A program made the position numbers and the translations under genes. The notes beneath the pieces are model-generated. The model saw only the letters and a list, made by a program, of their open reading frames with translations. It ran no database searches and had not been told where the DNA came from. Positions 1 to 64,000 of a stretch of 64,000 nt of DNA are shown piece by piece. How positions within the stretch are numbered: position 1 is the first letter of the stretch; each line of letters opens with the position of its first letter. Source of the stretch: Octopus vulgaris (taxonomy: Eukaryota); assembly GCA_951406725.2 (NCBI GenBank), contig OX597817.1, forward strand, positions 106,392,001 to 106,456,000. Direction: 5' to 3'.

Positions 1-639
1 TCTACACCTCGCAACATGTAATTCTCGTCAGCTCTCAGCACCTCAAAAATGCTATTAAATAATATAATTTCGCTTTCACTAATTTTTGCAGCAGTTTTGT
101 TATTGCACTAGCATTATTTATAAGTTTTAGCTCGATTATATTATTAATTAGCTTAAATCAACTTGTTCTATGATTAAAAGCATTTATTTTTTTGGTGGGT
201 GGAATGTGAAATCTTTCCCCAGCGAATAGCTCAAGTTCTGCCTCAGTCTAAACCACGACAAATTTCGCCGCACGTCTACGTGTACAAATGTAATTTAAGT
301 AGTCTTTGTGTTTTCTTTGTAAGTTGTCTTGGCTGTTTGGATAGTAAGCTGAATATACAAAGATTGCCCAAAGTCCGACTCGTTGGTTCTTGTTATCGCC
401 TTACTGCGAACCTTCCTCATAATTAGCAAAATATTATTGCTTTTTTGGCTGAATTAAATTTAGGCTGGGAAAATAAAAATACCTCACTGTAAAAATATTT
501 GTTTACTTAAAAACGTAATGTCAAAATAATGTGTGTTTATTTTTGGTGTTTATTAATGTGTCAAGCTGCTGTGTTAGCAGACTTTTTGTTGTTTTGTAAA
601 CAAGTACATTTATAAGCAATCCATTAATTCTTTGTTACA

Positions 640-1188
<549 letters not shown>

Positions 1189-1604
1189 GTAGCTGAAACA
1201 AGGAAGACGTGTTCTTTTTTGTCTCCTATCTAAGCTTGATTTACGCGTTCGCCACCGCAACCTCATCTAGACTCAGCAGCCCTTCCTGTTTGTTTTCACT
1301 GTCCTGCATGTGTTACCAATTTTGACCCTCCGCAAAATCCCAAATTTTATTTAATTTGCTTTGCGGGAGCAACTGTTTTATCGAAAGCGTATATTGTTGT
1401 TAATAGCTCGAAATACGAGATTAGAAAAACAGCCAACAACTGATGAAGGGTCGTTCTTTATGTTGTTTGTTTTGTTTTCCCTTTGTGTCTTTCGTTGTTC
1501 GAAAGAATAGTTCATGTTCCATGTACTCGTGCTTTGTACTTTTTTGTTGTACACATTTCGTGACGTCCTGTGCCCACATATGCATATATAGAAATCCATA
1601 TATA

Positions 1605-2470
1605 AAACCAGCTATCTTGGTTGAAGGAACGATTCTGAAGGTAGTAGACAAGTTTGTCTACCTGGGCAGCACACTCAGCCGTTCTTGCTCCCTGGATGAG
1701 GAAATATCTTTCAGGTTGCAGAGAGCAACTAATTCCTTCCGGTCTCTTCAGTTTCGTGTCTGGTCCCAACATGGCATCGCAAGGAGAACAAAAGTTGCTG
1801 TGTACCGTGCTTGTGTACTGACGTCGCTTCTCTACTCATGTGAGACATGGACTCTGTACAAACATCAGGTCAGGGTCCTTGAACGTTTTCATCAGAGATG
1901 TCTCAGACACATTCTCAATGTTGGCTGGACCTCAAAAATTCCAGACACACAGATCCTGAGGACAGCTGATATCTTGAGTATTGAGGCGATGGTACACAAG
2001 CACCGGTTGCGTTGGACTGGACACCTTATTAGAATGGAGGATAGAAGGATTCCTAAGTAGATGCTCTATGGAGAACTTGTGAATGGAAGGAGACTCCGGC
2101 AGAAACCAAGGCTGCGATTTAAGGACTGTGTTAAGTCCTCGTTAAAGGCCTTTGATATGCAGGACATTGACTGGGAGAACAATGCCTGTCATCGCCACAG
2201 ATGGAGGAAGCAGGTTAAGGAGGGGATCGACACTTTTGAGAGAGCACGTATCCAGCATGAAGAACTTAAGCGAGCTGCGCGAAATCGCACGGCTCGTATA
2301 GTGAATGGGGAAAGCTTGGTCTGCAATGTTTGCAGTCGTGTATGCTTGTCAAGAGCAGGGCTCATTAGCCACCAACGGAGCCGCAAATGCAAAATATAAG
2401 TTAGTCCTAGAGCGCACAATGTTCCTGAAGGTCGGCAATGGTCTTCCTCGGTCACGAGTGGACGGCCATC
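1605..2470 (+). mobile_element. 5'-truncated RTE-clade LINE (C-terminal RT region plus C2H2 finger), one in-frame stop at 2058-2060
   Basis: Motifs VDKFVYLGS, LLYSCETW, FHQRCLRHIL, HRLRWTGHLIRMEDRRIPK*MLYGEL, CNVCSRVCLSRAGLISHQR; ends in (TA)n. Confidence 0.92.
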
Positions 2471-3197
2471 ATATATATATATATATACGGACAGACTTCC
2501 ACTAAGACAGGCTTTCTCGATTAGAAGCAAGCTTATAGGTATACCTACCTATGTGCCCTACATGCATGCATGCATACATACATACATACATACATACATA
2601 CATACATACATACATACATACATACATACATACATACATACATACATACATTATCTGTCTCTTTGTCAGTGTGCGCATGTGCATGTATATATAGCGACAT
2701 ATAATCAGCGTGCAGAAGACATAAATCATTATGAAAGGCTGAGAAAGTTTTCTTATTGTCTCAATGGGATCCACAGAGGTCATGACATCCCTAATAACAA
2801 GTACATGAGACAAATAATCTACACAAATATAAGTCATAATGAAGAAATCCTTTGCTTTGTTAGTAATTTGTTTGCCATGTTAGATTATCAGTGCATACAA
2901 AAGAGTAGGTCTATGCGGCGAGGAATGAAAGGGGTGGAGTTGAGAAGCTTTGTTTCGAAAGAAGACAGATGTCACGTTCAGACAGTGACGTGTTTCAAAG
3001 TGCGATCTCGTGAAATCAAAATGTTAGAGGACATAATAAAAACAATGCCTGAGATAGTCTGTCTTAGGTTTAAGGGCAGGTTGAAATGTAATCTAAAACG
3101 AAGTAAAAGAGATTCCCATTTCTATTTTTTTTATGGCTTAGTCCAGAGGTGGAAGGCCGTTTTGAAGCTAACTGCTATATACCAAGATCACATTTCG

Positions 3198-3329
<132 letters not shown>

Positions 3330-3797
3330 ACACACACATATATATATGTATATACATGTGTGTGTGTATCCATGTGACTCTCTCTTGCCTTCGCTCTTTC
3401 TCCCTGTCTTTGTTTCACTGCTTTCTATCCTTTAGGATGTCTTCCAAGCGTTACCCTCTATTCTTGTCTCTTTTGCCCATGAGGCTGTATTTTGTTCGTT
3501 TCTTATTTATTTCTTCTTTGTCCATCATCCTAAATCACTTTCATTCACTTTCGTGTCTCCACTCTGTATTGCTTTGTTTTGTTTGCTCTCGGCCCTATAT
3601 TCTCCGCAAAGTTTTTGCGGACACTGCCAATAGGGGAAGTTTTCAGTCTTATGATTAATAATGCGAAACAGTATTACTAATTTGTTGATAACTAATGAAG
3701 AATTGTGGACCTTCTGTGTTTGTCTCCCGTCCGGTTGTACATTGAGTACAAGTTATGTCGTTTGTTTATTTATCAAACATTTTTTCATTTACTATAT

Positions 3798-5070
3798 ATA
3801 CTAGCAGAAAGACCGCTCTCCGGGCGGTTTTCTGTTAGTAACTTGATATTATTTTCACATTTGATCCCCAATTCTAATAATGTTTATATTTTATGTCTAA
3901 TTATTTCTCTGTATAATAGTGCTCACTTGCTTAGTAAATATTTCTTTCTTTATTTTACCACAGTCATAATCACTCTCTTTTAAACAAACACTACGGTAGT
4001 CCAACAACAAAGGGAAAAACAGTTTGTCAATTTTTACCTTCCCCTCATAGCAACATAGAGATTTCAATTCAGTAGTCCATCTGTAAACTTTGCAGTGTGT
4101 GTGTGTGTGAGTGTGTGTGTGAGGGGGAGGGGAAAGAACATTGCAAACAATGAATGAAATAAACATGAAACGAAAAGATCATATAAATAAAAAGGCATTA
4201 CTATAGTTGTATACACCCCAACTTTGCCTCATGACATCCAGAAAAATGGATACTTTAAACAAAATTTTTTGCAAATACCGCTTAGATGTTGTGGCTTCAG
4301 AGTATATAGGGATTTATGGGAAAGAATTTTTTCGAGGGGGTGGAGAAAGAAGTTTCGGAAAATTCACACGATTTGACTTTTTTCCTCTCATAACTTTCAG
4401 GAAGATGGGTATCTTTTAAGGAAAATTTATACAAATCCTTTTCAAACGGCATAGATTACGATTATAAAGAAAATTGTGGAGAAGATTTTTTCGGGGATTT
4501 TCCCTACTTTTTAAACCCAAGCATTCGAAATAATGGGGTTGGGCGGGCGTGGGGGCATCTTTATATAAAAAAAAACGCTTTGAAAACCCTTTTTTTTTCA
4601 TCCTCTCCCTCATCATCCCACTTCGGATCTATTTTGGCCATTTTATTTTGCATTTCAAAACCATGGGAAAAGTATTTTCGGTAAAAAAAAAAAAGAAAAA
4701 ATTGTTAATATTTTCAGAGGGAAATGTGAGATTTGGCTGTTGTTTCTAGCACATTCAAAGACAACCCTCCTCGTTTCTTTCTCACTCTCGCATGTATTGA
4801 TATTTTTCAATTTTTTTCCCCATAAATAGATGTGCATGCTATAAAAAAGAAAATTTGAGAAATTATGAATTTTTTTGCAATACCTCTCCCTGCTCCCGAT
4901 TGTTTCTGTTTAGAAATTAAAATATTGGAGAGCCTGAGAAGATCATTGCTGGCATTTATCCACAGTGATGTAAAAAAAAAATTACGGAGATGTACTTGCA
5001 TAGCAAGTGGCTTGATCTGAGATCGTGTGCTGAAACAATATTTTTACATTAAGTATACATTAATAGAATA
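3798..5070 (+). mobile_element. Probable non-autonomous Helitron/Helentron-like element
   Basis: Starts atACTAGCAG followed by a short GC hairpin (aagaccgc..gcggttttct); non-coding; right boundary approximate. Confidence 0.35.
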
Positions 5071-5403
5071 AACTGTCGGTTTTCCAAATAGTGAATTAAA
5101 ACTTAAAAGAAAGTGAGAGACTTTGCAAATGAAAATGGAATATTCCGCAGTGAATGTAATGAATATTTAAATTTGTGAATTGGACGCAGTGAATGCATTG
5201 AATATTCAAATTTGCGAGAAATTGGAATTTTAAAAATTCAATAAACTCGAGAAATCGAAATTATAGGAAATTTTTTAAAACATGAATTTATAAAAATATT
5301 TCCTGACGGTCAACCCTTTAAAAATTGCTTTCTTTTAGTACTTTTAGTAATTGTTACATACCTAATTAATAAGCAGCTTTCTCCATTATAGTATAAGAGA
5401 TAT

Positions 5404-5795
5404 AGGCGCAGGAGTGGCTGTGTGGTAAGAAGCTCGCTTCCCAACCACACGGTTCCGGGTTCAGTCCCACTGCGTGGCACCTTGGGCAAGTAAGTGTCTT
5501 TTACTATAGCCTCGCTCGGGCCAATCAAAACCTTGTGAGTGGATTTGGTAGACGGAAACTGAAAGAAGCCCGTCGAATATATACGTATGTATATGTTTGT
5601 GTGTCTGTTTGTCCTCCCCCATCGCTTGACAACCGATGTTGGTCTGTTTACGTCCGCGTAACTTAGCGGTTCGGCAAAAGAAAACGATAGAATAAGTACT
5701 AGGCTTACAAAGAATAAGTCCTGGGGTCGATTTGTTCAACTAAAGGCAGTGCTCCAGCATTGATGCAGTTAAAATGATTGAAATAAGTAAAAGAT
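5404..5795 (+). mobile_element. SINE family 1 (tRNA-like head, CORE-like centre, internal microsatellite)
   Basis: Box A-like tggctgtgtggtaag, box B-like ggttcagtccc, CORE-like ggcaccttgggcaagtg; more than 12 copies in the window. Confidence 0.88.
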
Positions 5796-6071
5796 TTATA
5801 TATATATACATATATATATATATAATATTTTACTAGTTCGCGGTCAGCTTCGATTCGACGCGGTGGAAACGACCCTCTCAAAGCGCTGAGTGTTAAAACA
5901 TCTGGAAGTCAGTCATAGACAAGTGCGACAACTCACACCAAGTCCTTTTCAGAAGCAATTGACATCGATGTTTCGCCATTTTTGTGGCTTATCAACATCA
6001 TCGACCCGAAGCGTACAGGAAGCAAATTGAATAGCTTGTCTATGACTATATGTAAAATGGTGTAAAGACCA

Positions 6072-6125
<54 letters not shown>

Positions 6126-7149
6126 CTGAGCATATTTTATAAAAACTAAAAAAAAACAGGTTCCGAATAAGCACCTCTCTAACTTTTGTTTCTATGCTTC
6201 ACACACAATTGTAACTAGTTTAAATAAGTAATTACAATTGTAAGTAAATATACATATATATGAATAGGTGTTTCTAAAACTTCGCTGTTAGTTGAATAAA
6301 TTTAAACCATCCAAAATATATTCCAGTACAGTGATTTTACCCTCGAACGTTGTATTTCTTTCAGAAGTCTTCAGAGAGTCGACTCTAGCTTAGCCACCTC
6401 TTGCTTAGCCAAAGTGGGAGGAGGAGCAGATTCCATGAACGTCTGCAGAGCCTACGAAACTAGTGGAGGGTAAAAAGAGGAAGAAAACTTTTCATCGGTT
6501 ACTGCAACAGGAAGAAGGGCATCAAGATAACGAATTATTTTCAAACCGGGTACTGGGTCCAATTGCTTGCAAGTGTGGTCTCCGTTAAAGGAACTCAAGA
6601 GCTATAAGAAGGTGCTAAAATGGGCTTTGAATTATGTCTACAACCCATGAGTTAATGTGTTAAGTTTAGTCAAATTATAATGCACTATCAACTTCTTTGA
6701 TGCAGAAAAAGTTTCGGATGATTTTGAAGGTAACATGTTTGACAGCTCAGTAGTAACACGGTGATGATGGTTTATAGGTCACTTAAGACTTCTATGCTTG
6801 ACATCAGTAAGTCAATACATGATTTGCAGTTTTCTCTTGAAAGATTACACTTAAATCTGTGCCTGACTCAAACAATGATGATTACAGGCATCAGATCTGT
6901 TGTTGTAGGTCAACGTGCTTCATGTCAGTAATACCCATGTCTGTCAATGATCGGTGATGAAAAATATTGACGGAAGATTGACATCATCATCTGATGTATT
7001 AGTTCAAAGACTTATCAGCTTATAAAACCCGATGATATTGATTTCTCATACAAATTATGCGAATTTGTAAAGGAATATAGCAAACTGAATCGACGCAATG
7101 CAACATCATTTTCTCGAACTTGCTCGGATTTACCCGACTCGATGTCATT

Positions 7150-7520
7150 ATACGTAGCGATCCTACATAGCGTTTAGGTCAGCACAAGGAAATATCCTGT
7201 CTATATAGATCTGGTGGATACAGGTACTTATTGAACGACCGGCCCTTGTCTGGATGTCCATTGGAGTATATCGCAAAAGGATCCTTGTTTGGCTTTCCAG
7301 CGACGTTTTGTAGAACGCATGCGTCTCTTTCTTATGACGTCAGTGATTGCAAGAAGATTGCCACACAGGTTTTCTTTGGCTGGATGCTTCTTCCACAAGA
7401 TTTTGAGAACGATTCGTGACATGTAGGTTTAAGTGCCATCAACTCTTGCTTCCTTTGCCCAATAAGTGGACCCGTATAATAGACAGATTCCACAGATGCT
7501 CAAAAGAAGCTTCACTTAAA
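7150..7520 (-). mobile_element. Decayed RTE-type LINE 3' fragment
   Basis: Minus-strand ASVESV..YGS..W, RVDGT, ILWKKHPAKENLCGNL.AITDVIRKRRMR...DILQWT. Confidence 0.7.
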
Positions 7521-7654
7521 ATCATCAGGTAGCGATGACTTCCCGATGTCATTAAGGCCATGAAAACGAATTTTTAAATAAATAGCGTATATTTTATGAA
7601 TTATAAATTAATGATGATAGAAACCTTGGCGGGACTTCTTGTAGGAACGTTGTC

Positions 7655-8020
7655 CTCGTCATCGTCGTCGTCATCATCATCATCATCATCATTATCATCA
7701 TCATCACCGTCATCATTATCCTCATCATCATTTAACGTCCGTTTGCCAGGCTGGCTTGGGTTAGACGATTTGACTGGAGCTGGCAAGCCGGAGAGCTGCA
7801 CCAGGCTCCAGTCTGTTTTCGCTTGGTTCCTACGGCGGAATGCCCTTCCTAACGCCAGCCACTCTACAGAGTGTACTGGTTTTCTTTTGCGTGTCATCTG
7901 GCACGGGTGCCTTCTACATGTTAGCACCATGGCCACGACCACGATTTCACTTAGCTTGACCTGTTTTCTCAAACACAGCAAATCACCAGAAGTGTCGACC
8001 ACTTGTCATCGCCTCCGTAG
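7655..8020 (-). mobile_element. RTE 3'-UTR-derived retroposon with (GAT)n tail
   Basis: Minus strand ends aaacggacgttaaatgatga...; contains ggcgttaggaagggcat, typical of RTE 3' ends. Confidence 0.6.
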
Positions 8021-8896
8021 GGAGACAAAATTAAATATTACGTTACCGTTTCTGCCTGCCACTCTTTGTATGTGATGATGATATTGATGATAAGTTAATG
8101 CAATGTCAAGATGTGAAGGATAAAGAAAAACAGCATATTTCCTTGAAAGATTTGTGTGTGGGAAGTGGATTTGTAGATTATAGCAGCAGTGATGTAATAA
8201 CGAGTGCCAATGAGATAACAATAGATCAAGTTCTGAGATTATAGATAGATTATGAAAATTCTTTGCGCATGAGTGATGAAATTTTATCCTTCTACAAACT
8301 TCTTCCCCTCCTCCTCCTTCTCTTCTTCTTCTTCTTCTTCTTCTTCTTCTTCTTCTTTATTTATTTATTTATTTATTGCATATTTATTTTTGCGCAACCA
8401 AATCAGCAGACTTTGCTACTTAACTGAAGATTAAGCTAGCATTTCACTTAAAAAGTTAATTAATACTGTTGCTATTCTAACCAATGTGTTTCCGCATATA
8501 TGTTTCCATTACATTTATATTTCCATGACTTAACTTCATGTACTTTATGTCTACGAGTGAAAACAGTTGCTTTGTTTAGTGTAGATCAAAAATGACCGAG
8601 CAGACCAATGATTAAAATCGTCATATACATCGCCATCCCCTTTTTTGTTTTTTGCTTTTTATCCTCCAAAGACTATATCCCTTATTTTTAAAGACTGTAA
8701 TGTATGATTTGAGAGATATTTGATCATCATTTCTAACAGCTCATGAGATCACGTAGTAGTTTCTTCGTTGACTTGTGTAAAAGAGTTAATCGCTTTTGAC
8801 CTAGACCAGATAGCTTTTGTTTAGACCTCATTGAGCAGACCTTATGATCAAAGGTGTTCCTTGCGTGACCAAATTGGATTTTATTTTTCAAATATA

Positions 8897-9250
8897 GTCG
8901 CGGGCGTGGTTGTGTGGTAAGAAGCTGGCTTTACAACCACATGGTTTCAGGTTCAGTCCTACTGCATGGCACCTTGGGCTAGTGTCTTCTACTATAGCCC
9001 TCAGGCTGACCAAAGCCTCGTGAGTGGATTTGGTTGACGGAGACTGTGTGTGTGTCTTTGTGTCTTTGTTTGTTCCCCCACCATTGCTTGACAATCGATA
9101 TTGGTGTGTTTGCGTCCTCGTAACCTAGAGGTTCGTCAAAAGACACCGATAGAATAAGCACTAGGCTTACAACATTCTGGAGTCGATTTCTTCGACTAAG
9201 ACTCTTTAAGGCGGAGCTCCAGCATGGCCCCAGTCAAATGACTGAAGCGA
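8897..9250 (+). mobile_element. SINE family 1 copy
   Basis: Colinear with 5404-5795. Confidence 0.85.
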
Positions 9251-9629
9251 TCGACCAAGTAGCGGCTCTACCAAAAGAGTAATATATTTATGTAATTCAG
9301 AAGTAAGTATGCTTTTAGCTTCATGGTCTACTTCTGCAAGGATAGTACAGGACAATTATTTTTGAAAGTGGATCATTTTGTCTCTGCCTTGATATGTTTA
9401 GCAGAAAGAACAATAAATAAATCATAGTATTGTTGTTGAGGAAAATTAAGAAACAAAACAAAACAAAACAAAAATTTTAAAAAGTTTTAAAAATCAGAGA
9501 AAAGAATTCGCCTGTTAAAACATTTGGAAACTAATTAAGTATGTTAAGGGCGTGAAACACACGAAAGAAAAGTTGGCAAATGCGAAGACTGCCTCGTTTT
9601 ATCGAAAATTTAACCACGAATGTAGATTC

Positions 9630-9723
9630 TTAAACAGAAGATAACTTATTCGTGTATTGCTTTAAACAGAAGATAACTTATTCGTGTATTGTTTTAAACA
9701 GAAGATAACTTATTCGTGTATTA
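9630..9723. repeat. Three copies of a 31-bp tandem repeat (ttaaacagaagataacttattcgtgtattg)
   Basis: Direct reading. Confidence 0.9.
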
Positions 9724-9737
9724 TTTTAAGCTAACTA

Positions 9738-10347
9738 TACACCCTCTCCTCTTCTTACGACCGAGTTCCATTCCGACTGACAGGTCGTAAGTCAATCTGG
9801 TCGTATGTCGAATTTATATTTTTCAACACTATTGTCATTCAACCGGGTTATAAAAATATAAAACACAAAAACTTAATCCATTTTTATTGTACATAATGTG
9901 AAAAGAACATAATATATACTCTATTATACTGTAAACAAAAATACAATATAAAATTAATGCAAAAAATAATACAACTGAAATTCCGTATACATACGATAGA
10001 AAAAAATTGTTCCTGTAAAACAAGTGCAACTGAAAATAAATTTTTAGTCTTCACACTGATATTTTGGGGTTTTCGAGAAACATGATGAGCTTCGTTTGAA
10101 TAGTTTTTTCTTTTTTTTTTCATATATATCTTACAATAACAACACACCAACTTGCAAAGCGTTCGACATTGGATGCGTTGGACAGTGGATGCCTGGGTTT
10201 GAGGGAGACCTGTGTTGCTAGATGCTGCCAAAGTTATCGTACGCGCAGCTGCCCAACGTCCGAAAATCGATTATTTATTTATTTATTTATTGTGGCCGTA
10301 AGTGTGGATGGTCGTAAGTCGCATAGGCCTTAAGTCAAGGAGGTGTA
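9738..10347. mobile_element. Old pogo/Tigger-like MITE
   Basis: TA-flanked imperfect TIRs tacaccctc...cttacgacc / ggtcgtaagtc...ggaggtgta. Confidence 0.45.
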
Positions 10348-10459
10348 CTTTCTATGGAATATATTTATAGATTTTAGCCAATATATATATATAGACATAT
10401 TTAAATACTTTATCTGTATATACAACGTCATATCCTGGTGGACTAGTTTTAGTCCTTTA

Positions 10460-10748
10460 CCTTTAAACATATTTTGCTTCCGTCAGTCATTAGACTGCGG
10501 TCATATTGGAGCATCATCCTGAAGTGTTTAATCGAACTAATTGAGTCAGTAATTATCTCTTTAAGCCTGGTGCCTATTCTGTCGGTTTCTTTTGCCGAAC
10601 CTCTAGTTTGTAGGGACGTAAACAAACCAACACCAGTTGTCAAACGGTGATAGAAAGAAACACGCACACAAAGACACACATATATATACATACATACAGA
10701 CAGACAGACATACAGACAGACATTTCTATCTATATACATACGCGCGCA

Positions 10749-10798
<50 letters not shown>

Positions 10799-10977
10799 AC
10801 ACACATGCATACGCACACGCGGCGGGTTTCTTTGAATTTCTGTCAGCCAAATCCACTCACAAGGCTTTAATCAGTCCGGAGCTATAGTAGAAGGCACTTG
10901 CCCAAGCTGCCACGCAGTGGGACTGAAACCGGAACGATCTGGTTGGGAAACGAACTTCTTACCACACAGTCACGCCT
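10460..10977 (-). mobile_element. SINE family 1 copy
   Basis: Reverse complement of 5404-5795 with expanded CA tract. Confidence 0.85.
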
Positions 10978-11969
10978 GAATACCTTTGTAACGAGTTGAA
11001 TTTTAGTTTTTTAACGCTTGAAATTTATTGCAACGGCATGTTATAAGATGTGAATGATGAAAAATGCATGAAGTTTTAAGGAAATATTATTTTACCGTTA
11101 CATTATACCAATACCTTACCCCGACAGGCAGGTGATAAAATCCTAGAGCGTGCGAAGTAAAATCGGCCAGTGTTCTTATTAAAGAAGTATGTTCTTATTG
11201 TAGTAGTAAACCATAGAGAGAGATATGGTAATGTGTAGAGAAGACAAAGTGAGTTAGTGAAGGTGAGAGTGTGGGAAGTTGGGTCTCAGTTGTTAACAGT
11301 AAATTTCATTTCACCATTTGTATTTAGTCGCTGCCTTGCTTGTGATCATGATTCTAACTGATGGTGGCTGTCTCTGACTCGAGTTGTCATTCATTAACTA
11401 ACTGATCGAGTTGTCACGAGCCGACTAACTGAGTTATTAGCAAGTGATTAACTGATTTTTACTTAGGGCTCTTGCTTTTATAACTATCCAGAAGGATAGA
11501 CATATCATTGAGAACAATGGGTTTAGTTGGCGGTACTTGTTATCTTAATTCTAGCTTTTGATGGTCTAGGAGAGGTTAGAAGGGTCAAGTGGTGAAGACA
11601 TTATTTCGGCCTAGCTAAGGCATCTGGAAAATGTAAAACTGTTGTCATAGAAAAAAAACTATTGTTCCACTATGAGAAAAGTTCTGTTGAAGTGGTAATT
11701 TAAATTTGGCTATGGTGGATCGAATCCACTTCATACCTACAAGATCCACTACGCCTTCTTGAACTGTTCACAAAATCACTGCTAATAAACCTGTTGTTAC
11801 TAAGGGTGAATAAATAAATTGGATAAATTGAATAAATAAACTGAATAAATAAATTAATATAATGTATTCTTGATAAATCTATTCGTAAACCGTAGGTGCA
11901 TTCTTAATGTTTTGTTTCAATACTATGTTGCACTACAGAACAGATCGATGGAAATTTATCAATATTCTT

Positions 11970-12162
11970 TTCTATTCTAGGCACGAGGCCCGAAATTTTT
12001 TTGGTAAGGGGAGAGGCCAGTCGATTAGATCGACTCCAGTACGCATCCGAAAGGATGAAAGGTAAAGTCGATCTCGGCGGAATTTGAACTCAGGACGTAA
12101 GGACAGACGAAAGACCGCTAAGCATTTCGCCCGGCGTGCCAACGTTTCTGCTAGCTCGCTGC
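11970..12162 (-). mobile_element. SINE family 2 copy (tRNA-like head, conserved gcctttcatcctttcggggtcgat centre)
   Basis: Head gcgagctagcagaaacgttggc, box B-like gagttcaaattcc. Confidence 0.85.
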
Positions 12163-12209
12163 TTTGGAGATTTATCAATATTGTATCTATGAATATAAAG
12201 GTTAACATG

Positions 12210-12615
12210 TAGTGAAAAGGTTAAAGTAAATTGTCCTTAAAATAAAAAAAAGTAAATTGTGATAGGAAGTGGAAGTGACGTCAATGGCATCCCATAATTT
12301 CATGTAGACAATGAATTTGACGTTACCAATGTATAGAGCGTACACATATTTAATATACCATAAAAACCGTACATATATTTTATATGAAATGAAAACAATA
12401 ACATTTCTCAGCGGTGTTCGTTGTATAGCATATTGGAACGTTGTACTTAAGCTGAGTTTTCTGAAATACTTAACACATCATTAAAATACACTATACATGT
12501 AGATGCATGTTGATGTGACATAATGAGAGAATTTTGGGGATGTTACTCTCGTCACTTCCAGTTTCTATTGCAGTTTACTTTCACATTTTAAAACAATTTA
12601 CTTTCACATTTTTAC
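12210..12615. mobile_element. MITE with ~90-bp imperfect TIRs
   Basis: aaagtaaattgtgataggaagtggaagtgacg...catccc versus gggatg...cgtcacttccagtttctattgcagtttacttt. Confidence 0.55.
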
Positions 12616-12997
12616 GACCGTAAACCAATGTAAGTACCTTGTTTGGATGCAGAATACAATATCTTTGAGGACATAAAAAGAGGGATTAGCTGGCTTGTTT
12701 CGAACCTATGTTGGTATTTATTATAATTTATCATAACTTTAGATTATATGTAACATCATATTGTATGAAATTATCTGAAGTTATTAAATTTTTGGAGAAT
12801 GAAGCAGCAAGTTCTTGGATTTCTCAGTTGTTTGAAGAGAAGATGTTTATCATCTTCCTTCGTTTGTCTTCGCACTATTGTTAAAATTAGCCTATCGAGC
12901 TCGTATCTTTATTTATGTTATGTTATAATGATCTCATACAGCACTGTTCCTTTTAACGCTGTATTTTCAGGAACGTAACTCCAGTGCTGTTACTATA

Positions 12998-13040
<43 letters not shown>

Positions 13041-13053
13041 AAACATGTATGTA

Positions 13054-13162
<109 letters not shown>

Positions 13163-13509
13163 GTAGAAAATATAAATAAAAGGATAATGAATAAAAATTT
13201 TATGTTGGAAATGTGTGTATGTGAGTGTATGTGTGCGTGCGCGCATGTATCTGTGTGTAGTTTTATGAAATAAAATATTTACTTAGTCAACCGGTTTCGC
13301 TTATGGTAATCATGACTTAATAGTGATAATGTTTTTATTTCTTGTTATCGTAATAAGTTCTCCTTCCATGCTAGTTGTAGAACAGATGGTTTGTAAACGA
13401 TCGGAGTATAATCTACTTATAATCAATTTACTCCACCCACCCAAAAAAGGTAATTACTTCTCTTGCTTCTACTAATAGTAATCACTGACTACCTCCCCTA
13501 AAACATATT

Positions 13510-13584
<75 letters not shown>

Positions 13585-13684
13585 CAACATAAAATATTTT
13601 CATTTTACTTCTATTTTACTAAAACTTGGTAGTACAATTCACGAAGTAGAATTTTTTTCTCGAACTTTTTCACTACATATATAT

Positions 13685-14015
13685 ATTATCTTTTACTTGT
13701 TTCAGTCATTAGATTGTGGACATGCTGGGGCACCGCCTTGAAGGATCTTTAGTCGAATGATTCGATCCATGTACTTATTTTTTAAAGCTTGGTACATGTT
13801 TTATTGATCTCTTTTGCAGAACCACTAAGTTACGGGGACGTAAACACACCAATACCGGTTATAAAGGCGCGCGCGCGCACACACACACATACGACGGACT
13901 TATTTCAGTCTCCATCCACCAAATCCACTTACAAGGCTCTGGTCGACCCAGGGTGCTACGCAGTGGGACTGAACCCGGAACCATGTGATTGGGAAGCAAG
14001 CTTCTTACCACATTC
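13685..14015 (-). mobile_element. SINE family 1 copy
   Basis: Similarity to other copies. Confidence 0.8.
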
Positions 14016-14366
14016 TTTTAGACTTTAATTTATTTTTACTTGTTTCAGTCAATTGATTGCAGAATGATGAATTATCGCCTTCAAGGGTTTCGGCATCCAA
14101 ATCGTCTACCAAATCTACCCAGTAATTATTTTGAGTCTTTTGCCGAACCACAAAGTTACATGAAAGTAAGCAAACATCGCATTTCAAATGGTAAAAGATA
14201 AGAATACACAAAGACGCACTCATATAATGTATTGACATCGGCATAGCTTTTGTTTCTATTTTCCGTTATCCATACCGGTTTCATCTCACTTGACACCGCT
14301 CTAAGAGAAAGCAGAAACTGTTGGCTAGCAAATCAACCTGCCATACTACTATGCCTATGTGATGTA

Positions 14367-14870
14367 TACCGTAAATCCTCGAGTATAACTGCATTTTTTC
14401 CCCAAAATTTAAAGGTCAAAATCCCCAGTGCGTACTATATACGAGGTTTAAAAAAAAATATATATTTTCTAAGCAATGTCCGAGTCTCTATTTGCTGTCC
14501 GGCAATGTTTATTCAAATGCACTTTGTGATGTCGGGCGCGAAAATACCTTAAGCTAAGCCTGAAAGCAATGAAGTCATAAAAGAATCATCCATAACTTGC
14601 AGTAAGCAACATTTATTAAAATAAAAGTATTTAGAACACAGAATAGGATGTAACAAAAACAATTTGCAAGCATATTTACATTCCCATTATTGTATTACGC
14701 ATGCGCGGAAGTGTTTGTTCGACTAGGTGCTGCTGGCTTAATTACGCATGACTCAAGTTAGAGAAGTGGTGCGTATTATACACAAGGCTTAGGTTTTTCA
14801 GAGCTACAGCCCCCTAAAAATCCCCTGCGTATTATACTCAAGAGCGGACTATACTTGAGGATTTACGGTA
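14367..14870. mobile_element. Tc1/mariner-superfamily (Tc2/pogo-like) MITE
   Basis: TIRs taccgtaaatcctcgagtata / tatacttgaggatttacggta; second copy at 33205-33676. Confidence 0.85.
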
Positions 14871-15108
14871 GAAAATAGCGCTTTCAGAATCAACATCTTC
14901 AATGAAGTATCACAAAATATTGTCCTCTCGTCTATTCTTTTCAACCTAGACCATCCCATACTTTCACAAAATATAAGGCAATTCCATATGTAAATGAAAT
15001 TACCCCACCCCCTCAAATTCTCTTACCATTCTCTTGACACTGCTGCACAATTATTCCAGCCCTCTGTTTAAGTCGCTTAGAAACATGGCTCCACTACATC
15101 GGCCTTAT

Positions 15109-15380
15109 TTGTAGTAGTTACCAAATAGACTGCCTACTTTCTTAACAACAACATCAGTAAATATCAAACATAACCAGTAATCAAGTTCAACAACATCAAC
15201 AAAACCAGTAGAGTAGCTTGGGTTGGGGTAGAGGGAGCAGTCTGCCCCGAGCGATGCTTTTATAAGGGGACCGCTTTTGGGTCCGGTGTATAAGCTTATA
15301 TAGGCTGTTTGCGGAGTGAATCGGCAAATTCTAGAGCTTCTCCGGGTGTCACACACACAAGTTACGCCTCATACCATAAC
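15109..15380 (-). mobile_element. Possible solo LTR
   Basis: TG...CA termini, TATA-like cttataaaag on minus strand; no target-site duplication confirmed. Confidence 0.25.
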
Positions 15381-16128
15381 ACAGAAGATAAAATCACGAT
15401 GAGTTATGCACAGCAGGTTACTATCCTGTGATTAGCTAAAATAATACAAGTGACAAATGAAACTAAAACGTCGTCTGTATAAGGTCGCTACAAATCGAGC
15501 AATAAAGGGCGAGTCAATTTAACTGATATCAGTAGTTAACCGGTGTTTCATTGACCTTGGATGGATGAAAAACAAAATTGACCTTTGCAAAATTTCTTCT
15601 AAGAACTAAAAGGCATATAAATAAATACCGTAATGCATTTTTGGCGTCGTTCAATCGATTGTGTTAATATGCCGCTCTAACAACTCTTGTAATAAGAGCT
15701 ATTAAAAGCCAGATACAAAAACACTCTAAACAGAATCTATTTAACTTTGAATGTTTTCTTTAATGAGCAAGCTGTACGTTGGTATTATGTTTCGTTTCTT
15801 TCAGTAATATATTTATCTTAAACCACTGGTTAGTGACTCAGCAGATAACCCTACTCGAAGGTGATGCTTATCTGCTTCTATTATATATCAAATAAGATTC
15901 TGCATAAACCAATAGGAATGAAAAGAAAGAAAGGAGTCAAAGTTAAGTGAGTAGTTGGGTTTAAAAGTTGTAGTTTGACACACAAAAGTGTATATGTGTG
16001 TGTGCATGTGTGAGTGTGCACACATCTGCGTTTGTGTTGTTATTGCTGTTGGTCGTTCACGCACACTAACTAAAATTATATCACTCATACACATCTATGT
16101 AAATTACTAATTATCAATACGTATGTTA

Positions 16129-16196
<68 letters not shown>

Positions 16197-16237
16197 TGTG
16201 TACATGTAGATAGATAGTGAAATATTTATCTATGTCT

Positions 16238-16625
16238 GTGTAGCGGACCCTTAGTGAAATCCTCTCTCTCTGACATATATAACACAAATACGGACGTAGC
16301 AGATAACATTTAATCTTCGGATACTTAGGCCCAGTTGCGTCCACTACTCTGATTGGTTGGTTTTGGTGCAGTTTGACTCTTGCTTTATTTCGCGACAATG
16401 TGTAAACCAACCAATCGCAACCTTCGGATAAGGTCCCGTGACACAGTCTTCTAAATGCTTTGTTTGAGTCACCTAAACCCTTTAAAAGTTAGTCACGACA
16501 AACGGTTACTTGTCTTTGGTTCTAGTCCTTCTTAGGACTAACCTCTGACCACAAAGCTACTCAGCCATGTTCCAGCGACACACAGCCAGTTCCAGTGACA
16601 CAACCAGTTCCAGCGACAGACAACA
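16238..16625. mobile_element. Possible solo LTR abutting and truncating the Tc1 ORF
   Basis: tgtagcgg...caaca termini; three ~18-bp tandem repeats (gttccagcgaca...) near the right end. Confidence 0.35.
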
Positions 16626-17330
16626 TTAACAGCATTTCGGGACCTTCTCCTCCATGTTTAACAGGAAGAAGGCAGTCTAGGTTAGATCCTTTTTTTGGCT
16701 GTCTCCACATGTATACTTGGCCGATGGTTGGAAATAAGGTAATGGATGACACCGAGAAAATAACATTCTTCCGCTGCTCTAGGGGCCAATTCTGTAGGTT
16801 TTTACTCCACTCTAAACGCTTTGCAACGTTTGTTTTTGGAAGTAGTAGTTTTCTGATTGCAGCCCTCCCGTGAAATCTGGCTTTCTGCAGCTCCAGGGGA
16901 ACAGCTTTTGTGGAAACTGGGTTCTCGAAGTGGTCATTAAGCTCTGCAGTAATTTTGACAGAGGCGCTTTTGTGATCCTTTCTAACAATTCGCGTAAAAG
17001 TTCGACAGTCCCTGTATGAAAGTTTTGGTTTTCTTCCGGAGATTTGTTTCGACGAGGAGGTTTTTCCTTCTTTCTCAAAGGCTGTCAATACTTTCGAGAC
17101 AGTACTTCTTGATACACTAAACATTTCAGTTGTTTTTGTTACGCTAGCGCTTGCCATACGAGCACCAACAATTTGACCTCTCTGAAAGTCCGATAGATCA
17201 GTCATTTTAATGAATTTTAATTACCTTTTTCTGATGTTATCTGAAAAGAAACAGCAATTTTAGCAAAACATATTAAGCAACACTAAGAATAAATGATAAA
17301 AAAACATAAAAATAAAGACGCTTTTGACGG
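16626..17330 (-). mobile_element. Tc1 transposase remnant (paired-like HTH and first catalytic block; C-terminus missing)
   Basis: MTDLSDFQRGQIVGAR...GRKPKLS...RLEWSK...KNVIFS...VKHGG. Confidence 0.9.
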
Positions 17331-17334
17331 TTTG

Positions 17335-17617
17335 TGGGTAGAGGGCGATGTGCTAGCAACCCCCTCGTCTTACAGCTTTACAAAGTAAACAACAACACAA
17401 ATAACTACGCAGAAGCAGCCATGGTTGAAACAAGAACAAGAACAAAAAGCACTCTTAAAAGAGAAAAGAAGCATGATCATTCCTTACCCAAGTGATCTTA
17501 TCTTATCGCCCATCACTTGTTATGCGCTCATAAATTAGCTTGATAGTTGAGCTCTGATTTTCTGTATGCAAATGAGTTCATAACTAGGGTCCGGAATTCT
17601 CGTGGGAAAAGAATTCG
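17335..17617 (-). mobile_element. Truncated copy of the TIR element at 44270-44785
   Basis: About 280 bp reverse-complement match including one TIR. Confidence 0.8.
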
Positions 17618-18677
17618 CCAGCGGAACACAGTGTAATAAGACTGGAACTTTAAATTACATATACAATCCATCGGACGGGATTTCGGAAGTTTCTATCTAC
17701 AGTTACCCTCACATGGCTTTAACTGACCCGAGCCCATGCTAAAAGACCCTTGCTCAAGATGCTATGAAATTACATTGAACCTACGATCTCATGATTGGGA
17801 ACCGAACTTCTTAAACATTCGACTATGCGGCTTCCCTATAAATATAATACATACATACATACATGCATACATACATACATACATACATACATACATACAT
17901 ACATACATACATACATACATACATACATACATACATACATACATACATACATACATACATACATACATACATACATACATACATACATACATACATACAG
18001 ATCCAATCCATCACTGGAACTGTATAAGTCTGTAAAACTTTCCAGAAGTTTATCATTTAAATATACATGAGCATGTCTAGATATGCAACTATATGCGTGA
18101 GAATACATACAGAAAGCATAAAAATCTGTACATATACATACATACAAACAAAAATATTCTGTTGTTGATGGTGAAATTCCAATGAAGGAGCCTTGAATCT
18201 AGGTTAGAAACCTGCTCTTTCTCTATTGGCAAGAAATCTTGAAATAAAACTGAACAATGACAAACATAAATACGCAAACATATGTTTGTAACATGTTTCA
18301 ACTTCTAAAGGCAAATTCACCGCAGTTATATATACATACACACACTTACATATAAATATAATACATACATGAAAGCTCGAAACAGGTAGTAATAAACAGA
18401 CGACAACTGGGGAGGAGTTTGACTGCCTTTGGTATTCTGTCCTGTACTTATCTGTGTGTTTACGTATTTTTCACTCGTTGGTGATATCCAGTACTTAATG
18501 CTTAATATTTTTTTTTTTTGTATTTGTCCTGTATTTATCTATCGTGTGCTTACGTATTTTTCACTCACTGGTTAAGTCCTGTACTTAATGTGTATTTTTA
18601 ATTATTTCATAGAAACACACAGACATACATATACACACATACAAACATATGCATATATACACATACATATTCACACA

Positions 18678-18821
<144 letters not shown>

Positions 18822-19179
18822 CACAGTGGCTAACGATTTTCAAAGGATATGATTTGCAATTAAGCGAACAATTACTCAACACTGTTAGGCAGAGTGGAAT
18901 GCCGTTTCTGAATGTATGAGCCAAGGATGTCACCAAGTACATCAGAAACGAGTAGATAACGCATACTGCTGTTAGTTTCGACTAACCTACGTATCACAGA
19001 GAAATTAGCTACGTTGCTCTACTTTTGGTAAGTTTAGAACGTTAAAATCTTGTACTGATCTTGTTCTGCATGCGCAGACCTAAATGTCTTTTGAAAAAGA
19101 TCAAAACTATATGACACAGATAAACACTAAATTTCTCAATAGCAATTACAACCATGGTTGTTGATATCATTATTACCAC

Positions 19180-20465
19180 AACACCAAGCAGATGTATGTA
19201 GAACTGTTTTTGGAGCGAGTGACGAATCGGAGATAGTAAAGGACTCAACTACTTACCTCGATGGTCTGTTACAACTTTCCACAGAAAACGTGAGATTCTG
19301 CAAAAGGCCGATAACAGGCACTGAATTACAAAAGGTGATAAATGGTTGCATAAGGCGCAAATTTCCACGTTTGTAAAGTCCTTAGGAATTTTATGGTTCA
19401 TTCCAGACTTATCTGGAGACATCTTGCCAAATATCTACTGCAACTGATAATTGAAGAATTCCCTGTCTTGTGATCCAGGGACAGGTAACGCTGATGATTA
19501 AAGTTGCTGACAAGAGGGTAGTATTAGACAACATTCGGCCAATAATATAACTCTGTTGAACGCAGAGTTTAAGACTGGCCAAGAAGTTAGCAAAAAGAGT
19601 GGAGCTTTGTCGTCGGTTGTTTGGCTTCAGAAGTGCATATATGCGCAATCCCGAAGAGGTCCACCCACAACATCCCATTCTAATGCAATATACCATAAAG
19701 TGGGTTGGGAATCAAGCTATTTTCGTTGGTAATATCGATCATCGTTACCTGGCAACTGTGCTGGAAGTGGCTAGTTTCAGGCTCTTGCTCACAAGTTGGA
19801 TTGCTGTAGTGAACAATAGCATCTGCTCGGGAAACAACCACCTCTTTGATCCGTTTCGCATGGCATGCTCGGTTCGTAAGGCATATCCCCTTTCACCTTT
19901 TTTGTTTGTGCTTGTCTCTCGAGCTACAAAGCTCGAGTTGTTGAGGGACATCCCTTTCGATCGAACTGGAACGAAGGACGGCTATGGCGGCAAAGGCAGA
20001 CAAAATCAGTCATGATGTCTTATGCTACCCGAAATGGTCGGTGCTGCTCTGAAATACGATTTTTGCAGGGACAAACATCAATCCAGGAAAGTCGGTGGGC
20101 TTGCAACTCGGTAACCGGAGAGGTATATCGTTGTCGTTGGACGGTATGATGGGGCATTGGACCAGTTAAAATGCTTGAGATCTGGTTCGGTTTTGATTTC
20201 CAGTTCACTTGGATGCTGGGACCGAACGACAATTAGAAAAATTACTTACATTGGTGTCTAGGAAGATTTGGGATTGTGAGGTTCTTTGATTGGCCCTAGA
20301 CCTCCTCTTGTATAAAGTATATTGCATCATCCTTACCACATTTTTTTAATGCTTTGTTAACATGCATACATAAATTTTTTGATACATTTTGTTATCATTC
20401 GATTTTATGTATGTCCTTTTATCGTCCTGCTCATCCGTCATCCGGTGGCAAATAAAAACTTCAGT
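19180..20465 (+). mobile_element. Heavily decayed Tx1/L1-clade LINE ORF2 (RT) with internal deletions
   Basis: LDNIRPI, NAEFK, IDHRYLATVLEV, SVRKAYPLSPFLFVL; similar to 52215-53730. Confidence 0.75.
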
Positions 20466-20488
20466 ATTGTTGTTGTTATTGTTGTTGT

Positions 20489-20965
20489 TGAGTGAGAGAG
20501 CAGTGCATGCCAAGTGACACTGGGGTAATATGTACGAAGCCCAGTATACCCATCATGACAACCCGTCTGATAAGGGCACACCAGGCACATACATCACAAC
20601 CATATGTGCTGACATGGTGATCTCATATCAAGATAAACAGTGCATGATCCTGCAGTTCTGACCGGGGCCCAGTCAGAACTTCAGGTCGAGTAGTTCATCC
20701 CACTCAAAAGGTCCCTGAATAAGGTTTGTTTAAGGATGATGAACAAAACACCCATGTTTCCAGAGGTGAATTATTGAAACCCCAAAGAATCCTTCCCAAC
20801 ACATGGCTATGATACTCTCCCACTACTTCTACTTGTGATCAGAGATGCACATATCGTCAGCCACCAAAGTAAATGCTCAACTGGTTATGGTCAAACAGCT
20901 GACAAGTAAATCTGTGATATTGAGCAGAATATTTGCTGTAGCCCATCTTTTATACCAAGACAAAA
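20489..20965 (-). mobile_element. 5'-truncated copy of the ~555-bp AAT/AAC-tailed retroposon
   Basis: Matches copies at 53856-55529. Confidence 0.85.
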
Positions 20966-21589
20966 ATGTTGTTCTCAAATTTCGCCGAGGTCGATTTTAC
21001 CTTTCATCCTTTCGAGGTCGATAAAATAAGTATGGAGATCGACATAATCGACTTGTCCTCTCTCACAAAACTGCTGGCCTTGTGCCAAAATTTGAAATCA
21101 TTATTGCTGTTGTTATTACTTTAGAATCATTATTTCTATTATTACTACTGTCTCAAGTATCAGTATCATCACATCCTGATTATTAGTAATATAAACTCTA
21201 ATAGACTACCAACAAGATAACATATAATTACCGAGCAATTGTCTAACAAATTGTTGAATAATTAAGAGGGGATGTTTTTCTACAAAATTCTTCGCATATT
21301 GTCAACCATCCCTAATTATTTCTCAAGTAATCGTCAACAAATTTTTCTGCACATTTCATTGAATTTTCTCATACCTCTAATTTGCACAGATCTCTTGCAT
21401 ATCCATTGCATATATATGTGACCACACAATATAAGTTTTTAAAAATGCATTATATAAAAAAAAGTGATTGAATCGCACTGCTAACACAGTTAGGACACAG
21501 TATTGTCTTATAAGCCTTTGATATTCTTGGTAGTAAAGTACGCTTACAAAACGAAATACGGTGTCCCTACTAGTAATTAATATGCACAA

Positions 21590-21975
21590 ATATGTGACTG
21601 TGTGGTAAGAAGCTGACTTCCCAGCCACAAGGTTCAGGGTTGAGTCCCACTGTGTGGAACCTTGGGCAAGTGTCTTCTACTATAGCCTCGGGCGACCAAA
21701 GCCTTGTGAATGGATTTGGTAGACGGAAACTGAAGAAGCCAATCATATATATATGTGTGTGAGTCTTTTTGTCTGTATTTGTCCCCCATCACCGCTTGAC
21801 AACTGATGCTGGTGTGTTTACGTACCCGTAACTTAGCGGTTCGAAAAAAAGAGACCAATAGAATAAATACTGGGCTTAAAACATAAGTCCTGGGGTCGAC
21901 TTGTTCAACTAAAAACTCTTGAAGGCAGTACTCCAGCATGGCCGCAGTCAAAATGAATCAAACAGGTAAAAGAAT
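21590..21975 (+). mobile_element. SINE family 1 copy
   Basis: Similarity to other copies. Confidence 0.85.
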
Positions 21976-21984
21976 ACATATTTT

Positions 21985-22778
21985 TTTCTACTCTAGGCAC
22001 AAGGCCCAAATTTTGTGGGGATGGGGCCACTCGATTAGATCGACCCCAGTGCGCAACTGGTACTTAATTTATCGACTCCGAAAGGATGAAAGGCAAAGTC
22101 GACCTCAGCGGAATATGAACCCAGAACGTAGCGACGGGCGAAATACCGATTTCTTTACTACCCACAAGGGGCTAAACACAGAGTGGACAAACAAGGACAA
22201 ACGGATTAAGTCGATTATATCGATCCCAGTGCGTAACTGGTACTTAATTTATCGACCCCGAAAGGATGAAAGGCAAAGTTGACCTCGGCGGAAATTGAAC
22301 TCAGAACGTAACGGCAGACGAAATACGGCTAAGCATTTCACCCTGCGTGCTTAACGTTTCTTACTTCTTTATTGTCAACCAGGGGCTAAACATAGAGGAG
22401 ACAAACAAGGACAGGCAAAAGTATTAAGTCGATTACATCGACCCCAGTGCGTAACTGGTACTTAATTTATCGACCCCGAAAGGATGAAAAGCAAAGTTGA
22501 CCTCAGCGGAATTTGAACACAGAACGTAACGGCAGACGAAATACCTATTTCTTTACTACCCACAAGGGGCTAAACACAGAGTGGACAAACAAGGACAGAC
22601 AAACGGATTAAGTCGATTACATCGACCCCAGTGCGTAACTGGTACTTATTTAATCGACCCCAAAAGGATGAAAGGCAAGGTCGACCTCAGCGGAATTTGA
22701 ACTCGGAACGTAGCGGCAGACGAAATACCGCGAAGCACTTCGCCCGGCGTGCTAACGTCTCTGCCAGCTCGCCGCCTT
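21985..22778 (-). mobile_element. SINE family 2 multimer (four body units)
   Basis: Unit tcgaccccagtgcgtaactggtact...gacgaaatac at ~22039, 22218, 22436 and 22620. Confidence 0.88.
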
Positions 22779-22818
22779 AAAGATTGCATATATTACATGC
22801 CTACATATATACAAATCT

Positions 22819-22886
<68 letters not shown>

Positions 22887-22896
22887 TGTGTGTGTG

Positions 22897-24145
22897 TATC
22901 AGGTGCAGTAAAAAGTAAGCAACATTTTGAACCATGAAGAATTTGTACCGGATTTTTTCAGAGTTCTGAATGTTTTTAAACCTCTTTTTGCAATTATCTG
23001 ATAATACAGACATAGACTTGCCCAAATGCATTCAGTGAATTAGCATTGATATTTCTTTCACCGTTTTTACTATCATCTGGAATTGAACTATCAAAGCGCG
23101 ATATTCGGGCAATTTTGTTGTTCAACTTCAGAAAAGGACGTAAAGCAGCTGAAACTGCTCGCAATATCAACGAAACGTTTGGTGAGGAAATTACCAGCGA
23201 GTGGTCAGCTTGAAAATGGCTTAAACGATTTTGCAGTGGAGACTTGAGCCTTGAGCGTAGTGGACGCCCATCTGTCAAAGAAGGCAGTCAATTAAAGACC
23301 GTTATTGAGAAAGATCCACATAAAACCTCACGAGAACTGACAAAAGAACTTCAAGTTAACCAGAAAACTACCTGCAACCATTTGCATGCGATCGGAAAAT
23401 TAAAACAAAAATCGACAAATGGGTAGCACATGATTTAAATGAAAATCAGAAAATACGCAGATATGAAATTTGCTCGTCGCTTCTTCTCCGTAACCAGGCC
23501 GATCCATTTCTCGACCGTATTGTAACTTTCGAGGAAGAGACGATTCTGTACAATAATAAAAAACGTTCTTCGCAGTGGTTGCACCAAAATGAAGCACCGA
23601 AAACATTCCCTAAACCCGAGCTCTTGAAAAAGAAGTTTATGGTGACTGTTTGGTGGTGTACTGCTGGACTCATCCACTATAACTTCTTAAAACCCGGAAA
23701 AACTATTGCTTCAGAAAAATATATTGCCATAAAATTGCCAAAATGAACGAAAAACTGCTACTCCTCCGCCCCAGACTGGTCAACAGAAGAGGGCCAATCA
23801 GTCTTCATGACAGTGCTTGATCACACGTTTCACTAACGACGCTCTGAAGTTGAGGGAACTTGGCTACGAAGTTCTTCCCCACCCAGCTAAATCCCCAGAC
23901 CTTTCTCCTTCTGACTACCACTTTTTCCTGCGGGAGAAAGAGTTCAAGAATCAAACCGATGCTGAAGAGTTCGTCAGCTCCAGAACTCCAGATTTTTATG
24001 TTACCAGAATAAACAAATTTGTAACTCGTTGGCAAAAATGTGTTAATTGTAATGGTAATTACTTTGATGAATAAAATTTCTGCATTGTTGAAATATGTTG
24101 TGATGAATTTCATATTTCAAAACGTTACTTACTTTTTACTCAGCC

Positions 24146-24150
<5 letters not shown>
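22897..24150 (+). mobile_element. Full-length but inactivated mariner transposon (~1.25 kb)
   Basis: TA-flanked TIRs (tatcaggtgcagtaaaaagtaag / cttactttttactcagccagata); WVAHDLNENQK, LHDSA, HPAKSPDLSPSDYHFF motifs with stops and frameshifts. Confidence 0.93.
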
Positions 24151-24212
<62 letters not shown>

Positions 24213-24336
24213 ATATATACATATATTGATATTGATATAAATGGTAAGACAGCAAAAGAATGAAAGAGACCTCGATGTTATGTAAATAGAGGAATTTATC
24301 TGTAAATATAATATGTGACAATTATTTGGTAGCCAT

Positions 24337-24397
24337 GATAAAACTCCAAGTTTCGGATGCCGAGGTGGAAATCTACGCCGCCATATCTTCTGTTATC
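24337..24397 (-). ncRNA. Type I hammerhead ribozyme motif, family A (core variant CAGAAGA)
   Basis: GATAA-CAGAAGA-stem II-GAAAC-ttgga-GTT-TTATC. Confidence 0.55.
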
Positions 24398-24499
24398 CGA
24401 CTATCAGTGAAAATGCTATGAAAACATTTTTCCTTAGCATTTTCTCCGATGGCCGGATAACTAAAGAGATGGCGGTGTGAGCATTTTCTCCGATGGTCG

Positions 24500-24560
24500 G
24501 ATAACTGAAGAGATAGCGGCGTGGATTTCCACCTCGGCATCCAAAACTCGGAGTTTTGTC
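24500..24560 (+). ncRNA. Type I hammerhead ribozyme motif, family A (GAAA mutated to AAAA)
   Basis: GATAA-CTGAAGA-stem II-AAAAC-tcgga-GTT-TTGTC. Confidence 0.55.
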
Positions 24561-24595
24561 ATGGCTACTGAATAATTGTCACATATTACATTTAC

Positions 24596-24677
<82 letters not shown>

Positions 24678-24694
24678 GACCTTTATATAAATAA

Positions 24695-24840
24695 ATAACG
24701 TGAAATACACGAAGGGACGAACAAAAAGACAAACGGGTCATTCAAAGCCTTCATTCTTCAGTCAGAAACTGATCCCTCATCGCAGATTTCGGCTGTTTAA
24801 TTCTGAGATCCGCTCTGAATCAGCCAGCCACAGAAGGAAA
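24695..24840 (-). mobile_element. Diverged relative of the palindromic element at 58772-59157
   Basis: Shared gccttca.tcttcagtca...atttcggctg. Confidence 0.55.
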
Positions 24841-24957
24841 GAATGAAACGCAACAGAGACGAACATGAAACGAAAAATCTTTTTTGGGGACAGTAACGGT
24901 TAAAAACATGGATGACATAGGCGCCCTACGGCTTTGAGACAAACAGAGAGACACAAC

Positions 24958-25018
24958 TTTATTTAAAAGCAGCAGAAATTCAACAAAACCTGTTGAATTT
25001 CTGCTGTTTTAAATAAAG
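24958..25018. repeat. ~28-bp-arm hairpin
   Basis: ctttatttaaaagcagcagaaattcaaca-aaacc-tgttgaatttctgctgttttaaataaag. Confidence 0.85.
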
Positions 25019-25086
25019 CATATTACTCTATCCCTGGTATTTGAGTACTTTTTTTCCACCTTGTTTTACATTTATGTGTTTACTCC

Positions 25087-25158
<72 letters not shown>

Positions 25159-25180
25159 ATGTTACATTACTCGGTAGTCA

Positions 25181-25243
25181 AGATAAAACTCTGAGTTTCA
25201 GATGCCGAAGTGGAAATCCACAACACCATCTCTTCGGTTATCT
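25181..25243 (-). ncRNA. Type I hammerhead ribozyme motif, family A (CCGAAGA core)
   Basis: Reverse complement of 26942-27004. Confidence 0.62.
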
Positions 25244-25437
25244 GGCTATTTGAAAACGTTATGAAAAAATACCGTTAAAAATGAAGGGAAATTACTCTGT
25301 TATAACTCTGCTTTGCCTGCGTACTTATACATCGCTCGCATTTTTCGTCATAAAAATTATATAAAAATACATAAAAATATATAAAAATATATAAAAATAT
25401 ATAAAATCTTCTTGGGACATAACACAGAAAGCATGTT

Positions 25438-26096
25438 CTATCCGTTTTCTTTAGGGGACCAAAAACGTAACAGAAATTTAGTCACATGTGGGCATGATCC
25501 GAAAAGCTCTGTCCTTGTATTTAGACATGTGGTAGGGTCTAAGCTGCTTTTCCAGATAAGCCATCTCTCCATGTCGCATAAACCGCACCTTCCGCTGCCG
25601 TTAGTGTAGGGCTTACATCTGGCCAAAATCTTCCATTGTATGTTATAATCGACACCTTTATCTCTTAAAGACCAAATATGATTGGATAATTGTGTCGCTT
25701 TTCTTTTGTTCCAGTGCCTAAAGCTCAAAGTGTGGTTATTGAACCTGGCCTTGAAATTACCCTCTGTCAGGCCCACGTATTTCTTCGTCGAAACGGTGTC
25801 TTTAGTGGTTATAGAGTTTACGGTAGCTTCATATATGAAGGTCTTGGACATGCAAGCTCCATTTAGCGGGCACAATTCTTTATTCCTGCATGAACAGCTG
25901 TTTTCTTCTTGTGTTTTTTGTATGTTATGATTGATTATGTTTTTAAAATTGGTAGTTGAACTAAAACTAATTTTTAAATTGTGTCTATTGAAGAGTTTCC
26001 TATAAGCATGGTTAACTGGAAAATGTCTATCTATCAGTGCTAGGAAATATTTACCTATATTGAAGGCCACCTCGGGTGAGTAAGGGGGCGTAAACC
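25438..26096 (-). CDS. PLE C-terminal region: RT thumb/linker, Cys-rich finger and GIY-YIG endonuclease (5'-truncated, frame intact)
   Basis: FTPPYS..AFNIGKYFLALIDRHFP, CSCRNKELCPLNGAC, FIYEAT...YVGLTE.NFKARFNNH, LSNHIW, CGLCDMER, LNTRTE...CPH. Confidence 0.88.
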
Positions 26097-26760
26097 TTAC
26101 GCCCCCTTACTCACCCGAGTGGCCTTCAATATAGGTAAATATTTCTAGCACTGATAGATAGACATTTTCCAGTTAACCATGCTTATAGGAAACTCTTCAA
26201 TAGACACAATTTAAAAATTAGTTTTAGTTCAACTACCAATTTTAAAAACATAATCAATCATAACATACAAAAAACACAAGAAGAAAACAGCTGTTCATGC
26301 AGGAATAAAGAATTGTGCCCCTAAATGGAGCTTGCATGTCCAAGACCATCATATATGAAGCTACCGTAAACTCTATAACCACTAAAGACACCGTTTCGAC
26401 GAAGAAATACGTGGGCCTGACAGAGGGTAATTTCAAGGCCAGGTTCAATAACCACACTTTGAGCTTTAGGCACTGGAACAAAAGAAAAGCGACACAATTA
26501 TCCAATCATATTTGGTCTTTAAGAGATAAAGGTGTCGATTATAACATACAATGGAAGATTTTGGCCAGATGTAAGCCCTACACTAACGGCAGCGGAAGGT
26601 GCGGTTTATGCGACATGGAGAGATGGCTTATCTGGAAAAGCAGCTTAGACCCTACCACATGTCTAAATACAAGGACAGAGCTTTTCGGATCATGCCCACA
26701 TGTGACTAAATTTCTGTTACGTTTTGGTCCCCTAAAGAAAACGGATAGAACATGCTTTTG
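26097..26760 (+). pseudogene. Inverted copy of the PLE GIY-YIG region with several 1-nt deletions
   Basis: Same peptide in ORF 26315-26860; frameshifts relative to the left arm. Confidence 0.85.
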
Positions 26761-26941
26761 TGTTATGTCCCAAGAAGATTTTATATATTTTTATATATTT
26801 TTATATATTTTTATGTATTTTTATATAATTTTTATGACGAAAAATGCGAGCGATGTATAAGTACGCAGGCAAAGCAGAGTTATAACAGAGTAATTTCCCT
26901 TCATTTTTAACGGTATTTTTTCATAACGTTTTCAAATAGCC

Positions 26942-27004
26942 AGATAACCGAAGAGATGGTGTTGTGGATTTCCACTTCGGCATCTGAAACTCAGAGTTTT
27001 ATCT
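26942..27004 (+). ncRNA. Type I hammerhead ribozyme motif, family A (CCGAAGA core)
   Basis: AGATAA-CCGAAGA-GATG..GTGGA/TCCAC..CATCT-GAAAC-tcaga-GTT-TTATCT; 6-bp stem I. Confidence 0.62.
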
Positions 27005-27100
27005 TGACTACCGAGTAATGTAACATATTGTATAGATAAATTTCCTCTATTTACATAATATTGAGGTCTCTTTCTTTCTTTTGTTATCTTACCGTTTTAT

Positions 27101-27141
<41 letters not shown>

Positions 27142-27433
27142 CATATACATACATAAATGTAGAACGATGGAATGAGTGCTCAACACCGCATTGGTGGATC
27201 ACACAAATAAGGAATACACACGCACACACACACATACATACATACACACACACTCATACATACACTCTTGCACACACACATATATATGGAATCGATCTAT
27301 CATAAATGATGGACTGTATTATTTCATATACACTTTCTCAACAATAGGCTTCGAAAACCCTAATTTCGTTTGGGCAAACACTATAACATTACTACTGTTA
27401 TTATTTTTAATATTGTATACGTGCTTATATATA

Positions 27434-27469
<36 letters not shown>

Positions 27470-27803
27470 AGCGTTCATACACAAACAGGATTGGGGATTA
27501 AGTTAAATAGCTCACTTGGAATTGAGATAAGTATCTATTTCTGTTCATACATTTATATAAAATATATTTATAACGTACACGTACATATATGTAAATACAC
27601 ATATATGTGCGTGCTCGCGCGTGTATGTGTATATGAGTATGTGAGTGCGTACATTTACATCTCTGCCCTTTTCCTCATTTGTTTTTACTGTACATATATA
27701 TATACACACACGCATGCACACAACAAACACACACGCATGTACACACACACATGACAGCAAACATTCACGCGCAAACGCACACATAGTTATGTATGTATGT
27801 ACG

Positions 27804-27839
<36 letters not shown>

Positions 27840-28574
27840 CGTGTGTGTGTGCGTGCGTGTGTGTGTGCATGCGTGTGTGTGTGCTGTGTGCTCGCGTCAG
27901 TACGCGTGTGCACGCGAGCGTCTGTACGCGTGTGTGTGGTGATTGGGTGAGTATTACATGCAATGTATATTTATATCAACGCTGTTAGGTAGGTCAAAGA
28001 AGATCATCTTTCACGAGTAGCAACCCACTCCCATCTTCCCCCCCTCTCTCTCTCTTTCATATGCAGGTAAGATATACTTCTTAAATAAAGGTCTTCTTTG
28101 CTTTTAATACAATATAGGACGAGGGCAGAAATATGAGTAAAGCAAGCTTAAAGATAAACATTTCTTCATATTGGCATTCAGAAATATCCTGTAATATAAC
28201 TTGGTCTATTGTAATTTATGTTGCCGAAATACTTATAAATACATCCCTAATTTTTCATTTGTCTAACCCATCCCCGTTATGTCTCTCTCTGTCTGTCTCT
28301 CTCTCTCTCTCCCTGTCTCTCACACACTCTCTCTCCCTCTCTCTCTTACTCTGTCTCCCTCTCTCACTGATGTTTTCCCCCAATCGTTCTTTTTCTTCTT
28401 TCTCTCCTTTCTGCTTTATTTTTTTTCTTCTCATTCTTAATATGCATCTTTGTGTCTCACTTTTTCCTTTCTTTTACGCATGCTCTCTCCTGGCTTCTCC
28501 TTCTTTATTTTGCCTTCTCTCTTCCTATCTCCATCTTTTCTCTCTCTCCATTTATCTCTCGCACTAACTTCCTT

Positions 28575-28656
<82 letters not shown>

Positions 28657-28684
28657 AAATCTTGATCTTTAGATATATGTACGT

Positions 28685-28724
<40 letters not shown>

Positions 28725-29317
28725 TGTATATGTATTTACGTATGTATGTATGTGTGTATGTATGTACAGTCAAAGGTGCTTAAAACCATCCTCTCACTTT
28801 TTTTTAAAATAAAGTATAGTGTATCCGGGATTGCATTTTTCCAATATTCCTCTCCTTTTTCCTTTTATAGTACAATAAGGCATGAATTGAGGGAAATGTA
28901 TTATTTCAAGTAGGTAGCGTGACTGTATAAGGATTTTCTCGTTTATAGTTTGTCAGTTGTGTAAATTCTTCAAGCGGAAATTTTGAGTGTAATTGTTTCT
29001 CAACAGCTAATAGGTTATAGTTCATCGAACTCATATGCAACATCATAATAGTTGTATGCGTGTATACAATAGTGTATGTATATATATGCATGTATGTATG
29101 TATGTATGTATGTATGTATGTATGTATGTATGTATGTATGTATGTATGTATGTATGTATCCTTTCCACCACTCTTCTCTTTTCTTTCCTTTCTTTTTTTG
29201 ATGAATGACTCTATCTCCGAAACGTCAAAAAAAACTTTTTTCGTTCCCCTTTTTCTTTAAAGCGTGATACTAATGTGAAAATTATTAGCCCCCTTGTTTT
29301 TCGTTTCTTGTTTTTTT

Positions 29318-29359
<42 letters not shown>

Positions 29360-30010
29360 AGAGAGAGTGAGAGACAGAAAGATAGAGAGAGTAAAAGGAG
29401 ATAGAATAGAGAAGTGAAAAAGACATGGTTTATTAGTCGAGTTTTTCGACTGAAACCCTCTCCAAAGTATCTGTTTTTCTAAGGTAGAAAACAGTATTTA
29501 GTTTCATCCTCGGACCTTCTCTGTTTAAACGATGGTGATGAAAACTCTATCTGGAAGTGGCTGTTGATTTAAAATGACTATAAACTTGTAGCTTATTACT
29601 TACTAGTGTAGTGTTCTTTTTGCGTCATCAGGTCGTCGAATTTACCCTTGTATGCGCTTCGTGCTTGACAGGGAATTTTTGTTAGAGACTACAAAAGTGG
29701 TTTCCCGTTGCCTTCTTTCGGATATTTTTTTCTTTCACTTACGTGGCAGTAAGTTGTCGACAAGATACAAACATATTTGTTACGCCTGTCTGGGTACTCA
29801 GAACGTATGTTCTGCTGTGTAAGGTATTTTGTCTAATGCTTTTACAATTCCGCCAAACCATCACATTAAGCTGGAATTTCATTTTATCAATACCAGAAGG
29901 ATAAAAAAAAAAAGTTGAACTCAGGACGTTAAGAGCTAGAATACTGCAAGGTATTTTGGCCGACTCTAATGTTACTTCCAATTCTTAGTTCGAAACGAAT
30001 AAATTGTAAT

Positions 30011-30232
30011 TAACGTATTTTCCGGCATACAAGTCGAATTTTTCAGACCAAAATTTAAAGTAATAATAATAATAATAAAGGTAAATCGAAGAAAAAAAAT
30101 CTCTGGTAGGATGATTATTCGGGAGAAAGGGGATGATTGAGCTATACAACGAGTTTAGACTTAAATATTGATGTTTTTGACCGAAAAAACTGCTTCATCC
30201 TATACACTACGTTGACTCATACATCGGAAAAC
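30011..30232. mobile_element. Old Tc2/pogo-like MITE
   Basis: taacgtattttccggcatacaagtcga ... ttgactcatacatcggaaaaca. Confidence 0.4.
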
Positions 30233-30564
30233 AAAAAATGTAAACTCGATGTAGGCAACTTTTTCTAACCGTAGGCTTTATTAGATATTGATCAGCATAC
30301 CTCAGGTCACACCACTAAAAGAGCAATTTAATAAATGTCGTATGCAACACAGTCTACCGTGTCATGAAAATATATTAATTTTAGGCATTAAAATTGTTAC
30401 AAAATGTTAATAAAATGTGTAGCTTCTTGCTTCCCAATCACATGCTTCGGGGTTCAGTCCCACTGCATGGCAACTTGAGCAAATGTTTTCGACTATAGCG
30501 TTGGGCTGACCAAAGACTTGTGGGGCGCGCGCGCGTGCACACACACACACACACAACACACACA

Positions 30565-30631
<67 letters not shown>

Positions 30632-31010
30632 TTTCTATCAGCCAAATTCACTCACGAGGCATTCATTGGTCGGCGCAGGACTTTAGTTGAAGATACGCGA
30701 CTAAAGTACCGCGCAGAGGGACTCAACCCAAGAACCACGTAGTGACAAAGTAACTTTCATGACCATACGACCATGCCTGTTTTATTATTATTATTTGTGT
30801 ATAATTGTTTAACATCAAGTCAGGCCTCATTGAGCAGACGGAGGAGCAAAGGTATAACAGCTCTGACCATCCCGTCTGCTTTTCATTCTTTTCAGATAGT
30901 TCATCTAGAACAGTGATTCTCAACGATTTTTTTAACATATGGATCCCTTTTGATTCCTATTTTACTCTGCTGGGCCCTGATAGCTATTTGAATTAATTAA
31001 ATATTATATT

Positions 31011-31220
31011 AGGCGCAGCAGTGGCTGTGTGGTAAGTAGCTTGCTTACCAACCACATGGTTCCGGGTTCAGTCCCACAGCATGGCACCTTGGGCAAGTGC
31101 CTTCTACTATAACCTCGGGCCGACCAAAGCCTTGTAAGTGAATTTGGTAGACGGAAACTGAAAGAAGTCCGTCGTATATGTATATATATATGTGTATGTA
31201 TATGTTTGTGTGTCTGTGTT
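31011..31220 (+). mobile_element. SINE family 1 (5' half)
   Basis: Similarity to other copies. Confidence 0.85.
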
Positions 31221-31581
31221 GAGAACCATTGATCTAGGTCTATAAGTCTAATATATCCTTCCATTACTTAAGGTCGTAAGGTGTGATTTGAGGAAGATTT
31301 GGCTGCTATTTATGGCAAAGTCGAGCAAAGACTGCATCGTTGACAATATAGTGGATTGTTCATTTAACAATTACTCACAATTTCTCCATTGTTTTTGACT
31401 GAACTGAGAGAAAAAATTTTATTTCCTCATTTTTGACAAACTGGTCTTTGTTTTTCATCTGAACTTTTTTTTCCCCACTGGTCCCTTATCTTTACTGTAG
31501 AAATCTCTGAAAGTTCTCTTTTGTTTTGGATAGGAAGAAGAGGAAAGGAAAAAAAAAAGTTCAGTGAGACGGGAACACATG

Positions 31582-31649
<68 letters not shown>

Positions 31650-31848
31650 GTTTTGCTCGATCGGTCTTCGGTGCACACTTTGCGCTGAGTGTACGTGCCA
31701 ACATATATCAAACTCCAAGAACTCCCAATATAAAGCCGTATTGGCCACTTTTATGCTTTTGCATCTCAAAATAACCTGAACCTATGTATAGTGCAAACAT
31801 ACACGCGCACACACACACACACATACACACACAGATAGACAGACAGAT

Positions 31849-31915
<67 letters not shown>

Positions 31916-31969
31916 GAGATAGATAGAGAGATAGAGAGATAGACAGACAGACAGACAGACAGGCAGTCG

Positions 31970-32032
<63 letters not shown>

Positions 32033-32127
32033 GGATGGATGGATAGATGGATGGATGGATGGATGGATGGATAGATAGATCAACAGACAAGCATATACAT
32101 ACATACATACATACATACATACATACA

Positions 32128-32161
<34 letters not shown>

Positions 32162-32484
32162 CATAAGGTAGGATAATTGCTCTGCTGTTAATGACAAATA
32201 AGGAAGAAACACGTGCCTTCAGCTGTCCTCTTCTCACTAGACAATCAGACTGACTCTTCCTAAATGGCATGTTAATTTTGAGAAATTTTGATTGTTTAGA
32301 TTATCCCCTCTTCTCATCTGGAGTTGGTGCCAATTACTAACAAGTAATTATTCTATCTTTTCTTGAAGCTCAGATAATTTCAATAAATCAAGAATTGATC
32401 ATGTATTGAATATATGTTTTTTTAAATACAAGCCAATGCACCCATCCCACCCACTGATTTATTTCTGTAGACTCATTTTTGCTT

Positions 32485-32534
<50 letters not shown>

Positions 32535-33128
32535 CGCGCGTCTATACATACATACATACATACATACATACATACATACATACATACATACATACATACA
32601 TACACACACACACAAACATACATACATACATACATACATACATACATACATACATACATACATACATACATACATACATACATACATACATACATACTGT
32701 AGCGAATTAATGCAGAACTTATGGCTCTTGTATTCCGACTATAAATTCTCATTTGTACTTACCATCATAGGAGCATAAAAGTACCTACAAATTTACGCAA
32801 AAACCTTGAAATACTAGATTTTTCGAAGAAAGAGCAAACCAAACTGACGCGGATTCCCCAAATCCAAACTATTAATGGTACAGTGAAGATTTGTAAGAAA
32901 TTCCAAAGATTCTTCATCTGATATTCTTTAGGTGAATAGATGCACACACTCGGGTGTGTGCATCAACAGCACAACCAATACACAAACTCAACCACACATT
33001 TACAAACACCGGGAACTTTCTTAACTCAAAAAATCTTGTTGCTTTTTTGGCAACTGGCTTGAACGCATTTAAGAACTTACACGAAACACACACGCACGCA
33101 TACACACACACACACACACACACGCACG

Positions 33129-33192
<64 letters not shown>

Positions 33193-33204
33193 TACATACA
33201 TACA

Positions 33205-33676
33205 TACCGTAAATCCTCGAGTATAGTTCGCCCTTGAGTATAATACGCAGGGTATTTTTAGGGGGCTGTGCCTCTGAAAAACTTGTGTATAATACGCACC
33301 CCTTCACTAACTTGAGTCAAGGAGGTCTATTTAACGTCCTTGTTTTGTAAAAATGTATACGGTAACGTCCTTTATTATTGTATATATAACATAATGCAAA
33401 CGTGTAGCTTTTTTGTGCATTTTGTTTGCAGAAAATAAAGAAATAACAGTAATAACGTTTAATAAATTTTGCTTCAAATTATGGATGATTCTTTTATGAC
33501 TTCATTGCTTTCAGGCTTAGCTTAAGGTATTTTCGCGTCCGACATCACAAAATGCGTCTGAATAAACATTGTTTAGAATATATTTTTCATTTTTAATCTC
33601 GTATATAGTACACACTAGGGATTTTGACCTTTAAATTTTGGGAAAAAATGCAGATTATACTCGAGGATTTACGGTA
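33205..33676. mobile_element. Tc2/pogo-like MITE, inverted relative to 14367-14870
   Basis: TIRs taccgtaaatcctcgagtata / tatactcgaggatttacggta. Confidence 0.85.
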
Positions 33677-33928
33677 TACATCACATAGGAATAGTAGTAT
33701 GGCAGGTTGATTTGCTAGCCAACAGTTTCTGCTTTCTCTTAGAGCGGTGTCAAGTGAGATGAAACCGGTATGGATAACGGAAAATAGAAACAAAAGCTAT
33801 GCCGATGTCAATAGATGATACATTATATGAGTGCGTCTTTGTGTATCCTATCGAGGATTTACGGTAGATACATACATGCATATACACATACATACATACA
33901 TACATACATACATACATACATACATACA

Positions 33929-33959
<31 letters not shown>

Positions 33960-34964
33960 TTTTGGGGCAGTCACTCAGGTCCAAGAAAGACGATTCCGCA
34001 ATTTCTTGCTGAACAATCTGCCCAGATGATTTGTTTGTAGGGATCAAATATCTATGTTGTACCTGAGCTAACTCTTTCCATCAAATTGACATTGCCTGTA
34101 CGAGTGCACGGTTTATCACTCGTCAGATGTCGAAGTGTTCGCAGAGCAGCGTGAAATATGAACTGTTTTGCTCAAGAACACAAAACGCTGCCTGGTCAAC
34201 GAAACGAAACTATGATTTCGCGATCGTGAATGCAACAACCCTAACCACTAGGCCACGCGCCTTCACAAACGTATGTCCATACATACATACATACATACAT
34301 ACATACATACATACATACATACATTCATACATACATACATACATACATACATACATACATACATACAACGAAATACAGTGCACACACATTTTCATCTACA
34401 ATAATCAAACAAGAATCATTTTTTTTAATTAGGTCTCTTTTTTTTTTTAAATCTCGGTCTCACTCGCTTCAAGTAATACTGGCGAATAGTTTTATATTAT
34501 AAGTGGTATAGTTGTGAATGTGTATGCAACACTGGATTGTGATATTATAGTGATTATAAAAATATATTACTAAAACATTTATGAACTGAATCAGTGAGCT
34601 GTGTTATTATAAGTGCTTTATTGACTATAAAAATACCGCGCAATTATAATTTATTCATAATCATTATTCTTTGTAAATGATCATTCTTTCTTAATGATGC
34701 GGCACAACTTATTCATTTGTGTATTAATAATTTGCTCATAAATGAGAACAACATTCTTCCGTAATCAGTTAGTCAACAAAAGCCATCAGTATTAAAATTA
34801 TAACTGTTTGTTGTCTGTTTTTGGAAATGTACCGTCATATATCGACTGAAAAAAATAAATAAATAAAACGGAAAAGAAAAGTTTCATTTGAGATCAAAGT
34901 CTCCGAAGGATAACAAACTTGAACAAGCCTTGATTCCATGAACATTATTGTGGCTTCTATATTC

Positions 34965-35350
34965 TTTTCTACTCTAGGCACAAGGCCCGAACTTTAGGGG
35001 GAGGGGGCCAGTCGATTAAATCGACCCAATACGCAACTGCTACTTAATTTATTGACCCTGAAAGGATGAAAGGCAAAGTCGACCTCGGCGGTATTTGAAT
35101 TCAGAATGCAAAGACAGACGAAATACCTATTTCTTTACTACCCACAAGGGGCTACACACAGAGGGGCCAAACAAGGACAGACAAACGGTGTAATTCGATT
35201 ACATCGACACCAGTGCGTAACTGGTACTTATTTAATTGACCCCGAAAGGATGAAAGGCAAAGCCAACCTCGGCGGAATTTGAACTCAGAACGTAGCGGCA
35301 GACGAAATACCACTAAGCATTTCGCCCGCTGTGCTAACGTTTCTGCTAGC
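34965..35350 (-). mobile_element. SINE family 2 dimer
   Basis: Two body units. Confidence 0.85.
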
Positions 35351-35699
35351 TGTTGTGACTTCTATATTGTGAAAAGTTATGATTCAACTAACAGCGGTTA
35401 ATGAAAAAACAGCTCAAACGACCACTAGTCCAACTGAATGTGTTGTGTCAAATCATATAAATATAATATTTTTGACTACGTCGGCTTTGGAATATTAGAA
35501 AGCGCCGAGCTTAATGAAGCAATAAAACGGGGAGTATATATATTTCTAATAGAATTTCCAGTAGATGATTTAGTACATACATTTTCTATGTCTTTAACGA
35601 ACCGTAAAACATTCACGTGACTGGCTAGTTTGAAGCAGATGCAAAAAAGACTTTTCTATTTTCCATGTCAATTAATCAGTAACCTTCAACACCAGCGGT

Positions 35700-37450
35700 G
35701 ATGTACTCTTTCTACTATTTCAGGAGTAAATGTTAAGTAAAAGAATCTTACTGAAAGGTTATCAGAGAAGAGGAATAGTGTTCATCTCAAGCTTTGTTTT
35801 GCTAACTTGCAAAATTTTGAATTACGATACATCATATTTCAATAAATCTTCTGTTGACGGTCCTTTTGTTCAAATTATTCGACACCAGATAAATATTTGG
35901 AAGAAATGTACTGGATATTACACTCTTTTGTGGAGATCAAGATCAACTTTTAAAGACAAGGCCCACATTGTTGACAAAAAGACAATGAAAATTTCTTGGG
36001 AAATTCGGAACAGATTAGTCATTATGAATAGTCATTTGAACAAATTAAAGGTTTCTTGAATTAAAAAATAACGAATGCAAACTCAGTCAGAATGAGTTTA
36101 TTAGTTGTTGTGCCAATGAAGCTTGAAAGTTTTTTTTAACAGAACGTGTATAATTCTGGCTCGTCAGATACAGAACAAACTGCATTATTAACCAATCTGA
36201 AGTAAAAGAAAGACTTCTTGATTTCTCAAAAAGACGGTGATGTGGCCAAATTAAAACGTGCTATTAAAAAGAAAAGCGTGATACTTCATTGTCTATAAAT
36301 CTTTGTCTACTCTACGATAACAAGAATAATATGAATGATAGCTGAATGGTTTTGTTAAGTGAATCCAGTCCTCTGTATTTTTCTTTGTGCCTGCCATAGT
36401 CTTGATTCAGGAGGAGCTTGTGCATCTAAATGTTGCAATGGAAACTCTTTCTTTTCATCTGTTCAGAATCTCTACAATATATTTAGAAAGCTTAACGATA
36501 ACAAATTCCAAGAAATTGACAAGAAATTTCAGTGCATAAAACCTTTGTGAGAGCTGAAAGTTTTACGCCTTCGCAGCTCATATTCCTGTCATGTAACGAA
36601 CAAGTATATCTTTGCTTAACCTGAATTTAACTTCAGAAACAATTTAAAACGTAAGAAGTATCCCAACTTATTTGAATTCCTTTGAGTGTATTATTATGGT
36701 ATTAATTTGGAACAAAATTTTAACAGCTATTTACTGTTGTAATATTTGCTCTTCGAGTTTTTCTTGGTGAAGGTAAAATTGAAAATATTAAATTGAAACC
36801 CAAATGATATTTTCAACAAGAGACAGACGTTGAAAAAAAGTTCTTTGATGAAGCTGAGAACGCATATATATATATATACAATACTTAACTAACTTACCAT
36901 CGAAATGGAAGTATTTTGTGGAATATTTAGCTCCACTATTTCAATCATTTCAAGACGCTTCAATGTTGCAATTTATTTCAGTAGTTTGTATTCCTTTGGA
37001 AATATCCTGAAAAAGAAAATGAACAAATTGAACTCTATATCAATCAATTATGGGAATATATATCAATAAATCAGCTGATGCGAAAGATGAAATGTTCCAT
37101 GTTGAAATCAATACATGAATCACATATATTCTCTGACTTCAAATCCGCCAATCCACCAACTGAATCATCGACGAAACTTAGAGTGCTGCAACTTATTGCA
37201 GTATTATTCCTAAAAGTAAATATAGCACTTCGACTATTTTGCTGCCTACCAGTCACAGTTGCACAGACTGAAAAATCTTTCAGCGTATTCACTCGTATTA
37301 AGAATGCTATGAGATCAACGATGTGCCAAAAAAACAGGTTATCTAATCTGAGAATCTCGGCAGTCAAATATCATCTCTTATATGTGAACTTAGTAATTAT
37401 GACTCTGTAATTGATGTTTTTGCTGGTCGTAAGATTGGAGTAGTTCCCTT
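35700..37450 (+). mobile_element. Decayed hAT transposase, with C-terminal dimerisation domain at ~37180-37370
   Basis: IALRLFCCLPVTVAQTEKSFSVFTRIKNAMRSTMCQ.RLSNL; left boundary approximate. Confidence 0.8.
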
Positions 37451-37904
37451 GTTATTAATACTACGAATACATGTTGTTATATTTGATAAAATAAACTTAA
37501 TTCTATTATGTTTTGACTTGGTTATAGTCATTTTTTTTCTTTCTTATTCTTAGGAGAACTTTAGCAGTCAAAATCAACAATTTAGCTACTTACCAATAAA
37601 CGGATAGATAAATAAATAAATAAATAAATAGAAAAACAAATTCTAAAGAAACAGGCACAGAAGTGACTGTGGTACAAGAGGTTTCTTTCCCAATCACATG
37701 ATTTCAGGTTCAGTCCCACGAAGTGGCACCTTGGGCAAGTGTCCTCCAATGTAGCCTCGGGTTGTGATTAGATTTAGTAGACGGAATTGAAAGAGCCCAT
37801 CGTATACAAATACACGCACACACACACACACACACATACACACACACTCACTCACACACACGCGCACACACGCACACATACATACATACATACATACATA
37901 CACA

Positions 37905-37952
<48 letters not shown>

Positions 37953-38049
37953 CATATCGTTTTTCTTTTTAGAAAAACATAAATCCGGAGAAGAAGCACA
38001 CTCTAAGAAGTAGAGCAGTCTATATTTATTACTAGTGAAGGCCGGTTTA

Positions 38050-38109
38050 TAGGGTTACCCTGAGTTTCTCATCATAAAGGGTACCTTTATGGCGTATCTT
38101 CAGACCCTA
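38050..38109 (-). ncRNA. Type I hammerhead ribozyme motif, family B, intact core
   Basis: TAGGGT-CTGAAGA-..CATAAAGG/CCTTTATG..-GAAAC-tcagg-GTA-ACCCTA. Confidence 0.8.
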
Positions 38110-38154
38110 AGTCCTATCTTAAATATTTTGAAGAGGACATAGGCCAACAGGTCT

Positions 38155-38214
38155 TAGGGTCTGAAAATACACCATAAAGGTACCCTTTATGACGAGAAAC
38201 CCTGGGTAACCCTA
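38155..38214 (+). ncRNA. Type I hammerhead ribozyme motif, family B (CTGAAAA, G8 mutated)
   Basis: TAGGGT-CTGAAAA-stem II-GAAAC-cctgg-GTA-ACCCTA. Confidence 0.7.
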
Positions 38215-38305
38215 TAAACCGGCCTTCACTAGTAATACACACACATACACACACACACACACGCACATATACGTATGTACATACATACATACATACATAC
38301 ATACA

Positions 38306-38339
<34 letters not shown>

Positions 38340-38681
38340 CACAGTTGTGTTTGTTTTTCTGTTTGTGTATGGGTCCCATAATCGCTTGACAACCGGTGTT
38401 GGTTCGTTTATGTCCCATTAATCCAACGGTTCGGTACAATTAGCCCGAAAGAATAAGTACCAGATTTTTTTTTAAATACGTACCGGAGGTTGATTTGTTC
38501 GACTAAGCCCTTCAAGACGGGAGCTCCAGCATGGCCAGAGTCCAATGACTGACACAAATAAAATATAAAAGTTGGGGTCTGCGTCAATGAAAATTTTCTA
38601 ATAAAATTCTAATAAAATCTAGATACGTTTGTTTTCTGTAAAAAGAGAGAATTCCTTATTTTTTTAACTTTGCACGGTATA

Positions 38682-38754
38682 GCCAAAGTAGCTCCGTTGG
38701 GAGAACGTTAGAGTGTAGATCGAAAGATCCCTTATTCAACTCCGGTTTTCGGCA
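38682..38754 (+). pseudogene. tRNA-Phe-derived pseudogene (anticodon mutated GAA to GTA)
   Basis: 73 nt colinear with the canonical animal tRNA-Phe as recalled (about 14 mismatches); stems and box B damaged. Confidence 0.8.
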
Positions 38755-38776
38755 TCCTGCGGCTGATCCACTTTCT

Positions 38777-39195
38777 TGGGGCGCTGGCGTGGCTATATGA
38801 TAAGAAGTTTGCTTCCCATCATGATTCTGGGCTCAGTCTCCACTGCGTGGCACCTTGAGCAAAATGTCTTCTATCATAGCTTCAGGTTGACCAAAGCTTT
38901 GAGTGGAATTAGTAGACGGAAATTAAAAGACACTAACGTAGCTAGGGAGGGGGCGGTCGGTAAGAGCGGAAACATGTAAAAGAATGAAAGAATATGTCTT
39001 TGTGTCTTCGTTTGTCTCCCACCACCGTTGACAACCGGTGTTCGTGTGTCTACGACCCCGTAACTTAGCGATTCGGCAAAAGAGACCGACGGAATAAGTG
39101 ACAGGCTTAGCAAATAAAATAAATAAAATAAAATAAATACTGGGGTGAATTCATTTGACTAAAACAAATTGTTCAAGACAGTGCCCCAGCATGAA
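38777..39195 (+). mobile_element. SINE family 1 copy
   Basis: Similarity to other copies. Confidence 0.75.
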
Positions 39196-40223
39196 ACAAA
39201 CAAAAGGAGAGATAAAAGGTGTTTGAAATTATCGAGGTTTACGATATCAATCGATAACCCTCTTAATATTCCAACCATGACCCGTAACTTTATTAGTTCA
39301 ACACTTACTATATCAAACACATTGCTCAACACAGATTTCTCACCCCAATGCGTAAATTTACAATCATTGTTTTTAATCAATGGAATTATTTTACTTCGTC
39401 AGCAGGACTGATCGTATTTCGGCGTTACACGGAGGAAAAACTTTGAATATGGGAAGAAAATATTAATTACGTCTAACAAAAGAAAGAGATCAATTCAAGC
39501 AAAATATCAAGTTTCAATTACTTTCGTTAACTATAACACAGAGAGAATGAGAGGTCGATTTCCTGTACATGTAACTAACTGCGAGGACTTTCTTTTCTAT
39601 TTAGTTTTGGCTATCTTTCGATAAAGGTAGACGATCAATGAAAGTATCTGTTCGGCAATTTCCGTAAAAATTTTTATTTCTTAAAGTTTTTCAGCTGAAT
39701 CGTTTTTTTTTTTTTTAAATTACTTTTTGTGTATTTATTATGTGTTTGTATGTATGTATGTATGTATGTATGAATATTTTTGTAAATACTGTATATGCAT
39801 GTGTATTTGGGTATACACACACATATACAAATATACATACACTAACATAAACACATATTTTTTTAATTCTTTTACTTTTTTCAGTCATTTGACTGCAGTC
39901 ATGCTGGGTTTTTTAGTCGAAGAAATTGGCCCCAAGAGTTATTCTTTGTAAGCATAGTCACTTATTCAATCGATCTCTTTTGCCGAACCGCTGGTTTAGT
40001 GGATTTAAACACATCAACATCAGTTGTCAAGTGACGGCGTGGGGTCAAACACAAACACAAAGACACACGCACGTAAATAAATACATATATATGTATATCC
40101 ACAAAAAATACATAAATACAGTACTTAAATAAATATATACACTTATATAAGCACAAACACATAATACATACAAAAAAAATACATAAACATAAGCATTTCA
40201 GCTGAAAAAAAATTAAAAGCCCA

Positions 40224-40259
<36 letters not shown>

Positions 40260-40319
40260 ATTGCCGAACAAATGCTTTCATTATCCGTCTACATTTATCG
40301 AAAGATACCTATTACTTTT

Positions 40320-40560
40320 ATTGTCTCCGCCCTCTAAGGCGGAGGTATTGTTTTCAGTCGTGTTTGTTTGTTTGTCCGTGGACACGATGTCTCAAGAACT
40401 GCTGGATGGATTTGGAAGAAACTCTCAGAAATGTTTGGCCTCGTGACTGGCACGAACTGGTTAGATTTTGGAATCGATCCGGTACTGGACAAGGATTTTG
40501 GATTATTTTTCCGGTTTTTTTTTTTTTAACTTAAATTTTGAGAGCGGTCGGGTTCATTTT
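40320..40560 (+). mobile_element. Helentron-associated non-autonomous (HINE/DINE-like) element
   Basis: tctccgcc..ggcggaggtattgttttc, (gttt)n, actgctggatggattt..gaaact, ttagattttgg..gatccgg layout. Confidence 0.55.
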
Positions 40561-40764
40561 TAGTATTCTTGTTTGTGAGAGCAGTCAAGTTTATTTCAGA
40601 TATCCTCCTTTTAAATATCATCTCTGGCTGATCGTTGAGAGGACGTTGGCGTTGTCGTTGGTGTTTTATTTGAGTCAGTTGAGTTGGAGGTGTGTGCGTT
40701 CTGTGTGGGTGCTGTTGTTGTTTAGCTGTTATTTGTTGAATTGTTAGATTGTTGTTGCTTGGGA

Positions 40765-41316
<552 letters not shown>

Positions 41317-41319
41317 GTT

Positions 41320-41768
41320 GCCGTTTTTTAGTTTCCTTCCCCGTTTATGGGTGAAGGTGTGAACGGTATGGAGGGTGCACCGGTGCAGGCGGGCAGTTGT
41401 GCTGCGATGATTGGCGGGACCCTGTCAGCAGAGGTGCTGTAAGTTGAGGAAATTGAATTGCGGGAGAACTTCATGAGGCACACTGATTTCTTGAGAGAGG
41501 CTGGTAGCCTGGGGTTGGCGCTTCCCAAGGAGGTGTTGGAAGGGGTAGAGAGGGTAACAGTTCTGTGCGGAACATTGAATATTGCAACGAAAAGGGTGGA
41601 AGTAGCGGCGGTCGAGGGGTGCCTGAGAGAAGTTAGGAACGTAGCGACGTGTCACACTGGAGGAAGGAAGTGCGGCACAGTGGAGGTGCGCTTCGTGAAT
41701 GGGGAGGAAGCGAGAAGGTGCTCCACTGTGCCTTTGAGATCGGCACAGTGGACGCTGCTACCGACTTG
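41320..41768 (+). mobile_element. Probable LINE (Tx1-like) ORF1 N-terminal fragment
   Basis: GC-rich ORF ...VEGCLREVRNV...GTVEVRF.NGEEARR...WTLLPT, RRM-like. Confidence 0.45.
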
Positions 41769-41809
41769 CTTATTTTGCATTTGCCTTTATTCTTTTACTT
41801 GTTTCAGTC

Positions 41810-42330
41810 ACTTCCTCCGTTTTTACAGTTGCACTCGCCAGCCTCTTTGCCTCCTCCGCTCTCCTGAACTGGACAACCACCGTCCTGTATCCCTATCCTT
41901 TCGCTATATGTCACTTCCTTCGAAAGCCCCTTCAATGCTTTTTCTACTTTTTCCATCTCCATCCATTTCATCTTCCTACTCTCTACTGAGTACACCTTGT
42001 AGGTAATGGTCTTCTTTTCCATATTTTCCATTACCCTTTGCGGGGGTAATAACTTTACGTCACTGTCCCTCTTCTGTGTTATCTTACTCAGCTCATTCAG
42101 TCCGGCCAGGTCCACCTCCCTTTTCTTCACCTCTGCAGCCTCAGCAAAACTCTTTACTCTTTCCAAATGCTCGTCCATTCTATTTACCGCCTTAACGAGC
42201 TCCTCCTCCGCAGAGGACAGCTCATACTCGCTAAGGTCTGAATACATTGTCTTTACTAGTTAAACATCCGCTGCCAAGCAGCACAAAAAATTCCGTCCGA
42301 CTCGTCAAAAATCAACACAGTGAATAGACC
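41810..42330 (-). mobile_element. Probable LINE (Tx1-like) 5' UTR plus ORF1 N-terminus of a second family
   Basis: MYSDLSEYELSSAEEE...coiled-coil...KKTITYKVYS...VEKAL. Confidence 0.45.
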
Positions 42331-42484
42331 GACGCATGCGCGGGAAGCAAGCTTCTTACTACACAGCTACGCCTGCACCTTTTTTTAAAAAAAAAAAGTC
42401 GTGAAGAAAATTTGATGTAGGCCAATTTAATGGGGGAAAAAACATACTAATTTTGTATAGTTATTGTTATTATTTTTATTTTGC

Positions 42485-44080
42485 GTCGCCGCAAGCTGGC
42501 AGAATCGTTAGCATGCTAAACAAAATGCGTAGCGACATTTTGTCTGTCTTTACGTTCTGAGTTCAAATACCGTCATGGTCGACCTTTGTCTTCCATCCTT
42601 TCAGTGTCGATAAAATAAGTACCTGTTGAGCCCTGGGGTCGATGTAATCGACTTGTCTTCTCCACCAAAATATCAACCCTTGTGTCTCTATTAGAAAGGT
42701 TTATTTTCTTCGATTGTGGTACTTTGAGTTTAACAATCTTAACAATCTTGTTGTTACTAATGGAGTAGTTTAATTCAGATTACTGTGTTTAGTGATGTTA
42801 TCTGTTCCTCATTAGTTCAGAAATGTGTTAATTCTATTGTTATTATAATTAGAACTTGAATTAATGCAGTGAGCTGATGGAATGATTCTCAATGTTCTGG
42901 ATTCAAATTCCATCGAGGTCGACATTGCCTTTCACCTTTTCAAGGTCAATAAAACAAGTACTAAGGCAGCGAGCTGGCAGAAACGTTAGCACGCCGGGCG
43001 AAATGCGTAGTCGTATTTCGTCTGCCGTTACGTTCTGAGTTCAAATTCCGCCGAGGTCAACTGTGCCTTTCATCCTTTCGGGGTCGATTAAATAAGTAAC
43101 AGTTACGCACTGGGTCGATATAATCGACTTAATCCGTTTGTCTGTCCTTGTTTAGCCCCTTGTGGGTAGTAAAGAAATGGGTATTTCGTGTGTCTTTACG
43201 TTCTGAGTTCAAATTCCGCCGAGGTCGACTTTGCCTTTCATTTTTTTAGGGTCGATAAATTAAGTACCAGTTGCATACTAGGTCGATCTAATCGAGTGGT
43301 CCCCTCCCCCAAAATTTCGGGCCTTGTGCCTAGAGTAGAAAGGAATAAAATAAGTACTAGTTGAATATCGTTATCGATGCAATCGATTTGTCCCCTTCCT
43401 TAAAATTGATGGCCGTGTACCAAACTTTGAATGGCAGAAACGTAAGCACGCCGGACAAAATGCCTAGCGGCATTTATTCCGGCTTTACGTTCTGGATTCA
43501 AATGCCGCCAAGATTGGCTTTGCCTTTCATCTTTCTGGGATCGATGAAATATGTGCCCGTTGAGCACTGGGATCAATATAATCGACTAGCCCCCTCCCCC
43601 AAAATTTCAGGCCTTATGCCTATTGTAGAAAGGATCATTATTATTATTTAGGCGGCAGAATTGTTAGCGGTAAAATGCTTAGCAGCATCTCGTTCTTCCA
43701 TACATCCTGAGTTCAAATTCCGTCGAGGTTGACTTTGCCTTCCATCCTTTTGAGGTTGTTAAAATAAGTACCAGTTGAAGCTGGGGTCGATGTAATCGAC
43801 TCGTCTCCTCCCCTAAAATCGCTGCCCCTGTGAAAAAATTTGATAACCTTATTATTACAATTATTATTATTATTAAGGCGACGAGCTAGCAAAAGTTAGC
43901 ACGCCGGATGAATTTCTTAGCGGCATTTCGTCTGTCTTTGCGTTCTGAGTTTAAATGTCGCCGAGATCTACTTTGCCTTTCATCCTTTCGGAGTTGACAA
44001 AAGAAGCACCAGTGGCGCACTGGAATTGATGTAATTGATTAATCCCTTCTTCTTTCTGGTGTGCCAAAATTTGAAACCGT
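42485..44080 (+). mobile_element. Cluster of nested and tandem SINE family 2 copies
   Basis: Repeated head, box B and gcctttcatcc blocks at ~42490, 42890, 42965, 43190, 43430, 43650 and 43875. Confidence 0.85.
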
Positions 44081-44269
44081 TGTTTTATTTGCACTAAATA
44101 ATCTTTAAAAAAGACTTTTTAAAATGTTCGCTTTGTCGGTTGTTTTATAATCATAAAATTATGAATTCAAATTACTGAGTGGGAGTAAATTAACTTTCCG
44201 AAGTTGCCAAGGAATAAATGAAACGAGAAAAGTTGGGGACCCCAGCTCTAGCACACTGTGCCCCACCCG

Positions 44270-44785
44270 TGAATTTTTTTCCCACGAGAATTCTGGACCC
44301 CAGTTATGCACTCATTTGCACACAGCCAATCAGAGCTCAACTATCAAACTAATTTATGAGCGCATAACAAGTGATAGGTGATAAGATAAGGTCACTTGGT
44401 TAAAGAATGACCATGCTTCTTTTCTCTTTTGATAAAGCTTGTTGTTCTTGTTCTTGTTTCAACCATGGCTGCCTCTGCGTAGTTATTTGTGTTATTTACT
44501 TTGTAAAACAGTAAGGGGAGTGGGTTGCTAGCACATCACCTTCTACCCACATTTTCCCCATCACATCTTTACCATATGGGGCCCTAACAAAATCCGATGA
44601 TAGGTATAGATGCAAAATATCTAATTACTTGTCTCCTAAAATCAGGCATAACTTGATGATCGGTTGACTTACAACATCGATCTTCGTCTTGGGTTTACTT
44701 GGTAGAGTGTGTTAACTTTACAACAAGATCACTGCAAACGAGTTTATTACTGGGGTCCGGAACTCTGGTGGGAAAAATTTCGCAT
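44270..44785. mobile_element. MITE with ~35-bp TIRs
   Basis: gaattttttcccacgagaattctggaccccagt / actggggtccggaactctggtgggaaaaatttcg. Confidence 0.7.
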
Positions 44786-45639
44786 CCTGGCCGACTACTC
44801 GAGTTGACAGTATCTTCAGCCAGTCCTACTTGTTAGCTCAATTCACTTGGTTAATCAACCTAACGTATGCTATACATTCATTGCGTCCACACAGACAATG
44901 TAAGCCAGTGACTACAGAAGCAGGTCTCATAGAAATGCACTCAGCAAAAAAAGACCTTATAAAACGCAAAATATTACCAGAAAGTAGTTTATAAACACAC
45001 ACTGCGAGAGAAGACCTTATCAAACACGTTTAGTAGAAAAGAAGAAAAAAAAGCTTTTAATAACACACACAGCGAAAGATGGCATTCTCATAAAACGCGC
45101 ACAGCAAAGAAGACGTAATAAAACACGCAACGATAAAAAATATTTGTAGCAAATGGTAAACCAAAATGTAGGTAGTATAGGTATTATGCTGAGTGCTTAA
45201 TCCTTTAAGACGGGTGCTTCTACGTGGTTGTTCGACATGCTAGAAATAGTAGTAAATTTTCCGTCAAATCATACGCGACCGTCTGTAATAAAGGAAGGAT
45301 ATATTGAATAATATAGCCCCATATATACTATTCTTGACACAAAACAAAGTATAATGGTCACAGCTGGAAATCCTTCGATCATAGAAGATTTACTGAATGA
45401 CAGCAGACCTGGAGTTAACATTTTCAAACAAACATTGGTGGCCGCTACATTCACACTGTAAGAAAAAAAAATGATACTGCAACGAGAACACCTACGATCA
45501 AATTTATTCAAACTGTGACCATCTGGCGGCTTCTTTTTCAGACTACATTATGCAAAAGGGTGCGTTAGGGAGATTTGACAACTGTTACTAGCGACCACAT
45601 AGAGAACCTCGCCTAAATAATTTGTCATGTTAGTGGTAA

Positions 45640-45808
45640 TAGTGGTGGTGGTGGTGGTGGTGGTGGTGGTGGTGGTGGTGGTGGTGGTGGTGGTGGTGGT
45701 GGTGGTGGTGGTGGTGGTGGTGGTGGTGGTGGTGGTGGTGGTGGTGGTGGTGGTGGTGGTGGTGGTGGTGGTGGTGGCGGCGGCGGTGGTGGTGGTGGTG
45801 GTGGTGGT

Positions 45809-45845
<37 letters not shown>

Positions 45846-45927
45846 GTGGTGGTGGTGGTGGAGGCGGCGGCGGCGGCGGTGACGATGGCGGCGGCGGCGG
45901 TGACGATGGCGGCGGCGGCGGTGACGA

Positions 45928-45962
<35 letters not shown>

Positions 45963-46182
45963 GTGGTGGTGGTGGTGGTGGTGGTGGTGGCAGCAGCGGA
46001 ACTGGTGACGCTGATGCTGGGCTACGCTGGTGTTGGTGCAGGTATGTAGGGGAGGAGGTGATGGGAAGAAGAAGAAGAAGAAGAAGAAGAAGAAGAAGAA
46101 GAAGAAGAAGATGATGATGATGATGATGATGATGATGATAATGATGAAGGAAGAGGAGGAGGTGAAAAGAAGAGAGAGAATG

Positions 46183-46212
<30 letters not shown>
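45640..46212. repeat. Compound (GGT)n/(GGC)n/(GAA)n/(GAT)n/(GA)n microsatellite
   Basis: Direct reading. Confidence 0.95.
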
Positions 46213-46214
<2 letters not shown>

Positions 46215-46654
46215 ATCTTCGTCACCACCTCTCATCGGTTATACTTTACTGCATGAACACAGCAGAAAACATGTAAAAAGAGATCTTTTTTCTACATCAA
46301 CAATAGTGCAACAGTTCTGAAATAGTTGTAACTCAATATAGCGACTTGGTGGTAACGCTGTAAAACTCTAGTTGAGCTTTTGTAATGAAGTTCTGACGAA
46401 AAGTATTGTTTGTTAATTTATTTTGTTAATGAACTTTCAGCGTCTAATAATAACTATTGCTATGTTGCTGTTGCTATTGTTGTTGTCGTTGTTGTTTATT
46501 ATTCGTATGTTTGTTTGTTTAGCTTCGACTCGGCTTTGAGCGAAACAGACTTATAATCAATCAAAGGCATTCCAGCTATGGCCATCCTATTTTTAAAATA
46601 TTTCTAGGAACGATGTATTTAGAACGATATCATCTAATCTGCCTTATATATATA

Positions 46655-46685
<31 letters not shown>

Positions 46686-46695
46686 AGATATAGGT

Positions 46696-46781
<86 letters not shown>

Positions 46782-46814
46782 GTGTGTGTGTGTGTGTGCA
46801 TGTATGTATGTATA

Positions 46815-46883
<69 letters not shown>

Positions 46884-47239
46884 CATCATCATCATCATCA
46901 TCTTAACGATGGTAAAGTAGTGGTGGTTTCCAATCTGATTTCGTGATATTTTGGAATCCAAATATAAAATTTACTAACACACTTCACGTAGGAAATAAAA
47001 AGTAATCAAAAATTAAAAATTAAAACGTTAGATATGAAAATACGTAAGTCAGCTAGACGTAGGCGTGACTGTGTGGTTAAGAATCTTGCTTCCCAACCGT
47101 GTAGACTTGGATTCAATCCCATTGTGCAGTATCTTGGACAAATGTTTTCTACTTATAACACCTGGGCTGACCAGACCCAAGTTCTCTGAATAGACTTGTT
47201 CGATGGAAACTGAAAGAGGCCTGTCGTAGATATGTCATA

Positions 47240-48601
47240 CCTCAAATAGTTCCTGCCACTGTTGAAACACATCTTGCAACATTTTTTCCAGTTTTGGAGA
47301 GCCTCCTGCAATGCGTAGAAGCAAATTTACTTCGATTTCTTCAGTCCTCAGAAATCGGCGACTTTCATGGCGGATTTTCACTTTTGGACCAAAACAGCTG
47401 CAGGGGCCAAATCCGGAGAGGATGGGTGGGAGATAAGAGTTGTCTCTTGCTTTACCAAAAAGTCACGGACAAAGAGTGACCCAAGAGCAGGTGCGTTGTC
47501 CGTTGTCCGGATCTTTACCTTTTGACCTACAGATTTTTAAAATAATTTTTTGTAACTAAACACTTTCAAACTTCGGATACTGGTAGAATGTGTCATATAA
47601 AACATCTTTTACTCTTAGCATTTTTGAGAAAAACTTATATTTATGAAGTAATTTCACGTTTAAGTAGTCCTCTTTCGGTAATTTCAACCAATCAATGACG
47701 TGTATTCAGCTGAATTAAAGTACTGCCGTTGTTTGTCAACAACAACTATCGGCAGTGTATTTTTCGTTTGTCACTTTAACGTGAAATTACTTCGTAAATA
47801 TAAGTTTTTCTCAAAAATGCTAAGAGTAAAAGATGTTTTATATGACACATTCTACCAGTGTCCGAAGTTTAAAAGTGTTTAGTTACAAAAAATTATTTTT
47901 TAAATCTGTATGTCAAAAGGTAAAGATCCTGTTGTCCTTGTGCAGCAACCAGATTTTGTTTGTCTGAGGCTCAGGCCAACTTACTTAGCATTACCTCTCT
48001 CAAACGCCACAGAACACCCAATTGAAAGTCTTTATTGATCGTCTGCTCACATGGAACAGACTCTCGATGAACGACGCAATTCCAATCACCTTCACATCTG
48101 AATGATTCTCATGTACTTTATTTTGGTCCCAGCGGCAATGATCCAATCCTCGGCGATGATTGCCGTTTTGTTTCGACATCATTATCTAATACACACGTTT
48201 TATCATCTGTTCTAACACTTCAAAAAGTTTACATCATCATTCAAACGATCAAACATCTAAGTGGCTGTATTTTGGTTCGGTTTTCGTTCCTAAGCTTTGC
48301 TGAAAACAAAGCCACTTCAAATTGTGCTTAAAATCAGAAGGCACGAACAAGAGACCCCTTACTTGAAAAATTTCAGAGATTGTTAGACAACAATTTTTAC
48401 GCCGCAATGTAAATGTCGTCTGTTGTGCTAGCTTTCCACAGGCCTTTTGCAATATTAAAAGGTTCCCGTAAAAGTTTTCCCAATTTGAAACAGGCGTGCT
48501 TGGCTAAATGGACAAACGAAAGAAGGGCACTCAGCACATTTATTGGGTATGGGCTTTGAAACTTTAAGCAGCACGGAATTCGAATCAAACTGTTCTGATC
48601 C

Positions 48602-48632
<31 letters not shown>

Positions 48633-49067
48633 TGTGTGTGCGCCCCCGTGTGTGTGTGTTTGTCCCCACCACCACCACTACTTAACAACCCGTGTTGGTG
48701 TGTTTACGCCACCGTAACTCAGCCGGTCAGCAAAAGAAACCGATAGAATAAGTACTAGGCTTTAAAAAAAAATACTGTGCTCGATTCATTCGATTAAAAA
48801 TTCTCCAAGGCGGTGCCCCAGCATGGCCGCAGTCTAATGACTGAAACAATTAAAAGAGGTAAAAAATACGACATTATGTCAATTCTTTCGCTGTTTAACG
48901 TGTAACTAATCACCAAGTGCACTAGATACTCGTTCATTCAAACACGTTTAGTTCAACAACTCACTGATGTGGTGTAATGTGGTTTATTATTAGAATGCAG
49001 TTGCGAACATTTTGTACCGAGTGATTGAAGAGCTAAGTCTCTGGTTTCTTTTTGGACAGACCTCATA
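47240..49067 (-). mobile_element. Decayed mariner interrupted by a MITE and a SINE
   Basis: TIR tatgaggtctgtccaaaaag at the right end; CFKLGKTFT, LLHKDNAPA, HPSSPDLAPA motifs. Confidence 0.75.
47509..47929. mobile_element. MITE with ~155-bp TIRs and 8-bp target-site duplication (Merlin/Mutator-like)
   Basis: ggatctttacc... / ...ggtaaagatcc; flanks cgttgtcc / tgttgtcc. Confidence 0.85.
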
Positions 49068-49329
49068 TTACTGGAGGGAATGGGGGAAAAGTGAGATAAT
49101 TTAATGTATATAATGAACAGATAGCTTTATCTAAATGCAGACCTATGAAACTATTGCAGGCCTTGTGCCTATAGTAGAAAGGATTATTTATGCATACACA
49201 ATTCTACTGATTCGGAAAATATATTGATATTATGAATCAATGAGTGTGCCTCTACCAAATCGCTCGACTGCTAGAAATAACAGCTACATTTTTCTCAAAT
49301 CAAACTTTACTGACTAAAACTACGGGAGG

Positions 49330-49890
49330 CACAACGCCTGAAATTTTGTTGGGGATGGGCGGGGCCTGATTTGCGTGCTCCACTGATACTTATTCTACCA
49401 ACCCTGGAAAAGATAAAAGATCAAGCTGATCAGCGGAATTTGTACGCTGAACGTAAAGACGGATGAAATACCTGTTTCTTTACTTCCCACAAGGGGCTAT
49501 ACACAGAGGGGACAAAGAAGGACAGGCAAACGGTTTAAGTCGATTAGATTGACCCCAGTGCGTAACTGGTACTTATTTAATCGACCCCGAAAGGATGAAA
49601 GGTAAAGTCAATCTCGGCGGAATTTGAACTCAGAGCGTAGCGGCAGACGAAATACCTATTTCTTTACTACCCACAAGGGGCTAAACTCAGAGAGGACAAA
49701 CAAGGACAGACAAAGGGATTAAGTCGATTAGATCGACCCCAGTGCGTAACTGGTACTTATTTAATCGACCCCGAAAAGATGAAAGGCAAAGTCGACCTCG
49801 GCGGAATTTGAACTCAGAACGTAACGGCAGACGAAATACCGCCAAGCATTTCACCCGGCGTGCTAACGTTTCTGCCAGCTCGCCGCCTTC
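49330..49890 (-). mobile_element. SINE family 2 trimer
   Basis: Three body units, the leftmost decayed. Confidence 0.85.
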
Positions 49891-51812
49891 GCGTATGCAT
49901 AAATAACAGACGTTTTGTGATCTAGTGCTCAACTCGCATCGGAATTGACCGACTCTGCCTGACATTGTTCTGTGCTCCATAAAATAAGCTTCTAATATAT
50001 GTACATAAGGTAAGAGTTATGGCTTGGTAGAATCGTTGGAGTATCGAACAAAATTCCTTGCAGTATTTAGTTATAGCATTTTACATTCCTAATTTCGGAT
50101 CCCACTGGGGTCGACTTTGCCTTTCATCTCTACAGGGTTGCTCAAATAAGATATCTCCTTCAAATCACAATGTACCGACTAAGAAAAGGACATGTTGAAT
50201 TATGTGTTTCAGGGCTACGATTAGAATGCCTTTGATCATAAGTATACTCGACCATGGCTGACCTGGGGCTAAGCTACAACACCAATAATTTGAATGAAAA
50301 GTAATGTACATTACTTAGGGATTCCGTAATTCTCTTAAGATTAAGGAAAATGGACCTGAAATGTTCTTTTTCAAGGTGCAGGCAAGGTCTTCCATTTTTT
50401 AATTTTTATGGAAGACCAGCAAGTTACTCACGAATACAAATCTCTTCTTTTTACATCATCGGTGTTGTTCACGATAAAGGCAACTGTCAAACAGCATGTC
50501 ACCAACGTTGGTGCAAATTGTCGGAATATATACCACAAGACATCTAATCCGATTCTCTAAGAATTACGCCAATCCATCACTTCAGAAAAATACTCTAGTT
50601 ATCAACTCGGGAAAAAAAAATTAAAGATAAAGCTGACACCGACTGGATTTGAACTCAGAACCCAAAGAGCCAGAGCATATACTGAATACAGCAAAATGCT
50701 CTCTCTGATGATGCAGAATAACCTCAAATGGATCACTGTTTCTATAAACCACAATATCTTAACAACTCATTTTTTATAGAATCAGCTATTCCGTGACAGC
50801 TGGCATGAACTATAAGCAAAACAAAATATTGTTTGGAATGGGATTTTAAATATGTTACCATAATTATCTCGTTGTACCGAGTCAAGCCAACAGTCATACG
50901 ATTTATTAGAAATAGCAGTCAAATCTTGAGTATTGTTTGGATAAAGAAAACAGCGACGACCAGGAATCGAACCTAATACGCTAACTCGGTTTGGTGGGAA
51001 ATTAACTCCTAATTCACGGAGCTTGTCATGTATTGTGTATATATGACGCTATTTCAATGTAACCAACAGATTTATGGCCAAAGGCGTTTCGGTCTGACCT
51101 TCCCTTTTTTTATTTGCACTGAAATTTCTTGAACTACTTTACCTAATGAATACTTCTGTTTTATAAGGTTGTGGGAGTATCGTTTGAGGGATAATTAGCT
51201 GTTGTTTCGACCACGTCATACCAACACGTTGGCTCTCAAATTGTGGGCCATTTAACACACACACACACACACACAGAGAACTTTCACGCAGACACGTGTG
51301 TGCGTGCGTGCGTGCGTGTATGTGTGTGTGTGTGGAAAGGGTGCGTGCGTGCAGCTAGGAGTGTTTAGGATCTGTAATTGTATTTGTGTGTATGTTTATA
51401 AGTATACGTATATACGTGTATGTATGCGTATTTGTTTGTATACGTATATATGTAACGCATGTATATATCTGTGTGTGCACACACACATACCTACACATAT
51501 CCCACACCCTCACACACACATACACTCACGCACACAAAGCAATATCCTCGCATGAGTGTTATATAATAGGATGAATGAATACCTAATTCAAAGAAGCAGA
51601 GGGAGAATAACAGACAATGGTGGTGTACATCTATCTATATATATATATATATATGAATATGTGCGCAAGAAGATAGCGTTGGAATGCGTAGGAGTGTGTA
51701 TGTGGGTGTTTCAGTGTGTGCACGTGCGTGCGTGCGTGCGTGTGTGTGTGTGTGTGTGTGTGAGTGTGTGTGTCTGTGTGTCTGTGTGTCTGTGTGTGTG
51801 TGTGTGTGTGTC

Positions 51813-51904
<92 letters not shown>

Positions 51905-52214
51905 AGTGTTTGTATATGAGTATGTAGCAAAGTTGAAACTGCTGTGAAGACAGTGAGTGGTGGTTGTTTCAAAAGAGTAGTGGGGTGTACAGAGAATATC
52001 TTGTGCAAGTGTTTATGTGAGACTGGGCGTAGGTTTGGCTGAGTGGCTTACAAGTTCGCCTTGCAACCATAAGGTCGCGCCTGGTAGAGAACGTCGCATA
52101 TTTTATTTTTTTAGCATTTATTTATCTTTTATTTGTTTCAGTTATTAGACTGCGGTTATGCTGGAATAACCGCCTTCAAGGGTTGTTCAGTGGAATAAAT
52201 TGACTCTAGTACAT

Positions 52215-53730
52215 TAGGCACATAGACCTGATTGGAGCGACATTAAAAAAAATATGAAGCAGTGACAGGAGGAAAAATTAACGCGGAAAAATCAGTGGGT
52301 ACCTGGAGAGGCAAGTCCTTACCATCCGACAGTGGCGTGGGGCGCTGGACAGATGGTCCGGTTAAATTGCTCGGGATCTGGTTCGGTCCGGACCTCTATG
52401 TGGAGAAAAACTGGGACGAGGTGACGAACAGGGTGGCTAATCTCACCCAGAAATGGGCCGAGAAGAAGCTATCCCTGAAAGGTCGAGCTGAGGTGGCGAA
52501 TGCGTGCATCGCATCTGTCATCTACTACCGCTTGACCGTTGCCTCTTGCCCCGTATGCTGGCTGAACAAGCTGGTGCGCTCATTCTTCCGCTTTCAGCGG
52601 AAGGGACACGTTCCGCTAGTCAGGCGCTACATCTGCTGTCAACAGCTGATGAAATGGGGTGGGGCTGGGCATGTTGTGGTTGCTGATGCGCAGACATGCG
52701 CTCAAGCTGCGACATCTACAGCGTTTCCTTGACGATGAGCAGGTGTGGTCGCCGTTTGTTAGACTCGCTCTCCCACAGCTCGTTTCTTTGACTGAGCTGC
52801 AATCATGGATTAGGCACAGACCGAGGAGGGGCGCTTGGCCCCTCGAGTGCGGTCAAGCGCACACAGCTCTTTGCCAGTTGGGCAATGCGGTCGGTAGTAG
52901 TTCCACTGTCGCATTCTATAGAGGGTTGGCGGAGGAAAAGTGGGACGAGGTTCTCTGGGAAGCTCTGGGCGTCGACGAGGATCAACTTACTGGTCTGTTT
53001 CGGAGGACTTTCGGATCGGGGCCTTTGGATAACTTCCAGAAATCCCTGGCTTGGCAGTGCTACCGTAGGGCGCTGCGCATTCGGGATAAACTTTACAGGC
53101 ACGGAAGTTCCGTCAGCCGAGCCTACCCGAAGTAAGCTCAGAGCAACGAAACCGTTCTGCACGCACCCATCCAGTGCCCGAACACCTGCTGGCACGTGCA
53201 GGTCGGATCCGGCTATCAGCTGAATCCATAGTGAAGATTGCCCTGCCGCCCTCCTTTGGCCGGGAGGGACAGGACATTTTTATTTGCCTGGTGGCTGTAG
53301 CGAAAGAGGTAGTGTAGTGGACACGTTTGAAAGGGCTAAAGACAAACACTTTCCTCTTTGGCCAAGTCCTCATAAACTTCTTCAAGTTTCACTTGAAAAG
53401 GAAAGTGAGGGTGGAGAGGGAAGTATTGTTTTCTAGCAAATTTGTTGAAAGGTGAGTGAATGTTGGAAAAATGGTCAATGTGAAAGGACCCATTTTGAGC
53501 ATGCGCCTGTAAAAATAAAAGGAGAGGGCTCTTACCCTGTTGGTCTGGCCACCCGTGGCTTTTGTGGGTTTTCCTACGAGTAGCCTTAAATCGACTCCCC
53601 CTTCTGGGAATTTAACTAGTTCAATTTTTTCTGTTATCCACTGTTTACACGCTTCAAAACCCGTTGTATTGTCCTGTTTTGTCATTTCATGTTGCTTTAT
53701 GTAAGCCCTTGTGGCTAATAAAGAAATAAT
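52215..53730 (+). mobile_element. Tx1/L1-clade LINE 3' fragment (post-RT region, zinc-binding region, 3' UTR, (TAA)n tail)
   Basis: KINAEKS, VKLLGIWFG, LSLKGRAEVAN, GLGM, LAWQCYRRALRIRDKL, ETVLHA..CP. Confidence 0.88.
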
Positions 53731-53760
53731 AATAATGATGATGATAATAATAATAATAAC

Positions 53761-53855
<95 letters not shown>

Positions 53856-53856
<1 letters not shown>

Positions 53857-54411
53857 GAGTGAGAGAGCAGTACATGCCATCAAAATGACGCTGGGGTAAA
53901 ATATACGAAGCCCAGTATACCCATCATTACTACTCATCTGATAAAGGTACACCAGGCACATGCATCATAACCAAATGTGCAAAACATGGTGATCACATAT
54001 CAAGATAAACAGCGCATGACCTTGCAGGTGGGGCCCACTTAGAATTTTCTTCTTGTCGAGTAACCCATCCCGCTCAAAAGGTCCCTGAATAAGGGTTGTT
54101 TAAGGATGTTGAACGAACCACCCATGTTTCCAGAGGTGAATTATTCAAACCCCAAAGAATCCTTCTTAACACATGACTATGATGCTCCCCCACTACTTCT
54201 GCTCGTGATCAGAGATGCACATACCGTCAGCCACTAGGGGACATGCTCAACTGGTTATGGTCAAACAACTGACAAGCAAATCTGTGGTATTGAGCAGAAT
54301 ATTTGCTGTAGCCCATCTTTTATACCAAGACAAAACAATGTACATGATAACACTTCCAATCAGTTAAGATCAGAAGCTACGAGAGCCACTGTCTGGTACT
54401 GCATCGGGGCA

Positions 54412-54456
<45 letters not shown>

Positions 54457-55006
54457 CATTGAGTGAGCGAGCAGAGCATGCCATCAAAGTGACACCTGGG
54501 GTAAAATATACGAAGCCCAGTATACCCATCATGACTACCCGTCTGATAAGGGTACACCAGGCACATGCATCACAACCATATGTGCGCGACATGGTGATCT
54601 CATATCAAGATAAACAGCACATGACCTTGCAGGTGGAGCCCAGTTAGAATATTCTTCAGATCGAGTAACCCATCCCGCTCAAAAGGTCCCTGAATAAGGG
54701 TTGTTTAAGGACGTTGAACGAAACACATATGTTTCCAGAGGTGAATTATTCAAACCCTAAAGAATCCTTCTCAACACATGGCTATGATGCTCCCCCACTA
54801 CTTCTGCTCGTGATCAGAGATGCACATATCGTCAGCCACTAAGGGGCATGCTCAACTGGTTAAGGTCAAACAACTGACAAGCAAGTCTGTGGTATTGAGC
54901 AGAATATTTGCTGTAGCCCATCTTTTATACCAAGACAAAAAAATGTACATGATAACACTTCCAATCAGTTAAGATCAGAAGCCATGAGAGCCACTTATGG
55001 TACTGC

Positions 55007-55081
<75 letters not shown>

Positions 55082-55529
55082 TATCATTATTATCATCATT
55101 ATTATTATTATTATTATTGAGTGAGAGAGCAGTGCATGCCATCAAAGTGACACTGGGGTAAAATATACGAAACCCAGACACATGCATCACAATCATATGT
55201 GCGTGACATGGTGATCTCGTATCAAGATAAAGAGCGCATTACCTTGCAGGTGGGGCCCACTTAGAATTTTCATCAGGTCGAGTAGTCCATCCTGCTCAAA
55301 AGGTCCCTGAATAAGGCTTGTTTAAGGATGATGAACGAAACAGCCATATTTCCAGAGGTGAATTATTCAAACCCACCAAAATTCCTCTCAACACATGGCT
55401 ATGATGCTCACCCACTACTTCTGCTCGTGATCAGAGATGCACGTAACATCACCTACTAAGGGACATGTTCAACTGGTTATAGTCGAACAACTGACAAGCA
55501 AATCTGTGGTATTGAGCAGAATATTTGCT
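53856..55529 (-). mobile_element. Three head-to-tail copies of a ~555-bp AAT-tailed retroposon (53856-54412, 54460-55006, 55118-55529)
   Basis: Directly alignable copies separated by (TTA)n/(TCA)n. Confidence 0.9.
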
Positions 55530-55715
55530 AATACAGTTCTATATTTAAGAGATGAGGAGTTATGTACATTATTTACATTATTTACATTCGACGGATATTT
55601 GTCCTCATCTTGTTGTTAACACAACGTTTCGGCTGATATACTTTCCAGCTTTCTTCAGGTGTCTTGGGGGAATTTCCGAACCTGGATTCTCATTCCTTAG
55701 GTATTTTTCGATGTT
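55530..55715 (-). mobile_element. PLE pLTR-like fragment
   Basis: Contains a minimal hammerhead; bounded by microsatellite. Confidence 0.55.
55618..55663 (-). ncRNA. Minimal type I hammerhead ribozyme motif, family E, intact core
   Basis: GACAC-CTGAAGA-aaGCTG/CAGCc-GAAAC-GTT-GTGTT. Confidence 0.75.
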
Positions 55716-55816
55716 GTTATTGTTGTTGTTGTTGTTGTTGTTGTTGTTCTTCTTCTTCTTCTTCTTCTTCTTCTTCTTCTTCTTCTTCTTCTTCTTCTTC
55801 TTCTTCTTCTTCTTCT

Positions 55817-55917
<101 letters not shown>

Positions 55918-57254
55918 TTCCTTCGAGTAAAACCACCAATAGAAGAAAATATGACCAAAGACTGCGTGTACTCCATCCCAGCTTTGGTCGGCCATAGATT
56001 ATAATAGAAGATACTTCCCAAGTTGCCACGCAGTGAGAATGAATTTAGAACCATGTGGTTAGGAAGTAAAACCTGTTACCATACAGCTACGCTTGCTCTG
56101 GACACGTATCATTTAGCGTAAGGCTCTGGTTGATCTAAGTATTGGGAGTGGAATTGGATAAGAGGGAAAGCCTGTTGAATTGATCGTACCTGTTATTCTA
56201 AAATTCAATTTAGCCTAAGAAATACGCTTAGAGTACACGTGTCTGTGAAACTCAGCTTCTTAACACGTTTAATTTAACGAGTAGGTAGGTAGTTCAGTCG
56301 ATCGAATAACCGATAGCGCATCGTCGAAACCGATGGGGGTCCCATCATGTTAGCTAATGTGTTTATGGCCACGTGCAACGGGGAGGGAGGGAGGAAGAGA
56401 GAGAAAGAGAAAACAGAGAATATAAAAGTAGAATAAATGTACCAAAGTGGGTGATGAAGGGAGGGGGTATGGATGACTGTGGAGATATGAACTGATTGTA
56501 AGTGGAAGAGAGAAAGAGAGGGCATGAGTTTAAAGAAATAAGTAGATATAGTGGGTAAGTAAAAAAAAAAAAGCTAAAACATACGAGTGAAGGAGAAAAA
56601 AAGAAGTGAATATGAGAGAATGACAAAGTTAGAGAAACGAAGAGAGCAAGAGAGGAAGAGACGGAGGCGAGGGAGCGAAAGATAAAGAAGGGAGAGAGTG
56701 AGATGAGGAGGTTGGTGAATCAGTGTTAAAGAGTAAAGAAATCCTGCTTGCAAATCGAAGCTTGCATAGAATAAAACGAACCAACGAATCAATTAGAACG
56801 CATCCGTTTAACATAACTGACGAAGTTGGCCCCTTCCTATCAAAATAAAAAAAGAAATGGTGGCTGCTGAAGCAATAAAAAATATAAAAAAAAAAAAAAG
56901 AGTCCCGATGTAAGTGTTAAGCTATAGTAATGTTAGAGAGGAATTTAGAAATAAGTACCGAGGAAAAAGTGTAACAAAATACTCTGGTAACAGGTAACAA
57001 CACCTACTACTGAACTGTTATTTAGAATAGCCTGCTACTATATTAAGGCAAAAGAATTACTGTACACAGATCAGATGTTTGCATAAGTTTCAACTGGCTG
57101 CCGAGGTCATCGGCAAAAGTAGTCTAACTGTATTGTCAGGTCTGCTTATTGATTCCCGTGTCTTTTCTTCGGGCTTACGCCAAAGGTTTAGCTTCTGTTT
57201 AGCTGGAAAATGGAAGCTTGTGTACACATAAGAGTGTATGTACGTATGTACGTA

Positions 57255-57312
<58 letters not shown>

Positions 57313-57626
57313 CGCGCGCGTGTGTGCGTGCGCGCGCGTGTGTGTGTACGTATCTGTGTATGGATATATACGTATGAATGTGTACTCTTGTCTTGGCTGA
57401 CTAACTATCTGGGGGATAGAAGACTCTTAGAAGAATACACAAAGTGAGAGTGAGAGAGAAAGAGGGGAGAGAGATTTTTTAGAAGACTAGTTTACCGAGT
57501 AAAGTTTTGGCAGCTTCCTTTCCACTTTGTTGCCCGTCATTATATGTACATAAAACGAAAGATCGTCATGTGTGTGTGTGTGTACGTATGTACATACGAA
57601 CATATGTATGTATTGTGTATGTGTAT

Positions 57627-58001
57627 CAGCGTAGCTAGAGTGTGTGCCGCCTGGGGCGGCCCTTCTGTTTTCCACTTTCCGGCCCCCCACCCCCAAAAAA
57701 CACATTGCCTGCAGTAGATCTAAAAGTGCTGCCTCTTCAAAAATGCCGCCCCTACTGCCCCAGCCCCCAGCCACGCTAGTGTGTATGTACCTGTGTACGT
57801 TCGTATTTATATGTATTTGTATATATATCAATGCTCCGCAACCGGTATGCCGCGGCACACTAGTGTGCCACGAGACCATCCTAGGTGTGCCGCAGTGAAA
57901 CCTGAATATAATTTGTCTATACTTAGACAAATTATACTTAGTTCAGATGTGCCGCCAAATTTTGAAAAGAAGATAAGTGTACTGCAAGTGAAGAAAGCAC
58001 T
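57627..58001. mobile_element. Two adjacent hAT-type MITE remnants (~57627-57781 and 57829-58001)
   Basis: agcgtagct...agccacgct termini; caatgct...agcactg with repeated gtgtgccgc. Confidence 0.45.
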
Positions 58002-58703
58002 GGTATGTATGTATGTATGTATGTATGTATGTATGTATGTATGTATGTATGCATGCATGTAGGTGTGTGTATCTGTATAGTCAGAGCGTCGAATAAATTG
58101 CCTTGTGGTATTTGCTGCGATGCTTTTTGTTCTGCGTTCAAATCACAACGAAGTCAAATCCAAGGACCACTATTTAAAGCACCAGTATGTGTGAAGCGGG
58201 TGGGACAGAAAAAGAGATTTAATCGACTACGAATCAGTAGCGGGAGTACATAAGCTCGAGAATAGGAGCTGCGCTTGCACCCCTAAATTAAAATTTTTCT
58301 TGTCGAAATTTTTTTTAATGAAAATGCTTTAAACATCCTCCTGAAAAATTGGGTTTGCACCCACTAAAAGGATTTCGTTCCCGTACTTATGCCAGAGTGC
58401 GTAAGACTGTCTGACAGTGTCTTCAACTTATGGTATCTCCTGCAAGGACACTGGTACCAAGGTGTAATGAACCTTGCCTTTCTCTTTGGATATCGTGTGC
58501 ATCGTGGAAAAGAGGGGCTTGCAGTATGGGCAACTAGTTATCTTTATACAACCTTGTCCAGGTCTGTAGCCTTGAGATTCGTTTGCCATCTCACCGTGGT
58601 ACTACCTAATCAGACTAAAAGCAACTTTCCAGATGCAAATCCGCGGCTTCACGTAATGTAATAGATACCAAAGAAGAGAAACAATTGCATAATTATCTGT
58701 ATG

Positions 58704-58771
<68 letters not shown>

Positions 58772-58774
<3 letters not shown>

Positions 58775-59157
58775 GTAAAAAAATACAAACTGGGACAGGA
58801 ACGCAAAACATTTAGAAGACGATACAAAAAGCCTTCAATCTTCAGTCAAGAACTGGATCATCTTCGCAATTTCGGCTGATTAATCTTGAGATTGCTCCGA
58901 TCTGGCCAGCCCCAAAGGAAAATCTAAGCCAAGCGCATTAGATTCCTTGGAAGAAAGCCTCCAAGGACTCTAATGCGCTTGGCTTAGATTTTCCTTTGGG
59001 GCTGGCCAGATCGGAACAATCTCAAGATTAATCAGCCGAAATTGCGAATATGATCCGGTTCTTGACTGAAGATTGTAGGCTTCGAATGTCCTGTCCGTTT
59101 TTTGTATCGTCTTCTAAATGTTTTGCGTTCCTGTCCCAGTTTGTATTTTTTTACATA
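58772..59157. mobile_element. Fold-back element (~180-200-bp arms, 8-nt spacer 58952-58959), probable PLE derivative
   Basis: Near-perfect inverted repeat flanked by (TA)n. Confidence 0.8.
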
Positions 59158-59190
59158 TACATATATATAGCGACGTCCGTACCCCTTTTG

Positions 59191-59243
<53 letters not shown>

Positions 59244-59349
59244 AAGATACAAGTGACGATATAAACCCGGAGGGATAAAAATATCCAAGATTAGACTGGT
59301 TGAATGGCTAATAAAGCAGGCACATACATATATAGTATTATTAATATTA

Positions 59350-60212
59350 TACAAAAGAAGAGAGAAGATAGAGATAAGATTTTAAAAATTTATTAACATT
59401 GACAAGACCAGACCTACAATTGTTTCAATTCATCAATTGCAGCATAAAAATTAACCAAATTTAATTGAATTTCACTAAATTAATTTGGTTAATTACTACA
59501 TGTGAGAATATATTCAGGGAAGGATGCGTTCTTCTTCTATCCGAATATATGGAAGCTCATTTAAGCACAATTACTTCTACTTTCTATTTTCCCTTAATCT
59601 TCATATATTCTCCCTTTATCTTCTTATTAATTAATAATTTTATTACTTTCTAGTATATTAACCTTACTTAGCCTTATATATGTGTGTGTATGTGTGTATA
59701 TATGTATATATATGCATATGTATGTATATGTGTATATGTGTGAGAGAGAAAGTGGGTGTACATGTATTACATGCATATATGTATATATGTTTATATTGAA
59801 TACCTAATTATTTCACTACTCTGCTCCCATAATTTAATAAACAGTCTATTGTTTTTTACACATCATCACTATTTTTCGTATTTTGCAAAGATATGTCTGC
59901 ATTATCATTATTTATATTAATTTACGACTAACTATATATTTTTATAACTGTATTTATTTTTATAACTATATATATTTTCAACTATTCTTCCTGTTTTTAT
60001 GTTTTCATTTTGTTTTAAATATAAGTTTCTTTGTGCATCCTTCCCTGAAGATCTTCTCACTTGAAATAATTAACCAAATTAATTTAGTTAAATTAAATTA
60101 CATTTAGTTAATTTTTATGCTACAAGTGATGAATTGAGACAATTGTAGGTCTTGTCTGGTCAATGTTAATAAACTTTTATTAATCTTTTCTCCATCTTCT
60201 CTCTTGTTTTGT
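59350..60212. mobile_element. Older fold-back element (arms 59350-59527 and 60035-60212) with hammerhead family D
   Basis: Diverged inverted arms; cc-CTGAAGA...GA[A/G]AC-AATT-GTA-gg. Confidence 0.65.
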
Positions 60213-60475
60213 GTATATATATATATATACACACACACACACATTCATACGTATGTATGTATGAATGTATACTCACACAGACACGCAGACATACACACAT
60301 TAATACACACACATATATCTATCTGAATGTGTCTTTTAATGTTGTGTATTTATGTACATATGTATGATGCAAGTGTATTCATATTTTGATTATACAGATG
60401 CTATATATAATCTCGAGAAAACGTAGAGTTAACTAGTTGGCTAGCTAGCTAGACAGACAGAAGAACGGACGGACG

Positions 60476-60646
<171 letters not shown>

Positions 60647-60722
60647 CGGTATGTAGGTAACTAAACAGATGGATGGATATGCAATATTTCATTTCTTTCA
60701 TACCAAAGCCAAATACTCCCCA

Positions 60723-60771
<49 letters not shown>

Positions 60772-62977
60772 GAACATCACAAAGTGACGGTTTCTAAGAC
60801 CTAAATTTTACGTCTCTGTAACTTCTTGGAAGTCTTACAGAAGCATCAACTAACAGGGAAGTTCATGAAGACAGCTTGTATTTGCACAACAAATAATAAC
60901 TCCGAATTTAATATTTCAATAAATATTTGAACAGCTGCTTGTTTTCTTTGCATTTTATCAAACTCCATAAATCGGGAGTGTTTAGAACGCCATCACTATT
61001 TAACTTTCCTCTTGCACTTCACCCCCGCTAAAATTCTCAGTCTAGTCTTTATTCTTTGAGAATCTGAAAACGTCAGAGACCGCTCAGTTATATTCTTTTT
61101 TTCTTTTCTCTTCATTTTTTTTAATATAGATTCGCTACTTCAGCTGTAGGCGTCTAAAAAAGACTAAGAGTATAAATGAGGATGGCTTGGAGAAAAAGAC
61201 ACGTTCTAGCGACCTCAGATTTCTTCATGTACGTAGGATATTCATTATCGAAACCACTTCGTCTGGATCTGACCTTTGTTCTCCGCCTAATGGATGACCA
61301 AAAGTCTTTTACTTGATTAACAACCTGCAGCTCCGGAGTAAGTTGAGGATAAGCACAAGGTTAAAGTGTTGTAAAGAGCTCACTTTCCGTTTCCAATTGA
61401 GCAAAGCATTTTAATCTGTTTTGGGGATGACAAGAGTGTGTACAAGAGCCTTTATGTTGAAGTGAGAACCGATTTTAGCAAAAGAGAGTGGTTCAGTTTT
61501 CCTAGACGGATTAGAGGTTGCTAATTCTTCGGCTTTAAATATTGAGCTAAGCAGCGGCTGGGAATCTAACTTCTATAGAACTGTAATTTCATTATAATTG
61601 ATGGGTAAGACGAAATAAGGGGTAAGGGTTGAATCTGGATAGCGATGAAGAAATGAGGTAACAAAGCCACCATGCATTATGTAGAGGACCACTTGTTTGA
61701 GATTGGGCCCTAGTAACATTACCGAAAAAAGAAATGGAGACGTAATGGAAAGATCCATTGACTTAGATGGTAATAACGAAGTTTGCCCTTGTCCTGTGTA
61801 GCAATATTGGACCTGCAGAAATTAGATTTGAACATTGATATATTTAAAGAAAGAAAGGGGGACCGTTATCGCATGGTCAGAGCTGTAATTGACTGAGGTT
61901 TAGTTGAAGGTGGATTGAAAGGCAGCCCAAAACTGAGTACAAAAAAGGACAACCAGTTTGTCAAATCTAACTGAGAATTAGAGTCGAATACCTATCTGTC
62001 GAGTAATTGTGTTAAGCCCCTTCGTAAATTTAGTCCTATACTTGATTCCAGTACTTTGTTCTGAGAAATATTTAACCAAGTTGAAGTGCTTAGTATTCCT
62101 CTTTCTATAAAAGTGTTAGGTCCCATGATCAGGAGCTGCCTACAGTCAGTGTTGTATTTGCATGTTTTGGCTGTTTTGTATCCGCATGTTCTGAAAGAAG
62201 GGATGTGCTGACGCTAATCTTGGAAATTGAGCAGAAGCTGTCGTCTTTATTGGTATTTTCAACAGCTGCTTCCTTTCAACCAGAATCAGCCGTGAATCAA
62301 GTGTAAAGCGAGGAGGGTGGGAACAAGACTAGAATGTTAAGAGCATCACTTTCCATTACTCGTTGAGCAAAAGCTGTCAATGTTGTTCTCTTAAGAACGT
62401 GACAATAGAAATGATGCATGTTCTCATCGTAGTAAAATAAGATAGCTTTTTTATTAAGTGAATTGTTAGGCATTACAAACATGGCAATAGCCGTATTTAA
62501 AAATCTAACAATTAATTGTTGAGTTCTATCAGTGCTTTGTGGCTATGAGTTTTTTAAGAAAGACATCACGTTAAAAACGACTTGTTGCTGCCTATCAGTC
62601 CAAAATTCACATTAACGCGTACAAACACGTTACAGTGAAAATTGCCAACATCTAGTCAAAACATATCACTACCCTACTTGATTTTATTTTTTTTCTAGAA
62701 ATATAGTTTAAAATTAACCTCTTTCGTTAAACGCATGTAGTTCACTTCAAATGTCAGAATTATAATTTCGCAATGGGTGACGTTAGTTGGAAATAGGTTG
62801 TTCTTACCACAGTAACAAATGTTTGTTTCAGTCAAAGATGCCTTTATATGTATATATAATAGAGCCTCTTATGTAGTCTTGTTAAAACACGCAAGTGCCC
62901 ACACACATAAATATACAGACCTCCATATATACATTCATGTACGCGTGCACAGAGAGATATACGAAACGTACTCATGC

Positions 62978-63032
<55 letters not shown>

Positions 63033-63126
63033 TATATACATATATATATACATATATATATATACATATATACACACATGTATGTATGTATGTATGTATG
63101 TATGTATGTATGTATGTATGTATGTA

Positions 63127-63500
63127 TAGGCGCAGGAGTGGCTGTGTGGTAAGTAGCTTGCTTACCATCAACATGTTCAAACCCCTACGTGGCACCTTGA
63201 GCAAGTGTCTTCTACTATAGCCTCGAGCCGACCAAAGCCTTGTGAGTGGATTTGGTAGATGGAAACTGATAGAAGCCCGTCGTTTGTGTGTGTTTGTGTG
63301 TCTGTGTTTCCCCCACCATCGCTTGACAACCGATGCTGGTGTGTTTACGTCCCCGTAACTTAGCAGTTCGGCAAAAAGAGACCGATAGAATAAGTACTAG
63401 GTTTACAAAGAATAAGCCCTGGGGCTGGTTTGTTCGACTAAAGGCGGTGCTCCAGCATGGCCACAATCAAATGACTGGAGCAAATAAAAGAATAAAAGAA
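63127..63500 (+). mobile_element. SINE family 1 copy
   Basis: Similarity to other copies. Confidence 0.88.
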
Positions 63501-63503
63501 TAT

Positions 63504-63547
<44 letters not shown>

Positions 63548-63631
63548 GTGTGTGTGTTTGTATGTATACATTGCATATGTATATATATATATATGAATAA
63601 AAGAATGCATACATATGTGTGTGTATGTGTG

Positions 63632-63705
<74 letters not shown>

Positions 63706-64000
63706 CAAGCAAGCAAGCTTACATTGTTGCTTACTTGCTTACTTGGCTATGGTGCATACAAATAGAACGGAGAAAAGTGAGAGGGGAGAGAGAGAGAGAA
63801 CATCCATAAATACATCTATTAATTCTTTATGTTCATACATGCTTTCATTATGTGTTTGTGAATGTGTAGGTTGAGTACATACAAATTACACCAAGTAATT
63901 TGTTCCAGCAGTAAACAGTCGATTGACTCGTACTGTATTTTATTGGGACATGTTGATGTTAGAAGGAAATAAGACTTTGATGGCTTTGATCAGGTTTGCG

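Follow-up and report, generated by a model that had tools for sequence, protein, structure and literature searches.

Insertions of EN+ Penelope-like retroelements (PLEs) can contain an inverted, 5'-truncated copy, carry a one-sided tail of 30-40 bp and use microsatellites as targets, according to the available text of PMC8557442. Head-to-head order and palindromes at the inverted junction are described in the accessible part of PMC3846280, in which self-priming is proposed. In the available text of PMC4209133 (2014), dual minimal hammerheads located 100-700 bp apart on opposite strands are thought to be related to truncated PLEs. So far, the mechanism of PLE integration is still described as unresolved in the accessible sections of PMC8557442 and PMC3846280.

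In this study, we analyzed a head-to-head repeat of ~280 bp that lies in a 64-kb stretch of octopus DNA, hereafter the window. Our results indicate that this repeat is very probably the leftover of one heavily 5'-truncated EN+ PLE insertion. It presents the features of such insertions, namely a head-to-head 5'-truncated copy, a tail at one end and a hammerhead near the 3' end of the pseudo-LTR. A Penelope-like origin had already been suggested by an earlier reading of the letters alone (the sequence-only reading). We infer the same origin, on which the layout and a GIY-YIG analogue in the same window (family B) agree.

Structure of the insertion and its host repeat

The insertion and its surroundings comprise the following features.

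37655..37808, plus strand: 5' half of the host SINE-like repeat (matched at 10 further places in the window, 69-78% identity).
37809..37957, no strand: left part of the central microsatellite of the host repeat, (CA)n/(TACA)n/(TA)n (repeat listing).
37958..38237, no strand: whole insertion, made of a long arm with tail, a turning point and a short arm (inverted repeat, family depth and loose ends).
37958..38026, minus strand: one-sided tail of ~70 nt, left arm only, from an AATAAA overlapping the arm end to (TA)n (family depth).
38027..38115, minus strand: left arm, the outward-reading 3' end of a pseudo-LTR-like sequence (inverted-repeat search).
38050..38109, minus strand: hammerhead with an intact core; stem I of 6 bp, CUGAAGA, stem II of 8 bp and GAAAC-N5-GUA (pattern scan).
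38111..38139, no strand: turning point, an imperfect palindrome with its centre at AAATATTT (38121-38128) (shuffles and depth).
38123..38148, plus strand: family sequence upstream of the hammerhead, right arm only (contigs with loose ends).
38149..38237, plus strand: right arm, which stops 29 nt past the predicted cut site, directly on (CA)n (inverted repeat).
38155..38214, plus strand: hammerhead with A at core position 8 (38166) and H17 at 38208 (pattern scan and fitted runs).
38238..38341, no strand: right part of the central microsatellite of the host repeat (repeat listing).
38342..38575, plus strand: 3' half of the host SINE-like repeat (11 other matches in the window, 65-75% identity).

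The two arms of the inverted repeat (38027-38115 and 38149-38237) are 89 nt long, are spaced by 33 nt and are complementary at 83/89 positions (93%). Their six differences fall at 38061, 38063, 38071, 38093, 38098 and 38112. Either arm contains a single 60-nt type I hammerhead, and the two motifs face outward on opposite strands. The sequence-only reading had described a minimal 211-bp element in which about 60 of the 85 nt of each arm were ribozyme. The hairpin and the 60-nt motif stand, but the arm length does not, and neither does the minimal unit: the insertion continues leftward past 38027 to about 37958, an edge which, lying against (TA)n, is placed to within a few bases, and its turning point is nearly private, as relatives turn elsewhere.

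The palindrome score at the turning point was matched by 3/300 shuffles. From the centre to stem I, 15 nt fewer are present on the left side than on the right. The distances between the cut sites and the microsatellite are 29 and ~98-104 nt. Microsatellite flanks the insertion on both sides, with no readable target-site duplication. BLAST found no second copy of the hairpin family within the 64-kb window.

The dispersed host repeat, which we take to be a tRNA-derived SINE, bears in its 5' half what is presumably a B-box-like sequence (GGTTCAGTCCC, 37707-37717). Its halves are 533 nt apart at this locus, compared with 0-187 nt, mostly microsatellite, in eight copies paired by coordinates. The repeat is therefore split in its central microsatellite, which bears out the earlier placement of the insertion in the microsatellite of a SINE-like repeat. 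The host repeat faces the plus direction, and two T5 runs (37960, 37966) lie ahead of the hairpin. Runs of this kind are expected to terminate RNA polymerase III. The SINE-driven co-transcription proposed by the sequence-only reading thus finds no support, because these T5 runs come before the hairpin and a plus transcript would contain only the A8 copy, paired to its antisense.

Hammerhead motifs

The minus copy reads from 38109 to 38050. Its stem I is UAGGGU/ACCCUA (6 bp), C3 is at 38103, and the 8 bp of stem II are formed by CAUAAAGG/CCUUUAUG, next to which come GAAAC, five nucleotides and GUA (38058-38056). H17 corresponds to 38056, after which the cut is predicted, and helix III is weakened (ACUCAGGGU). 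The plus copy, from 38155 to 38214, has the layout of the minus copy but with CUGAAAA (A8 at 38166), and its helix III is the near-palindrome ACCCUGGGU. The core elements CUGANGA, GAAA and NUH occur in order, complete in the minus copy and with A8 in the plus copy.

When the 64-kb window was scanned on both strands with a strict type I pattern, one site was returned (38103, minus), and relaxing position 8 added one further site (38161, plus). The strict pattern is loose enough to match 6/40 block-wise dinucleotide shuffles; once tightened post hoc (stem I of at least 6 bp, stem II of at least 8 bp, short helix III), it matched 0/40. Rfam at the gathering score gave 0 matches in the whole window, where it missed the hammerheads of family B too. 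At E<=10, 34 weak matches were obtained over 37900-38400, none of them to a hammerhead family, and these were chance matches to microRNA hairpins and snoRNAs.

Stem II is flanked by U (38096) and A (38069), and the G10.1-C11.1 pair is absent. The flanking A is retained in about 90% of the DNA-run depth. Although this pair is described as highly conserved in the available text of PMC4209133, it is a usual, not an obligatory, feature of type I hammerheads. Altogether, the core, the helices and the family variation agree on the hammerhead identity of both motifs, as first read from the letters, and the minus-strand copy with complete core, 6-bp stem I and 8-bp stem II was recovered by the pattern scan. 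Regarding stem III, the earlier description of a near-palindrome of the dimer type was right, but dimeric cleavage between the two copies was not, since they lie on opposite strands.

Variation of the family in public sequencing runs

Four of the 24 public runs listed (two DNA and two RNA) were fitted to 37960-38240 at 80% likeness; they come from related organisms or individuals (best share of words 0.33). In the two DNA runs, 854 and 1042 contigs fit this interval, as fragments and not as a copy count. Family depth peaks over 37980-38020, reaching 15,503 and 28,978 at 38000-38009, and the loose contig ends at 37966 and 37974 are (TA)n. This peak and the (TA)n ends, both to the left of 38027, indicate that 37958-38026 belongs to the element. 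Depth over the tail (37975-38020) is about tenfold that over the hammerhead region, and loose ends at 38026-38027 resemble the arm in diverged form. This pattern suggests either that several subfamilies have the tail in common or that insertions of the tail alone are frequent.

At 38110-38119, depth was 112 and 370 in the two DNA runs, compared with 583/558 and 2107/1743 in the neighbouring bins. We rejected 38123-38148 as plain spacer because contigs run through it: 24 and 40 contigs with loose ends before 38123 continue past this point, as family sequence would. Among the joints listed, 6/15 are inversions at other breakpoints, to which a separate table adds two, each represented by one contig per run. 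This count excludes 'opposite strand' joints, which are same-direction continuations or internal deletions on an inverted reference. The joints listed also include one of tandem type, from 38108 back to 37979, and two others common to both DNA runs. One contig (X1 record 4; 37966-38155, with 22 other letters and 16 gaps) spans the turning region of the hairpin, so that the junction is not strictly unique; it may represent the orthologous locus in a relative or a similar event. In this family, 5' truncation is variable and AT-rich or microsatellite sequence is targeted, as seen in the eight other inversion points and the (TA)n ends of the tail. Two short patterns of the hairpin family gave 0 and 0 matches in two metagenome scans.

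Within the hammerheads, core position 8 carries G in 80% and 84% of the depth of the two DNA runs. As G is the family majority, the plus copy is the mutant, in agreement with the G8 mutation noted in the sequence-only reading. N7, a free core position, varies in 12-15% (38099, 38165). One side of an A-U pair in stem I has G in 35%/35%, and the opposite side C in 32%/27%, unphased within contigs. Three pairs are added to stem II by the majority letters at 38072/38192 and 38171; with the majority letters at 38063 and 38203, helix III becomes ACCC-A-GGGU, self-complementary around one unpaired base. Among the differences listed, no row concerns U4, G5, A6, A9, G12-A14 or U16.1, and a change of C3 appears in a single contig and in 6 RNA reads, which have 2 different starts. 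Both arms have minority letters in common: the family letter differs at 38034 in 93%/94%, and at 38072/38192 in 73-93%. Such sharing is expected if one template was copied twice. A candidate compensatory change at 38071/38171 in stem II was set aside; both sites are CG dinucleotides, which may simply decay.

Comparison elements and other repeats in the window

Two further fold-backs of the window belong to family B.

24226..24600, no strand: short family B stub in (TA)n; both of its hammerheads are decayed, and a tail of ~70 nt is present on one side.
25155..27105, no strand: long family B fold-back of ~1.95 kb; both arms include the end of a GIY-YIG ORF, and the element is flanked by (TA)n left and right.

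The arms of the long element are identical at 882/884 aligned bases. A hammerhead-like motif is found at both outer ends (25237, minus; 26948, plus), with the core boxes CCGAAGA and GAAAC-UCAGA-GUU in each, and the 72-nt tail is on one arm only. The order of turning point, hammerhead, ~30 nt and tail on one arm is the same as in the 38-kb insertion. Both cores have C in place of U4, and this common change predates the duplication. The long fold-back appears young, with a palindromic turning point near 26050-26140. The short stub has no remaining ORF and resembles the 38-kb hairpin; it appears older and has a 44-bp direct duplication at its turning point. From cut site to microsatellite, the distances are 33 and 105 nt in the long element and 43 and ~116 nt in the short one.

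The ORF end of the long element (25438-26106, minus) matches GIY-YIG in Pfam with an E of 0.011, below the cut-off. It carries CxCX5C, CxxC and CxH, the motifs attributed to the Hydra clade in section 11 of PMC8557442, in its available text. Among longer homologues, the best is P0001 (E 7.8e-40), in which the motifs RWK, DKx and YxDD occur. Pfam returned nothing above the cut-off for P0001 and P0002, which are therefore assigned to PLEs by their motifs and by similarity; NCBIfam gave one chance match for the family B ORF. Between the left arm and long B, the helix III segments agree at 11/13 letters. Outside the core and helix III, the hairpin family (family A) cannot be aligned with family B. 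Being alike only there, family B is an analogue and not the parent. An ORF, with its GIY-YIG end, was seen for family B and not for the hairpin family, whose upstream view covers at most 30 loose letters, and no coding parent of the latter was found in the 64-kb window or in two metagenome scans.

The sequence at 25000-25090, adjacent to the (TA)n flank of the long element, presumably represents the T-rich 3' terminus of a further repeat family, which suggests repeated insertion into the same microsatellite. A third fold-back, at 58760-59190 in (TA)n, has 187/192 identical aligned bases and an 18-bp indel. It contains a CTGAAGA core box and extends ~25 nt further on one side; a relaxed scan did not find the standard GAAAC box in it. 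It is possibly another PLE family with a variant motif. At 47509-47929, 157-bp inverted repeats (96%) around 107 bp are MITE-like, and no hammerhead was found there. Tandem 184-bp units of one repeat family occur at 22381-22729 and 49433-49840. We take 1425-2060, 16561-17220, 23360-23746 and 52247-53135 to be decayed fragments of an RTE-type LINE, Tc1 and mariner transposases and a Tx1/L1-type LINE.

Folding, cleavage and transcription

Because the motifs are on opposite strands, one RNA never contains both hammerheads. A transcript has one hammerhead plus its own antisense, and would therefore fold as a long duplex. The computed share of hammerhead-compatible folds is 2e-57 (minus) and 2e-43 (plus) for the whole transcript, and 5.5e-4 (minus) and 0.086 (plus, but with A8) for the 60-mer alone. 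The helix III self-duplex was computed at -5.6 kcal/mol for the minus copy and -12.1 kcal/mol for the plus copy. Both hammerheads are predicted not to cut. In the available text of PMC4209133, a single minimal PLE hammerhead shows no detectable cleavage and dimers have low activity; hence, a monomer cleavage assay would be a weak test. The accessible part of PMC11167929 states that G8C abolishes the activity of a PLE hammerhead and that protein is needed.

Related copies are transcribed: the two RNA runs, of which ~6% each was read, contained 140 and 106 reads of such copies, from both strands. In that same ~6%, and in other individuals, 0/140 and 0/106 reads were 99% alike to the locus, which is a weak test of locus-specific RNA. 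No pile-up of read starts or ends is listed for the two RNA runs. As a general point on stubs, fold-backs of this kind would give double-stranded RNA if transcribed.

Discussion

The layout of the locus and the variation of its family are observed; from them we infer a parental element and the following enzymatic steps. The PLE protein would nick an AT-rich microsatellite, and target-primed reverse transcription would begin in the tail and cover the last ~190 nt of the RNA, that is, tail, pseudo-LTR end and hammerhead. Synthesis would then fold back (or re-prime) at the AAATATTT palindrome, with ~15 nt skipped, and the pseudo-LTR end would be copied again, ending before the tail. Later, both arms would have decayed independently, giving the six differences. 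The hammerheads would be passengers, with G8 lost in the plus copy and helix III weakened in the minus copy. In the parent, processing of precursor RNA likely relies on same-sense hammerhead dimers formed through the ACCC/GGGU helix III; at this locus, either hammerhead would be trapped in a duplex of ~89 bp with its antisense.

Other origins were weighed against a truncated PLE insertion. A MITE or paired Helitron ends with a chance hammerhead-like motif would account for the long terminal inverted repeats, the TA-rich ends and the CTAG near the arm ends, and Rfam finds no hammerhead here while the loose pattern also matches 6/40 shuffles. However, the family extends ~70 nt past one 'terminus', just 6-7% of the depth at 38034 has the A of CTAG, and turning points vary, with no fixed termini or junction among copies. 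Moreover, the variation fits hammerhead rules (N7 free, G8 kept, stem I balanced), and the tight pattern matched 0/40 shuffles. Such an origin has the slimmest chance of those considered and is largely refuted by the fitted-run data. It is very improbable, too, that the 211-bp hairpin is itself mobile or functional, transcribed from the SINE or a host gene as a self-cleaving RNA or as ribozyme-gated double-stranded RNA. The intact minus core, the 140 and 106 RNA reads of related copies, the one contig spanning a similar junction and the two other joints present in both DNA runs would be in its favour, but depth collapses at the junction and relatives turn elsewhere. In addition, the two hammerheads are never on one RNA, the fold shares are minute (2e-57/2e-43 for the whole transcript, 5.5e-4 for the isolated minus 60-mer), T5 runs separate the SINE head from the hairpin and, in a weak test limited to ~6% of the runs of other individuals, none of the 140 and 106 RNA reads is 99% alike.

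We also regard as quite improbable a non-autonomous, pseudo-LTR-only element, retrozyme- or SINE-like, that borrowed a PLE protein and still formed the fold-back at insertion. No ORF-bearing copy was seen in the window, in the two metagenome scans or in the upstream letters (at most 30), 3' ends are very abundant in the DNA runs, and there is the tandem-type joint from 38108 back to 37979. PLE derivatives with type I hammerheads (10.64898/2026.07.22.740005) and nonautonomous Chlamys elements (PMC8557442) are reported in the accessible parts of these sources. Yet the former source, in the same part, defines retrozymes as head-to-tail repeats whose units each contain a hammerhead, whereas this locus is head-to-head, and steep 5' truncation also enriches the 3' ends of coding PLEs, as in family B. 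A related proposal, unlikely although conceivable, is that Hydra-type PLEs mobilise the family, itself a hammerhead element that encodes no protein, that reverse transcription by Hydra-type elements of this genome starts ~70 nt past the pseudo-LTR end, at twice the published tail length, and that its hammerhead variant works with a U-A pair and a bulge instead of G10.1-C11.1. If this were true, the stubs would map the priming and fold-back sites of a little-studied clade at base resolution.

Regarding novelty, the hairpin family is described in no title or abstract start among the papers listed for octopus and hammerhead ribozymes. The word 'hammerhead' does not occur in the available text of PMC13282606, and the family may be catalogued in the repeat library of that paper or in supplements. 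As a single locus, the insertion is of little consequence, being mobile-element debris.

The truncated PLE insertion that we favour can be compared with several known systems, as far as the available texts describe them. It shares with the inverted insertions of EN+ PLEs (PMC8557442, PMC3846280) the head-to-head order, the tail on one arm, the palindrome at the junction, the AT-rich target and the hammerhead in the pseudo-LTR. Unlike these, the hairpin has no ORF, its tail measures ~70 nt rather than 30-40 bp, and the target duplication is unreadable. The type I hammerheads of metazoan PLEs, in the accessible part of PMC4209133, have the same CUGANGA/GAAA/GUH core, a long helix II, a near-palindromic short helix III and opposite-strand pairs; by contrast, the hairpin has U/A flanking helix II, a 6-bp stem I and five nucleotides between GAAAC and GUH. 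The Hydra clade, as described in the available text of PMC8557442, also has (TA)n targets and readily seen hammerheads, and family B carries its endonuclease motifs. Hammerhead shape and tail length are common to the hairpin and family B, and the hairpin family might belong to the Hydra clade only by this analogy. Non-LTR retrozymes (available text of 10.64898/2026.07.22.740005) are likewise short, non-coding, PLE-related and provided with a type I hammerhead, but they form head-to-tail arrays in which same-sense dimers are possible, whereas our locus is a single inversion. Altogether, the hairpin is real, ordinary and of a kind already known. Slightly new are the helix II junction and the length of the tail, ~70 nt in three insertions from two families. 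Its value is that of a clean example of PLE integration, in which tail, truncation and fold-back at a short palindrome can be read together.
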